Assembly (NCBI GenBank): GCA_963804995.1 | Contig: CAWDSK010000006.1 | Span: 224,001 to 288,000, forward strand | Direction of reading: 5' to 3' | Length of the DNA stretch: 64,000 nucleotides | From: an uncultured Acidobacteriota bacterium | GTDB lineage: Bacteria > Acidobacteriota > Terriglobia > UBA7540 | Shown: positions 1 to 64,000 of the stretch, one piece after another | How positions within the stretch are numbered: the stretch's first letter is position 1 | Layout: each line of letters opens with the position of its first letter | Translations under genes and position numbers: made by a program | The notes under the pieces: model-generated | Database searches by the model: none | Seen by the model: only the letters and a program-made list of their open reading frames with translations | What the model was told of the DNA's origin: nothing

Positions 1-422
1 GTCTCGGTGGACACAGAAACCGGCAAGGTGAAAATTAACAAGATGGTGGCGGCGCAGGACTGCGGCCTCATCATTGACCTCAAGACGGCGGAAAGCCAGT
101 GCTATGGCGCGCTGATCATGGGCATCACCTACGCGCTCTTTGAAGAGAAGATCATGGACCGTGCGACCGGCCGCCTGCTGAATAACAACATGGAGTTTTA
201 CAGACTCGCCGGCATCGGCGACATCGGCGAACTGGTGGTCCACATGATGACCGGCCCCGGTTACGACGAACGGGGAACGATTGGGCTGGGTGAACCTCCG
301 GTGATTTCTCCGGGGGCCGCCATTTCCAATGCCGTGGCGAACGCGCTCGGGGTAAGAGTGCCGACGCTCCCGCTGACTCCTGACAAGGTGTTGGCCGCAC
401 TCGAGAAAGGAGGAGTTGCCTA

Positions 423-423
<1 letters not shown>
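1..423 (+). CDS. Xanthine dehydrogenase-family molybdopterin-binding subunit (C-terminal part; gene starts before the window)
   Basis: AAQDCG, GLGEPPVI and NAVANALGVR motifs typical of the XdhA/PaoC C-terminus. Confidence 0.9.
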
Positions 424-1409
<986 letters not shown>

Positions 1410-1411
1410 TT

Positions 1412-1630
1412 ATGCCTGAACCTACTCCTCACCCCAGTCAATCCCCGGAACGCTGCCGGCTGCTCCGCTCCAAGTGGATGTTTATCGGGGCAGAGCCTGA
1501 CCCGGCCGATCCCCGCACGGATAGCGGCATCTGCTGGTGTGTGCATACCCAGAATTGCCTGGGACCGGACGGCCAGGTCGTTACGCACGAGAACTGCACC
1601 GCTGCGCGGCCTTGCTACGAACCGCTGTAA
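1412..1630 (+). CDS. Small cysteine-rich hypothetical protein (72 aa), third gene of the Xdh-like operon
   Basis: ATG 2 nt after the upstream stop, AGGAGAGG RBS, six Cys (CRLL, CWC, NCLG, NC..PCY). Confidence 0.7.
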   Translation: MPEPTPHPSQSPERCRLLRSKWMFIGAEPDPADPRTDSGICWCVHTQNCLGPDGQVVTHENCTAARPCYEPL

Positions 1631-1772
1631 AGATCAGCCAGGGGGGCCGCCCACCGGAAAGGTCGAAAGACCACCGGATGCGGCGGCCCCCCCTGGTCCC
1701 TCCCCCGCTGATGAAAACGCCGACTGCTCTCCACCCTCTCCCCTATTTGTGTGAAAACGTCACGCACTCTTC

Positions 1773-1825
1773 GTAGGGGCACCCCTTATAGGCCCTGGTG
1801 GAGGGCACCCACGAGGGGCCCCTAC
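1773..1825. repeat. GTAG-type REP doublet
   Basis: GTAGGGGCACCCC...GGGGCCCCTAC inverted pair. Confidence 0.6.
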
Positions 1826-1941
1826 GAGACGTGTGGCCGCCACATTGACGGCAGACATTCGGGGGACTATGCTTTGGGAGACGAAAAAGATCTGGCCTGT
1901 TCACCATCAGACGTTGTCCATTTGAGGAGCGACCAAACGCC

Positions 1942-2610
1942 ATGAAGTTCGCGGTATCTGTGGTCTTGTGGCTGTCTCTGTGCCCGACGGGGGCTGGGCT
2001 GGGATTCGGCAGCTTGAAGGTCAGCGGTCATGAGGGAGTGCCCCTCCCAGGAGCGAAGGAGACTGCAGAACAAACCGGCCAGGTTCAAAAGAAGCCTCTC
2101 ACCAACGCAGATATAATCAGTATGGTTAAGGCTGGCCTCGCGGAAAGCACCATCGTCCTGGACATTCAGCTCAGCTCGACGGATTTCGACACGTCCCCCC
2201 CAGAGTTGATCTCACTCAAGAGTCACGGTGTCCCTCAAAAAGTTCTTGATGCCATGCTCACCGCGGGAAGCGCCAAGCCCATCCCACCCCCCGCGCCACC
2301 GGAGCATCCGCAGGCCATCAATACCAAAGGCAGTCCGCCTGACTTCCATAAGATCCGAAAGGTGTATTTAGAGATGGAATGGGCGATGGATGATGACGCG
2401 CGCCCGCGAGACATCAGGGCGATTGAGAAGCACACGTGCTTACGAGTTGTCGATACGCCGGAGGCTGCGGACGCCATTCTGAACTGGACGGTGCCGGGAT
2501 TTACGGGGGCCAGTCTGGTGCTGCTGAACAAGGACCGTCAACCACTCTGGGGCAGGAGTGGCATGACCCCGCCCCTCAAGGCGCTTAAGCAAGTTGTGGG
2601 CTGCCCGTAG
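1942..2610 (+). CDS. Secreted hypothetical protein
   Basis: GAGGAG RBS, signal peptide, PLTNADIISMVKAGL helical domain, Pro-rich linker. Confidence 0.7.
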   Translation: MKFAVSVVLWLSLCPTGAGLGFGSLKVSGHEGVPLPGAKETAEQTGQVQKKPLTNADIISMVKAGLAESTIVLDIQLSSTDFDTSPPELISLKSHGVPQKVLDAMLTAGSAKPIPPPAPPEHPQAINTKGSPPDFHKIRKVYLEMEWAMDDDARPRDIRAIEKHTCLRVVDTPEAADAILNWTVPGFTGASLVLLNKDRQPLWGRSGMTPPLKALKQVVGCP

Positions 2611-2774
2611 TAGAATCGTGCAGGAAGATAAACGAAGCAACGAGCAGAGTCCCGATTCACTGCGAAAGTCTGCGGACCTGCCGGACAGTTCCACGCTACG
2701 ATTGCTGAGTGTGTGATCCCAGTTGAGCCGGGGCACGGTAAACCGGCCGGCAAGTGTTAAAGGAGAATTCCACA

Positions 2775-3707
2775 ATGACTTCGCGAATCGCTCGTCGGCA
2801 GTTCTTCCAAACCGCGGGAGTGGGCGCCCTCGCCGGGGCAGGCCTGGCGCTTGCGGGGAAGGCGAATCCACCCGCCACGGCTTCTTCCCAATCTTCCCGC
2901 CTCTTGATTGGTTGCACCGCCTATTCTTTTGGCAAGCCCCTGGGCGCCGGAAAGATGACCATGGAGGACTTCATCCTCAAGTGCGTGGAGATGGGTGTGG
3001 GTGGCGCGGAGTTGACCGCATACTGGCTCAAGTCAACCGACCGCGATTACCTCATCGGCTTGCGTCACCTGGCTTTCAAGAACGGCGTGACCATCGCAGG
3101 CGTGGGAAGCGGTCCTGATTCGAGATTACATCTGCTCGAGCCCGACAAGGACAAACGCCGGGAATCCCAGGAAGAGATGAAGAGGTGGATCGATTTCACG
3201 GACACGCTGGGCGCTTCGCACATGCGAATTTTTGCCGGGTCGCTTCCTGACGGTGTTTCCCCCGCACAGGGAATGGACTGGGCGGTGGAATCCATGAAGG
3301 TGGTTTGCGATTACTCGGCCACCAAGGGCATCACGCTGGGCGTTGAAACCCATGGGGGGATCGCGCTCAAGGGTGAGCCGTCCATCGAACTCATTAGCCG
3401 CGTCGATTCTCCTTACGCCGGCTTGTCCCTCGACATCCAGCATCTCACCGGCGATCCGGACACGGACGAAGAGCGGTACAAACAAATCGACGCCTGCGCT
3501 CGTTACACCACACAAACTCATATCACGGACCATTTCGACAACAACCGTCCCATCGACCTCGACCGCATTTGGCAGATCTTCTCGAAACACGGATTCCGGG
3601 GTTACATGTCATTGGAGTACAACGACTCCAAGGGTGATGTTTTTACCGGTGCGCCGCGGTTGATTGAGCGGATGAAGGAACTGAGTAAGAAGTATTCCTC
3701 GGGCTAA
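2775..3707 (+). CDS. Sugar phosphate isomerase/epimerase (xylose isomerase-like TIM barrel), Tat signal
   Basis: RRQFF Tat motif, GVETHGG, SLEY; AGGAG RBS before ATG 2775. Confidence 0.85.
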   Translation: MTSRIARRQFFQTAGVGALAGAGLALAGKANPPATASSQSSRLLIGCTAYSFGKPLGAGKMTMEDFILKCVEMGVGGAELTAYWLKSTDRDYLIGLRHLAFKNGVTIAGVGSGPDSRLHLLEPDKDKRRESQEEMKRWIDFTDTLGASHMRIFAGSLPDGVSPAQGMDWAVESMKVVCDYSATKGITLGVETHGGIALKGEPSIELISRVDSPYAGLSLDIQHLTGDPDTDEERYKQIDACARYTTQTHITDHFDNNRPIDLDRIWQIFSKHGFRGYMSLEYNDSKGDVFTGAPRLIERMKELSKKYSSG

Positions 3708-3936
3708 GCACACTGCCGAGTGACGTAAATCTAAGTGCCTAGGCAGGCTCCGAAGCCCTGCGCCCGAGTGATCATAGCCCTCGGTCGCCGCGGCGACAGA
3801 GGGTGGCGTGCTGCCGGCGCCTTCACCAGCCGGAGCGCGACGGGTGAGGGGTTACTTCCGGCGGGTAATGAACCCAACCGCAGGTGCAGCATCTGGGCAT
3901 GTGTGCGCTTACCACATTCGGTTTATAGAGAACGGC

Positions 3937-4716
3937 TCATCTGTCTGTCGCCATGAAACTTGAAAATCCATAATTGGCGTTCTCACCCGTGGTCCCGTCG
4001 ATAAAGAACCCCATGCCCGGATTGCCGCTCTTAAAGGTATCGTCGGTGGTTTGGACCATCTGGACACCGTTGATGTAGACGGTGAGCACGTTTCCGATCA
4101 TCGTGGCCTTGACCACATCGCCATCCGCCACTCCGAATTTCGAACCCCCGGAATTTTTTACGTAGCTAAACTTTCCCAAGGGTCCTTCCCACCGCGCGAT
4201 ATTGCAGTAGGCGTCGGGCTTTTTTGAGCAGCGGAACATGACTTCATACCCCGTGCAGGTGTGGGGGGAAATGGTGCTCCGCAGGCGCAGCTCCACCTCT
4301 TCCCAGACCTTGTCGCTCTGGTTCTGGTTTACGGAGTGGACGGTGGCTTGGACGGTTTGGTTCGGCCCCCAGGTGCCCGTCAGGAGAGCCGCGGCATCGT
4401 CGTATTTTTGTGGCTCCGGTCTCAATCCGCCGATCTCCAGCCCATAGGCAAGCCCGGGACGTGTCCGCACGTCGGCCCAATCCAGACCATCCTTCTGGCC
4501 GTTTGACCAGTGGCCACCTTCAGAAATGGGATTCTCAGCGCGGGGGAAGTTGGTACTGTAAGGCCCGTGCGTCCCCGCGGGAGCAGAAGCGGCCGGCGGC
4601 ATGTTGGCGCTCCTCGTCACCAGCGGCCAGAGCGCTATAACCAGCGCGATTGCCGATGCTCCCAATGCGAGCTTGCGTTTCGCATCCCTGTAATCCATCC
4701 GTGAATACTGAGGCAT
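3937..4716 (-). CDS. Secreted or membrane-anchored hypothetical beta-sandwich protein
   Basis: GGAGG RBS before ATG 4716 and a hydrophobic N-terminal segment; the longer ORF start lies inside the adjacent IS end. Confidence 0.7.
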   Translation of the reverse strand: MPQYSRMDYRDAKRKLALGASAIALVIALWPLVTRSANMPPAASAPAGTHGPYSTNFPRAENPISEGGHWSNGQKDGLDWADVRTRPGLAYGLEIGGLRPEPQKYDDAAALLTGTWGPNQTVQATVHSVNQNQSDKVWEEVELRLRSTISPHTCTGYEVMFRCSKKPDAYCNIARWEGPLGKFSYVKNSGGSKFGVADGDVVKATMIGNVLTVYINGVQMVQTTDDTFKSGNPGMGFFIDGTTGENANYGFSSFMATDR

Positions 4717-4903
4717 ACGCCCTCCCGGCAGTTTTCGTCCTTGAGTGTTATTAAGCGGATTCACGTTTATCATATTCGGTGTCGCAGAGCAAGTCGCTCG
4801 CGCCTGGCGGGTGCGCGACATAAATGTAACGCTCTGGGCTGGCTCTTTTTTTGTCGCTTATATCCTAACGTATATGATACGTTAGGATAGAGGAGGCCTT
4901 AAC

Positions 4904-5308
4904 ATGCCCCAATCCCTTGACGTCCTGGAGAACCAACGGGCGGAGTTGATCCGCCAGATCGCCCAACTGGGTGACCTCCGCAGTGGTTCGATCACCAGCA
5001 TTACCGCCCGCTGCGGCAAGTCCAACTGTCACTGTCATCAGCCCCATCATCCCGGCCACGGCCCTAACTTCCGGCTCACTTACAAGGTGCAGGGCCGGAC
5101 CGTCAGCGAAACCTTCCCCAGCCCTGCCGCCCGGCACCAGGCGGAACGACAGATTGCCGAGTTCCGCAGGTTTCAACAACTGCGCCGGGCCTTCGTGGAG
5201 GTGAACGAAAAAATCTGCCGTCAGCGCCCCCTCCCCCAGGAGGCCGAAGCGGCGGAGCAGGAAAAAAAACGGCGGAAGCCATTCAGCGGGAAGTGGCGCG
5301 AGAAGTAG
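4904..5308 (+). CDS. IS accessory protein (DUF6788-like, zinc-binding)
   Basis: RCGKSNCHC...GHGP motif; first ORF of the IS. Confidence 0.8.
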   Translation: MPQSLDVLENQRAELIRQIAQLGDLRSGSITSITARCGKSNCHCHQPHHPGHGPNFRLTYKVQGRTVSETFPSPAARHQAERQIAEFRRFQQLRRAFVEVNEKICRQRPLPQEAEAAEQEKKRRKPFSGKWREK

Positions 5309-6621
5309 AGTCCCTGCTGGCGGTGATCTTTGCTGGGCGGCGCAAGTCCGGGACGCTGGATTTGGAAGCCGTCGAGATGGCCACACGCGCGGCCATGCAC
5401 CGGGCGGGGGCGGCGGTGCTGGAGGAGTTGCTGGCCGCCCCGGACGAGTGCCCTCGCCAAGTTCCCTGCGGCTGTGGTCGGGGGGCCCCCTACCGCGGCA
5501 GGCGTCGGAAGCAACTGCTGACCGTGCTGGGGCGGGTCGAGACCGAGCGTCCCTATTACGTTTGTCCGGCCTGTCACCGGGGACAGAGTCCCCGCGATCA
5601 GGAACTGGATGTGGAGGGCACGGAATATTCTCCTGGGGTGCGACGGATGATGGCGGTGGTGGGCAGCGAAACCTCCTTTGCGCTCGGTCGAGAACAACTG
5701 CAACTGCTGGCCGGGTTGGAGGTGACCACCAAGGCCGTGGAACGGCAGGCAGAGGCTCTGGGCGCCGAGATTGCCGCCCAGGAACAAGCCTCGATCCAGC
5801 AAGGCCTGCAACGGAACTTGCCGCAGGTGAGGGGACCGGAAATTCCGGTACTCTATGTGGAGATGGATGGGACGGGAGTACCGGTGGTGAGTTCGGAAAC
5901 CGAGGGTCGAGCGGGGAAACAGAGCGAGCAAGCGCGCCCGCGGGAAGTGAAATTAGGTTGTGTCTTCGCCCAGACGACACGGGATGCCCGGGGCCGACCG
6001 GCGCGCGAAGAAGGCTCCACCACCTACACGGGAGGCATCGAAACGGCCGAGGTTTTTGGGCGACGCATCTACCTCGAAGCATATCGTCGGGGCTGGAACC
6101 GGGCCCAAAAGAAAGTGGTGATCGGCGATGGTGCTCCTTGGATTTGGAACCTCACCGCCGAGCACTTTCCGGGAGCCATTCAGATTGTGGATCTTTATCA
6201 TGCCCGACAGCACTTATGGGAGCTGTCGGGCCAGCTCTGGCCCACCGACGAGCGCCACCGCCGAAGGTGGACCAGAAAACGGGAGGAGAAGTTGGAGAGC
6301 GGGCGGATCGAATCCCTAGTGCGCGATTTGCGCTCGCTGTTCCCAGCCACGCCCGAAGCCGCCGAACTCTTGCGCCACGCGGCAGATTATTTTACCGTCA
6401 ACGCCCAACGGATGCGCTATCCGACCTTTCGGCGTCAGCATCTGTTCGTAGGTTCCGGGGTCGTCGAAGCCGGCTGCAAAACCCTCATCGGCACTCGGCT
6501 GAAGCGCTCCGGTATGTTCTGGAGGGTCCGCGGGGCCAATGCCATCATCGCCCTTCGCTGCCATCGCTTGAGCGGCAAATTCGAGGATTACTGGGAGAAC
6601 CGTCGCCCCCGCGCGGCCTGA
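5293..6621 (+). CDS. ISKra4-family transposase
   Basis: YVEMDGTG, IGDGAPWI, VDLYHA, GSGVVEAGCK motifs. Confidence 0.9.
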   Translation: MAREVESLLAVIFAGRRKSGTLDLEAVEMATRAAMHRAGAAVLEELLAAPDECPRQVPCGCGRGAPYRGRRRKQLLTVLGRVETERPYYVCPACHRGQSPRDQELDVEGTEYSPGVRRMMAVVGSETSFALGREQLQLLAGLEVTTKAVERQAEALGAEIAAQEQASIQQGLQRNLPQVRGPEIPVLYVEMDGTGVPVVSSETEGRAGKQSEQARPREVKLGCVFAQTTRDARGRPAREEGSTTYTGGIETAEVFGRRIYLEAYRRGWNRAQKKVVIGDGAPWIWNLTAEHFPGAIQIVDLYHARQHLWELSGQLWPTDERHRRRWTRKREEKLESGRIESLVRDLRSLFPATPEAAELLRHAADYFTVNAQRMRYPTFRRQHLFVGSGVVEAGCKTLIGTRLKRSGMFWRVRGANAIIALRCHRLSGKFEDYWENRRPRAA

Positions 6622-7139
6622 CCCACACAGATTTGTCGCACACCCGCGCCTGGCTCTGCGCTGTCGGCTGTTGGCGGTTAGCCATCGGCCGGTAGGAGTT
6701 GGGCGATGGGACCTAGGCGCTGGGCGTCAGATCCTGAATCCTACGTGCCACCGGGTAACCTTTTCATAACATCACGTTCAGCGTTTTTCGGACCGTGGCT
6801 CTTCCCTCTGCGCCACGCCTCCCCCGCCATGACTGCCCTCACCGTGGAGGGTTGAACGCCCTGGCTCGTGGTGGTAATCTGCGGGCGTGTCAAACGTCCA
6901 CCGTCGGTACCTCACTGAGCGAATCTTCTTTGTCAACGTAAACCTTCATCCCAGGATCAGGCGATTTAACGAATCTGAATACGCCTTGCTTAATGAGCAT
7001 CAGGAGTACGTGCAACTGAATCCCGTGGAGAAAAGGCTGGTGAAGCGGGGGTAGCCACGGTGTCGCCGCGGCGACCCGTCGTGACCGTAGGTTCTTAGGG
7101 ATGAATTAGAGGCCCGACTTATATTCCAGGGAGGAAACC

Positions 7140-8150
7140 ATGATAAGCAACAAGTTTGATCGTCGATATTTCCTGAAGGCTGGCGGTGTGTCAGCACTAG
7201 GAACTCAGATGGCATTCGCAGGCAATCCTGCCCTGGGGCCAGAGTCAACGCCTGCAACCCCGCCGCATGAAAAGGGATTCCCCCAGCTCGCAATCCTTAC
7301 TCGGTACTCGCCACAGAAGTTGGCATTTGCCGCGTCTGCGGAATATCAAGGCGTAGTGATCAGCGTGGATCGTTTCTTTAATCCCAAGCTGTCGGATTCG
7401 CAGATTGATCAGATTCTCACTACCGCACGGCAGGCTAATCTCCGCATCATCAGTATCGAGTGCATGGATCCCAATCACATCGCGCGCGATCCCGCTAAGC
7501 GCCGTGAGGCGATCGCCGACTTCATCCAATACCTTGAATTGGGGCATCGCCTGGGGTGCAAATTTGTAGGTACCTTCAGCGGAGGCATGGCGGGAGCTTC
7601 CATCGAGGATCAAGCGAAGGCCTTGGCAGAGGTCTTCAATGAGCACTACTTGCCGGTCTGTGACAAGCTGGACATCACCATGGGATGGGAAAACTATCCT
7701 TGCGACACCAACTTTGCCACGGTTCCTGGCGCCTGGGAAAAGATATATGATCTCGTTCCCAGCAAGCGTCTCGGCCTTGAATTCGATCCTTCACATTTGG
7801 TGCGGCAGTACATCGACTATGTTCAAGCGGCTTGGGATTTCAAGGAAAGGATCCTGTCTGTACACGCGAAGGATACAGAGATCATCGAGCCGGTTCTGCA
7901 AAAGGTAGGAATTTATGGCAAGGGGTGGTGGCGTTACCGCATCCCCGGCCAGGGGTTAATCGATTGGCCGAAGTTTATTAATGTTCTCTTGCAGGCAAAT
8001 TACCAAGGCGGAATCGTGGTTGGGCATGAGGATCCTTTTTGGGATGAACCACCCAGTAACGACTCAGCGGAATTCCCCCAAGCTCGCAAAGATGGTTTCA
8101 TTCTTGCCTCGCGCTTTCTGCGCATGTTTTTGCCGGGGCGTTTGAGCTAA
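7140..8150 (+). CDS. Sugar phosphate isomerase/epimerase, Tat signal
   Basis: DRRYFLK, GLEFDPSHL, HAKD, WWRYRIPGQG. Confidence 0.85.
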   Translation: MISNKFDRRYFLKAGGVSALGTQMAFAGNPALGPESTPATPPHEKGFPQLAILTRYSPQKLAFAASAEYQGVVISVDRFFNPKLSDSQIDQILTTARQANLRIISIECMDPNHIARDPAKRREAIADFIQYLELGHRLGCKFVGTFSGGMAGASIEDQAKALAEVFNEHYLPVCDKLDITMGWENYPCDTNFATVPGAWEKIYDLVPSKRLGLEFDPSHLVRQYIDYVQAAWDFKERILSVHAKDTEIIEPVLQKVGIYGKGWWRYRIPGQGLIDWPKFINVLLQANYQGGIVVGHEDPFWDEPPSNDSAEFPQARKDGFILASRFLRMFLPGRLS

Positions 8151-8317
8151 TCCGAAGAGGAGCGGCTACGCTTAGCGTTTTTTGACCGTGCGGGCTTTCC
8201 CTTTGATGACGAACGGGAGCACGGGAATCCCGTAAGAACTCGGGACACGGGATACGGGACTCGGGATTCGGGGCTGGGGACTAGGTGGTGGGTGCTCGGG
8301 GTCGAAGGGCGCAACGG

Positions 8318-8683
8318 TCAAGGACGCGTAGGCCGGCGGTTCCGAATCTTGTGGTCCGATGCTACAACAAAACAGCCAGCCCACGAGCCCACATCTTCGG
8401 TTTCAAATATTATTCGCACGCGTTCGAGCAGCGCTCGGCGGGAAGGAATCCTCAGTCGCACGAGGAGCAAGCCGTGATGGGTGCCCGGAGTGAATCGTCG
8501 CACATCAGAAAAATCGAGGTCCTGCGTGATGAAGAATCGCCCCTCGCGCTGCGCGGCTTCCCACACCGTGACATCATTGGCACCGCCAAGCCTTTCCTGG
8601 GGGACGGTTTCGATATCATGACCGCGCGCAGCTAGAAGTGCGGAAAGACCCGCGGGCAGATTTTCGTCCAACTTGATATTCAT
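8318..8683 (-). CDS. PIN-like toxin (DUF5615 / VapC45 type)
   Basis: IKLDENLP and ITQDLDF motifs. Confidence 0.85.
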   Translation of the reverse strand: MNIKLDENLPAGLSALLAARGHDIETVPQERLGGANDVTVWEAAQREGRFFITQDLDFSDVRRFTPGTHHGLLLVRLRIPSRRALLERVRIIFETEDVGSWAGCFVVASDHKIRNRRPTRP

Positions 8684-8943
8684 CCGATGTGGGGCGCGGC
8701 GGGCGTGGGAAGATCCTCCTCGGCCGAGGCGGCGGCGAAGGCGATGGCTGATCTCAAATCCTCCGGTGCAAGCGACGGAAAATCCGCCAGGATTTGGTCG
8801 ATCGTGTCCCCTTCCGCTAAGCTGGCTAGAACGGTGCGCAAGGGTACCCGTGTTCCCTTGAACACCGGCTCACCCCCGCATACCTCGGGATCGCGTATGA
8901 TTCGCTCGCTATAGCGGGCAATATTGTTTTTGCTTGGACTCAT
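8680..8943 (-). CDS. DUF433 antitoxin
   Basis: DPEVCGGEPVFKGTRVP; 4-nt overlap with the toxin gene. Confidence 0.9.
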   Translation of the reverse strand: MSPSKNNIARYSERIIRDPEVCGGEPVFKGTRVPLRTVLASLAEGDTIDQILADFPSLAPEDLRSAIAFAAASAEEDLPTPAAPHIG

Positions 8944-9179
8944 TTTTCCCAGCTTCCCCCTCTGCTCGAATCATACCATCGAACCGGCAAGGACGCGAAT
9001 CACCCAGAGAGGTAGCGGCGAGTTCACCTCGCCATATGGCGGCGTCCCGATAAGATCGGGATAGATTCTGCCGCCTCTACACCAACCTGCAGCCGAATTG
9101 CAATTCCCCTCAAAATGTGGTAAAAAAGTCCATGCGCGGATCTTTCTGTAGGGAGGTCTGCTGGGTGGAGGATTTAAGT

Positions 9180-9851
9180 ATGAGGAATATCACGGGCTAT
9201 TTTGTTATTAGCCTGTTATTGCTATCTGGTTTGGCTGTTTCTGGCAAGGCGGCTATCAAAGGCGACTACCTGGAAGTCCGCAGCGCGGACGTTTACACGG
9301 GTCCCTGCTTTGCCAACTCAGAAGTGAATCTGATGGGCGACGAAGCGATTTTGGCCTGGAAAATTTCGGAAGGCAGTTGGAAGGGTGTCGACCTCGCAGG
9401 TCTGAGCGTAGTGGGCGTTGTAAAAGCCAAGGCCACGCTGGGCGATCCGTATACAAATCCCTATCCTGCCGAGTCCGTGTTAATCTTGGACTCCCGGGCC
9501 AGCAGCGCGCAGCGCACGGCGCTGAAGGATTTTGCCGCAGCGAATGCCGCGGGATTGCTGGACCACGTGGTGCGCGTTAACATCGCGCCCATCCAGTTGA
9601 CGGTCGAGCATGGCGATCAGCACGGCGTCGCGAAGTTGGTGGCGGGGAATCTGGCCCGCATTGAGACGCGCAGCCTCTGCTCCGGCGACCACTATTGTGG
9701 AAACGAGTTTGTCTACTATCCGCCTCTCGTCACGCTCGCTCACTCCATGCCGGCGTACACTTTGGACGATTCCTTCTCGGGCCAGGGTCTGGGTGTGGTT
9801 TGGAAGCATGTGGACAAGCGTAGCGCCTTCGTCGGGGCCTTTACCCTATAA
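9180..9851 (+). CDS. DUF1326-like secreted protein
   Basis: GDYLEVRSADVYTGPCFANSE motif; signal peptide after ATG 9180. Confidence 0.75.
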   Translation: MRNITGYFVISLLLLSGLAVSGKAAIKGDYLEVRSADVYTGPCFANSEVNLMGDEAILAWKISEGSWKGVDLAGLSVVGVVKAKATLGDPYTNPYPAESVLILDSRASSAQRTALKDFAAANAAGLLDHVVRVNIAPIQLTVEHGDQHGVAKLVAGNLARIETRSLCSGDHYCGNEFVYYPPLVTLAHSMPAYTLDDSFSGQGLGVVWKHVDKRSAFVGAFTL

Positions 9852-9876
9852 CAGTTCCGGTAACCAAAGTTTTATC

Positions 9877-9910
9877 AACGGGAAACTCTCTTGCGAGAGT
9901 TTCCCGTTTT
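9877..9910 (+). terminator. Rho-independent terminator-like hairpin
   Basis: AACGGGAAACTCTC-TTGC-GAGAGTTTCCCGTT followed by TT. Confidence 0.7.
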
Positions 9911-9946
9911 GTGTTTATAACATCTAATGAAGAAGGAGGCTTACTG

Positions 9947-10612
9947 ATGAAATTGTACCGTGCAATTGGATTGATCTTGGCAACTCAACTTTTGGTGGTG
10001 GCAACCGCCCTGGGCCAGGGTGGCTACAAGGTGGAAGCGATAGGCGCGGCGCCGGGGGACGTTCCGGCCGCGGTCCAAAGCCTTCTCGACTCGCAGGGAG
10101 CGCGCGTGGCCAATGACCAGGGCGCCCCGCTCTGTGAAGTTTGGCTGCGCAAGGCCATTCCCACCAGCTCGACCCCCGCATCAGCATCCGACATCATTAA
10201 TGGAGCATTAACGGAAGGAACTTTCCTGGGAGTCCTGCACTTCCCCACAGCGGGAGCGGACTTTCGGGGTCAGGCGATCAAGGCAGGCTTCTACACGCTG
10301 CGCTACGCTTTGATCCCCCAGGATGGAAACCATATGGGCGTGAATCCCTATCGCGATGCGCTGGTCCTCACTCCGGTCGCGGCTGACGCGACGCCTGACA
10401 AGGTGGCGACGCCGGACAACTTGATCAAATTGGGGCGCCTGGGGTCCGGCACGCCTCATCCCGGATTTCTGGTGGGCGCACAAGTGAACGGTGCCACGTT
10501 CCCCTCAGTCGTAAAGGACGATCAGGGCCACTGGAATCTACAGGTGAAAGGACATGCAGCAAGCGGAGACCTGCCCCTAGCCATCACCGTGGTCGGCAAG
10601 TGGGAAGGGTGA
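9947..10612 (+). CDS. Secreted hypothetical protein
   Basis: GGAGG RBS, signal peptide, DFRGQ..YTLRY..PQDGNHMG motif. Confidence 0.75.
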   Translation: MKLYRAIGLILATQLLVVATALGQGGYKVEAIGAAPGDVPAAVQSLLDSQGARVANDQGAPLCEVWLRKAIPTSSTPASASDIINGALTEGTFLGVLHFPTAGADFRGQAIKAGFYTLRYALIPQDGNHMGVNPYRDALVLTPVAADATPDKVATPDNLIKLGRLGSGTPHPGFLVGAQVNGATFPSVVKDDQGHWNLQVKGHAASGDLPLAITVVGKWEG

Positions 10613-10748
10613 GGACATTTGGGATTTTAGATTTTGGATTTTGGATTGAGGCCGTGAGCCTTCACCGTGGTTGGCACGTAGGAAGGGTGAGGGCATTTTC
10701 GATTTTAGATTTGCGATTTGCGATTTTCGATTTGTGATTTTCGATTGG
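10580..10748. repeat. Tandem 78-bp-period duplication of a gene 3' end, plus heptamer runs
   Basis: GCC(A/T)TCACCGTGGT..GGAAGGGTGAGG at 10580 and 10658; GATTTTG/GATTTGC heptamers. Confidence 0.75.
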
Positions 10749-10830
10749 TCCGCTGGGCGCAAGGGTGTTCATATAGGGAGTTTGTGAAGCGCCGGGCGGG
10801 AAGTTCCAAGATCGAACAGAAAGCAAGGTT

Positions 10831-11334
10831 GTGAAATCAGGGGCAACAAATCGGCGGCGAGCGAGTCAGGCCGAAGGGACGCTGACCCGTTCGAGGATCA
10901 GGGCCTGGGTTCTCGCGATAGCGCTCACTTCCCTGCTCGCTCCGGCCGTGCGTGCAGAGCAAACGAAGCCTCTCCCCGCGCTGGAAGGGACTTTGCTGGC
11001 GACGGCCGGCAAGTGTCCCCTGTTGAAGATGCAGGACCGGCAGGTGCCGCTCGCCGCCACAACTCCCTACCTGCTTCAGACCCTTCAGGATAAGCGCCTC
11101 GACGGTTTCCAGATACGCGTGGAAGGAACCCCGCAGCCCGACGGCTCGTTCGAGGTTGCGTGGCTTTTTACCGTCCACAAAGGCAAGCTTTTTCGCGTGC
11201 GCTACTTCTGCGCGGTCTGCAATCTCGTCGGGCTCGGGCCGGGACTCTGCGTCTGTTGCCAGCAACCCACGGAGCTTCAAGAAATCCCTGTGGACAATAC
11301 GGACAAGTACATGCGCCCGGCTTCCCAGCCTTAG
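10831..11334 (+). CDS. Exported hypothetical protein with a C-terminal CxxC...CxCC metal-binding motif
   Basis: YFCAVCNL..GLCVCCQQ; hydrophobic signal-like segment. Confidence 0.7.
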   Translation: MKSGATNRRRASQAEGTLTRSRIRAWVLAIALTSLLAPAVRAEQTKPLPALEGTLLATAGKCPLLKMQDRQVPLAATTPYLLQTLQDKRLDGFQIRVEGTPQPDGSFEVAWLFTVHKGKLFRVRYFCAVCNLVGLGPGLCVCCQQPTELQEIPVDNTDKYMRPASQP

Positions 11335-11401
11335 TTGACACCAATCACCACCCAGTGTTACAAAAGAAAGACCGCTGATTCTCAGCGCCACGCGCCAATA
11401 T

Positions 11402-11478
11402 GGTGGGTGTAGCTCAGCTGGTAGAGCGCCAGACTGTGGCTCTGGACGTTGCGGGTTCGAATCCCGTCACCCACCCCA
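11402..11478 (+). tRNA. tRNA-His (GTG)
   Basis: Cloverleaf GTGGGTG/CACCCAC, anticodon GTG, GGTTCGAATCC, G-1, encoded CCA; TTGACA at 11335. Confidence 0.95.
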
Positions 11479-11929
11479 TCTAACTCGAGCAGATAACGCA
11501 GCGCGGCCGAGCCGCAACCCAAACGAAATCCTCTGCGTCCTCCGTGCCTCTCAAGCTTTAACACAGAGTACGCCCTCCGCTGGCGCATCTCTGAAACCGC
11601 GATGCCGTGTCAAGCCGATTTTTTGAATTTCTTAATCGCCTTTGACAAACTTCCCCCTTCGACTTCAGAATGGCCTGCAGCCGGTGAAGCGGAGGCGGGC
11701 TCTGCTGGCGAGCAACCCGCTGAGGAATAGCCGGTCGGAGGCTGATGGAAACGACGCCGGGGCGGCCTGCGGTCGCCCCCCTCCCAAGCTCTGGGCACAG
11801 CTTCCCCATGCCTGAAAAACGCGCCGGACCCCATCGGCAAAGTGGCGGGTTGCCGACTTCGCCGTCGGCTGCCATTCTGTACGTATTATCTTATAGAATT
11901 ATTCCAAGTTATAGTCGTTCCTCCTTTAT

Positions 11930-12165
11930 GTAGAGCCCGGGGGGCGGGGAGGGTTGGCTCCCCGCCGCCTGCCGGGGATGAAGCACGGCCCCGTGGGCGT
12001 TGGGTTCTTGCTCTTGCCATGCGAGTTTGCTGAGTCGGTTCGGTCCCTTTCATCTCTACGGGCTAGCCAGGTTGTCCTGGTCCCCATGAGGTTGTTCGGG
12101 AGCAGGTCCCTATCAGAGCGCGGTCTTGGTGTACCTAGCGCCAGCACGGGCTTCCTGCTCCAGTA
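11930..12165 (-). ncRNA. Putative seekRNA/bridge RNA of the IS1111 element (ends approximate)
   Basis: Stem-loop at 12099-12161 with 8-nt and 10-nt matches to the two flanks of the insertion site. Confidence 0.7.
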
Positions 12166-13213
12166 CGCCGACTTGGCGGCCCCAACGGTCTTCCCGATAA
12201 GGGCAGCCGTGCTTCAAAACTCCATACGCACAACGCGCCAAGGAGTGCGCGATGGCGGCCTTGGCCACGTTGGGTTTCTTGCTGCGGCGCAGGCGGTGGT
12301 AGCGCCGCGCGAAAGGATGGGGGTATGGAATCGCGACATGGGCGGCGGTGACGAAGGCCCAGCGCAGCCAGCGCGATCCCTGGCGGGTGATGGGACCCGA
12401 CACCTTCACTTCCCCGCTGTCGTAAAAGCTGGAGACGAGCCCCGTAGCGTTGGCCAAGGCCTTGGCGGAACGAAACCGCTCGATCGTGCCGATCTCACTC
12501 CAAATCACCGGGGACAGGATGGGGCCGATGCTGGGGATTGTGCGCAGCAGCGCCAACTCGGGGAATTGTCCGTCCACCGCCTGCAAGTACTTCTCACTGA
12601 TTCCGATCTCCTCCTCCAGGAACTGCAGCAGGCGTTGGATTTGAGGGATGCTTTCGCCCAAGGGCATCGGCAAGGTCTGTTCCGCCAGCCACTTCTCCCC
12701 GGCCGCTCCGAACGGGTCGGTCCCCGGCGCCTGCAAGCCATGCATCCCCAGCAAGCTTTGCAGGTGATTCTTGGCTTTGGTGCGCAGCAGGGCCAACCAG
12801 CAGCGCTGGCGTGCGCGCAGACGCAGGGCGCGAATCTCCGGCGGCGGAAACCACGCCTCCGGCAGTGGATCCAGATGGTGCGCGGCGAGCTTGCGCGCCA
12901 GCCGCTCGGCATCTAAACGATCATTCTTCTGCCGGCGGTTGCTGTCGATCCCCGCCGTGTGCACCCAGTGCGCGCGCCCTCGCCACCCCGCCTCTTCCAG
13001 CACGCTCATGGCAAAGTAGCCTGCCGTGCTCACCTCCAGGCCGATCTCGGCGTCGGGAGGAAGTTCCGTCAACATCTCCAGCCACTCCTCCCGCGTGTTG
13101 GCGATCGACTTCCGTGCCTTAATCTCTCCGTGATCAAGCTCCACCACCTGGCAACGACGCTTGTGAACATCCACTCCCACCGGCGTTCCAATGGGCGTTA
13201 TACTCTTCTTCAT
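12113..13213 (-). CDS. IS110-family transposase (DEDD RuvC + Tnp domain)
   Basis: GVDVHK, GLE, KNDRLDA, IPSIGP, YDSG; GAGGAG RBS before ATG 13213. Confidence 0.93.
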   Translation of the reverse strand: MKKSITPIGTPVGVDVHKRRCQVVELDHGEIKARKSIANTREEWLEMLTELPPDAEIGLEVSTAGYFAMSVLEEAGWRGRAHWVHTAGIDSNRRQKNDRLDAERLARKLAAHHLDPLPEAWFPPPEIRALRLRARQRCWLALLRTKAKNHLQSLLGMHGLQAPGTDPFGAAGEKWLAEQTLPMPLGESIPQIQRLLQFLEEEIGISEKYLQAVDGQFPELALLRTIPSIGPILSPVIWSEIGTIERFRSAKALANATGLVSSFYDSGEVKVSGPITRQGSRWLRWAFVTAAHVAIPYPHPFARRYHRLRRSKKPNVAKAAIAHSLARCAYGVLKHGCPYREDRWGRQVGVLEQEARAGARYTKTAL

Positions 13214-13464
13214 CGCTTTGTCTCCTCGATGCAAAACTCTCGGTCTGAACCCGAGGGCCCGCTAAACTGGACCACCTCCAGTTTAGCGGCACCCGAGGAG
13301 GCATCGCCGCTTTCATAACATCAGAGCGCAGCTCTGCGATTCACGTGTCTGACCATGCCCGACGGTTTGAGTCAGGAATTCCAACCCGCAAGAAAACGAG
13401 GGCGCACGTCCCAAGATTCGCAAATTGGGAGCCTGAGCCAAAAACATTCACCCAGAATCGGTGC

Positions 13465-14607
13465 TCAATACCCGCGGCGCTTATCCACCACGTTGAGCAT
13501 GGGCAGACCGTTCACATACCGGCGCACGTTTTCAGCGAAGAGCTCCGTGGTTCGACCTTCCACCTTCGGAGACCAACCGGAAGTGTGACACGTGATGATG
13601 ATGTTCGGAGCCGTCCACAACTCATCGTCCGGCGGCAAGGGTTCCTTATAGGCCACGTCCAGTCCAGCCCCCGCGATCCAACCCTCTTTGAGCGCGCGCA
13701 CCAGCGCCGGCGTGTGCACAACCTGGCCCCGCGACATGTTGATGAAGTACGCCGACTTCTTCATGGCCCGGAAGACGGATTCATTCAGCATGCCTTCGGA
13801 AAGCGACGTGTGGGGGGCGGCGCACATCAGGATGTCCACGCGCGAAGCCATCTCCTTAAGCCCGTCGAGCGAGTGCAGCTCCGCCACAAAATGCGGCTTG
13901 GGAATCGGTTTGGGATCCACGGCCAAGATCTTCATATCGAAGCCATAGTGGGCGCGGTAAGCCGTCATCGCGCCGATCCCGCCCAAACCCACCATGCCCA
14001 ACGTCATGCCGCTGATCTCCGTCAGGTCCTGGAGCTGGTTCCACTCGTGGTGCTGTGTCTGGATGGCGTAGCGCGGAATGCCGTGCGCCAGTGACAGCAT
14101 CAAGGCGATGGCGGTTTCGGATATCACGGGCGCAAAGATGCGCTGCATATTGGTCAGCACGACGGGGCTATCTATGAGCTCCGGCCACATGATCTCTTCG
14201 ACGCCCGCCGCTCCCCATTGAATCCAGCGCAGGTGCTTGGCAGCGGCAAAATCTTCGCGGGTGAAATCGCCGAACAAGGCGTGCGCGTCAGCAAGTTCGC
14301 TCCGAAAAGCCTCCTTCGAAAGGGCTTCCTTCAACTCAATTCCTGAGGATAGTGCCCGGATACGCTGGGAATAAGGGTCGGGAAGCTTGTCCATGGTCAC
14401 GATCTTCAACCGCTCCACAGCGGCTCCCTTGCCGGGCTCGACAAGGGGATAAGACTCCATCGTGAGCGGAAACGGCGGATCGAGTGCAGCAGCGGGATTC
14501 GCGGCAGCGAGGGGAACTCCAGCCAGAGTGGTGCCTAGCGCGGCGCCAGTTGATCCGGCGGCGATGTTATGCAAAAACTCTCTGCGGGAAACGGGGTCGA
14601 GTGGCAT
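13465..14607 (-). CDS. D-2-hydroxyacid dehydrogenase with Tat-like signal
   Basis: SRREFL, GMVGLGGIG, INMSRG, AGLDV, TCHTS. Confidence 0.9.
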   Translation of the reverse strand: MPLDPVSRREFLHNIAAGSTGAALGTTLAGVPLAAANPAAALDPPFPLTMESYPLVEPGKGAAVERLKIVTMDKLPDPYSQRIRALSSGIELKEALSKEAFRSELADAHALFGDFTREDFAAAKHLRWIQWGAAGVEEIMWPELIDSPVVLTNMQRIFAPVISETAIALMLSLAHGIPRYAIQTQHHEWNQLQDLTEISGMTLGMVGLGGIGAMTAYRAHYGFDMKILAVDPKPIPKPHFVAELHSLDGLKEMASRVDILMCAAPHTSLSEGMLNESVFRAMKKSAYFINMSRGQVVHTPALVRALKEGWIAGAGLDVAYKEPLPPDDELWTAPNIIITCHTSGWSPKVEGRTTELFAENVRRYVNGLPMLNVVDKRRGY

Positions 14608-14769
14608 ATCGGTCCTCCTGATTGGGATGGCGGTAAGTGTAACATAATGTCGCCCCCAAAAGGGCAATCGCTACCCGCCCATCGAGGCTACCTCAATGCT
14701 GTCTTTCGGTTCTTTTGTGTGGCCCCACTGCGTTAAGTGCTGCTACCAGCTCTGGAAAAGCCGCGGCAC

Positions 14770-15306
14770 CTATCGGGGGGATTTGTTGCTCGCGAGGCTC
14801 CTGGATGGAGCCGACGTTCTAAGGGGCAGTCGCCACTTTGACTCGCCGAGCATGAAGCGGCGGACCACATAAACTCCCTTGCCGATCCGCACCACGTTCG
14901 GGTCACGTTTGACGGGCAGCCAAGTCTGGCCGTCAAAAGTCCGCGGCGCCGGTGAAACCAATACTTGGCCAACTTCCGGCTCGGAGTGCGGTCGCCGCGG
15001 CCAGCGAAGGTAAACGACCTCTTCCGGATCGAAATGCTGTTCCTGCGACTTATCCAGTAACTCCAATTGGATGGCAGCAGTGTGATTGGGTAGCCATCCG
15101 GTGAGCGAGCCAGTGGCGGGATCCCACTCCCGCACCAGCATGAGGGTGCCTTCGCCGCTGGGCGCCGACTTGTTGACCTGACCAGCCTGAGCCTGCGTCC
15201 CGATAGCGATCAGGGCGATCACCGCCCAAGCCCGGAGAAGAAACACGAAGACCTTCACGTCCGTGGTGGATTCATTTCTCTCAACGTCAATATCCCCGAG
15301 AATCAT
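14770..15306 (-). CDS. Hypothetical exported protein
   Basis: AGGAGG RBS before ATG 15306; hydrophobic segment ending in AQA. Confidence 0.55.
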   Translation of the reverse strand: MILGDIDVERNESTTDVKVFVFLLRAWAVIALIAIGTQAQAGQVNKSAPSGEGTLMLVREWDPATGSLTGWLPNHTAAIQLELLDKSQEQHFDPEEVVYLRWPRRPHSEPEVGQVLVSPAPRTFDGQTWLPVKRDPNVVRIGKGVYVVRRFMLGESKWRLPLRTSAPSRSLASNKSPR

Positions 15307-15875
15307 ACGCCCCTCCTGACAACAGGTAATGCTCCTCGCACGCATCGATGCCGGTGCCCCGACCCCGCACCCCAAGGTTCCTCCCACAGGGTTCTTCGCC
15401 TTGCTAGGGGAGGATGATTTCCCCCGTGAAACCTCGCTGGAAGGTTGGGCTTGATTTCCTCGAGTGCGGCATGCCCAAGCTGATGTATCCATATCCATTC
15501 CTGGTGGCGGGTTCGCGATGGCTATCAGCCCACCTCTGAACAGGTGGAAAATGTTTTCCTGTGCAACCACTTCCATCGGCGGATCGCCGCGCCGCGTGAA
15601 CGTTTTTTTATGGTGAGTTTTGCAAACAAATGCTCAGTGGAAACACATGGGTTACGAGGCTGCCCTCACCCTGTCAGGAAAGATTGTGGATGCTTCCTGA
15701 GTGACTCGGGAACAGGCAGGAAAGCTGGCCGCGACCACCCACCGTTGCCGCTGTCTTAGATGAGGGCCGCCAAAATGGGCCTTGAGTTTCCTTCCGCTTC
15801 TGGTATAAACCCTACGACAAACGCGAAGCCGCGTCTTCGCGAATTCTGTAAAGTGTGAAGGGAAAGGAAGACATT

Positions 15876-17243
15876 ATGACGGATGACCTCAATCGGCGAG
15901 ATTTTATGAAACGCGCCGCCCTGACCTCGGCGGGTCTGAGCCTCTCGATGTACGGGCTCAGCACGAGGAATGTCCTGGGCGCCAACGACCGCATTCGCCT
16001 GGGCGTGATCGGCACCGGCCGCCAAGGCACGGATGACATGCAAAACTTCATGAAGCACGGCGTGGAAGTTGGCGCCGTCTGCGATGTGTACCAACCCAAT
16101 CTCGACAAGGGGCTGGCCGCGGCGGGGGGCAATGCCAAAGCCTTCAAGGATTTTCGCCAGGTGCTCGACGACAAGGACATTGACGTGGTGATTGTCGGAA
16201 CACCCGACCACTGGCACCCGCTCTGCATGGTGGAAGCCTGCAAGGCCGGCAAGGACGTTTACGTGGAGAAGCCGATCTGCGTGGCGGTGGAAGAAGGCAA
16301 GAAGATGGTAGAGGCCGCGCGCAAATACAAACGCGTGGTGCAAGTGGGCCTCTGGCAGCGCTCCAATCAACACTTTCAAAAGGCCGTGGAGTTGGTCCAA
16401 GGCGGCCTGCTGGGCAAGGTCAGCTTTGTGCGCACTTGGAATTATTCCAACACCTTTCCAAAGGGATACGGCACTTATCCTGACTCCGACCCGCCGGCGG
16501 GGCTGGATTGGGACATGTGGCTCGGTCCCGCGCCCAAGGTGCCATACAATTTCAACCGCTTTGGCGTGGCAGAACATCGCTGGTCCACCTTCCGCTACTT
16601 CTACGATTACGCCAACGGCTGGCCGGGTGATTGGGCCGTTCACCTGATGGACATCGTGCAGTGGGCAATGCAGGTCGAAGGGCCCACCACCATCACCGCC
16701 TTGGGCTCCAAATTCTTCATCCAGGACAACACTGATATTCCCGATACGTTACAGATCACCTGGCAGTATCCCAACTTCGTCGCCACCTATGAGAGCCGCG
16801 AGTGCAATTCCAATTCCATGTACAAACACGAATACGGAATCGAGTTCCATGGAACGGACGGCACGATGTTCCTCGACCGCAGCGGCTTTGAGGTCTTCCC
16901 GGAGCCGACGGCGGAACGGGACTACCGCGAGTTGCACGCGACCGAGGGGAAGCATGTCCGCGACCTGGGTAAGACCGCGGATATGAAGATGGAACAGATC
17001 GACGACGGGCTGCTGGAGCATGTCGCCAACATGCTGGATTGCATGCGCACGCGCAAACTTCCGCAGACCGATATCGAACAGGGACATCGCAGCAGCAGCG
17101 CCTGTTTGCTCGGCAACGTCGCCCTGCGCTCGCAGGAACGACTGGAATGGGACGTCGCGAACCAGAAGCTCCTCAAGGGCGGCCCCGCGGCGCAGAAACT
17201 CATTGGCCGCGACTACCGCGCGCCGTGGAAGCTGGTGGTGTAA
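15876..17243 (+). CDS. Gfo/Idh/MocA oxidoreductase, Tat signal
   Basis: NRRDFMK, GVIGTG, TPDHWH, DVYVEKP. Confidence 0.92.
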   Translation: MTDDLNRRDFMKRAALTSAGLSLSMYGLSTRNVLGANDRIRLGVIGTGRQGTDDMQNFMKHGVEVGAVCDVYQPNLDKGLAAAGGNAKAFKDFRQVLDDKDIDVVIVGTPDHWHPLCMVEACKAGKDVYVEKPICVAVEEGKKMVEAARKYKRVVQVGLWQRSNQHFQKAVELVQGGLLGKVSFVRTWNYSNTFPKGYGTYPDSDPPAGLDWDMWLGPAPKVPYNFNRFGVAEHRWSTFRYFYDYANGWPGDWAVHLMDIVQWAMQVEGPTTITALGSKFFIQDNTDIPDTLQITWQYPNFVATYESRECNSNSMYKHEYGIEFHGTDGTMFLDRSGFEVFPEPTAERDYRELHATEGKHVRDLGKTADMKMEQIDDGLLEHVANMLDCMRTRKLPQTDIEQGHRSSSACLLGNVALRSQERLEWDVANQKLLKGGPAAQKLIGRDYRAPWKLVV

Positions 17244-17460
17244 GGGAAGAGTTAATAGTTAATAGTCGATAGTTAAGAGTTGAAAGTTACAAGTGCGTGA
17301 CTTGACGTGTGGGGAGCCTGACACGAGGTCACCAGGCTCCCCCCTTCAGAAAAAGGGGCGCCGCTGAGCCGTCCCCACCCTTCCACCTCGCTACTCGTGG
17401 GAGGCTCGCAGACTGGAGCCGCCCGCGGAACCACCGCCAGGAGCACTCCAGGGGGACAGA

Positions 17461-19614
17461 ATGCCAAGGCATCTTATTTACAGAAATATCTTTGCCATTT
17501 CCCTCCTCATGATTTCTTTGGCCGGTACGATGCTCGCCGGCCAGACCACCGGGAAGGCCCTTGATCCTTCCTATCAAATTGTCGTCGACCTAGGCCCTTT
17601 TGCCACGGCGGCTGATGCCGCGAAGGGCGCGGACACGCTCAATTGGGACGGGAGCGAACCCGCGGGGATGAACGCTTCGACAGAGGCTTTCGCCGCGCTG
17701 GAGTTGCGCCATTATCTTACGAAGCTCGGCAAAGCAAACGAAGCAGCCCCGCAGGTGTTCCCCGTCGTAGGCCTGGACCGGCTGCGGAATCATAAGGAAA
17801 TTATTCTCGCGGACCTTTCTGGAAAGTCATACCCACCGGCGGTGTCGAAGGCAGCCAAGCGCGAATTATTGGCACAGCGCCTGAGCGCGCGAGAGAGCTT
17901 TGCCCTCGTACCCGACGAGGACAACCTGCTCATCATCGGTTCCGATCGTGTCGGCGTGCTCTACGGAGTCTATTCTCTCCTCGAAATGTGGGGCATGCGG
18001 TGGTACGCCCCGGGGGACTTGGGTGAGGTGGTTCATGGCTCCGCCAACTTGCAGTTCCCGGAGCAGACCATCGTCGAGGAACCCAAGTTCCTTACCCGAG
18101 GCTTCCTGGCTTGGGAAAACCGGGGCAACCGTGAATTCTATCTCTGGATGGCGCGCAATCGCATGAACATGTGGACCATTGCCGACACCGACCGGGCCAC
18201 CGAGAAGCAATTGGGATTGCGCTTGGATGCGGGCCTGCATTGGGTTTTTGAACGCTACCTCAACCCCGATACCTACATGCAGGCGCACCCGGAATGGTAC
18301 GGGCTGGTCGATGGCAAGCGTCAGGGGTTCAAACACGAATTTGGCGTCAACTTCTGCACGTCCAATGCTGAGGCCGTGGCAGAGTTCACCCGCAATGTGG
18401 TGAAGGACCTCTCAACCGGCGACTGGCGTGACACGGACCTGCTGGAACTGTGGGCGTTGGATGTCGGCAAGTGGTGCGAGTGCGACAACTGCAAGCGCCT
18501 GGGAACTCCCACGGACCGCCTGCTGATGCTGGTGATGCACGTCCGCGATGCGCTGGAAGTTGCGCGGCGCCAGGGGCTGATCCACCATCCGATCGAACTG
18601 GTCTTTCCCATTTATCACGAGACTCTGGCACTGCCTGCGAATCCCCAGTGGACTCCCGCCGACTTCCGGGACCTTATCGGCACCTTCTTTCCTATCGGCC
18701 GATGTTACGTCCACTACCTGGACGATCCGAAGTGCAGCGAATACAACACCCCTTATTGGGAGACCTTCGAGACGTGGAAGCAGCACGACAAGTATCCCGG
18801 CCAGTTGGAGGTCGGCGAGTACTACAACGTCTCGACCACGAAAAGTCTGCCGGTTCTTTACAAGCGCATCATGGCGCACGATCTGCCGTTGTTTTATAGC
18901 AACGGGGTCCGTCACTTCCACTACATGCATGTGTATACCCGGCTGCAGGGGCCCAAACGCCTCAACAATTACCTCCTGGCGCAGTTACTGTGGAATCCGG
19001 AGGCCGACACCGAGCAACTGTTCAGCGATTACCTGACCGATTTCTATGGCCCCGTCGCCAAGCCCGCCCGGCGCTTTTACAACCTTCTTGAATACGCCAT
19101 GTTGAGTGTCCAACAGTGGAAGCACTACGGCGGGGAGCATGAAGGACAGTGCCTGGTAAAGCAGATTGATAGCAATGCCGATAACCTATTTGGGACCGAA
19201 CACCTGAAGCTGGAGGCGTACCATCCCCTCAAGAACGCCGGTGTCAGTCTGGGAGAGAGCGTGCGGGCCTTGCAAGAGTGCCGGACCATCATGGACCGCT
19301 TGCGCGCTCAAAATCTACCCAGCGAAGTGAAGCTGCGCCTCGCCGAAGACGACCGGAACCTGCGCTATGCGGAGAATACAGTCAACCTTTATTACTACCT
19401 GGCGCAGGCGTTGATGGCCAGGAAACAGCAGAACCTCGAGCAGGCCAAGGAATTTTACCGTCGCACGGTGCCTTTGGCCCAAGGGTTGCGGGAGGAAACG
19501 GAGATTCTCCAGACCGCGTCCTCGCACGCCAATGCCAAAAACGGTCTGGATGCCTCGCTGGTCGAAAAAGCTTATGAGGAGTTGGGCAAGCAGCTTGGTA
19601 TAGATTCAAGGTAG
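17461..19614 (+). CDS. DUF4838-type putative glycoside hydrolase
   Basis: Signal peptide, GSDRVGVLYGVY..GMRWYAPG, HPEWY, NFCTSN, WCECDNC. Confidence 0.8.
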   Translation: MPRHLIYRNIFAISLLMISLAGTMLAGQTTGKALDPSYQIVVDLGPFATAADAAKGADTLNWDGSEPAGMNASTEAFAALELRHYLTKLGKANEAAPQVFPVVGLDRLRNHKEIILADLSGKSYPPAVSKAAKRELLAQRLSARESFALVPDEDNLLIIGSDRVGVLYGVYSLLEMWGMRWYAPGDLGEVVHGSANLQFPEQTIVEEPKFLTRGFLAWENRGNREFYLWMARNRMNMWTIADTDRATEKQLGLRLDAGLHWVFERYLNPDTYMQAHPEWYGLVDGKRQGFKHEFGVNFCTSNAEAVAEFTRNVVKDLSTGDWRDTDLLELWALDVGKWCECDNCKRLGTPTDRLLMLVMHVRDALEVARRQGLIHHPIELVFPIYHETLALPANPQWTPADFRDLIGTFFPIGRCYVHYLDDPKCSEYNTPYWETFETWKQHDKYPGQLEVGEYYNVSTTKSLPVLYKRIMAHDLPLFYSNGVRHFHYMHVYTRLQGPKRLNNYLLAQLLWNPEADTEQLFSDYLTDFYGPVAKPARRFYNLLEYAMLSVQQWKHYGGEHEGQCLVKQIDSNADNLFGTEHLKLEAYHPLKNAGVSLGESVRALQECRTIMDRLRAQNLPSEVKLRLAEDDRNLRYAENTVNLYYYLAQALMARKQQNLEQAKEFYRRTVPLAQGLREETEILQTASSHANAKNGLDASLVEKAYEELGKQLGIDSR

Positions 19615-19623
19615 GAGACATCC

Positions 19624-20373
19624 ATGCTCATCGTCATCCCGATCACATCCCACCAGACGCCCAGGTTATCGAGGAGCCTTCTGCGATTCGCGCTGGCTCT
19701 ATTCCTGATGGCGTCTCCGTTATTCGGCCAACAGAGTTATGTTTCGCGCTATAACGTCTATGCAGGCTACACCTTCCTCAACAGCCCTCGCGTGGGCCTC
19801 TTTGAAAACGGTTTTCATACTCAAATCGGCGTCAATCCGAAGACCTGGTACGCGCTGGGTTTCGATTACAGCGTGTCGGAAGGTAATTTAACGCTTACGC
19901 CGGACCAGCTTACCACCGCCTTGCAGCAGCAACTGGGCGCGGAGCTCATGCAACTGGCCCAGGCCGGACTACTTCCCGCGGGCTACAACCTGGCCATAGC
20001 CACGCATTCCGTTACTCAAACTGTCGCCGGTGGGCCGCAGTTGTCCTATCGGCACTTCGCCAAACTAACGCTCTTTGTGCGGCCTTCCATCGGAGGGATT
20101 CATGAGGTTGCCACCCCGAATCCCCCGGCCACAGATCCCATCGCCAAAGCCATCGTCGCGCAATTAGCCCCCACCGGTAAGAAGACAGACTGGACGCCCT
20201 TCTATGGATTCGGCGGCGGCGGCGACATTATTATTTCCAAGCATTTCGCCCTTCGCGTGCAGGCCGATCTCGTCTACAACCATCTCTTCAACGATCTGCT
20301 GAAGGACGGCCGGCTTACCACCCGGTTCTCCGTGGGCCCCTGCTTCAGCTTTGGCAAGAACATTAAGAAGTGA
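19624..20373 (+). CDS. Outer-membrane beta-barrel protein
   Basis: Signal peptide, alternating beta strands, FYGFGGGGD, C-terminal FSF. Confidence 0.75.
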   Translation: MLIVIPITSHQTPRLSRSLLRFALALFLMASPLFGQQSYVSRYNVYAGYTFLNSPRVGLFENGFHTQIGVNPKTWYALGFDYSVSEGNLTLTPDQLTTALQQQLGAELMQLAQAGLLPAGYNLAIATHSVTQTVAGGPQLSYRHFAKLTLFVRPSIGGIHEVATPNPPATDPIAKAIVAQLAPTGKKTDWTPFYGFGGGGDIIISKHFALRVQADLVYNHLFNDLLKDGRLTTRFSVGPCFSFGKNIKK

Positions 20374-20424
20374 AAAAGGCGCACCCGTCGGGACAAGCGA
20401 GCGTAACGCCCCGATGCATCGGGG

Positions 20425-20625
20425 CGGTTCTTCGTGCGCCATCTGGGCGAATGGGGCCACCCGCATGTTGGGGGTTTGCGGATTTTTCAAACCAAGAACC
20501 GCGGACCCCAAAAGCGGGGGACCGCGCTACACTTGATGCTAACCATGCCGAGGGAGCAAAAGTCGTAGCGCAGACCTCCGCCCTTGAGGTCTGCCGTTCT
20601 TCGTGCGCCATCTGAGCGAATATAG
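20425..20625. repeat. GTAG-type REP hairpins with flanking direct repeats
   Basis: AAGAACCGCGG..CCGCGCTAC ending at 20530; GTAGCGCAGACCTC..GAGGTCTGC at 20565; TTCTTCGTGCGCCATCTG occurs twice. Confidence 0.7.
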
Positions 20626-20702
20626 CGGGGCGAAGAACCAAGCGTAACTTTGAACCCTTCGACCCATTCCCGCAAACGCGGGGAATTAAAAGGACAGCTC
20701 TC

Positions 20703-22195
20703 ATGAAAACTTGCGCTCTTGAACCTCTTCGATATCTCAGTCAGGAAGAGATGGACGCGATCCACCAGGCCGCGCTGCGGATTCTCGAACGCACCGGAAT
20801 GTGGATCGATCATGTCCAGGCCTTGGAATACCTTCGGGCCGCAGGCTGCCGGGTCGATATGGACCGGCGGATCGTGAAGTTCCCCCCCAGGAGGTAGAAG
20901 CCGCCGTCGCCCGCATGCGCCACAACTTCCAGGACCCCGACCGTTGGCCCAAACGCCAGTCGATCCGCTATTCCCAGGTGCGCTTCGACGCCCAACCGCT
21001 CCGGATTCACGAGGACTTCGCCGTGAGCACAGGCGGATTCTGCGTTTACATCTGGGACCTGGACGGCCAACGGCGCTACGCCACGCTCCAGGACGTTCGC
21101 GAATCTTTGCAACTAGCCGACCAACTGGATCAGATTGCCTACACGGGGCTTCCCTGCGCCGCGCAAGACGTTCCCGTGGAGATTCGTCCCGTAATGATGG
21201 CGGCTGAACTGGTGAAGGCCACCCGGAAGTATGGAGGGATTGAGACCTTCCAGCGCAAAGACGTGGGGTATATCACCCGTATCGGCGAGATCGTCGCAGG
21301 CAGTCGCGAGGCGCATCGGCGTAATCCCATCCTGGTGGGCTACGCTGAGGCCCGGTCGCCCTTGTGCATCGACGCGGTCATGGCGGACGTGATGCTGGCG
21401 CATCTGGAACTCGGCCTGCCCCAGAGCCTCGATACCATGCCTACCGGCGGGCTCACGGCGCCCATGAGCGCGGCGGGTGTGCTGGCGCTCGGCATGGCGG
21501 AAACTCTAGCTGGCCTGGTGTTGGGGTACGCCGTCGATCCTGACGCCACCCTGACGCTTGACGTGACCCCCGGTTACTGCGACGTGCGCGCCATGCAGTA
21601 CAGTTGCGCGGGGGGAGAGCGCATGCCGCTCCTCGCGGCGCGCGTGCAGATTATCTCCGAGTATTACGGTTGTCCGTCCGGTGTGCACGCAGGATATTCC
21701 AACGCGTGCGTGCCGGGCATTCAGGCGGCGATCGAGAAGTCGATTTCCATGTATGTGGCGGTCATGGCGGGTGCGATCGGGTTCGGAACCGTGGGTAAAC
21801 TGGAGAATATGCTCACTTTCTCACCGTTGCAACTCGCCATCGACAACGAGATGGCCCGCTATGTGCGCCACTCCATCCAGGGTATTCAGGTTAACGAGGA
21901 AACACTGGCTCTCGATGTCATCGAGGAGTTGGGGCACGGTGGCCATGCCTATGACCACCCACACACCGTCCAGAATTTCCGCAAGCTGCAACTGCTCTCC
22001 CCCTACTTTGACCTTTGTGGTTGGGGGATGGGCGACAGCCTGGACCCGGAACGGTTCGAGAAGCGCGCCGCCGCGCGGGTGCGGCAGGCGATGGCCGCGG
22101 AACGTGCCCCCGTGTTAACGGCCGATCAGGAAGCGGCCATTGATGAAGTGGTGAAGGAGGCGGCGAGGGATTATAAGGTGCAAATCCCGGCCTAA
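20703..22195 (+). pseudogene. Trimethylamine methyltransferase (MttB) family, non-pyrrolysine, frameshifted at a C7 tract
   Basis: N-terminal ORF ..IHQAALRILERTGM..VKFP continues in another frame as PQEVEAA; C7 run at 20882-20888. Confidence 0.8.
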
Positions 22196-22274
22196 GTGTG
22201 GGGTCAGTTCGGGGCATAATATTCTTGCCCAAAGGGACGCGGCGTGCTCTGGGGGCTCTCACTCGGCAATGGCG

Positions 22275-22314
22275 TTGACAAACCCAGGGTAGTTGCCATA
22301 TGCTTAGGCATATG
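22275..22314 (+). promoter_or_regulatory. vapBC promoter with overlapping palindromic operator
   Basis: TTGACA-18-TATGCT; inverted repeat CATATGC-TTAG-GCATATG covering the -10 and the ATG. Confidence 0.7.
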
Positions 22315-22563
22315 CCAAAGAGAACTGCGCCCGTGGCGGAACGGCACGTCCGGGTTTTTAAGAACGGACGGAATCAGGCGGTGCGGATACCCCGTGAGTT
22401 CGCCCTGCCGGGCCAGGATGCCATCATACGCAAAGAAGGCAGCCGCCTTATTATTGAGCCTGCTCCCCCGAAGTCGCTGCTGGCGCTGCTGGCGACTCTC
22501 CAGCCGCTCAGCGAAGATTTTCCGCCCATCCGCGACCTGCCTCCCGATCCGGTCGATCTCTGA
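22312..22563 (+). CDS. vapB: VapB/VagC antitoxin (AbrB type)
   Basis: VFKNGRNQAVRIP. Confidence 0.9.
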   Translation: MPKRTAPVAERHVRVFKNGRNQAVRIPREFALPGQDAIIRKEGSRLIIEPAPPKSLLALLATLQPLSEDFPPIRDLPPDPVDL

Positions 22564-22961
22564 TGCGCTACCTGCTCGACACGAACGTCGTTTCCGATCT
22601 CGTCCGCAATCCTCAGGGAAAAGTAGCCCAGCGCATCCGCAAGGTGGGCGAAGCGCGAGTTTCGACCAGTATCATTGTGGCCGCGGAATTGCGTTACGGA
22701 GCCGCAGAGAAAGGTTCCGCGCGGCTCCTGGAGCAGCTTGAAGCGGTGCTCAGCGTCCTTGACGTTCTGCCCTTTGAGCCCCCGGCAGACGCCATCTATG
22801 CATCCTTACGCACCGGTCTGGAGGAGGTGGGTACGCCCATTGGCGCCCATGACATGCTGATCGCGGCTCACGCGCTGGCGCTTGGTTGTGCGATCGTGAC
22901 CGACAACGAAAAGGAATTCGCCCGCGTTCGCGACCTGGCGCGTGAGAATTGGCTGCGCTAG
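22563..22961 (+). CDS. vapC: VapC PIN toxin
   Basis: YLLDTN, ELRYG, DMLIAAHA, VTDNEKEF. Confidence 0.93.
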   Translation: MRYLLDTNVVSDLVRNPQGKVAQRIRKVGEARVSTSIIVAAELRYGAAEKGSARLLEQLEAVLSVLDVLPFEPPADAIYASLRTGLEEVGTPIGAHDMLIAAHALALGCAIVTDNEKEFARVRDLARENWLR

Positions 22962-22982
22962 CCGTCCCCCGTTTTTCTCCCT

Positions 22983-23186
22983 CTACGGTGCGTCCCCTGC
23001 CGTCCACGGGTTGATGACGGGAACGCCGGCAGCATTAAACGGCGCTTCGTTGCGGGTCGCCACGCTGAACCGGCGAGCTGCGGCTATCGCGGCGATTTGG
23101 GCATCGGCCACGCTGATGGTATAGCCATGGCGGCGGGCACGGACGACGACTTTCGCATAGGCCCCTGCGGCGGCGAGATCGAAGCG
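22983..23186 (-). pseudogene. C-terminal fragment of a second PIN (FitB/StbB-like) toxin
   Basis: Manual translation RFDLAAAGAYAKVVVRARRHGYTISVADAQIAAIAAARRFSVATRNEAPFNAAGVPVINPW; no start codon. Confidence 0.8.
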
Positions 23187-23188
23187 GG

Positions 23189-23316
23189 GTAGCGCAGACG
23201 TAGCCGCCGTTTGGCTTCGTCTGCGGCTTTTTTCTTGGGCATTAACCGATACACGAGAACGTTGTTGGCACCTTAAGAACCGCGGAGGAAGCTGAACTAC
23301 GCTACCTTCGCGCTAC
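23189..23316. repeat. GTAG-type REP doublet (REPIN-like)
   Basis: GTAGCGCAGACG..CGTCTGCGG at 23189; AAGAACCGCGG...CGCTAC ending at 23305 and 23316. Confidence 0.7.
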
Positions 23317-23445
23317 CCGCTGGCCAAAAAGTTGGATGTATCCATAAGCGAGGCCATCGACCTTCTGAAGGAACGTGGCATCGAGGCGCCGATAGGTTTT
23401 GATGATTACCTGAAAGGATTTGAGGTTTTTGATCAGGTAAAATGA
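23317..23445 (+). pseudogene. C-terminal fragment of a UPF0175-like antitoxin
   Basis: Manual translation LAKKLDVSISEAIDLLKERGIEAPIGFDDYLKGFEVF; no start codon. Confidence 0.6.
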
Positions 23446-23461
23446 GCTACAATGCAGAGTT

Positions 23462-23692
23462 ATGAATAGCCAACGACTCCAGCGCATTACGGTGGAAGAA
23501 GGTAAATGCGGAGGCCGTCCCTGCATTCGCGGATTCCGAATCCGAGTGACGGATATTCTGGAATTGCTGGCTGCCGAAGCTTCCTTTGAAGAAATTCTTG
23601 CCGACTACCCTTTTCTTGAGAAGGAAGATATTCTTGCCGCCATCGAATACGCCGCCCGACAGGCCGATCATCCGGTTTTACAATCCTCGTGA
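23462..23692 (+). CDS. DUF433 antitoxin
   Basis: GKCGGRPCIRGFRIRV. Confidence 0.9.
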   Translation: MNSQRLQRITVEEGKCGGRPCIRGFRIRVTDILELLAAEASFEEILADYPFLEKEDILAAIEYAARQADHPVLQSS

Positions 23693-24018
23693 AATTCCTC
23701 ATTGATAACCAACTGCCGGTTGCCCTTTGCCATTTCATAAATGCAAAGGGCTCCGACTGTCAGCATGTGCTTGAGGTCGGGATGGCCAGGGCGCAGGACC
23801 TTTTGATTTGGCAACAGGCGATTGAGACGGATCGGGTTATCGTAAGTAAGGATGAAGATTTTTTCTTTCTGGCCAGCCTTCCCGGAAGTAAAGGGAGATT
23901 GGTTTGGGTTCGGCTCGGAAACTGCCGGAAATCGATCCTGCTGCGGGAATTTGAGCGCCGTTGGCCTCATGTCATAGCATCGTTGGAAGCCGGCGAGCGG
24001 GTGGTCGAAATCAGATAA
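23689..24018 (+). CDS. DUF5615 PIN-like toxin
   Basis: KFLIDNQLP, VSKDEDF, VRLGNC. Confidence 0.88.
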   Translation: MKFLIDNQLPVALCHFINAKGSDCQHVLEVGMARAQDLLIWQQAIETDRVIVSKDEDFFFLASLPGSKGRLVWVRLGNCRKSILLREFERRWPHVIASLEAGERVVEIR

Positions 24019-24224
24019 AAGGGTTTGGGAATTCGGACGAATTCGGGGACCATACCGGATTGCGCGATGGAGAATGGTCTACCGCGACCCCATGTTCCTC
24101 TGACCAGCTTGGCATGCCGGTTTCGGAATAAGAATCAGGTAAACGTGGTGAACGTCCCCAGTTTCCTAATACAAGTGGTGCAAAGCGCGGGCGCGGTGGA
24201 AGGCGCGAGCCAACAACCTGAAGG

Positions 24225-24660
24225 GTAGCGCGGACCGCCGGGGTTGCGGTCCGCGGTTTTTCCTCCATCAACTTTGTACGCCGAGCAGGGTAGCGCAAAG
24301 GTGCGCGTATTCTGCGCTCCTTTGCGGCCGTTCCCCAATTCCCTGCGGGTTCCTGCGGGCGTGCCCTGGTGGTGATTGGCATTTCCGTTTGAAGAGCCGC
24401 GGAGGAGCGCTGAAGGGCGCGCACCTCCTCGCTACCTGCTCCTCGCTACCTGCTGATACCGCCGACGAACCCTCAATTCCACGAGAACGAAAGGAAATCA
24501 GCGAGGTAGCGCAGACTTTGTGCCGTTCAAAGTCTGCGGTTCTTAATGTGGTAAACGTCCACTTTTTGTGAACATGCGGCTACGGCGATCAAAGCCCAGA
24601 ACCGCGGGTCGTGGCAGGAGGAAAGCCGCAGACTCTCTGAGATGCGAGAGTCTGCGCTAC
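24225..24660. repeat. Cluster of four GTAG-type REP hairpins
   Basis: GTAGCGC plus palindrome at 24225, 24290 and 24506; inverted copy ending CTAC at 24660. Confidence 0.75.
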
Positions 24661-24942
24661 CCTGCTGAAGGCGGTGGCGGCCATGCCGGACAACGAGACC
24701 CGGGACTGGCGCGGGAAGATGCTCGCGAAAGGACACGATGAAACGGAGTGAAATACCGTTTTTCTCCCCAAAGATGAATGTTAAGAACCGGCGGAGCAGT
24801 GCCGTCACGGTTCGTGCGGTTTCCCCAGCCAGTGCCATAATCCATCAAAAACTTTGGCAAAAGTTGGAAGAGCTCCGAGGCGATGGAGAGCGTCCCCCTG
24901 AAATCCCCTTGACGTCACATATCTTTTTTGGTATACTTCGAT

Positions 24943-25267
24943 ATGGCCTGGACGGTTGAAACTCTGAACGCGGTGGTGGATGCCGAGATCGACGCGTTGC
25001 CCGAGGACATGCGCGCCCGGCTTGTCCGGATCTCGCTGCTCATCGAGCAACAGGGGCTGGATTCGGGTCGGTGCTCCGCACGTCAAGCACTTGGAAGGTC
25101 CGCTCTGGGAAATCCGACTGAAGGGCCGCAGCGGCGTCTCGCGCGCCCTGTATGTAACGGCAATAGGCCAGCGCGTGGTGATCTTCCGGGTCTTCGTGAA
25201 GAAGACCGGGAAGGCCCCACGGCACGAGATCGAGCTGGCGTTGAGCCGGGCGCGAGAGGTTCGATGA
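24943..25267 (+). pseudogene. RelE/HigB (Gp49-like) toxin, +1 frameshift near 25063
   Basis: MAWTVETLN..QQGLD joins RVGAPHVKHLEGPLWEIR in another frame; extra T in GGATTCGG. Confidence 0.8.
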
Positions 25268-25279
25268 TGGAGGTGGAAC

Positions 25280-25591
25280 ATGGCACGGGTAGCTGAGCTG
25301 CATAAGAAGTGGATGAAGCAGCCGAAGTACCGCAAGGCGTACGAAGCTCTGGAAGAAGAGTTCGTGCTGGCGTCCGCTGTGATCGACGCGCGGAACCGCG
25401 CCGGACTAACGCAGAAGGGGCTGGCGAAGAAGATGGGGACCACTCAGCCCGTTGTCGCCCGGCTGGAAAGCGGGCGCGTACGTCCGTCGCTGCGCACCCT
25501 CGAAAGGCTCGCCCGGGCAACCAGTTCGCGTCTGCGGATTCGCTTCGAGCCTCAACGAGAAGGTAAACTCCATGCGCAAGCTGTCAAATGA
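25280..25591 (+). CDS. HigA-like XRE HTH antitoxin
   Basis: AGLTQKGLAKKMGTTQPVVARLESG. Confidence 0.9.
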   Translation: MARVAELHKKWMKQPKYRKAYEALEEEFVLASAVIDARNRAGLTQKGLAKKMGTTQPVVARLESGRVRPSLRTLERLARATSSRLRIRFEPQREGKLHAQAVK

Positions 25592-25750
25592 TCCGAACAC
25601 AGAGGCCACGTCCGGATCGAGCACGACCGCCAGGGTGCCATCCTTCAGCAAGGGTGCAAACCGGTTGGGGCGCGCCCGGCGGTAGTCAAAACGGTATTCC
25701 CGGCGCATCTCCTGGCGCTTCGTTCGGCTACTGGAAAATGTTTTCTTCAT
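25590..25750 (-). pseudogene. Truncated BrnA-like antitoxin fragment
   Basis: EMRREYRFDY..RPNRFA..VVLDPDVASVF; collides with the 3' end of the HTH gene. Confidence 0.6.
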
Positions 25751-25917
25751 AGTCCTTACGCTCCCTTGCGGTTGCGGTCCCCCCTCGGTTGCCGCGGCGA
25801 CAGAGGGGCCGGGGGTGAGGGGGTTGTGGGATTCGGCGGAAAGGCACCGCTTGCCGGGACTTTTGACTTTTGCCCTTTGCCTTTTGACTTGCTTTTGCGC
25901 TTCCGCCGCGCTGTGCT

Positions 25918-26169
25918 TCAACGCCCCCCGACCAGCAGGCGCGCCATCGCCACCAGGAGCACGGCGCCTACCGTCGCGGCGGCCAGGCTTCCAATAAATC
26001 CGAAAGCGTGGATGCCGGCGGCCCCGAAAACCCAGCCTCCAATCACTCCGCCAATCAACCCCAGAAACAAGTCGCCAATCAGGCCAAAGCCCCTCCCGCG
26101 CGTGATCTTGCCGCAGAGCCAGCCGGCGATCAGCCCGATAAAGACCCAACCCCAAAAACTGTGTTGCAT
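25918..26169 (-). CDS. GlsB/YeaQ/YmgE family membrane protein
   Basis: IGLIAGWL..GFGLIGD..GLIGGVIGG. Confidence 0.9.
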   Translation of the reverse strand: MQHSFWGWVFIGLIAGWLCGKITRGRGFGLIGDLFLGLIGGVIGGWVFGAAGIHAFGFIGSLAAATVGAVLLVAMARLLVGGR

Positions 26170-26719
26170 CGATTGCCCTCCCTATCAGTAAGGCGCGCTA
26201 GGCGGCACCTGAAGTTCCGCTTCTTCAATCCCTCGCCGGCCCCGCTTGTTCAGGCAAGGAACCACACGCTACCAGCAATTGTAACGTAGCGCCGCGGGGC
26301 CGCAACCAAAATGAAACTCTCCGTGTCCTCCGTGCCACGGGCAGCCTGCTCCGCGGCGACGAGGGGTGAGGAGGTCGGGCCCGGCATCGCGTGCACCCCT
26401 TCTCGGTTGTAGCAGATAAGCGACAATGTGTCATGGTGGGACATGTCCCAGAAGTTGCTCTCCGCGGGGCATAGCGGGCGAGGTCCCACTAACTTCCCCA
26501 CCTTGCTACCTTTTCCTCATCTCACTTTTGACTTGCGGATCCGTCATGCCACAATCCGTCATGATGCCGCCCTATCCACTCGCGGCCAATCGCTGCTATT
26601 CTAGTAGTCACGCCTCAAGTGTCGGGGGAAGCGGGAACGGTTCCCGATCGAATCGAGACAGGTCGCGAATTCCTCATCACTACCGGCTGCAACTCAGCAC
26701 TACATCAAGGGGGATCAGG

Positions 26720-28555
26720 TTGAACTCATCTATCCGTAACGTCGCCATCATCGCGCATGTGGACCACGGCAAGACCACGCTGGTTGACGCCATGCTGCGG
26801 CAGAGTGGCATCTTCCGCAAAGGCGAACCCGTGGTAGAGCGCGTCATGGACTCGAATGAACTCGAGCGCGAGCGTGGCATCACCATCCTGGCCAAGAACA
26901 CGGCCGTCACCTATCACGGCACGCGCATCAACATTGTCGACACACCCGGCCACAGCGACTTCGGTGGCGAGGTGGAGCGCGCTCTGAAGCTCGTTGATGG
27001 CGTGCTGCTGCTCGTCGATGCCAGCGAAGGTCCGCTGCCTCAAACGCGCTACGTGCTGCGCAAGGCGCTGGAAGCGAAACTGCCTCCCATCGTGGTCATC
27101 AACAAGATCGACCGCAATGACGCGCGGCCGCAGGAAGTGGTGAACGAGGTCTACGACCTGTTCATCGACCTGGACGCCACGGAAGAACAGCTCGACTTCC
27201 CCATCCTGTATTGCATCTCGAAGAACGGCATTGCCAGCGAGACGCTCAACGGCGCATCGACCAACCTCCAGCCACTCTTCGAAACCATTCTCAAGGCGAT
27301 TCCTGCGCCTGCGGGTGAAGCGGACGCTCCGCTGCAACTTCTGGTGGCCAACCTGGACTACAGCGAGTACCACGGCCGCCTGGCGCTTGGCCGCATCTTT
27401 TCCGGCACGCTGCACCGCGGCGATGAAGTGGTCATTGCCAAACTGGACGGGAGCCTTCAGCAAACCCGCATCACCAAACTGTATGGTTTCGAAGGACTGG
27501 AGCGCACGGACCTTGAAATCGCCGAGGTGGGAAACATCGTCGCCATCGCCGGCGTCGAAGGCATCACCATCGGCGAGACCGTGACCAGCGTCGAATCCCC
27601 CGCCCCGCTGCCGCATATCCCCATCGACGAGCCCACGATTTCCATGGTCTTCACGGTGAACACCTCACCTTTCTCGGGCAAAGATGGCGATTACGTAACC
27701 TCGCGGCATCTGCGCGAGCGGCTCAACAAGGAACTGCTGACCAACGTTTCCATCCGCGTGGATGAGATGGATAGCCCCGACTCTTTCAAGGTAATGGGAA
27801 GAGGCGAGCTCCAGTTGGCGATCTTAATCGAGATGATGCGGCGCGAAGGCTATGAGCTGGCGGTGGGCAAGCCGGAAATCATCACTCGCACCGTGGACGG
27901 CAAGCTCCAGGAACCCTCCGAGCAGCTCATCGTCGATGTGCCCCAGGAGTTTGTGGGCGTGCTGATGCAGGAAATCGGCATCCGCAAGGGCATCAATCAC
28001 AAGATCGTGAGCCACGGCTCGGGGCGGGCGACGAGTGGCCGCGTGCGCCTGGAATTCTCCATCCCCTCGCGCGGACTCATCGGCCTGCGCGGCGAAATCC
28101 TGAAGGCCACACGCGGCACCGCCGTGATGAATACTCTCTTTGACGGCTACGTCGACTGGCAGGGCGACCTTCCGGGGCGACTGACCGGCTCACTCGTCGC
28201 CGATCGCGCCGGCCGCACCACCGCCTACGCGTTGTGGAACCTTCAGGAGCGCGGCGAACTGTTCGTGCAGCCTGGCCTGGAGGTGTACGAAGGCATGGTG
28301 GTCGGCCAGAACGCGCGCTGGGATGACATGGACGTGAATGTGGTCAAGGAAAAGAAGCAGACCAACATGCGCGCCTCCGTGGCCGATGAAGCCATTCGCC
28401 TCATCCCCTTCCGGCCGCTTACGCTCGAAGAATCCATCGAGTTCATCGCCGAAGATGAATACGTTGAGGTCACACCCAAGTCCATCCGCCTGCGCAAGAA
28501 GATCCTCGAATACAACAAGCGGCCAAAGAAACACAAGCACCCTATGGAAGGGTGA
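26720..28555 (+). CDS. typA: Translational GTPase TypA/BipA
   Basis: [43 protein letters not shown]; probable TTG start at 26720. Confidence 0.97.
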
Positions 28556-28590
28556 AGTTAGAAGTTAGGAGTTAGGAGTTAGGAGTTAGG
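28554..28590. repeat. Heptamer tandem repeat (G(G/A)AGTTA)x5
   Basis: Direct reading; similar 7-mer runs near 6660, 8240, 10620, 17250, 25860 and 39157, mostly just past gene ends. Confidence 0.8.
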
Positions 28591-28655
28591 GTTTGGGGAT
28601 TAAGTGAGATCTCTGACTCCGGAGCCGAAGACCAGGGCCTCGAATGAAATCCTCA

Positions 28656-29813
28656 CTAAGGTGCAACTTCCCGCACGCAACGCATCCCGCTGTCGACGTC
28701 CCCTTTATCGGGCCCAAACCTGCCGCGGTCGGAAACCCGCTGGCTGGCGGTAGTGTCCTTCCACGACCCGCCGCGCAGGCCTCGGACGTCCCCGGTGGCA
28801 GGTCCGGCAGGGTCAACCCCGGGGCTTTGCGCATAGTATTTCTCGTCAAACCAGTCACTGACCCACTCCCAGACGTTCCCCAAGGTATCAAATAATCCGT
28901 ATCCATTCGCGCGCTTCTGTGCCACATCATGAGGCCCGCCGTTGGCGTTCGTAGTGTACCAGGCCACCTCTTCTACGGGAGCGTAACGGGCGTCCGTGTT
29001 TCCGGCTCGCGCGAAGTATTCCCATTCGGCTTCGGTCGGCAACCGCCCACCGGCCCACTGGCAGTAAGCTTGCGCTTCGCTCCAGTTCACATTCACGATC
29101 GGCTGGGTGTCGTTGGTCCAGCCACTATTGTAAGTCGGCTCGGACGGCATCGCTTTGCCCGTCTGGCTGGCGAAGCGTTTGTACGCAGCGACGGTCACTT
29201 CCGTCTGACCGACCCAGAGGCCTTTGCTGATGGTGACCTGGTGGGTAGGCTTCTCGTTGTCGGAGCATTCTGTGTCGCCCGGCGAGCAACCCATCATGAA
29301 GCTGCCTGGGGGAATCCAAATGTAGTTGATTCCCTCTTTAGGATTTTGCCTCATCGATCCCAGTGTGGCCGGTTGGGCTCCGCCGGCTTTTCGCACCGCG
29401 GCCACCAGGATTTCTTCCGCACCCGCGACGCGGAGGGAATCGAGATAGGTCGCATCCGGCACGAAATCAAGACCATGCTGGGCCACAATCGCCGCGGCCC
29501 GCTGGCTGGGCACGTTTCCCACTACCAGGGCCAGCACCTGCCGGCGATTTAGAGGCTTGGGGTGCGCTGCTAACAGGGCATTGATGAGCACGTCTTTCGC
29601 CCCGGCGCTGCGCAACGACTGGAGATAATCCTGGCCTGGGTCAAAGTCAATCCCGCGCTGCTCGACTTTGGCCGCCAGCGTATCGCTGTCCATCCCAGCC
29701 GAGACCAGATCCATCACCTGGTCTTTGGTCAGAGGCCTTCCGGCTTCCTGTGGCGCGCCGGCCGCTGCCAACCCGGTGAGAAGTACAATTAACACGAATA
29801 ATCGGAGTTTCAT
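28656..29813 (-). CDS. Formylglycine-generating enzyme (SUMF1)-domain exported protein
   Basis: GSFMMG, RLPTEAEWEY, GNVWEW, RGGSW; signal peptide. Confidence 0.9.
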   Translation of the reverse strand: MKLRLFVLIVLLTGLAAAGAPQEAGRPLTKDQVMDLVSAGMDSDTLAAKVEQRGIDFDPGQDYLQSLRSAGAKDVLINALLAAHPKPLNRRQVLALVVGNVPSQRAAAIVAQHGLDFVPDATYLDSLRVAGAEEILVAAVRKAGGAQPATLGSMRQNPKEGINYIWIPPGSFMMGCSPGDTECSDNEKPTHQVTISKGLWVGQTEVTVAAYKRFASQTGKAMPSEPTYNSGWTNDTQPIVNVNWSEAQAYCQWAGGRLPTEAEWEYFARAGNTDARYAPVEEVAWYTTNANGGPHDVAQKRANGYGLFDTLGNVWEWVSDWFDEKYYAQSPGVDPAGPATGDVRGLRGGSWKDTTASQRVSDRGRFGPDKGDVDSGMRCVREVAP

Positions 29814-29924
29814 GGGTAACCTGAAAACCTGAGTCTGCTTGCGTCGCACATTCTACACGATTCTTTGACTTTAAACCTTTAACTGCTTTGTAGCGGCGGT
29901 CTATGACCGCCGGAAACTGAGACA

Positions 29925-31154
29925 CTACGGAATTGTCGCAACGTAAATCGCGGTCGAGTCACCGCTGGTCGTGGAAGCGATGAACGCCGCATTCTGCTGG
30001 GCATCGCTCGCGAGCGAGAGGATAGGTTTGCCGGGCGCAGACTGGGTGATAGGCTGAAAATCCTCAGGAGTGGTGAGCCGGTTCAATTGACATTCGCAGT
30101 AACAGAAGAGGCCCACGTCGCTCGGCGCATCGTCGGGCGCCGCAGCAATCAGCAGGCCTCCGCGCGGGCCGATCGTCAAGCTTTCGATTCCGGCCAGCGA
30201 CTTGGTAGGCGTGAGCCCCGGCAATTTTTTGGCTTGCACGGGTTTCGAGGGGTCACCCGCCAGCAGGGCAGTTTGAACGCTGCCGCCCTCGAGATACACC
30301 AGCAGCATCTGGACCGGCTCCACCCGCGTCCGCGCGGCCAGAATCTCTGTGGTGGCGGTGGTCTCAGGTGGTGGCTGCAGCTCCGAAAATGTCTGGATGG
30401 CGATAGCGCGAAAGAACTGCTCCAAGGCTTCACCGGGCGAGGCCCCGTGGCGCAGGAACGCCGCCTCATCCTTGCTGAAGAAGAACGGTTCGAGCAAATC
30501 CGAGAGCTTTATCCCCTCCGGTAACTGGAGCGCTTGCAGGCCACGCGGGCTCCACAAGAAGAGGCCGCTGCCGGAGCTCTTACCTGACCAGCGCGCCCCG
30601 AATAACACGTTCCCATCGGAGAAGATGAGTGGGGCGGAAAACGCTTCAAACTTCGCCTCGGGCAGGCCGGGGGGGGCAGCCAGATTGTCGGCAATCTCCC
30701 TCGCCTTCCCGCCTTCTTCCCGCACCACCACGATTTTCGGCACATCGTCACGGTCGGATACGAGCGTGGCCGTGAAGGCAATCACCCCGGCGTCATTCAT
30801 GCTGGGAGCACTGAAGCCATCGTACACGCCGCGAGGGTTTGGCCCCACCAGACCCTGAAAGGCCACCACCGTAAAGCTGACGCCGGTTGACCGCACCACG
30901 GCTCGCAATTCGCTGCGGGGACTGCGTAAGCTGGTGAGGAAGATAATGTCCTGGTTCGGCGTCATTGAAAGGTTCGAAAACGGACCGAAAACGAAACCTG
31001 TGTGCCCCGGTACTCCCGTTCCGCTCTGCAGAAGCAACCGCGTGTTGGCTTGGGCAAAAGCCGTGATTGCACCTGCCCCCACTAGCCATAGCCCAAACGC
31101 CAACACCACCAGTGCCCGCCTGCCAAGCTCCAACCCCTTTTGCTCTGGACTCAA
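29925..31154 (-). CDS. Exported hypothetical protein (beta-propeller-like)
   Basis: Long ORF with signal peptide; repeated FSAPS/FSNLS blades. Confidence 0.7.
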   Translation of the reverse strand: MSPEQKGLELGRRALVVLAFGLWLVGAGAITAFAQANTRLLLQSGTGVPGHTGFVFGPFSNLSMTPNQDIIFLTSLRSPRSELRAVVRSTGVSFTVVAFQGLVGPNPRGVYDGFSAPSMNDAGVIAFTATLVSDRDDVPKIVVVREEGGKAREIADNLAAPPGLPEAKFEAFSAPLIFSDGNVLFGARWSGKSSGSGLFLWSPRGLQALQLPEGIKLSDLLEPFFFSKDEAAFLRHGASPGEALEQFFRAIAIQTFSELQPPPETTATTEILAARTRVEPVQMLLVYLEGGSVQTALLAGDPSKPVQAKKLPGLTPTKSLAGIESLTIGPRGGLLIAAAPDDAPSDVGLFCYCECQLNRLTTPEDFQPITQSAPGKPILSLASDAQQNAAFIASTTSGDSTAIYVATIP

Positions 31155-31335
31155 GCTGCCTTCCTCGTCCTCTCTCCTACACAGGCACTGCCCCAGTATG
31201 AATCACCCCAAGGCCCTGCGCTCCCCGCCCACTGCAACGGGAACAGGCAACCTAGCACCGAGCTTTCCTGGGCGTCAAGGTGAATTCCGCCTTCGCTCAC
31301 CCGTCCCGCTCCGGCAGATAGGAGGAATTTAACTT

Positions 31336-31361
31336 AACCTGGAGCGCCTTCGACCGATGAG
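31336..31361 (+). promoter_or_regulatory. Possible sigma-28-like promoter
   Basis: TTAAC...ACCGATGA upstream of the AGGAG RBS. Confidence 0.3.
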
Positions 31362-31379
31362 AGTAATCAGGAGATTCCT

Positions 31380-32420
31380 TTGCCCAACCGTCCCTGGAGG
31401 CCTACCGTCCCCCGCTCACTCACCACACAAATCCTCCTTTCGGTAGGAGTCGCTGCGGTGATTGTGTGGCGCGTTCCTTTTGGGAGCTTGCGGGCAGCTT
31501 TCCGTAACCTCCAGTATGGGAGCCTGCTGACGGCGATCGCTTGCTTTCTGGTCTTACTTTTCTTGCGCGCCTATAAGTGGCACCGCCTGATGGGCGCCGT
31601 CGGCACGGGACATCTCCGAAAATCGATGCGTTCCCTTTTCGGAGGTTTTGCCTTGGGATTGATAACGCCGGGGCGGTTGGGCGAATTGGGGCGCTGCGTC
31701 TTTGTCCGCGAGGAGGAGCGCGCCCAGGTGGCGCTGTTGACTCTGCTAGATCGGCTGCTGGATCTTTGGGCATTGCTCACGCTGGTGGGGGCCAGCCTGT
31801 TTTTCCTGGTACCTCACCCTGTTGCGATCTTCGGAGTCGCGGTGTGGCTGGCGCTGCTTCCCATGGTGATGAGCTTCCCCCGCCTCATCGGCCGTCTCTC
31901 TAAATTGGTGCGGAAGTCATGGCACTATCACGGGCATATGGCGGAAGCCGCAAAAGGGTTGCACGGTGTTCAGATTCCGGCTTTCGCGGTCCTGGCAGTG
32001 GTCGCCACGTGGACGGAATTGGCATCGTTCTTCTTCCTCCTCCGCGCCTTCTTTCCGGCGGAGTATACGACCGCAGTCGCAACGTATCCTTACATCGTCC
32101 TGGCCGGAGACTTACCCCTCTCCTTCAGCGGAGTCGGGGTGCGCGAGGGCGCCGCCGCTCTGCTGCTGTCGCCTTATGCTGTGCCCTCCGGCGCCGCGGT
32201 GGACGCCTCCTTGCTTTGGTTTGTCTTCGCCATCCTGCTGCCGGCTGCACTCGGCAGCATCTGGTTGCTCGTCGAAAAATCCCAGTCCCGGCTCCGCAAA
32301 GCTGACTCCCCGCCCGCTCACGCCGCCCCCGCACCGAAACACGAGTCCCTCCCCCACCACCCTGCTCTGGCCGCTAAAAGTGCCCAAGCGTCAACCCCCT
32401 CACAGGGACCCTTAGCGTAG
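31380..32420 (+). CDS. Lysylphosphatidylglycerol synthase TM-domain / flippase-like membrane protein
   Basis: LRAYKW, TPGRLGELGR, DRLLD, SGVGVRE. Confidence 0.85.
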   Translation: MPNRPWRPTVPRSLTTQILLSVGVAAVIVWRVPFGSLRAAFRNLQYGSLLTAIACFLVLLFLRAYKWHRLMGAVGTGHLRKSMRSLFGGFALGLITPGRLGELGRCVFVREEERAQVALLTLLDRLLDLWALLTLVGASLFFLVPHPVAIFGVAVWLALLPMVMSFPRLIGRLSKLVRKSWHYHGHMAEAAKGLHGVQIPAFAVLAVVATWTELASFFFLLRAFFPAEYTTAVATYPYIVLAGDLPLSFSGVGVREGAAALLLSPYAVPSGAAVDASLLWFVFAILLPAALGSIWLLVEKSQSRLRKADSPPAHAAPAPKHESLPHHPALAAKSAQASTPSQGPLA

Positions 32421-33139
32421 ATTTTAACTGTCCCACTGGGCCACATCCTGTCGGCCCTGACACTCCTGAGGGCGCGCTGCCACGCTTTCAGACAATTGGA
32501 CGGCCCTCATTTGCAATTTGGGCTACCGGTAGCCCATCTGCATATATCTTTCTTGACAATGGCCGGATCCCTGCTAGCCTATTAAATGGAGAATTGTGTC
32601 GTGGTGAAGATGAGCACCCTGGGGGCACCCGAGACGCGCTGCGGAAATCGCACCTGTCAATCCCGACGCGGGGCTAATGCAAATGATGGAAGATTCCAGC
32701 CTGCGCCAATTGTGGCGGCTCACGAAAAGGCTGACCAAAGTCAGAAACGGGACCCTCTGACTCGTAGAGATGTTAAAAATGAAGGAACCTCCGGGGATGT
32801 GTATGAAAACAAAGGAGAGTGTGACAATTTGTCAGGCTATTGTTCGAGCTTTTTGCAGAAAATTCCGAAATTTTGTGACAATGGACGGCATTCGATCAGA
32901 GTTTTTCGCAGAGAATACACGAATTGCGCCATAAATCGGGGCGAAGTTGCACCGACCTTCAGATCCCACCGCGAAGGGTTGGCAGATGCTGAACTAAATC
33001 GCCTCTTGGTGAAGGATAGTGTCTTGGAAGAAACATCGCTTACTCTTGACCTTCCATGAGAAAATCTCCATCTGAAGAATGGGTCTCTGAAAAACAAGAC
33101 TCTACCCGCTGTTGTCACGCGCCTTAGGGGCTGGACACC

Positions 33140-36082
33140 TTGAAGTTGTATTTCTTTCCATTGGCCATGCTCATGGCCGCTTCTCCCCTGCTGGGGCAGA
33201 CAGCGGCGCTGCATGGCGTAGTTACTGACCAAAGTGGGGCAGTCGTTCCCGGCGCAACGATTACTCTTTCAGGACCCGCGGGCGCAGCGCGAACCACCAA
33301 ATCCACAAGAGACGGAACCTACTCGTTTTCGGGACTCGATGCGGGGGACTATACCGTCCAAGCGTCCGCACCCAGCCTGGCGCTTCCGGAACCGGCAAAG
33401 ATTTCGCTGAAATCCGGGGTACAGACGCTGAACCTGCAAATGAATGTCGTGCTGGCTTCTCAGCAGGTGGAGGTAAAAAGCACGGAAGGGCCCGCGGTCA
33501 GCACGAGTGCGGCAAGCAACGCCAGCGCCCTGGTGCTTCGGGGCAATGACCTGGAGTCGCTCGCCGACGATCCGGAAGACCTGCAGGCGGATCTTCAAGC
33601 GCTCGCCGGACCTTCGGCAGGCCCCAATGGCGGCGCCATTTACATCGATGGCTTCAGCGGCGGTGAACTGCCTTCCAAGGACGCGATTCGCGAGATTCGG
33701 ATTAATCAAAACCCCTTTTCGCCTGATTATGACAAGCTCGGCTACGGCCGGATTGAAATCTTCACCAAGCCGGGGGCAGACCGGTTCCACGGCACGGGCT
33801 ATTACAATTTCGGCGACAGTTTCTGGAACTCGCGCAACCCCTACGCTGCCGAGAAGGCACCCTTCCTGCTGAAAGAATATGGAGCCAGCCTGTCCGGACC
33901 CTTGAACCAGAGGACCTCATTTTTCCTGACCGCCGATCGCGCGGCCATTGATAACGGCGCGATCATTAACGGGGCAACGCTCGATCCCGTGACGCTCGAC
34001 ATCATTGATCCCTACACACAGGTGTTCCGGATTCCGCAACGCCGCCTCACGCTGAGCCCCCGCATCGACAGCCAATTGAGTGATAAGGACACGCTCTCCG
34101 TGCGCTACCGCTTTGCCACGGCCGATATCGAGCACGCCGGCGTGGGTGGATTTAATCTGGTCTCCACGGGTCTCCACAACCACAGTGACAGTCACACCGT
34201 GCAGATCGCCAATACGGTCGTGTTCAGCGCGAATGCCATCAACGAAACCCGCTTTCAGGTCTACCACGTCAATCTGTCGGGCGCGGCCGACCAGGCGCCT
34301 CCCACCATCGAGGTGCTGGGCGCCTTTACCGGCGGCAGAGCGCAGGCCGGGAATTCGCTCAACCTTGAAAACGACTACGAACTGCAGAACTACACTTCCC
34401 TTCTCCGCCGCTCCCACAGCATGCGATGGGGCGTCCGTTTACGGGCGGGATTCCTCAACAACACTTCGCCGGCAAACTTCGGAGGCACCTTTATCTTCTC
34501 CGGCGGCCTGGCGCCCGAATTGGATGCCAGCAATCAGCCTGTGCTTGGGCCCGGGGGGCAACCTGTAACCACGAACATCACTTCCATTGAAGCCTATCGC
34601 CGTACTCTGCTCTTCGGGCAGATGGGTCTTAAGCCCGCGCAAATCCGGGCACTGGGAGGGGGCGCTTTGCAATTCGCCATCGCCGCCGGAATGCCGTCAC
34701 TCTCCGTGCATCAATGGGACGTCGGAGCCTTTGCCGGAGACGATTGGCGCGCCCGGCGTAATCTGACTCTCAGTTACGGCTTGCGCTACGAAGCCCAAAC
34801 CAACCTCGGTGACTGGCGGGACCTCGCCCCACGCATTGGTGTGGCCTGGGCCCCGGGAAAGCAAAAGTCCGCCCCCAAAAACGTAATCCGCGGCGGGTTC
34901 GGAATCTTTTGCGACCGCTTCGATGTAACCAATACGCTTGCCGCTGAGCGTTACAACGGCGTCGTGCAACAGCAGTACGTCATCACCAACCCGGACTTCT
35001 ACCCCATGATTCCTCCCCTGGCCTCGTTGAACGCCTATGCAGGCCAACAGGTCATCGAACGGGTCAGCCCTGCCTTGCGGGCGCCTTATCTCATCCAATC
35101 CGCCGTGGCCTTCGAGAGACAATTGCCGGCCCACACGACGGTGGCGGTTACGTTCGCGGATAGCCACGGGCTGCACCAATTGCGATCCCAGGACATCAAC
35201 GCCCCGTTGCCGGGCACCTACGACCCGCAGGTCCCCGGGAGCGGTGTGTTTCCTCTGGGAAATCCGAATCTCGTGTTTCAGATGGAATCAGCAGGCCTTT
35301 ATAATCAGACGCAGTTGATTACCAACTTCAACTCCCAAGCCAGCAAAAATCTCTCCCTGTTCGGCTCCTATCTTTACAACCATGCCAACAGCAATACGGA
35401 CGGGCTCAGCACTTTCCCGGCGAATCCTTACAGCATGGCGGGGGAATATGGGCCCGCCGCGACGGATATTCGTCATCAGGCAACTTTCGGCGGGTCCATC
35501 AGCACGCGCTGGGGCTTTCGCTTGAATCCGCTGCTGATCGCCAACACCGGGGCGCCCTTTGGAATCACTGTGGGCCAGGATTTGTATGGCGACACACTCT
35601 TTAATGGCAGGCCCGGTCTGGCCGTGGATCCAAGTAAGCCCGGGCTGATTCAAACAAACTATGGCCTCCTCGATCCTAACCCGACAGCCGGTGAAAGAAT
35701 CCTGCCCCGCAACTATGGCCGCGGACCGGGCATCATTCTTTTCAATCTACGCGTTTCAAAGGTGTTCGCGTTCGGCCCTGCCCGCGAAGGAGGCGGGGGA
35801 ACTTCGGGAGGCTATGGGCGGCGGGGCGCGAGTGGTCCCTTCGACCTGGGAGGGCCGCGCGGCGATTCATCCTCCTCAGGCCACCGTTACAACCTGAGCA
35901 TCTCGATGGCGATCCGCAATGTGCTGAATCGAAATAATCCCGGGCCCATCATTGGCGATATCGAGTCGCCTCGATTCGGGCAGGCTAATCAACCCTATGG
36001 CGTCGGCACCCTGGGCGGCACCGGATTTTCCGAGTCGGCAGATAACCGGAGGCTGGAGCTGCAAACCCGGTTTACGTTTTAG
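33140..36082 (+). CDS. TonB-dependent receptor with carboxypeptidase-regulatory N-domain
   Basis: GVVTDQSGAVVPGA, IYIDGF, GLRYE, C-terminal RFTF. Confidence 0.9.
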   Translation: MKLYFFPLAMLMAASPLLGQTAALHGVVTDQSGAVVPGATITLSGPAGAARTTKSTRDGTYSFSGLDAGDYTVQASAPSLALPEPAKISLKSGVQTLNLQMNVVLASQQVEVKSTEGPAVSTSAASNASALVLRGNDLESLADDPEDLQADLQALAGPSAGPNGGAIYIDGFSGGELPSKDAIREIRINQNPFSPDYDKLGYGRIEIFTKPGADRFHGTGYYNFGDSFWNSRNPYAAEKAPFLLKEYGASLSGPLNQRTSFFLTADRAAIDNGAIINGATLDPVTLDIIDPYTQVFRIPQRRLTLSPRIDSQLSDKDTLSVRYRFATADIEHAGVGGFNLVSTGLHNHSDSHTVQIANTVVFSANAINETRFQVYHVNLSGAADQAPPTIEVLGAFTGGRAQAGNSLNLENDYELQNYTSLLRRSHSMRWGVRLRAGFLNNTSPANFGGTFIFSGGLAPELDASNQPVLGPGGQPVTTNITSIEAYRRTLLFGQMGLKPAQIRALGGGALQFAIAAGMPSLSVHQWDVGAFAGDDWRARRNLTLSYGLRYEAQTNLGDWRDLAPRIGVAWAPGKQKSAPKNVIRGGFGIFCDRFDVTNTLAAERYNGVVQQQYVITNPDFYPMIPPLASLNAYAGQQVIERVSPALRAPYLIQSAVAFERQLPAHTTVAVTFADSHGLHQLRSQDINAPLPGTYDPQVPGSGVFPLGNPNLVFQMESAGLYNQTQLITNFNSQASKNLSLFGSYLYNHANSNTDGLSTFPANPYSMAGEYGPAATDIRHQATFGGSISTRWGFRLNPLLIANTGAPFGITVGQDLYGDTLFNGRPGLAVDPSKPGLIQTNYGLLDPNPTAGERILPRNYGRGPGIILFNLRVSKVFAFGPAREGGGGTSGGYGRRGASGPFDLGGPRGDSSSSGHRYNLSISMAIRNVLNRNNPGPIIGDIESPRFGQANQPYGVGTLGGTGFSESADNRRLELQTRFTF

Positions 36083-36161
36083 CGCTGTGGGCATAGGCAA
36101 AGCTTCGGAGGACCTAGCGGGGATTCTTGAAACCCATGGCGAGAAATTTGGGCAGGTCGCT

Positions 36162-36500
36162 TTAGAAACCGCGCAGTTCCTCTTCATTGAGGCCGAAGTA
36201 GTGCCCCACTTCATGCAGCAGGGTCTCGCGGATCATCCGGCGCACGGCGGCATCGCCTCTCGAAATGGCCTCGATGTTTCGCTGGTACAGAAAAATATGG
36301 TCGGGCGGGCTGGAATAGAAGACGCTCTTCTGGGTGCGTGGAATGCCGTGAAAGAGCCCCAACAACAATCCCTGGTTCTCTATGCCGGCCGGCGGGAGGT
36401 CTTCCACAATGATGGCTACGTTGGTGAGCCGCTCACGAAAAGGCGCAGGCAGGTCGTCCAGAGCTTGCGCCACAAGAGCCTCAAACTTATCTCGCTCCAT
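36162..36500 (-). CDS. Zincin-like metallopeptidase family protein
   Basis: MERDKFEALV, LLGLFHG, TLLHEVGHYFG. Confidence 0.88.
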   Translation of the reverse strand: MERDKFEALVAQALDDLPAPFRERLTNVAIIVEDLPPAGIENQGLLLGLFHGIPRTQKSVFYSSPPDHIFLYQRNIEAISRGDAAVRRMIRETLLHEVGHYFGLNEEELRGF

Positions 36501-36543
36501 CGTGTTATGGATTGTAACCTCAAAGTGACTTGGCCCCAACTGC

Positions 36544-36790
36544 GGAGTGACCGTGACGCACCGGTGGAGCCACCGAGGAGTGACCATGGAGAGAGTGTGT
36601 GGAGTGGCCGTGTGCAGCAACCATGGAGTAACGATGTGGAGTGGCGGTGGAGCGACTGTGCAAAGCGGCCGTGGAGTAACCATGGAGTGAGCGTGCGGAG
36701 TGACTGGGTGCAGCCACCATGGAATAACCGTGTGGAGTGGCGGTGAGCGACTGCGCAAAGCGCCAGTGGGGCCACCGTGGATCAACCGGG
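36544..36790. repeat. Degenerate 11-13-nt tandem repeat (GGAGTRRCCRT-like)
   Basis: More than a dozen GGAG/GGAA/GCAG-centred units. Confidence 0.75.
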
Positions 36791-36834
36791 GAACGACCCA
36801 GGGCGGACCGGGTGAGTCAGGTTAAGGAAGAACC

Positions 36835-38005
36835 GCTCTCCCCTGGCCCGGGCGCCCACACTCCCCCGTATCGGTTATCGGCGGTGTTAGGTGAGAGGAT
36901 GAATCAGATGCCGACTTCCAAAATCACCAATCAGCCGATCGCCCGATGGACAGATGGCCCGATTCGAGAAGCAGTGACGAGTGACGTGAGACCCGCGACG
37001 GCGGGCCAAATGAGGAAGGATTAGGATTGAGTTACGAACCCACAACCCGAGCTCCGACCGTGACACTCCCGCACATCGGTTATCGGCGGTCTCAGATGAG
37101 AAGATGAATCAGATTCCGAATAGGGAAACCGGGTCAAGCGGAAGTTTATGCGTAAACAGTGGACCCTTGGAAGAAAGGGTGAAAGCTCCTGCGACGATCC
37201 ACCATCTGGGAGACGTAGACTCAACAACGATAGACTCTCCCCTGGCCCGGGCGCCCACACTTCCCCGTATCGGTTATCGGCGGCGTCAGGTGAGAAGATG
37301 AACCAAATGCCAAATGCGAAGAATCGGGCCAAGCGGAATTTTGTGTGTAGACAGTGGACCACTGGAAGAGGTTGTGAAAGCTCCTACGATGCTCAGTCGT
37401 TTGGCAGACGTAAACTCAACAGCGACACGCTCTCCCCCGACCCGGTCGCCCACACTTCCCCGTATCGGTTATCGGCGGTGTTAGGTGAAAGGATGAATCA
37501 GATACCGCATGCGAAAAACCGGCCCAAGCCGAATCCTGTGTGTAAACAGCGGAGCACTGGAAGAGAGGTTGAAAGCGCCTGCGATGCTGCATCGTCTGGG
37601 AAACGTAAGCTCTCCAGCTACACGCTCACCCCCAGCCCGGCCGCCCACACTTCCCCGTATCGGTTATCGGCAGTGTCAGGTGAGGGGATGAATCAGATAC
37701 CGACTTTGGAAATTACAAATCGCAATTCGCGAATCCGCCAATCACCCGATCATCCGATCACCCGATTCCCAGCCCCCACCGTGACACACTCCCCCTTATC
37801 GGTTATCGGCATTGTCAGGTGAGGGGATGAATCAGATTCCGACTTTGAAAATCACAAATTACAAATCGCAATTCAAATCCGCCAATCACCCGATGACTCC
37901 GTGCCACGAGGCTGTCGCGATGACAACTAACCCGACCGACCTGGCCCGGGCCGTGACACACTTCCCCGTATCGGTTATCGGTGGGTTGGCACCCGAACAT
38001 GAGCC
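36835..38005 (-). repeat. Array of seven ~55-bp conserved repeats containing (G/A)CCGATAA
   Basis: TTATCGG(C/T) at 36875, 37080, 37274, 37469, 37664, 37803 and 37975, each within a CACACTYCCCSTATCGGTTATCGG-like core. Confidence 0.9.
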
Positions 38006-38108
38006 CACAAATCGGTCGGCGATCTTGGCAATCACCGGATCGCAAGATCACTGAATGGCTCAATCATCCGATGCCCCGATCACCGAATGCCGCAATGCGG
38101 TCGCGCGC

Positions 38109-39137
38109 TCAGTTTTCTCCCAGCGGGTTGGGAAACGGGAGCAGGGATTCGACCGGGACGAAGGCGGGGCGGGTTTGGGGCGAGCGCCAGTTATCGAGCA
38201 GAGCGATTTGCTGCACGCAGGAGACAGTGCAATGCGGCGCGCAAGACTTCTGGGTATGGTACTCGTGGGCAAGGTGGTCCCGCGTGTATTTCTCGAGCGG
38301 AATCGCCGGGAAGCCCCGCTGCTGGGAGCAATAGTGCACCAAGCCGTCTTCGCAGATGTAAAGGTAGCGGCTGCCGGCGCGGCATCGCCAATCGTTGGTG
38401 ATACCTTCAGAGATGTTCTTTTGAAACTCGTTGAAGCGCGCGTAGGAGCGCTTGCCCATCTGCATGATTTGTCGGAAGAGATCCTGCTGATGCGCGCCGA
38501 GCGGTTGGAGCTGGCCGTCATGATCGTGCAGGATGCCCACTGTGCTTGTGAAGCCAAGTTCGAGGGCCCGGCGCGCCACAGTGAGCGCGTCGTCCGGGTT
38601 CCGCACGGGGCTACCAAGTACGGAGTTGATGTTCACCTGGAAGATCGCATAGCGCGCCAGCATTTGCAGCTTGCGGTCGAGCACCTTCAGGCTTTTCTTC
38701 GAGACCTCGTCAGGCTGCACGTTGTCGATGGAAATCTGCAGGTGGTCGAGCCCGGAGCGGTTCAAGCGCTCGATGCGTTGCGGAGTCAGCAGATACCCAT
38801 TGGTGATCAGGCCGGCCAGGATTCCGTGGCGGCGAATGCGCCGGATGATTTCTTCGAGCTCGGGATGCAGCAGCGGCTCGCCTCCGCTGATGGTGATGAT
38901 GGTGGTGGCAAGCCTGGCCAGGCGATCGACGCGGCCGAACATCACTTCGAGCGGCACCGGCTTTGAGGAGGTGTCGAACTCATTGCAATAGGCACAGGAA
39001 AGATTGCAGCGGCGAATGGGAATCAGATGCGCCAGAACCGGATGGCGCTTTGATACAAGTCCCTTCGCAATCATGCGCCATTCGCGCACGCGGGTGTTCC
39101 AGAAACGGAGTTGTCGCCGCAAGGCAAGTCGGTTCAT
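38109..39137 (-). CDS. Radical SAM protein
   Basis: [27 protein letters not shown]/twitch-like Cys tail. Confidence 0.92.
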
Positions 39138-39666
39138 GGAGTGATCTTCGTGCTCAGAAGTTAGGAGTCAGGAGATAGGAGTCAGAATTCATTTTAGAGG
39201 ATGAATCCGGCATTTCCCTTTGTCCTCTTTCCTGATTCTCCGACTTCGGAAATTGGGCTCGGAGGGTTCTTGCTGTTCCCTCTCCCCAAGTCTTCGGTCG
39301 GCTGACTCTCACTTCCAAACTCTGGTCCTTCCGTTTACAAGCCTGTCGTAGCTTGCTGAACCCAATATTTGGGGGCAGCTCTAAGCTGACAGAAGCAAGG
39401 GGGTTAAGATTAAACGAGGGCAACGAAACTGACAATGCGCAAGGCTTAAACGGTATAAAATCATGCTTGAACTGCGTATTCTGGCAGCTCAGTGCTGAAT
39501 GACCACGCCCTGCACGGTCATCGATCGAATGGTCTAATCAAGAATCTGCGGAAAGCGCTGCCCCGCAAAGAAGCTGGCGGTTGCATCAGCTCGCGTGCTT
39601 TCATTTCGCATACCTTTTCGAAAAATCACCCATTGTTATTGTCACCACATTCCGTTATAATGATTT

Positions 39667-39743
<77 letters not shown>

Positions 39744-40812
39744 AAGCTCGATGAAGCGCAGCACCCCCTAACATCTCATCATTGTTTCACTTCCGCGGTT
39801 GTTCGCTTCGCCATCCAAATCAGTTTGCAAATGCCGCGTTTTTGTTCGGATGCTCCAAAATTAAGAACAAATTTCGAAAGAGCACTCTCCGTTACGCTTT
39901 TGGCACCGTATTTCACCAGCGTTTTCAACGGGTCACACTTGGCCGAAGTTGGTCGTTGGGTGCACAGCCCAAAGGTTCCCACGCCGGCCAAATCAACTAT
40001 CCGCAACACGTTCAGAGAGTTGAAGGCGAACGATGTCGGTGGGCAAATTTAGTTCGTTGGGTCCAGTGCCCAACGACCGCGGGGAACTATTGGTTCAGCA
40101 GGATATTGACTTAGGGACGAATGTGGCGAGTCCCGTGCTAAACGTGGCTCAAGAGGCATTTGAAGCTAATGCTCACAACGAACGGACGCCCTCCCGGCGC
40201 GGTCTGCTGTCCAAGTGCGACACGGCACCATTCGATGTGGAGATTGATCTAAAGCGCCGAAATAAATTCAAAACTTCCCGACCAGTTTTCAATCAAGGAT
40301 GTCCTCCCATGCGAGGATCGCAGGAAGCCATCGTTAAGGAGTTAGGCTGTATATTGGCGCTGCCTAGATGATCCCCCTATTTGCTGATCGCTTTGGGTGC
40401 GACTGACTTCCCCCTCAGTAGCACCCTTTCAAAACCCCTATAAATCGTGATCTCCGCCACACACGTGTGCGGATTGTGTGCCTACTCTCGGACTGGAGGT
40501 GTCTTCTGGTCCGAGAAGTTGGGCAACTTATGGGCTCGAACCAGCGGCCTGGGTGCATTCACTGATGATGGGGCGGTAGGTGTCCGATCCATTTTCAAAC
40601 CGGAGGTGACGGCCTCCCCGGGAGGGGCTTCCCAACGCCGAAACCAGTTGGGCGACACGCGCCAGGAACAGCGCGCCCATCACGCGTGGTTCCCCCACTT
40701 GTCGCGCCGTGACGCTCCTTCGAGCCGGTCCAATCTAACGTCTGCTGGTTTGCGAGATCGATAACTTTGGTGTATTTTATTAAAGGTAATCTCAAGAAAG
40801 AAGAAGGAGCAT

Positions 40813-41073
40813 ATGACGATCACTTTGCCGCTGGAGCCGCAGAAAGAGGCCAAGCTTATTGCCGTCGCGGAGGCAAAGGGCATGACGGCTGATGAGTTGG
40901 TGAGCCAAACGATCGACAGAATCATAGCCGAGGCACCCGAGGCGAGTGCCCACAAGGAACCGACGATTTCCCTGCGTGGCCTGCTTGCCAGGTACGGCGC
41001 CGCGCCGTCGGCCGAGGAGATAGATCAAAACCGCGCAGACATGTTTCGAAACTTCCCGCGGTCCGATTTCTAA
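40813..41073 (+). CDS. Putative antitoxin
   Basis: MTITLPLEP..SLRGLL..PSAEEID; coupled to the PIN gene. Confidence 0.75.
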   Translation: MTITLPLEPQKEAKLIAVAEAKGMTADELVSQTIDRIIAEAPEASAHKEPTISLRGLLARYGAAPSAEEIDQNRADMFRNFPRSDF

Positions 41074-41474
41074 TGATCGTCGCCATAGCAGACACTCACA
41101 CGACAATCTGGTACCTTTACTCCGATTCGCGCCTGGGGAAAGGCGCGTCCGATTTTATAGACAGTGCCATTGCCAAGGGTGATCATATCGGTGTCTCCGC
41201 CATTAGCATTGCCGAAATGATCTACCTAGTGGAGAAGGGGCGAATTCCAGCCAGCGCACTGAGGGACCTTCATGACGCAACCGCCAATCCAAAGGCTGTT
41301 CTACGATACGTTCCGCTCAACGAGCACGTCGCCATGAAAATGACGGAAATTCCTCGCCAGAACCTCCCGGACCTTCCGGACCGGGCAATCGCCGCAACAG
41401 CACTGGTCTACAGCATACCTGTATTGAGCCGGGACAAACGAATTCGCTCATCAGATATCAAAACCATCTGGTAG
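41073..41474 (+). CDS. vapC: VapC PIN toxin
   Basis: ADTHTTIW, SAISIAE, DLPDRAIAATA, SRD. Confidence 0.88.
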   Translation: MIVAIADTHTTIWYLYSDSRLGKGASDFIDSAIAKGDHIGVSAISIAEMIYLVEKGRIPASALRDLHDATANPKAVLRYVPLNEHVAMKMTEIPRQNLPDLPDRAIAATALVYSIPVLSRDKRIRSSDIKTIW

Positions 41475-41893
41475 TCAGAGGTAACCTCCCACGCGAATGT
41501 TTCTTCAAAACCCATATCAGTCCTGATCTCGGCCACTCGTGTCTGTGCACCGGATCGCGTGCCTCCTTCCGGGATGAAGGTTTGATGGGACCGGTTGGGA
41601 CGTTCGAGCTTACCAGCTTGGGCCCGGTCATGGATGTGATTCGGGCTGTGTGTGTTCATACCCTCCTGCCAGCCCTGTACAAACTCGCCACCCCCTTGTT
41701 GAAGCAGCGTCATCACATCGACATTGTCGAAGAAGCCGACGCGTGTGTTCAGTACAACGTGTAATCCGTTACAAGACGAGTGGTGGGTCCCGGTGAGTGC
41801 ATCACTTGCCGCCACTTCAAAACCTCATCAACTGATGATCAGCACTGCGCACGCGTGCGCCCAGTGTGGTCGCCTCCGGGCAGGAGGTGTGTT

Positions 41894-43018
41894 ATGGCCC
41901 GGAAGGCAGGTCAACTTATTTCTCGCGGACCCCACACGTGGCTGGTCCGTCTTTCTCTCGGCCGCGAGCCGGAAACCGGAACGCGGAAGTATCACAACAA
42001 GACAATTCGCGGCTCATTCCGCGAAGCTCAGACCTATCTGAATTCAAAATTGCAAGAACGTGATATTGGTCGTCTGCCGCGCGCGGCTGCGATCAGTCTC
42101 AATCAATACTTGGATCAATGGCTCTCCATGGCGGCGAAGCCGAGGCTGCGGCCGAAGAGCTACGCCGATTACGAAGCCCTTCTGCGGCTTCACATCCGTC
42201 CAGCATTTGGCGCCAGACCTCTTGGCGCTATCACTCAGTTCGACATTCAGAAGGTATACGCCCAGATGTTAGAGCGCGGGTTATCGCCGCGAACTATTGA
42301 GTACACCAACGCGGTTCTGCAGTCTGCCTTCCGCCAGGCAGTGCGCTGGAAAATGCTTTTCGAAGATCCATGCGTGGGCGTAGATCTTCCCCGCATGAAG
42401 CCGCGGGAGATGGAGGCTCTCAGCGTTGAGGAATGCCGGCGGTTTCTCGCCGTTGCAAGAGATTCGCACTGGTTCGGGTTATTGGCCCTGGCCCTGACCA
42501 CCGGAATGAGACCCAGCGAGTACTTGGCACTTAAGTGGGTCGATATCGACTGGCATCGAGGCACGGCGAGCGTTTGTCGGACAATTCAGCGCTCAGGGTC
42601 TGGCTGGACTTTCGAAGATACGAAACGCAAACGGAGCCGCCGTCTCGTAAAGCTGCAGGGCTTTGTGCTGGAAGCTTTGGAGAGCGTGCGAAATTCGTAT
42701 CTGCCAACGTCGGAAAATGAACCCAAAGTGGAGCGCGACTTGATCTTCCGGTCGGGCACCGGAGCTCCCTTAAGACAACGTACGGTAAAACGTGAATTCC
42801 GAAGGTTGCTGGAAGCCTCTGGCATTCGACCTATTCGGCTCTATGACCTTCGACACACCGCCGCAACCCTAGCAATCGCGGCGGGTGTATCTGTCAAGGT
42901 TATTTCCGACCAGCTCGGGCATGCAAGCATTTCGTTTACGCTGGAGCGCTATTCCCATCTACTTCCCAGCATCCAGGATGAAGCCGCCGCCCGAGTAGAG
43001 CGGCTGCTGATGGAGTAA
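41894..43018 (+). CDS. Tyrosine recombinase / phage-type integrase
   Basis: TTGMRPSE, LYDLRHT, QLGHAS, Y; AGGAGG RBS before ATG 41894. Confidence 0.93.
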   Translation: MARKAGQLISRGPHTWLVRLSLGREPETGTRKYHNKTIRGSFREAQTYLNSKLQERDIGRLPRAAAISLNQYLDQWLSMAAKPRLRPKSYADYEALLRLHIRPAFGARPLGAITQFDIQKVYAQMLERGLSPRTIEYTNAVLQSAFRQAVRWKMLFEDPCVGVDLPRMKPREMEALSVEECRRFLAVARDSHWFGLLALALTTGMRPSEYLALKWVDIDWHRGTASVCRTIQRSGSGWTFEDTKRKRSRRLVKLQGFVLEALESVRNSYLPTSENEPKVERDLIFRSGTGAPLRQRTVKREFRRLLEASGIRPIRLYDLRHTAATLAIAAGVSVKVISDQLGHASISFTLERYSHLLPSIQDEAAARVERLLME

Positions 43019-43515
43019 ATCTTCGTGTCGCCCTGAGGATTCACATTGGTAAGTAGGGCGAACCGACCCTGCCATACCTCTCAACGGGAGTCGTGTGCTT
43101 CAATCGACGCTCGTGGGGAGCGGGCGGACCCGGCCAAAAGCGCCAAAGAAACTGAGTCACCGGCGGAGAAGCGGAGGATACCCCGTTCAAAATTGCGTAT
43201 TCCTCAACGCGTCGTGATGGGATATTTCGGGAAGTTGCTACTGAGACCACGATCAGTTCCACCCCTTCAAAACCCTCATAAATCCCGATCTCCGCCGCCC
43301 CTGTGTGCGGGTTGTGTGCCGCGTTAAACGTCCCAGGCGCGGATGGAAAGCACGAACAGCACGGCCGCGCCTTCCGGAAAAGAGCACGTAACTCGAAACC
43401 GGCGCAGAGAAGCTGTGTCAGGTGCTGCGATCGGATTTGGAGTATTCCAATGTGACGCATACAGATTTTGCCCAACGCAAGGGCTGTCGTGGAACTTATA
43501 AGTAGAGACTGGGGA

Positions 43516-43581
43516 CTAGAGATACCTGCCTCCAATCTCCTGCCGGTGTGTCTGGTTTTGATTTACCCACCAGTACCGCAT
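43516..43581 (-). pseudogene. N-terminal remnant of an HNH-endonuclease-like gene
   Basis: MRYWWVNQNQTHRQEIGGRYL followed by a stop. Confidence 0.55.
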
Positions 43582-43659
43582 GTTCGAGCCGCCGGATAGC
43601 CTGGTGCAACTCACGTTGCCCTGCGGGAGTTCTCGTGAGTACGCAGAGAGGATGGTCGC

Positions 43660-44237
43660 ATGAGCGATTTCGAACACCGCCTCAAGCACGAGCTCGAGCC
43701 TGTATTGGAGCTCTCGGACCCGCGCACCCGCATCAGTGCCTATCACGACATGCCGTATGCGTTATTCCGCTACGACCCGGCGGAGGAATATGATCTGCGT
43801 CAGCAGGTCACTCTTCTCGAAACCCGACTCACGCAAAAGGGCAAGCGCGTCTGGCGCATTTCGCTCGCGGAATGTCTCGAACGAAGCAATGCGTTCCCAA
43901 CGACCGCTTGCAGAGTGGTTTACCGCAGAGCGCGAACAGGGCGTTGAGACAATTGTTGATACGGTTCACGCGGTGTTATCCGAGTATTCACCGCTCGTTG
44001 ATCTTGTAGCGAAGCGCATGCCAGAAGAACCAGACCCGATGCGTGATGTGGTATTCATCCTTCAGGACGGGTGCGTTGTTTCCGGTTTATCGGACGTTCT
44101 CACTCTTGGAGCAATTAAAAGGGCGTGTTTCCGTTCCGACCCGTCTGTTTTACCCCGGTACGCTCGATGGCGCCGCGGGACCTCGTTTCATGGATGTCCT
44201 GGATGCGGAGCACAACTACAGGCCGAAGATTTTTTGA
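43660..44237 (+). pseudogene. brxB: BREX BrxB-like (DUF1788) gene, two frameshifts
   Basis: Three consecutive ORF pieces (ALFRYDPAEEY / EWFTAE / TGALFP..FYPG) directly upstream of brxC. Confidence 0.7.
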
Positions 44238-44261
44238 GGAATCGATTTTTGAGAGATCATC

Positions 44262-45355
44262 ATGACTAACCAGCCGATCAAGACTCTCTTCGCCAGCAAT
44301 ATTCAGCGCCGGATCGAGGAGGTCATCAAAGTTGACCAAACCGATGACCAAATCCTCCGAGACGAAATAGATGAGTATGTGGCAACGGACGCGATTTGCT
44401 CTCACTATGTAGGCATTTTTGACACGTACCAGGCGACGCCGAACAAGCCTCACGAGGGTATTGGCGTCTGGGTATCGGGCTTCTTTGGTTCTGGCAAGTC
44501 GAGCTTTGCCAAGATGCTCGGATTCTCCATTGCGAACCGGCCTGTGGCGGGCGGTTATGCCGCCGAGCTATTTGCCCAGCGAACCGGCGATAGTTAACTC
44601 CAAGTATTGCTCAAGACCATCGTCGAAAAGATTCCAACTCACCCAGTAATATTTGACGTTTCGACCGATCGCGGGATCCGAAGCGGAAAGCAGACCCTCA
44701 CCGAAATCATGTACGGTCTATTTTTACAAAGCCTCGGCTATGCCAAGGACCTCAACCTATCCGAGCTTGAAATAGCACTCGAAGAGAAAGGAAGGTTGCA
44801 ACGTTTCGAGGAGGAGTATCAGCGAATCTTCAATAAGGACTGGCGATCAGAAAAGGGCAAGGTCGCATTCGCCTTGAGTGAGGCCAGCCGGGTCCTCCAC
44901 AGCCTCGATCCCCAGACATATCCGATGGCCGATTCATGGGTGAAAGCGGTCAAGAACAAGGCGGACATTACGCCGGGTAAATTGGCCGACCGGGCTACTG
45001 AACTGATGAAACGGCGGAAGCCAGGGCACAATCTGCTTTTCGTAGTGGATGAAGTTGGGCAGTTCGTTGCCCGTGACGTGCAGAAAATGCTCGATCTGCA
45101 AGCTGTCGTGCAAAATCTGGGTGTCAGAGGGCGCGGCAAGCATTGGCTTGTGGTTACATCGCAGGAGAAGTTGGGTGAGACCGTCAGCGGTCTCGATGAC
45201 AAGAAGATCGAGTTGGCCCGCCTCATGGACCCCTTCCCTTTGCAGGTGCACCTGGAGCCCTCCGATATATCTGTAGTTACAAGTCGTCGTGTGCTCTCGA
45301 AGAACGCGGCGGCACAAGCGACCCTTGGCAAGCTCTTCGATGAACATCGCGGAAG
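44262..45355 (+). pseudogene. brxC: BREX BrxC-like P-loop ATPase, interrupted and truncated
   Basis: IEEVIKVDQ, WVSGFFGSGKSSF, VVDEVGQF, VTSQE; stop at 44595-44597; 3' part missing. Confidence 0.85.
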
Positions 45356-45417
45356 GCGCACTGACGCTCCATGTACTTGGCAACGGTGGCTTGAGAAAGT
45401 TCAATTCCGAGCTTTAG

Positions 45418-46762
45418 CAGGCTGATGAAAAAAGCGCATTAGCGAACAAATTTCCAATCATAGCTGGCCTTCCGGGTGTGAAACTGGTGTGGGCAAGGAG
45501 GTGCGAGGCCGAGATTTTGGCCTTTCCGCGTCTTGCCACCGGCCCCTGGGGAGACGGGGGCACACTTCGGCCCGGGGTTCATGCCGTCGCTCCCAAGAGG
45601 TTTCGCATGCGCACGAGGTTGTAGGCTGCGGCGGCCCAGGTAAACATCCAGCCCACGCGGGGCAGTCCGCGATACCGTGTTTTGCGCAGCAGGGCCACGG
45701 TTTTGAACCACCCAAAGATTTCTTCCACCCGCTTACGTTTCGTCTGGCTCACGGCATAACCCGCATGCCGGGTTGTTCGTTGATCAATCGCACTACCGCC
45801 CCGACGTTCGGTGTTCTGGGCCACATGCGGAGTAACCTTCAGCTTACGCAGTGCAGCGACGTGTGCGGCAACGTCATAATTCTTGTCGCCGCCCAAAGTC
45901 AGGCGCCCGCGCTTCTGCCGGCGCTTCGCTTGCACCATCTCCTCCGCCGCCTCGCGCTCGGCGGTTCCCGTCGCCGGCGTCAACCGCGTCTCCACCACCA
46001 GACCGTGGCGGTTCTCCATCAGCACATGACCGAGGAAGCCCAATTTCGCCTCCTGCCCTTTACTCTTTTTGTACAACCGGGCGTCGGGATCGGTGCTGGA
46101 GGCGTGGGTGTCGTTGGTGCGCTTTTGGCCGCGAAAGTCGACGCTCGGATTCCCCGCGTCGGAGTCGGTGGGCGGCGGCGTACCGGTGCGGGGCTTGAAA
46201 CTCTTCTGCCCTGCCCAAGCTTCGATCAGCGTCCCGTCGACGGTGAAATGTTCGTCCGAGAGCAACCCCTTTTCCCGCGCCAACTCCCCGATTTTCTCGA
46301 AAAAGGCGCGCGCCACCTCCGCTTCCAGCAACCGCTCTCGGTTCTTCGAGAACACGCTAAAATCCCAGATCGGGTCGTCCATGTTCAGCCCCACAAACCA
46401 GCGGAACAGCAGGTTGTAATCCAACTGTTCCATCAACATCCGCTCGCTGCGGACCGAATAGAGGCACTGCAACAACAAAGCGCGCAGCAACTTCTCGGGA
46501 GCGCTCGAGGGCCGGCCCCGCTCGGCGTACATGGCCTCAAAGCGCGGCGAAAGGCGCTTCAACACCGTGTCCACCATCTGGCGGATGGGCCGCAAGGGGT
46601 GATCGGCCGGAACCCGCTGCTCCGGCGAGAGATAACTGAACATCGCACCTTGTTGAACATCGTCTCCACGCATGAGGTATCCTCCTGTGGAATCACTGAA
46701 ATAGATGATACCCCATTGCGTATTTCAAATCAAGGGCTAAGTAGGCTTTTTTCATCAGCCTG
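45418..46762 (-). mobile_element. IS5-family insertion sequence
   Basis: Perfect 18-bp IR CAGGCTGATGAAAAAAGC; TTAG duplication at 45414-45417 and 46763-46766. Confidence 0.93.
45579..46673 (-). CDS. IS5-family transposase
   Basis: VPADHPLR, FTVDGTLIEAWA, GGDKNYD, RKRVEEIFGW. Confidence 0.93.
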   Translation of the reverse strand: MRGDDVQQGAMFSYLSPEQRVPADHPLRPIRQMVDTVLKRLSPRFEAMYAERGRPSSAPEKLLRALLLQCLYSVRSERMLMEQLDYNLLFRWFVGLNMDDPIWDFSVFSKNRERLLEAEVARAFFEKIGELAREKGLLSDEHFTVDGTLIEAWAGQKSFKPRTGTPPPTDSDAGNPSVDFRGQKRTNDTHASSTDPDARLYKKSKGQEAKLGFLGHVLMENRHGLVVETRLTPATGTAEREAAEEMVQAKRRQKRGRLTLGGDKNYDVAAHVAALRKLKVTPHVAQNTERRGGSAIDQRTTRHAGYAVSQTKRKRVEEIFGWFKTVALLRKTRYRGLPRVGWMFTWAAAAYNLVRMRNLLGATA

Positions 46763-47485
46763 TTAGGAGCTCGCCGTGGATGCGTGGTGCTCCCCAGAGC
46801 GGATTCGCCAAGCTCATCTTCCGGATGAGGTCTCGAACTTCACGAGCCACTTCCGGCCTTCCCGGCCTGCCCTGCCTACTCTTCCAGGTCCAATACAGAC
46901 GGAATCCCCGGCGATGCCAGGCAATGACCGTTTCCGGCTTGACGATGATGAGCGCAGAACGCCAGCCGGACCACAGGTGCAGCAGCCATGCCCACAAGAG
47001 GCGGTCCCCTCCGTGAGTCGAACGCGCCCACGCTGCGACCTTCGAAGCACGTTTATCTGGTGACGGAGGGCAAGAATCTCTAACTGCAAGGCCGCCCGTG
47101 TTTGGAAGCAGGCGCGGATGGTACCCAGGAAGGAAAGGAATAGGGTAAACATGGGAGCGGGAAGCTTAGCAGCGGATGCGGACCAACATCAACGATTTCT
47201 ATCCGGACGGAGTCTTTGGTAGGCACAGGTGACACACCCCGCCCACCCGAAACCGAGGCATTACAAACCTCGCAAGAACATCGCAAAAAGCCTCTTGACA
47301 CGGAAATTAAGGCAGATTAAACTGACATGGCAGTTTGCGTTTCCTCCAATGGTTAATGAACTGCACTCGATATGCCAGCGTCGTCTCATTTCTTGTACGC
47401 GTAGTCTCAGTGCGGAGTAACGCGTATGACCCCATCAACCATCACAGTTCAACTGCCGCAGGAAAAGCAGAGAAAGAGGTGCGCA

Positions 47486-50400
47486 ATGAGAAGCACTCGA
47501 TCTCAGGTGTGGAGTGCGTTTACAGGCTTAGTTGTGCTGGTCGTGTTCTCGGGCTGCGGTATGGATCTGAAGGCCCAACTGGCCACCGCCACACTGAGTG
47601 GCGTGGTGAACGATACTTCGGGGGCTGGGATTCCGGGCGCGCAAGTGACGCTGCAAAGTACGCTCGAACAAGCCAGCCGTCAAACGGTTACTGACTCTAC
47701 TGGGGCGTATGTCATCCCCGCCATACTTCCGGGTGCCTACCAGTTGGTGGTCAAGGCGAGCAGTTTCGAGACGCAGACCCTTACCAACATCGTCTTAGTG
47801 GCTGGGCAGGGGAGCACGCTCAATGCGACTCTAACCGTAGGCAAAACGGTAACGGAAATGGAGGTCAAGGAGGCGCCGCCTCTCCTCCAGACTACTACCG
47901 CCACCGTGGGGTCGGAAGTCACGGGAAGCCAATTTGTTGAGTTGCCGACGCTAGGCCGGAGCTTTCAATCACTCCTGGCCATTCTTCCCGGAGTGGCATA
48001 CGTCGCCACCGATGCCTACAACTTCAGCATTGGTGGGGGCGGATACAACAGTGTGGGGGCATCGGTAAATCCCTCCGTATACGGCCAACGAAATCGGTCC
48101 AACAACTACACGATCGACGGCGTCCCCAATGACCAAATCAGTTATAACGGCATTCCTATGTATCCTCCGCCCGAGGCGATTGGGGAAATGAAGGTGGAAT
48201 CGGGTGCGGACTCCGGCGCCTATGGTTGGTCTTCGGGTGCAACCATTACGCTGGTAACCAAGGCGGGGACCAATCAGTATCACGGTGACGCCTGGGAATT
48301 TCTGCAGAATAACGCGTTGAATGCCAGGAGTTTCTTCCTGCCCAGTGTAGGAGCCTTTAAATGGAACCAATTTGGGGGAACTTTTGGGGGACCTCTGGTC
48401 ATTCCGCATCTGCTGTCCAAGGAAAGGGCATGGTACATCTACGGATGGTATGAAGGGGCACGCATCCACCGCGCCGACAACTTCACAGGTCTGGTGCCCA
48501 CGGCTGATGAATTAGAAGGGAACTTCTCTGGGGAGCCGCAACTCTATAATCCATACACGAGCGTGGCCAACCCTGACGGCAGCCTCGCCAGTCGGCAACC
48601 CTTTATGGGGAACCAGATCGGTGGCGAACTGAATTCCACCGCATTGCTTATTGCCAAGGCGCTTTACCCTGCCCCCAATCTTGCTCCAGGGGTCATTCCC
48701 GGGGTCAACTACCTGAATACGGGTGCTGACATAAGCACCTATGACCAGTGGAGCATCCGCGTTGACCACCAGTTTGGCCAGAAGGACAGCTTTTATGCCC
48801 GCTTTACCGATTCCCGAAACCCGCAGTCAAGCATTGGATTGCCCGCTCTCCCATCAGGCTCAACAGACAACTTCATGAATGTCGCCGTCAGCGACACCCA
48901 CACCATTGGCCCTACAGCTCTGGTTACGGTCCGATTCGGACTTCAGAGAACGAACCCAGAATACTTTACTGGGGGCCAGGATGTGCTCAAGGCAGCGGGC
49001 ATGACGAGTTCTTTTCCTCCCTACCACGGCACGTTCGATTTGTTGCCTCCCATTTCGATCGGTAACTATGCGGGCATCGGACAGGGTATGGGCAGCGATG
49101 GGCCTGAGTTCCTCTGGTCTTGGACGGTAGACGCACAAAAGACCAAAGGACGCCACACGATCTCGTTCGGTGGCCGCGTTATGCGCAACACGTTCTTCAC
49201 CGACTGTCAGACCGGCACTTTTGAAGAATTCACCGCGGACCAGACAGCTTTTGGTCCGGGAACTGGAGGTGCTCTGGCGAGCTTCTTACTGGGATTGCCC
49301 GAGGCGGCCGGGCGCCTCCCCGGAAAGACATTTGGGGACTATTCGGACATGGTGTATTCCTACTATGCGCACGATAGTTTTCACGTCACCCCGAAGTTGA
49401 CCTTGAACCTCGGGATGCGATGGGATTATGCCGCTCCCATGATCAACAGCTACGGGGCTTCCACTTTCATGTATGAGACAGGCCAGTATCTCGTGGACGT
49501 CAAGAATCCCATTACCGGTGCCCCTGCTAACATTCGGCGCGGGGGCGTGGCCCCGGATTATCGCAGCTACCAGCCCCGATTTGGGGTCGCCTATTCCATA
49601 ACTCCAAAAACCGTGGTCCGCAGTGCCTACGGCGTCTTCTCCGATGCCTTCGGGGCCACGGGACAAAACGAAGAAAGCAACCACGGTAACTGGCCCTTTG
49701 CCTACAGCCAAACCCTGGGAAGCCTCAACTTGACCACTCCGATGGCTTTTATTCAGGACCCGTTTCCCGGTCCTGCGGTCCCTACCCCCACTGCTTTGGG
49801 GTTGGCTCAGGGGATGAACTATGATACTTCGAGCTCGCGAACGGGCTATGTGGAAGAGTGGAACTTCTCCGTGCAACGCCAACTTACGTCTTCGCTGATG
49901 CTGGAGGCCTCTTACGTAGGATCCCACGGCCTCAAGCTACCTTCGCAAATCATCGACAACACGGCGTCAACCCCCGGCACGGACCCTTACCAGAATAGGC
50001 AGAAATGGCCCAATTTCCCGCCTTATGTCGAGAACAACTATCACGAGAACAGCTCCAGGTACAATGGTTTGAGTTTTAGACTTGACCAACGCGCCACCAA
50101 GAATCTGACCTTCCTGGTCGCCTTCACCTGGCAGAAGGCCCTGGACAACATGGACTCGATAGGCTCCGGTGTAAATGCGGCTCGCCCACATGACAACGCG
50201 AACCCGACGCGGTTTAACATTCGCCAGTTCTGGGGACCGGCGGGTTTCGACATAGAGAAAATATTTAACACGAGCTACATCTATGAAATTCCCTTCAAGA
50301 CCCAAAGCTCCTTGTTGAATGCGGCGGTCGCCCACTGGACGCTCTCCGGCAATATTGCGGCCGATGGCGGCTTGCCTTACTTTGTGTTTATCGATGGTGA

Positions 50401-50779
50401 CAATGAGAACATTGGGAGCGTGGGACGGCTGATGGAATTCCCCGATCTGGTCAGTAATCCCAACGCGATTTCGCAACGAACCCCCACGCAGTGGTTCAAT
50501 ACTGCGGCCTACCAAATGCCCGCGTATGGGTCCTCTGGCAATGCGGGTAGACACGCTCTCTTCTCCGACCCGCTCTTGAACTGGGATTCGGCGTTCGCGA
50601 AGCGGTGGCCTTTTGGAGAAAATAGATCGGTGGAGTTCAGGGGAGAGTTTTTCAACTTTCTTAACCAGCATACTTTCGCTCCTCCGGCTAGTCTAATTAA
50701 TGACTCTAATTTCGGAGTGGTGAATTCCACCCGTCAAAATGGACGGCAGATCCAATTCGCTATCAAGATTCATTATTGA
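47486..50779 (+). CDS. TonB-dependent receptor (copy 1)
   Basis: Carboxypeptidase-regulatory domain, WNQFGGTFGGP, C-terminal QFAIKIHY; GAGG RBS before ATG 47486. Confidence 0.92.
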   Translation: MRSTRSQVWSAFTGLVVLVVFSGCGMDLKAQLATATLSGVVNDTSGAGIPGAQVTLQSTLEQASRQTVTDSTGAYVIPAILPGAYQLVVKASSFETQTLTNIVLVAGQGSTLNATLTVGKTVTEMEVKEAPPLLQTTTATVGSEVTGSQFVELPTLGRSFQSLLAILPGVAYVATDAYNFSIGGGGYNSVGASVNPSVYGQRNRSNNYTIDGVPNDQISYNGIPMYPPPEAIGEMKVESGADSGAYGWSSGATITLVTKAGTNQYHGDAWEFLQNNALNARSFFLPSVGAFKWNQFGGTFGGPLVIPHLLSKERAWYIYGWYEGARIHRADNFTGLVPTADELEGNFSGEPQLYNPYTSVANPDGSLASRQPFMGNQIGGELNSTALLIAKALYPAPNLAPGVIPGVNYLNTGADISTYDQWSIRVDHQFGQKDSFYARFTDSRNPQSSIGLPALPSGSTDNFMNVAVSDTHTIGPTALVTVRFGLQRTNPEYFTGGQDVLKAAGMTSSFPPYHGTFDLLPPISIGNYAGIGQGMGSDGPEFLWSWTVDAQKTKGRHTISFGGRVMRNTFFTDCQTGTFEEFTADQTAFGPGTGGALASFLLGLPEAAGRLPGKTFGDYSDMVYSYYAHDSFHVTPKLTLNLGMRWDYAAPMINSYGASTFMYETGQYLVDVKNPITGAPANIRRGGVAPDYRSYQPRFGVAYSITPKTVVRSAYGVFSDAFGATGQNEESNHGNWPFAYSQTLGSLNLTTPMAFIQDPFPGPAVPTPTALGLAQGMNYDTSSSRTGYVEEWNFSVQRQLTSSLMLEASYVGSHGLKLPSQIIDNTASTPGTDPYQNRQKWPNFPPYVENNYHENSSRYNGLSFRLDQRATKNLTFLVAFTWQKALDNMDSIGSGVNAARPHDNANPTRFNIRQFWGPAGFDIEKIFNTSYIYEIPFKTQSSLLNAAVAHWTLSGNIAADGGLPYFVFIDGDNENIGSVGRLMEFPDLVSNPNAISQRTPTQWFNTAAYQMPAYGSSGNAGRHALFSDPLLNWDSAFAKRWPFGENRSVEFRGEFFNFLNQHTFAPPASLINDSNFGVVNSTRQNGRQIQFAIKIHY

Positions 50780-50865
50780 AGACCCGAGGAGGTTCGACAA
50801 AACTCCTTTTATCAACAAACTGTGCGGCCGGAGGAGCAGTCTGAAAGCCAACCAGAGGTAATTTC

Positions 50866-51020
50866 TTGAACGAGGTTTCGGGCAAGAGACCCAAGGAGGT
50901 TGGAAACTCTCGAACTATTCTGGATGACCATCACGTCGATGCTGTTTACACAGCCACTCCGCATCACTGGTATGGCGTGGTTACGATTTTAGGCTGTCAG
51001 GCAGGCCAAGGAAGATTCAT
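50866..51020 (+). pseudogene. Gfo/Idh/MocA oxidoreductase fragment
   Basis: ILDDHHVDAVYTATPHHWY..GCQAG. Confidence 0.6.
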
Positions 51021-51125
51021 TTCAGGCTGCTTCTCGATAGCTTGTGCTGAATGTGTGTAGTCAGGGAAAAGGGTTTTGCTGGACTCGGTTGAACCGACGA
51101 ACGGGAACGGAAAATTGCAACCACG

Positions 51126-52160
51126 ATGGGCAAACTAAAGGATGAGCTAACCCGCCGAACGTTTCTGACCAGCGTGGGTGGCGCTGCAGTTATGGCTGGT
51201 CTGCCAGGTTTTCGATCTACTTCGCTTGCCCAGGACGAGCCTCCGGATCGCATCCGGGTTTGCATCTTTTCCAAGCACTTGCAATTCCTGGAATGGGAGG
51301 AGATGGCCAAAACCGCCTCGGACCTGGGATTTGATGGGGTTGACCTGACGGTGCGAAAGGGTGGACATGTCGAGCCGGAGCGCGTGAAGGACGACTTACC
51401 CAAAGTTGTTGATATCGTGCGCAAGGCAGGTCTGGACGTACCGATGATCACGGCTGGGATCGCGGACGCGCATTCCCCTCATGCAGAAGATATTTTGCGA
51501 ACCGCCAACTCGCTGGGCATTCATCGTTATCGGTGGGGTTGGTTTTACTGGACGGATTCGCCGTCGTCTGAGGAGACCGAAGAAGGCCGAGGCTTGTTCC
51601 TCCCTGGGGGGAAGACGCTGGTGGAGCGGCTCGCCGAGCTTAAGGCGCGGGTCAAGACACTCGAGGCAATCAACCAGAAGTACGGCATGTGCGCGATGTA
51701 TCACAATCATCATGGTTCGGAAGTGGGCTGCTCCCTCTGGGACCTTTGGTGGATTATCAAGGACTCTGACCCGAAATGGATTAGCTCCAACCTCGACATC
51801 GCCCAAGCGGTCATCGAAGGAGGCTGGGGAGGGTGGATCAATTACGTGCGCCTGATGGGAGAATCGGGCTATATCCAGGGAACGTCGATCAAGGATTTTA
51901 AATGGGGCAAGGACGCTAAGGGACGGTGGGAGCCGCAGTTTTGCCCCCTGGGCGAGGGGATGGTCCATTTCAACTCCTACTTTACGCTGCTGAAAGAAGC
52001 CAAATTCTCTGGACCCATCCAGCTACAATTCGAATACCCATTGGGCGGTGCGGACATGGGTGCCCGAACGTTGAAGATCGACAAGTCCCAGGTCTTGTCG
52101 GCCATGCGCAGAGACCTCAAAACCCTCCGGCGGATGCTGAGGGAAGCACAACTTACCTAA
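51126..52160 (+). CDS. Sugar phosphate isomerase/epimerase, Tat signal
   Basis: TRRTFL, FSKHLQ, GVDLTVRKGGHV, IKDFKW. Confidence 0.88.
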   Translation: MGKLKDELTRRTFLTSVGGAAVMAGLPGFRSTSLAQDEPPDRIRVCIFSKHLQFLEWEEMAKTASDLGFDGVDLTVRKGGHVEPERVKDDLPKVVDIVRKAGLDVPMITAGIADAHSPHAEDILRTANSLGIHRYRWGWFYWTDSPSSEETEEGRGLFLPGGKTLVERLAELKARVKTLEAINQKYGMCAMYHNHHGSEVGCSLWDLWWIIKDSDPKWISSNLDIAQAVIEGGWGGWINYVRLMGESGYIQGTSIKDFKWGKDAKGRWEPQFCPLGEGMVHFNSYFTLLKEAKFSGPIQLQFEYPLGGADMGARTLKIDKSQVLSAMRRDLKTLRRMLREAQLT

Positions 52161-52258
52161 ATGCTCAACCAGAGCGTCGGAGTGGCGCACGTAGTTGAGT
52201 GCTGGCAACTGGATCAGGGATGCAACCTCTTGCCTTTGGGGTATAAGATAGGTTGGTC

Positions 52259-53812
52259 ATGGGAGCGCGGAGGATCTTAGTGTCCGGTTTGATGGGATTA
52301 TGCCTGGCGGGTTCAGTGGCCGTCGGTGGCGGACAATCCACAAACGCGAGCCTGGAAGATGGGATTCGAGCTCTCAAAGCCGGCGAATTTGCCCAGGCCC
52401 GGCAAATACTCTCCGAAGTGGTGAAGCTTTCCCCCTCGGCCGAGAATATCAGCTATCTGGCGATGGCCGAGGCCGGCACGGGGGATCTGGCTCAGGCGAT
52501 TACCGACTTTCAGCAATCCATTCATCGGGGGAATGATTCAGCGGGCGTACATTACAACCTGGGAATTGCCTATCTGAAATCGGGTCAACCCGAAGACGGA
52601 ATTCGCGAGTTGCGCTTGGCATTGGCCAGGGATCCGAAGTACTCAGCGCCAAATTACCCCCTTGGTGTAGCTCTCCTCGATGTGCGGCGGCCCCGCGAAG
52701 CAGTTCCGTATCTTGAGCAGGCCCGGACGCAATCACCTCATAATAGGGAAATCTGGGCCAGCCTGATACGCGCCCAGTTCGAGCTTGGTAACAGCCCCGC
52801 CGCGCTGCAGGCTGTCGATCAAGCCGTGCAAGCTATTCCCGGCGATACCCGCTTGCTTGTGATCCTCGCCGGACTCTGCCTGCAACATGGCCAAGCCCAG
52901 AAGGCCCGTTCCTTGCTTGAAACCGCCAATAAGGCGAATCCGCGCGAACCGAGTATTGCCCTGGCGCTGGCACGCGTAAGCCTGCAGGTGGGAGATCCCA
53001 AGGAGACTCTCTTCGTACTAAGAGATTTGCCGCCGGAAGCTGGCAAGCCGGGCGAAACCATGTTCCTGCGCGGCGAGGCTCGAGCGCTGACCGAGAACCT
53101 GGTGGTTGCTGATTCAGACCTGTCCGCGGCCGTTGAGGCAGAGCCCCAGAATGTCGACTATTTGGTAGCCTATGCTTGGGTAAAGCAGCTTGAGCTGAAC
53201 TACCAGGATGCCTTGACGATCCTTGAGAAAGCCCGCGCGCTCAATGACCAGATCCCCGCTATTCACTACCGCGCCGCGGTAAATTACTATTCGCTGGGCA
53301 AGTTTACGGAAACGATCAACGCTTGTGAGGACACCATTCGACTCGCGCCCTCCTATGCCGAGGCCCACATGCTCTTGGGAGTGGTGGACCTCCAGAAAAA
53401 GGACTTTGGTACGGCGGAGGCGGCATTCCAGCATGCCGTCGCTCTAAAACCTGACGTGCCTGAATTTCATCTATTATTGGGAGTGGCCTTATACAAAAAC
53501 GACAAGTTTGAGGAAAGTCGGAAGGAGTTGACCCGGGCACTGGATCTTAATCCCCGCTTGGCCTACGCCTACTTCTACCGGGCGCAGGTGCTTTCACACG
53601 TTGGTGAGCGGCCAAAAGCCATCGCGGACCTGGAGACTGCGGTGGCACTCCAACCCCACTACCGGAAGGCCTACACGGAACTCGCGCGGCTCTATGCAGT
53701 TGATGGTCAACGCGAGAAGGCTGCGGCCGCGTTGGCAAAGGAAAAAGCGGAAGTACACCGAGACGAGGACGAGAACGCGCGCTTGCTTCAAGAAGTTGGG
53801 GCCTTGCCATAA
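52259..53812 (+). CDS. Tetratricopeptide repeat protein
   Basis: Multiple TPR units (HYNLGIAY, AHMLLGVV); signal peptide. Confidence 0.9.
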   Translation: MGARRILVSGLMGLCLAGSVAVGGGQSTNASLEDGIRALKAGEFAQARQILSEVVKLSPSAENISYLAMAEAGTGDLAQAITDFQQSIHRGNDSAGVHYNLGIAYLKSGQPEDGIRELRLALARDPKYSAPNYPLGVALLDVRRPREAVPYLEQARTQSPHNREIWASLIRAQFELGNSPAALQAVDQAVQAIPGDTRLLVILAGLCLQHGQAQKARSLLETANKANPREPSIALALARVSLQVGDPKETLFVLRDLPPEAGKPGETMFLRGEARALTENLVVADSDLSAAVEAEPQNVDYLVAYAWVKQLELNYQDALTILEKARALNDQIPAIHYRAAVNYYSLGKFTETINACEDTIRLAPSYAEAHMLLGVVDLQKKDFGTAEAAFQHAVALKPDVPEFHLLLGVALYKNDKFEESRKELTRALDLNPRLAYAYFYRAQVLSHVGERPKAIADLETAVALQPHYRKAYTELARLYAVDGQREKAAAALAKEKAEVHRDEDENARLLQEVGALP

Positions 53813-54017
53813 AAACTGCCGGAGGCAAGCGCCGAGACCACTGTGACGGCCAGCTAAGAGGTGACCTGTGGGCCGTCACCCCCCGACGAAGAAGTCGACT
53901 CGCTCCACTTCGAATCGCTCTGAGCACAGCGGAGAGGCTGGTGGCAAACTCCGCGAAGAATCTGGCTCCCCGCTAAGGATCGCGAAAGTTCGCAGGCACA
54001 CCGCGGCTTTCGAGAAC

Positions 54018-55220
54018 TCACGGATGGCCGTCTGTGACCGCCGCCCACATGCATCTGACCAAGCCTGCGCCGAAGGCCAGACGGTCCTCAGTGGTAGGGA
54101 CGCGCCCAAGCTTGGAGTCGAAATCTACGGTCTGCTCCGTCAACGTAGCAGGAATCTTGCGGTCATGAAACAACCCCTGGTCCACGGTCATCCGGCCCGG
54201 CATTCCGGGGGTGGTAGAGAAACCGGCGTCGCGCAGTGGTACGCCGGGATCGAACGATGTATTTGCGACCAGAAGGTCAAAGAAGCGTTTGATTAGCTGT
54301 TGAATCTGCGGACTGCCGGCAGAGAGAGGTCCCTCCAAGTACTCTCCATTGGTGTTGTGCATGGAAAGGAAGAGATCAATCCGCCGTCCTGCATCGACCC
54401 AATCCAGCATGGCTTTGTGTTGTGCTGCGATTTCGGGCATCAGCTTCGGATCCACGGTGTCCCAATTTCGGTTCAAGTCATAGCCATGGTCGTTGTATCG
54501 GACGCCGCCGCGGGCCACGCCGTCCGGATCGGCCATTGGAAAGATCTTGAAGACGGCCTCGTCGCGAATGCGTTCAGCTCTCGGATCGGAGGAAAGCAAG
54601 AAGCCAAGTGCGCCTTCAGCTACCCAGGAAGTGCTGGCTTCCCAGGCATGCTGCCGGGCCATCAGCCATAACACTTTCTTATTAGCATCCGAAACTGAGG
54701 GGTTGGTGACCGTGAGCAGCAACATGTCCCTTCCCTCAACCGTCTTGCCGACGACTTCTTTGTGGAGATAGGGGCTGCCGCCGGAAGCGGCCAGCAGGCG
54801 CGCCAGATCACCGGTGGTGTAAGGGGGCACGTGCGCAATCCACATGCGGTTTTTCAGAGGCGTGAAACGCAGGGAGAGACTAGTCGTCTGGTTGTTCCAT
54901 TGGACTTCCTGATCACTGAAAAACTGCCAGGTCTTGTTATCATAACTGAAGGCAGGTCGCGTAGTTTTTGTAACTGACAGGTCGACACTGCTGTAGTTGT
55001 ATTCGCCCACAAGGTCGACCAGGTCTAGGGTGATTTCCCGCCCCGCGGCGTCGTCTAGACGGAGATAGTACCAGCTGGCCTGGCGGTTTCTCCCTCTCTG
55101 ATCCACCTCACCATTTACCGCGCAGCGAAAGTGCGTGGGCGAGACCGGCTCGACCTTCCCCAGACTTCCAGCTTCGAAGTTCGTGTGGAGGCTAACGGCG
55201 AGTAGTAACAGTGGAATCAC
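54018..55220 (-). CDS. M14 zinc carboxypeptidase
   Basis: NFEAG, ARQHAWE, DLNRNW, SMH. Confidence 0.88.
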   Translation of the reverse strand: MIPLLLLAVSLHTNFEAGSLGKVEPVSPTHFRCAVNGEVDQRGRNRQASWYYLRLDDAAGREITLDLVDLVGEYNYSSVDLSVTKTTRPAFSYDNKTWQFFSDQEVQWNNQTTSLSLRFTPLKNRMWIAHVPPYTTGDLARLLAASGGSPYLHKEVVGKTVEGRDMLLLTVTNPSVSDANKKVLWLMARQHAWEASTSWVAEGALGFLLSSDPRAERIRDEAVFKIFPMADPDGVARGGVRYNDHGYDLNRNWDTVDPKLMPEIAAQHKAMLDWVDAGRRIDLFLSMHNTNGEYLEGPLSAGSPQIQQLIKRFFDLLVANTSFDPGVPLRDAGFSTTPGMPGRMTVDQGLFHDRKIPATLTEQTVDFDSKLGRVPTTEDRLAFGAGLVRCMWAAVTDGHP

Positions 55221-55431
55221 TCATGTCCTCCTGCGCCGCCACCGTCCTCGGCGCCACTCCCACGCCCCTCCTACAAGCTCAGGCGGTTATGGGACCGGCG
55301 AGAATCCGTTCTGGCAGCAATCGGCTTACTACCCGTTGCAAGCACATGCGAATCTTGCCTTGTGCCATGCGCCGACTTACTCCAAGTGGATAACGCGCTG
55401 ATGCCCGGTAGACTCGTTCCATCCGGGGTTT

Positions 55432-58400
55432 TCAGAAGTGAAGCTTTAGGGCGAATTGAATCGTCCGTCCTCCTTGCCGGGTGGAATTCACCAATCCAAA
55501 ATTAGAGTCAGGGAGGCGGCTATGCGGAGGAGCAAAGGTAGTTTGGTTCAAGAAGTTGAAGAACTCTCCCCTGAACTCCACGGATCTATTCTCTCCAAAG
55601 GGCCAATGCTTCATAAACGCAGAATCCCAGTTCAATAGCGGATCGGAGAAGAGAGCATGCTTACCCGCATGGCCTTTGGTCCCAAAGGGCGGCATTTGGT
55701 AGGCTGCGGTATTGAACCACTCCGTTAGGGTTCGGTTCGAAATCGCGTTGGGATCGCCGACCAAATCGGGGAATTGGTCCATGCGTCCGACACTTCCTAT
55801 ATTCTCGTTGTCACCATGGATATATGCGACATAGGGCGTGCCGCCATCGGCCGCGATATTGCCCGATAGCGACCAGTGGGCGAGCGCCGCATTCGCCCAT
55901 GGGCTCTGACTCCTGAAGGGAATCTCATAAATATAGCTGGCGTTAAATATCTTCTCGATGTCGAATCCCGCTGGCCCCCAAAACTCGTGATCGGCGATGG
56001 TATACCGCGTGGGGTTAGACCCAGAAGAACTGCTGATCAGGGCCGCGGTGGAGCTTATCCCGTCCGCGTCATCCAAGGCCTTTTGCCAAGTGAAGGCAAC
56101 CAGGAAAGTCAAATTCTTTGAAGTGCGCTTATCAAGTCTCAGACTCAAGCCGTTGTACCTTGAACTGTTTTCGTGATAATTGTTCTCGACGTAAGGTGGG
56201 AAATCGGGCCATCGCTGCCTATTCTGGTAAGGGTCCGTACCAGGGGTTACCGCCACGTTGTCGATGATTTGGGAGGGAAGCTTGACGCCGTGGGATCCTA
56301 CGTAGGAGACCTCCAGCATCATGGAGGGTGTGAGCTGCCGTTGCACGGAGAAGTTCCACTCTTCCACATAGCCTGTTCGCGAACTTGAAGTATCAAAATT
56401 CATGCCCTGCGACAACCCCAAAGCCGTGGCGGTAGCGACCGCAGGACCGGGAAACGGGTTCTGAATAAAAGCGGTGGGAGTCGTCAAGTTCAGGCTCCCC
56501 AGGGTTTCGCTGAACGAGAAGGGCCAGTTGCCGTGGTTGCTCTCTTCGCTTTGTGCTGTGGCACCGAACGCGTCAGTGAAAAGGCCGTAGGCCGCGCGGA
56601 CCACCGTCCTTGGAGTTATGGAATAGGCAATCCCCAATCGGGGCTGGTAGCCGCGATAATCTGGAGCGACTCCGCCCCGCCGAACGTTGGCAGGAGCCCC
56701 AGTGACGGGATTCTTGATGTCCCAGAGCATCTGGCCCGTCTCCCACTGAAAGGTTGAGCTCCCATAGCTGTTTACCAGCGGAGCAGCGTAATCCCACCGC
56801 AATCCGACGTTGAGAGTCAACTTGGGAGTGACTCGAACGCTATCATGCACGTAGTAGGAGTACGCCATGTCCGAATAGTCGCCGGCGGTAGTTCCTGCGA
56901 GGCGCCCGGCCGCATCAGGCAAACCCAGCAGAAAGCTCGCCAGAGCACCTCCAGTCCCCGCGCCAAAACCTGTCTGGTCCGCGGTGAATTCTTCAAAAGT
57001 CCCGGTCTGACAGTCGGTGAAGAACGTGTTGCGCGCCACACGCCCACCGAACGAGATCGTGTGGCGTCCTTTGGTTTTTTGTGCGTCGGCCGTCCACGAC
57101 CACAAGAACTCAGGCCCGTCGCTGCCCATACCCTGACCGATACCCGCATAGTCACCGATCGACAGGGGAGGCAATAGATCGAACTTCCCGCGGTATGGAG
57201 GAAAAGCATCCACCATGCCCGCCGCCTTGAGCACATCCGGTCCCGCACTACCGTATTCCGGGTTCGTCCTCTCCAATCCAAATCGGACCGTCACCAGACT
57301 TGTAGCACTAAGGGTGTGCGTGTCGCTGACGGCTATATTCGTAAAGTGATTGGTGGCACCTGAAGGAAGGGCAGGCAAGCCAATGCTGGACTGCGGGTTT
57401 CGTGCATCAGTAATGCGGGCGTAGAAGCTGTCCTTCTGGCCAAACTGGTGATCCACGCGGACACTCCACTGGTCATAGGTGCTGGTGTCTGCGCCCGTAT
57501 TTAGGTAATTAACTCCAGGAATGACCCCTGGCGCAAGATTCGGGAGGGGGTAAAGCGCCTTGGCAATAATCAGCGCTGAGGAATTCAGTCTACTGGAGAT
57601 ATTGTTCCCCACAAAAGGTTGCCGGCTAGCGAGGCTGCCGTCAGGGTTGGCCACGCTCGTGTAGGGATCATAAAGTTGCGGCTCCCCGGAGAAGTCGCCG
57701 TTTAACTCCGCCGCCGTGGGTACCAAACCCGTGAAGTTGTCGGCGTTGTGGATGCGAACCCCTTCGTACCACCCATAGACGTACCACGCTCTTCCCTTGG
57801 ACAGCAGATGCGGAATGACCAGAGGTCCGCCAAATGTGCCCCCAAATTGGTTCCACTTAAAGGCTCCGACACTGGGTAGGAAGAAGCTCCTGGCATTCAA
57901 CGCGTTATTTTGCAGGAATTCCCAAGCGTCCCCATGATATCGGTTGGTCCCCGCTTTGGTCACCAAGGTTATGGTCGCTCCGGCAGACCAACCGTAGGCG
58001 CCCGAATCCGCGCCCGATTCTACCTTCATTTCCCCAATCGCTTCCGGCGGAGGATAGGTTGGGATGCCGTTATAACTGACTTGGTTATTTGGGACACCGT
58101 CGATCGTGTAGTTGTTGTCCCGATTTCGCTGGCCGTATACGGAGGGGTTTTCTCCCGCCCCGGTACTGTTAAAACCCGACGAGCCCACACTGAAGTTGTA
58201 TCCACCCGTGCGGATGTATGCCACTCCGGGAAGAATGGCTAAGAGGGCTTGAAAGCTCCTGCCCAGTGTGGGCAACTCAACAAATTGCGTTCCCGTGACT
58301 TCAGACCCCACCGTGGCCGTGGTCGTCTGCAGGAGAGGCGGAGCCTCCTTGACCTCCATTTCCGTTACCGTTCTGCCTACGGATAAAGTCGCATTGAGAG

Positions 58401-58731
58401 TGCTCCCCTGCCCAGCCACCAAGACGATGTTGGTAAGGGTTTGTGTCTCGAAACCGGTCACCTTGACCAGCAACTGATAGGTGCCGGGAAGTATGGCGGG
58501 AATGACATACCCCCCAGTAGAGTCAGTAACCGTTTGGCGGCTGGCTCGTTCGAGGGTACTTTGCAGCGTCACCTGCGCACCCGGAATCCCAGCTCCCGAA
58601 GTATCGCTCACCACGCCACTCAGGGCGGCGGTGCCCAGTTGGGCCTTCATATTCACACTGCAGGCCAAGAACATGACCAGCAGCACTAAGCCTGTAAACG
58701 CGCTCCACACCTTAGAATGAATGCTTATCAT
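55432..58731 (-). CDS. TonB-dependent receptor (copy 2)
   Basis: Colinear paralog of 47486-50779. Confidence 0.92.
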   Translation of the reverse strand: MISIHSKVWSAFTGLVLLVMFLACSVNMKAQLGTAALSGVVSDTSGAGIPGAQVTLQSTLERASRQTVTDSTGGYVIPAILPGTYQLLVKVTGFETQTLTNIVLVAGQGSTLNATLSVGRTVTEMEVKEAPPLLQTTTATVGSEVTGTQFVELPTLGRSFQALLAILPGVAYIRTGGYNFSVGSSGFNSTGAGENPSVYGQRNRDNNYTIDGVPNNQVSYNGIPTYPPPEAIGEMKVESGADSGAYGWSAGATITLVTKAGTNRYHGDAWEFLQNNALNARSFFLPSVGAFKWNQFGGTFGGPLVIPHLLSKGRAWYVYGWYEGVRIHNADNFTGLVPTAAELNGDFSGEPQLYDPYTSVANPDGSLASRQPFVGNNISSRLNSSALIIAKALYPLPNLAPGVIPGVNYLNTGADTSTYDQWSVRVDHQFGQKDSFYARITDARNPQSSIGLPALPSGATNHFTNIAVSDTHTLSATSLVTVRFGLERTNPEYGSAGPDVLKAAGMVDAFPPYRGKFDLLPPLSIGDYAGIGQGMGSDGPEFLWSWTADAQKTKGRHTISFGGRVARNTFFTDCQTGTFEEFTADQTGFGAGTGGALASFLLGLPDAAGRLAGTTAGDYSDMAYSYYVHDSVRVTPKLTLNVGLRWDYAAPLVNSYGSSTFQWETGQMLWDIKNPVTGAPANVRRGGVAPDYRGYQPRLGIAYSITPRTVVRAAYGLFTDAFGATAQSEESNHGNWPFSFSETLGSLNLTTPTAFIQNPFPGPAVATATALGLSQGMNFDTSSSRTGYVEEWNFSVQRQLTPSMMLEVSYVGSHGVKLPSQIIDNVAVTPGTDPYQNRQRWPDFPPYVENNYHENSSRYNGLSLRLDKRTSKNLTFLVAFTWQKALDDADGISSTAALISSSSGSNPTRYTIADHEFWGPAGFDIEKIFNASYIYEIPFRSQSPWANAALAHWSLSGNIAADGGTPYVAYIHGDNENIGSVGRMDQFPDLVGDPNAISNRTLTEWFNTAAYQMPPFGTKGHAGKHALFSDPLLNWDSAFMKHWPFGENRSVEFRGEFFNFLNQTTFAPPHSRLPDSNFGLVNSTRQGGRTIQFALKLHF

Positions 58732-59511
58732 TCCACACCTCTCCCTCCGCCCTTCTTTCGGCGGTTGAAATATGGCGGTCGAGCTGCAACGGCTGATGGG
58801 GTCATACGCACTACCCCGTACTTAGACTATGCGAGTTAAAGACGAGACATGATTGGCATGGTCAACCGTCTTTCGTTAACCACTGGAGGAAAACTTAAAT
58901 ACGCTGACTTTCTAATGCATTTATGGCGCGGACTCTAGTCTCTTTCAATCTCCGTGTCAATAGATATTTGCGAAGGATATTTGCGAAGGTTGTAATCCAT
59001 CGGTTTCCACTGGGCCGGGCGTGCTACCACAAAAGCCGCCTTAAGCGGACCGACCACGTGCTGATTAGACTGGACATTTGACGCGCTGACAAAAGCTCAA
59101 GCACAAGCACGTTTGCTCAGGCAGCTAGACATCACCTTTCATGGCAGTAAACTCTTTTGGGAACGTGGCAGCAAGCGAAGCTGCAAGAGCATCGCCAATG
59201 CCCGACGAAGGGTCATTTTGATAACTGGAGGAACAATCATGAGATCGCTGACCTTCCTACTCATGAGTTTGATCTTGGCGTGTTCACCGGCCATTACGCT
59301 CGCGCATGGGCCTGTCTGCTAAAGATCCGCCGGGCTAATGCCTTGAGAAGTGGTGAAGGGTATGTTGCCGGCCGACCGGGAAGTTATAGTGCAAATTCCG
59401 GTTGACATGTTCCCGCAGGGGCGTACACTCCTCGCAAAATGTTGTGGCTATCAAGCCGGTAAGCCGTTCACCGCCCCGGCGGATGGATCTCTGACCGTAG
59501 GAGAAACGATT

Positions 59512-60510
59512 ATGAAATCGCGATTCTCATCACTTCTGGCAGTGACGGTAATCTTTTCATGCGTTGGAACGGCTGGGGCAGGACCAAATCCCGCTGTGCG
59601 CAACCATTTGGTTCGAGTAGTCACGGTCAGCCAGGAGGGACTGGATGTAGAAGGAAACAACCTGTTGGAGCCGACGCTTGAGCTCCTGAATCGTGCGGCT
59701 TCTTTCCACCCGGACATTGTCTGCCTCCCCGAACATTTCAGCGGACGCACACCGCAGACCGTCCCTGGGCCCGTCACAGACAGGCTGGCGGCCTGGGCAC
59801 GCGAGCACTCCTCCTATGTAGCCTTTGGATTGATCACCAAAAAAGACGGCAAAATTCACAACTCCGCAATCCTGATGGACCGCCAGGGGCAGATCGTCGG
59901 ACAGTACAACAAGCTCCATCCCACGGACCAGGAAATCAAACGCGGAATCCTGCCGGGTGAGGATACAGGTTTATCCGTGTTCAAAACGGACTTCGGCACC
60001 ATCGGACTCCAGATTTGCTTTGACGTGAACTGGCGCGACGAATGGCACAAGCTTAAAGAGCATGGTGCACAGCTCGTTATCTGGCCCTCGGCCTATCCGG
60101 CGGCAATGCAACTTCCGGCTTTGGCGCTGACCAACGAATATTTCATTATCTCTTCGACCGGCAGGGCGTCTGCGTCCATTTACGACATCACAGGGCGGGT
60201 CCTGGCCACCACAGGTGTCTATCAGGAATGGGCAGGAGCGGTGCTTCCCCTCGGCAAGCGCCTCTTTGAGACTGACTACAACGCTCCAAAGGCGCGGGAA
60301 ATCCAGCAGAAGTACGGGTTGAGAGTCGAGGTCACCTGGTACCATGACAGCGACTGGATAACGCTGGCATCGCTCGACCCAGAGGTGAGAGTGGAAGACC
60401 TTATCGGGGAGTACGGTTTAATCCCTCTGGATGCGTACATTGCAAGATCCACGAAGATAATCAACCAGACAAGAGCTGAGGCGGAGGGCAAAGTACAAGT
60501 GACCAAATAG
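59512..60510 (+). CDS. Carbon-nitrogen hydrolase (nitrilase superfamily), exported
   Basis: CLPE, YNKLHP, QICFD catalytic triad motifs; signal peptide. Confidence 0.88.
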   Translation: MKSRFSSLLAVTVIFSCVGTAGAGPNPAVRNHLVRVVTVSQEGLDVEGNNLLEPTLELLNRAASFHPDIVCLPEHFSGRTPQTVPGPVTDRLAAWAREHSSYVAFGLITKKDGKIHNSAILMDRQGQIVGQYNKLHPTDQEIKRGILPGEDTGLSVFKTDFGTIGLQICFDVNWRDEWHKLKEHGAQLVIWPSAYPAAMQLPALALTNEYFIISSTGRASASIYDITGRVLATTGVYQEWAGAVLPLGKRLFETDYNAPKAREIQQKYGLRVEVTWYHDSDWITLASLDPEVRVEDLIGEYGLIPLDAYIARSTKIINQTRAEAEGKVQVTK

Positions 60511-60608
60511 TTTTACCAGAAGTGTGGCGGCACGTGATCGGCTTACCGGACTGGTAATTCACCCCTTGGCATTCGTTTCTTCAGCCTCTCAGCGTTAACT
60601 TCGATTTG

Positions 60609-62423
60609 TCAAGATCCCGCCCGGGGACCGTGAGGCGATCGATCTTCCCGGTTTTCCCTCCTTATTATTCCCGATCCCTCTTTGATTGTTAGGATCTGAT
60701 TGACCGCGACATTAGTGAACCGTTCCACCTTATCCGTCGTCGGCCACTTCACTTCGATTGCATCAATCTGCTTGGATTGTCCCACGCCAAAGTGAAGGCG
60801 CAAGTCGCTTTGCGACATCACACTACTTCCGCTGTGGACCTCATCGATTTGTGTATGCTTCCCAGTGACTACGCGCACCCGCGCTCCGATTGCCGTGCGG
60901 TTGCAATTGGTCCCGAGCAATTTGATCTTGATCCAGTTGTTCTTATTGCCACCGTCGTTACGGAGGAGCGACGGCACATCGTTCATGTTCAGCACTAGAA
61001 CATCCATGTCGCCATCATTGTCGTAATCACCGAAGGCACAACCGCGGCTGGAGTAACATTCGCTGATGCCTGGCCCCAGTTGTGCCGAAACGTCCTTGAA
61101 CTTGCCGTTTCCGAGGTTCTTGTAAACAACTCGCGGGGTCTTGAACTGCGGGCCCACACTATATTTTATGGTTTCCGGGTAGACGTGCCCCGTCACGTAA
61201 AGAATGTCGGTCCAACCATCGTTGTCATAGTCCATGAACCCCGCGCCCCAACAGACGTATTGAGAAACGCCAAGCCCAACGTGTGAAGCTACGTCCGAAA
61301 ACGTTCCGTTGCCGTTGTTGCGATACACGTTCGGTGTGTCATCTGAAAAGTTGGTTTTAAAAATGTTGAGCCAGCCGTTACAATCATAATCAGCGACAGC
61401 CAAACCCATGCCGGCCTGCTCCGCGCCATCTTCGTTGTATGCACACCCGGCCATCACCGCGATGTCCTCAAAAGTCCCGTCGTGTTTGTTGTGGAACAAG
61501 ATGCTGGGCCCGGAATCCACGGCCACGTAAATATCCGGCCAGCCGTCGTTATCGAAATCGTACGCGACAGCCATCAGTGAAGAGCGTGGCCCCGGTTCCA
61601 GGATGCCGGCTTTTTCCGAAACGTCGGTGAATGTTCCATTGCCATTGTTCCGGTAGAGGATATTCAGCCCGCTGGGAAGGCCCCGCGGACCGCACAATAC
61701 TGGGATGCCTTTCCACATGCAGTAAGTGGCTTGGCCGGGCACTGGCACTTTGCTGATGTCGAGCTCCAGGTAGTTGCACACAAACAGGTCCAGGAATCCG
61801 TCGCGATTGTAGTCGAACCACGTGCAACCCGAGCCCCAACGAACCCGATCCTCCCAAAGTCCTGCTTTCTTTGTAACGTCTGTGAAAGTGCCGTCGCCAT
61901 TGTTGTGCCAAAGGAGGTTATGCCCCCAATAGCAGCAAAACAGGTCATCCCAGCCGTCGTTGTCGTAATCGCCCACGCAAACGCCGGTGCCCCACCCGGT
62001 GCGCCCGAGGCCGGACTTCTCCGTCACATCGGTGAACGTGCCGTCACGATTGTTCTTGTACAAATGCTGGCGGGGTGTGTTGCCAGGCTCGTAGATCTCA
62101 TCGAACCGAACACCATTGGTCAGGTAAATATCCAGCCAACCGTCGTTGTCGTAGTCGAAGAAGGCAAGCCCGGTGCCTTTCGTTTCAATAATATACTTCT
62201 TGCTATCAACCCCTCCCCACACGTTGGGGACTTTCAGCCCCGCCTGTTCGGCCACATCTACAAATGTGACCGAGGAGGAATTCTCCGGATTTGGAATTGT
62301 AGCGCCCTGGAGCGCAGGGGCGCCTTTCCAACGATGAGACGGTGTGGTGAGGACCTCGAGGAGTTTCGACCCAAGCAAGACTGCTGAGGAACCCAGAAAA
62401 TAGCGGCGGGGACATTTGATCAT
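60609..62423 (-). CDS. CRTAC1 / FG-GAP + ASPIC/UnbV protein
   Basis: Repeated DYDNDGxxD, NNGDGTFTDV, LHFGVG. Confidence 0.92.
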   Translation of the reverse strand: MIKCPRRYFLGSSAVLLGSKLLEVLTTPSHRWKGAPALQGATIPNPENSSSVTFVDVAEQAGLKVPNVWGGVDSKKYIIETKGTGLAFFDYDNDGWLDIYLTNGVRFDEIYEPGNTPRQHLYKNNRDGTFTDVTEKSGLGRTGWGTGVCVGDYDNDGWDDLFCCYWGHNLLWHNNGDGTFTDVTKKAGLWEDRVRWGSGCTWFDYNRDGFLDLFVCNYLELDISKVPVPGQATYCMWKGIPVLCGPRGLPSGLNILYRNNGNGTFTDVSEKAGILEPGPRSSLMAVAYDFDNDGWPDIYVAVDSGPSILFHNKHDGTFEDIAVMAGCAYNEDGAEQAGMGLAVADYDCNGWLNIFKTNFSDDTPNVYRNNGNGTFSDVASHVGLGVSQYVCWGAGFMDYDNDGWTDILYVTGHVYPETIKYSVGPQFKTPRVVYKNLGNGKFKDVSAQLGPGISECYSSRGCAFGDYDNDGDMDVLVLNMNDVPSLLRNDGGNKNNWIKIKLLGTNCNRTAIGARVRVVTGKHTQIDEVHSGSSVMSQSDLRLHFGVGQSKQIDAIEVKWPTTDKVERFTNVAVNQILTIKEGSGIIRRENREDRSPHGPRAGS

Positions 62424-62571
62424 GCGTGACCTCTGTGCCGTAGTTTGTGGAAACTAACCTTTGCCTCCACTCGCCTGAATCCAGTAGCGGGGCGAGAAGC
62501 CATAATGCCATACTTTTGCAGTTGAAGGTGATCTCGCCGCGTAAGATAAAGATACAAGAGGGCAGCACACC

Positions 62572-62770
62572 TGTCCATGCCAAAAATCCCGTTCAGATTG
62601 AAATCATTGATCTTACCGGAAGGCATTGCTACTGTTCTGACCCTATGTTCACTTCCGTACTCTCCGCGTTGTTTAGCCCGGTTATCTCAGTGCGCCCCAA
62701 CGGCGCAGATCACCAGTGGCGGAAGGACCCTGTGCCTGCCAGAAACTCCGTCCGGATTGAAATCATTGAT
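62572..62770 (+). mobile_element. Two orphan ends of the same element family as the end at 47227
   Basis: TGTGCCTGCCAGAAACTCCGTCCGGATTGAAAT at 62731 (29/33 to the 47227 end); related copy at 62572. Confidence 0.65.
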
Positions 62771-62946
62771 GCTGATTCGCTTCCGCTGCCGTTATCCGCA
62801 CGCCACCCAGCCCGGACATGGCTAGGGTCGCGCCCATGGTTCCTTGAACATCACGCTCAAGGTATTGCCTGCGGTTGGCTTTCATAGTGGACCTCCTGCC
62901 GCACAGTTTGTGGACAAAAGGATCTTTGCTGAACCTCCTTGGGTGT

Positions 62947-63742
62947 TCAAAAGTGCATCTTGATACCGAATTGAATCTGCCGTCCATTTTGACGGGTTGT
63001 ATTCACCTCTCCGAAATTAGGGTCATTGATTAGGCTAAACGGAGCAGCGAAGGTACTTTGGTTCAAGATGTTGAAGAACTCTCCTCGGGACTCCACCGAT
63101 TTGTTCTCTCCGAAAGGCCAGCTCTTTGTGAAGGCAGAATTCCAATTCAGCAGGGGATCGGAGAAGAGAGCGTGCTTGCCCGCATCGCCGGCGGTCCCAT
63201 ACAGAGGCATTTGGTAGGCTGCAGTATTGAACCACTCCGTTGAGGTTCGCTTCGAGATCGCGTTGGGATCACCGACCCAATTGGGGAATTCATCCAGGCG
63301 TCCGACGCCACCGATGTTCTCATTGTCACCTTCGATAAACACGAAATAGGGTGCGCCGCTATCGGCCGCGACATACCCGGATAGTGACCAATTCGCGAGC
63401 GCCGCATTCGCCCATTTGCTTTGAGTCTTGAAGGAAATGCCATAGGTATAGCTCGCGGTGAAGATCTTCTCGATGTCGTACGCCGTGGGCCCCCAAAACT
63501 GGCCGAAGCTAAACCGCGTAGGGTTGGCGTTGTAATTCGGGAAAATCGCCGATGTGGCGTCGCCTATCGAGTCCATGTTATCCAGGGCCTTCTGCCATGC
63601 GAAGGCGACCAGGAAAGTCAAACTATGCGAGGTGCGTTTGTTGAGTTTCACACTCAGGCCATTGTACTTTGAGCTGTTTTCGTGATAGTGGTTCTCGACA
63701 TAAGGGGGGAAATTGGGCCATCGCTACCTATTCTGGTACGGG
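62947..63742 (-). pseudogene. C-terminal fragment of a third TonB-receptor paralog
   Basis: Colinear with the C-termini of copies 1 and 2; in-frame TAG at 63724-63726; 5' part absent. Confidence 0.85.
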
Positions 63743-64000
63743 GCCAAATGACCTCACAAGAAGCGTAGCAGCACCTGATCTGCTGGCCCGGTCTGGTAAT
63801 TCTTCCTTTTCTGGAAACCGAAATACCTTTCGAATTCCCAGGGTTTGAGCTTGAGTTCCATGGCGGTGTTTGGCTGAATTCCTTATCTCGCCTCCTTAGC
63901 CGGTGCCCTCGCCGGTGGAGCCACCTCGGGCTGGTTGGTGCGGCGCGGTGTCGGAACAACAAAAGCTCGTCGTAGAAGCTTTGTCGCAATTCCGGAAGAC

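Follow-up and report, generated by a model that had tools for sequence, protein, structure and literature searches.

A probable target-binding loop of an IS1111-type seek/bridge RNA within the last recombinase codons of an insertion sequence from an uncultured Acidobacteriota bacterium

The seekRNAs of the IS1111 elements ISEc11, ISPa11, ISKpn4 and ISPst6 contain two target matches, with the complement of the top strand located 5' of the bottom-strand match, and the elements themselves have subterminal repeats and a long right end (Siddiquee et al. 2024, PMC11187229). Natural retargeting through arm changes and an ISPa11-like insertion into an intergenic repeat are described in the same text, which also reports junction promoters for the family and, for ISEc11, an RNA processed from a longer transcript with no other promoter seen (PMC11187229). 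In the bridge RNAs of IS621 and ISCro4, the two guides of the target loop, left and right, share the core, and a donor match follows downstream (Durrant et al. 2024, PMC11208160). The last 50 bp of the CDS were included in the RNA search of Durrant et al., and its models may therefore contain overlaps that are not described there (PMC11208160). A guide RNA that overlaps the 3' coding region of its own gene and is cut from the mRNA is known from the TnpB omega/reRNA of IS200/IS605 (10.64898/2026.09.09.750255, PMC10278001, PMC4615843).

The element described here was found on the minus strand of the window, the whole stretch of 64,000 nucleotides that was analyzed from an uncultured Acidobacteriota bacterium. 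It resembles the IS1111 elements in its subterminal repeats, long right end, two target matches and their order, natural retargeting through arm changes and insertion into an intergenic repeat, and differs from them in the placement of the RNA, which the text of Siddiquee et al. locates downstream of tnp, whereas here the target loop except for its 3' arms lies inside the CDS (PMC11187229). Compared with IS621, whose RNA lies in the left non-coding end and which has a 2-nt core and short inverted repeats, the element has the same fold, but a 3' RNA location, a 4-bp core, a reversed guide order, an inner hairpin and coding guides (PMC11208160). TnpB is unlike it in protein and reaction, and in TnpB the scaffold overlaps the gene while the spacer lies downstream of the CDS, whereas here the programmable bases are codons (10.64898/2026.09.09.750255, PMC10278001). 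In the literature searched, there was no report of IS110/IS1111 programmable guides in a CDS, although figures, subscription journals and some supplements could hold one. The targeting mechanism is of a known kind, and the coding position of the guides is a variant feature. The parts of the element, all on the minus strand, are as follows; the repeats and the TTGACA were read from the sequence.

11586-13322, IS110-family, IS1111-type insertion sequence (IS) of 1,737 bp including both 4-bp cores, with four genome copies that have identical ends and different outer flanks
12113-13213, DEDD recombinase gene, 366 aa, Pfam PF01548 and PF02371, NCBIfam NF033542
13319-13329, left core and left target flank (7 nt)
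11579-11589, right core and right target flank (7 nt)
13300-13315, left subterminal inverted repeat of 16 nt, kept in relatives
11592-11606, right subterminal inverted repeat of 15 nt with one gap relative to the left one, kept in relatives
11608-11613, outward-facing TTGACA at the right end, a candidate -35 box of perfect sequence for a circle-junction promoter with a weak partner -10

The recombinase scored above the cut-off for both Pfam families and reached 189 bits against a cut-off of 140 for NF033542. Residues D15, E60, D98, D101, S266 and G267 showed at least 90% conservation, up to invariance, across 110 sequences, and the protein has the domain composition of the IS110 family, a DEDD RuvC-like domain and a Transposase_20 domain with the conserved Ser-Gly. 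The fold predicted from the 110-sequence alignment matched IS621 and ISCro4 (Foldseek E 1.4e-15, probability 1.00; structures 8WT6-9 and 9T56), with both alignable only to residue 343, and residues 346-366 extend beyond the fold with pLDDT <50 in the predicted structure. The CDS ends with EARAGARYTKTAL, and its stop codon TGA at 12115-12113 is located within the left arm, so that the overlap of the C terminus with a guide and the position of the stop codon inside it, as claimed in the original prediction, were borne out.

The assignment to the IS1111 type was based on the end structure and the guide order. The subterminal repeats lie 7 nt inside the left end (core counted) and 2 nt before the right core, and such short terminal extensions are an IS1111 trait. 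The left end is ~105 bp and the right end ~525 bp long, a long 3' non-coding end being another IS1111 trait, and the right ends of relatives were 290 to 621 bp long with a median of 528 (66 loci). In the source genome, all four copies of the IS were inserted at the site predicted by the arms, in the same orientation and with a core at each end; one of them departs from the site at the two outermost left positions. The empty 16-nt site was present four times in the genome, each time with a single core and within a short intergenic repeat, against a chance expectation of ~0.004 under uniform base use. A specific site entered in a fixed orientation, cores flanking the element on either side and only one core in the empty site are characteristic of the IS110 family.

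Several observations were made on the copies and their surroundings. The copy at G000 C6:1008219-1009956 was 98% identical and had a one-base insertion leading to a frameshift, with intact guides. The copy at G000 C3:1379538-1382378 was split in its candidate donor-binding region by a 1.1-kb element bounded by terminal inverted repeats, which we take to resemble the IS630 type, and an empty target site was located ~280 bp upstream of this interrupted copy. The target at window positions 13319-13350 and the empty sites on G000 C3 and C9 were part of a short palindromic intergenic repeat; in relatives, too, the targets lie at the base of hairpins, with stems that mirror the left flank. A tandem duplication of the right end, as if a second insertion or excision had left an extra end, was seen in loci L001 and L046. 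A tRNA-His gene at 11403-11478 on the plus strand, ~100 bp from the right end of the IS and not its insertion target, was the sole Rfam match over 11300-13500.

A second IS in the same genome, with four copies (G000 C6:541001, C6:1341244, C6:2030593 and C3:1259616), encodes a protein with 56% identity and has almost identical ends and a different target site. The scaffold of its loop is unchanged, and both arms differ so as to fit its own site. The second IS also has the same donor match, and cross-mobilization of the two elements is possible.

Relatives were collected from 13 genome and 80 metagenome loci (93 fetched), from which six without the 3' end of the gene and L013 without a usable match were dropped; the 86 kept and the eight copies of the two elements in the source genome gave 94 parsed loci. 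A stem-loop corresponding to 12099-12161 on the minus strand was found in 94 of 94, and at the locus itself the stem-loop, the arm matches and the in-arm stop codon of the original prediction were recovered base for base. The loop has a three-way form with a small inner hairpin at 12122-12135, and consists of the following parts, listed on the minus strand together with neighboring features.

12167-12180, weak candidate for a small 5' hairpin within the CDS, with 77% of cells paired
12154-12161, 5' arm of the outer stem, which is coding in each of the 94 loci; seven pairs counted, five of them changed on both sides, 94% of cells paired
12148-12150, inner stem, 5' arm, whose third base is the first base of codon 12148-12146
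12136-12147, loop segment holding the right-arm match 12138-12145
12122-12135, inner hairpin between the two guides, 100% of cells paired, with secondary stops in relatives
12111-12121, left-target guide and core match, with the TGA at 12115-12113 inside; mutual information peaks on the diagonal for guide positions 3-6
12099-12110, inner and outer stems, 3' arms, non-coding
12050-12096, candidate donor-binding region with a conserved A-rich hexamer (12096-12091), a variable hairpin and a near-invariant donor match (12057-12050) that would pair with the donor

The single-sequence fold gave the 8+3-bp stem at -30.4 kcal/mol (z -2.89), with 4 of 200 shuffles equally good, and the two arms paired partly with each other; in the RNAalifold consensus of 50 sequences, the same stems formed and the arms were open. 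Overall, 92% of stem cells were paired, compared to 31-55% in slid controls, and 10 of 17 pairs changed on both sides. The third pair of the inner stem was intact in all 50 rows, as U-A in 31 and as C-G in 19. These compensatory changes, together with G-U pairs, point to a function at the RNA level, as judged from the aligned sequences.

The left arm 12112-12121 matches 13320-13329 at 10 of 10 positions, and the right arm 12138-12145 (minus strand) matches 11579-11586 (plus strand) at 8 of 8. The arms follow the IS1111 order, with the complement of the top strand preceding the bottom-strand match. Among relatives, the left arm agreed with its own flank at 4.88 of 7 positions compared to 3.43 after shuffling (50 distinct pairs), and the right arm at 5.91 of 7 compared to 5.03 (32 distinct pairs, best of two registers); in each case none of 10,000 shuffles was as high. 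Within the clade that reads through into the loop, the values were 4.91 versus 3.75 for the left arm (23 pairs) and 5.62 versus 4.75 for the right arm (16 pairs). The right guide has two registers one base apart, and the flank follows the register; the guide-flank register of three rows was set by hand after the left-end pattern had been tightened.

The phylogenetic side of the covariation was assessed in a quick, midpoint-rooted tree of 63 rows from the 79 of 94 loci with full in-frame bodies, in which 15 loci, including L091, were omitted and reference IS1111 proteins were absent. Four diagnostic characters were concordant in 51 of 53, 46 of 51, 39 of 41 and 40 of 40 rows of this tree, in which kin are not independent. 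Phylogenetically independent pairs numbered one to six on the starred branches, none of them in the opposite direction, and no sign test was significant. Guide and flank disagreed in L016, L017, L023 and the group L010/L092/L093.

The check proposed with the original prediction, a comparison of guide arms with flanks among copies and relatives, thus revealed covariation, and together with the four copies at the predicted site and the second IS as a natural contrast it supported the claim of a target-guide loop. For the 10-nt left arm, the match itself held at full length, but its use as a guide over all 10 bases did not: across relatives the five core-adjacent bases of the left flank agreed with the arm (0.70-0.98), while positions -7 and -6 did not (0.30 and 0.24). 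Two of the 10 left-arm bases are thus likely to match by coincidence, and approximately eight act as a guide.

Three details of the guides and flanks were noted separately. In L017 and L023, the right flanks were two bases shorter than the guide, which hints at crossover slippage around the core. The sister rows L016 and L018 had near-identical proteins (branch lengths 0.012 and 0.009) and wholly different guides. The left flank of L016 fits the other guide type, which could reflect recombination-based retargeting at the 3' end of the gene or a chimeric assembly.

Since it is present in all 94 loci, its stems compensate and its arms track the flanks, the loop very likely binds the target. Whether the arms might instead act at the DNA level, or be relics of target capture with the working guide elsewhere in the ~520-bp right end, was also considered. 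The long right end does contain other conserved blocks, but the compensatory and G-U pairs indicate RNA, the arms track the flanks, and their order is that of the tested IS1111 seekRNAs (PMC11187229), and we regard this explanation as very improbable. The likely role of 12099-12161 is that of the target-binding loop in a seek/bridge RNA arranged in the known IS1111 order.

The donor-match motif was found 40-50 nt downstream of the loop in 67 of 70 distinct elements and equaled the right-end/core junction in 63 of 67 right ends; the donor itself is nearly invariant. The possible donor match that had been pointed out near 12051-12057 is a plausible candidate for the donor guide.

The extent of coding sequence within the loop varied among the 94 loci: all of them have a coding outer stem, and the CDS covers one complete guide or more in 56 and both guides in 35. 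An RNA from a non-coding end, the trait of known members, was therefore not what was found here; this trait is a description and not a mechanistic requirement. Numbered from the inner stem, the stop codon was at -4 in 23 loci, +2 in 10, +7 in 5, +17 in 5, +21 in 16, +35 in 34 including this IS, and +38 in 1, where the stops at +17 and +21 are TAA codons in the inner hairpin. Different lineages read the loop in all three frames, and the same classes were seen by eye among 121 proteins. With the guides located in the last codons, relatives with other targets make other protein tails, and the original suggestion that retargeting recodes the tail is seen in nature, with 16 distinct tails (last 12 residues) among the 34 loci sharing the +35 stop.

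In the 24 distinct sequences of the read-through clade, drawn from 33 loci that combine the C-G pair with a stop at +35, pN/pS was 0.93 in the last 13 codons compared to 0.21 in the last 100 body codons, a tail value from only 13 codons and pairwise counts among kin that is confounded by RNA constraint. Variation in the tail was even over the codon positions (8, 10 and 10), compared to 39, 27 and 103 in the body. A Gln-to-Pro replacement that kept a compensated stem was found in one subgroup, and the stop position changed at least five times among 26 rows of the clade. The TGA-bearing motif persists in 45 of the 46 distinct elements that stop elsewhere, so it is held by the core match and not by termination; where it was lost, in L028 and L029, a neighboring stop was used instead. 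The stop codon does not appear to limit retargeting.

A functional, target-matched peptide, in which the same bases co-program protein and guide, would be consistent with the 16 tails that vary with the target and with several codons that are invariant in the clade. The invariant codons, however, are stem and hairpin bases, relatives without a tail or with a tail in another frame use the same targets, and the tail has a pN/pS near 1, is predicted with low confidence and probably disordered, and has been repeatedly truncated; of all the explanations considered, this one was given the least credence. With three frames read, seven stop positions, the pN/pS of 0.93 and pLDDT <50 beyond the fold, the tail looks like a passenger. 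To judge from the comparison of sequences, the recoded tail is under no detectable protein-level constraint, and the overlap is likely a by-product of stop-codon loss. Taken together, it is quite probable that 12099-12161 combines the target-binding loop of an IS1111-type seek/bridge RNA with the last 16 recombinase codons, and that the tail is a neutral passenger.

The length of the tail may still be limited by selection, as suggested by two patterns: 12 of 12 distinct third-frame elements, mostly from one clade, kept a stop in the hairpin loop compared to 1 of 59 others, and none of the 94 loci read beyond +38. Selection for translation up to the stem was not supported, as linker stops occurred in 0 of 319 in-frame triplets and in only 3 of 616 out-of-frame triplets, which makes the comparison uninformative.

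The likely origin of the tail was traced through elements with the +2 stop, which were scattered through the tree and included a row adjoining the read-through clade (SH-aLRT 100 for the clade); the direction of change rests on this scatter in the quick, midpoint-rooted tree. Close protein relatives (73-82% identity) end at the same short position. The short-tail TGA begins with the third base of the inner stem, and codon 12148-12146 is TGA in short-tailed relatives and CGT here. All distinct clade members in this frame had the C-G pair and an Arg codon there, once replaced by Gln. In 9 of 10 elements with the +2 stop, the next in-frame stop was at +35. The silent peptide GSHRSTKTVP of two of them was identical, letter for letter, to the translated tail of L003, and the tail sequence thus likely existed as RNA before it was translated. 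Other elements read through by TGG (L091) or, as their protein ends suggest, by codons for Cys and Gly (P0027/P0028 and P0096).

In the proposed course of events, a compensatory change of the inner stem from U-A to C-G would turn the short-tail TGA into an Arg codon, and reading would then extend by 11 codons and end at the TGA of the core-matching guide, which is the next stop in frame. The resulting peptide would be dictated by the RNA and, lying beyond the folded domain, would likely be tolerated and not used.

Upstream of the loop, synonymous change was almost nil over 11 codons in the region of the possible 5' hairpin (pS 0.003 versus 0.309), and the freeze spans ~14 codons upstream of the stem, with 3 third-position alleles compared to ~14 expected. 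The folding energy of this hairpin was not clearly beyond control windows (-11.5 versus -10.1, sd 3.8). The frozen synonymous sites suggest that the RNA or a processing signal reaches further 5' than 12099-12161. For its production, the steps typical of the family would be circle formation, transcription from the junction promoter and cutting of the RNA from the longer transcript, after which the arms would pair with both target strands. With the RNA 5' end within the CDS, making the guide RNA would truncate the message. A consensus scan for an internal RNA promoter near the loop found none.

Such a conflict could be exploited for control, each transcript becoming either mRNA or guide RNA, with cutting or binding of the loop removing or blocking the stop codon and the recombinase loading or stalling on its own message in cis, which would throttle synthesis and tie protein to guide supply. 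The coding outer stem in all 94 loci, the frozen synonymous sites, a stop codon always within the loop region and the TnpB guide RNA made from its own mRNA (PMC10278001) are compatible with this explanation. The stop nevertheless roams over 42 nt and three frames, and the stop-free linker is uninformative; regulatory use of the overlap was considered unlikely, though not negligible, and the loop with a passenger tail remained the preferred interpretation.

Among the 10 metatranscriptome runs listed, four showed small shares (0.05-0.09) at 80% likeness, with contigs derived from relatives. RNA contigs of two studies corresponded to 11961-12141 and 11967-12159, near the predicted RNA span and with scattered ends; they indicate presence in an RNA library only, showing neither RNA ends nor levels, and their depth cannot rank the parts of the gene.

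In the right end, within window positions 11642-11735 on the plus strand, a sigma-70-like promoter (10 of 12) was noted, directed into the IS and antisense to the gene. A conserved motif of ~55 nt directly after the promoter was shared by 46 of the 67 relatives that have a right end, and was matched by many RNA contigs with unlike flanks in all four runs compared. Weak matches were found in 5 of 150 other genomes, three of them beside other transposase-like frames as seen by eye. The motif had no Rfam match, and a search of the right-end motif against plasmids gave no match. It may represent a small RNA module common to different IS families.

Seek/bridge RNAs have been mined as products of non-coding ends, and searches based on intergenic sequence would miss or truncate a target loop of the kind found here. 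Codon optimization or 3' tagging of the gene in its native setting would destroy or shift targeting. The clade provides ~20 natural guide variants on near-identical proteins, and the pair of elements with nearly identical ends in this genome is material for cross-loading tests. The way in which the transposase message is cut to yield IS1111 guide RNAs becomes testable, as a cut at the 5' end of the guide RNA would here leave the message without a stop codon. With the overlap likely a by-product of stop loss and the tail under no detectable constraint at the protein level, the arrangement is less surprising than the original prediction implied. The locus shows natural dual coding in a clean form: a change in an RNA stem rewrites the protein end, and the states before and after are both extant. 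This dual coding is practically relevant but most likely incidental.
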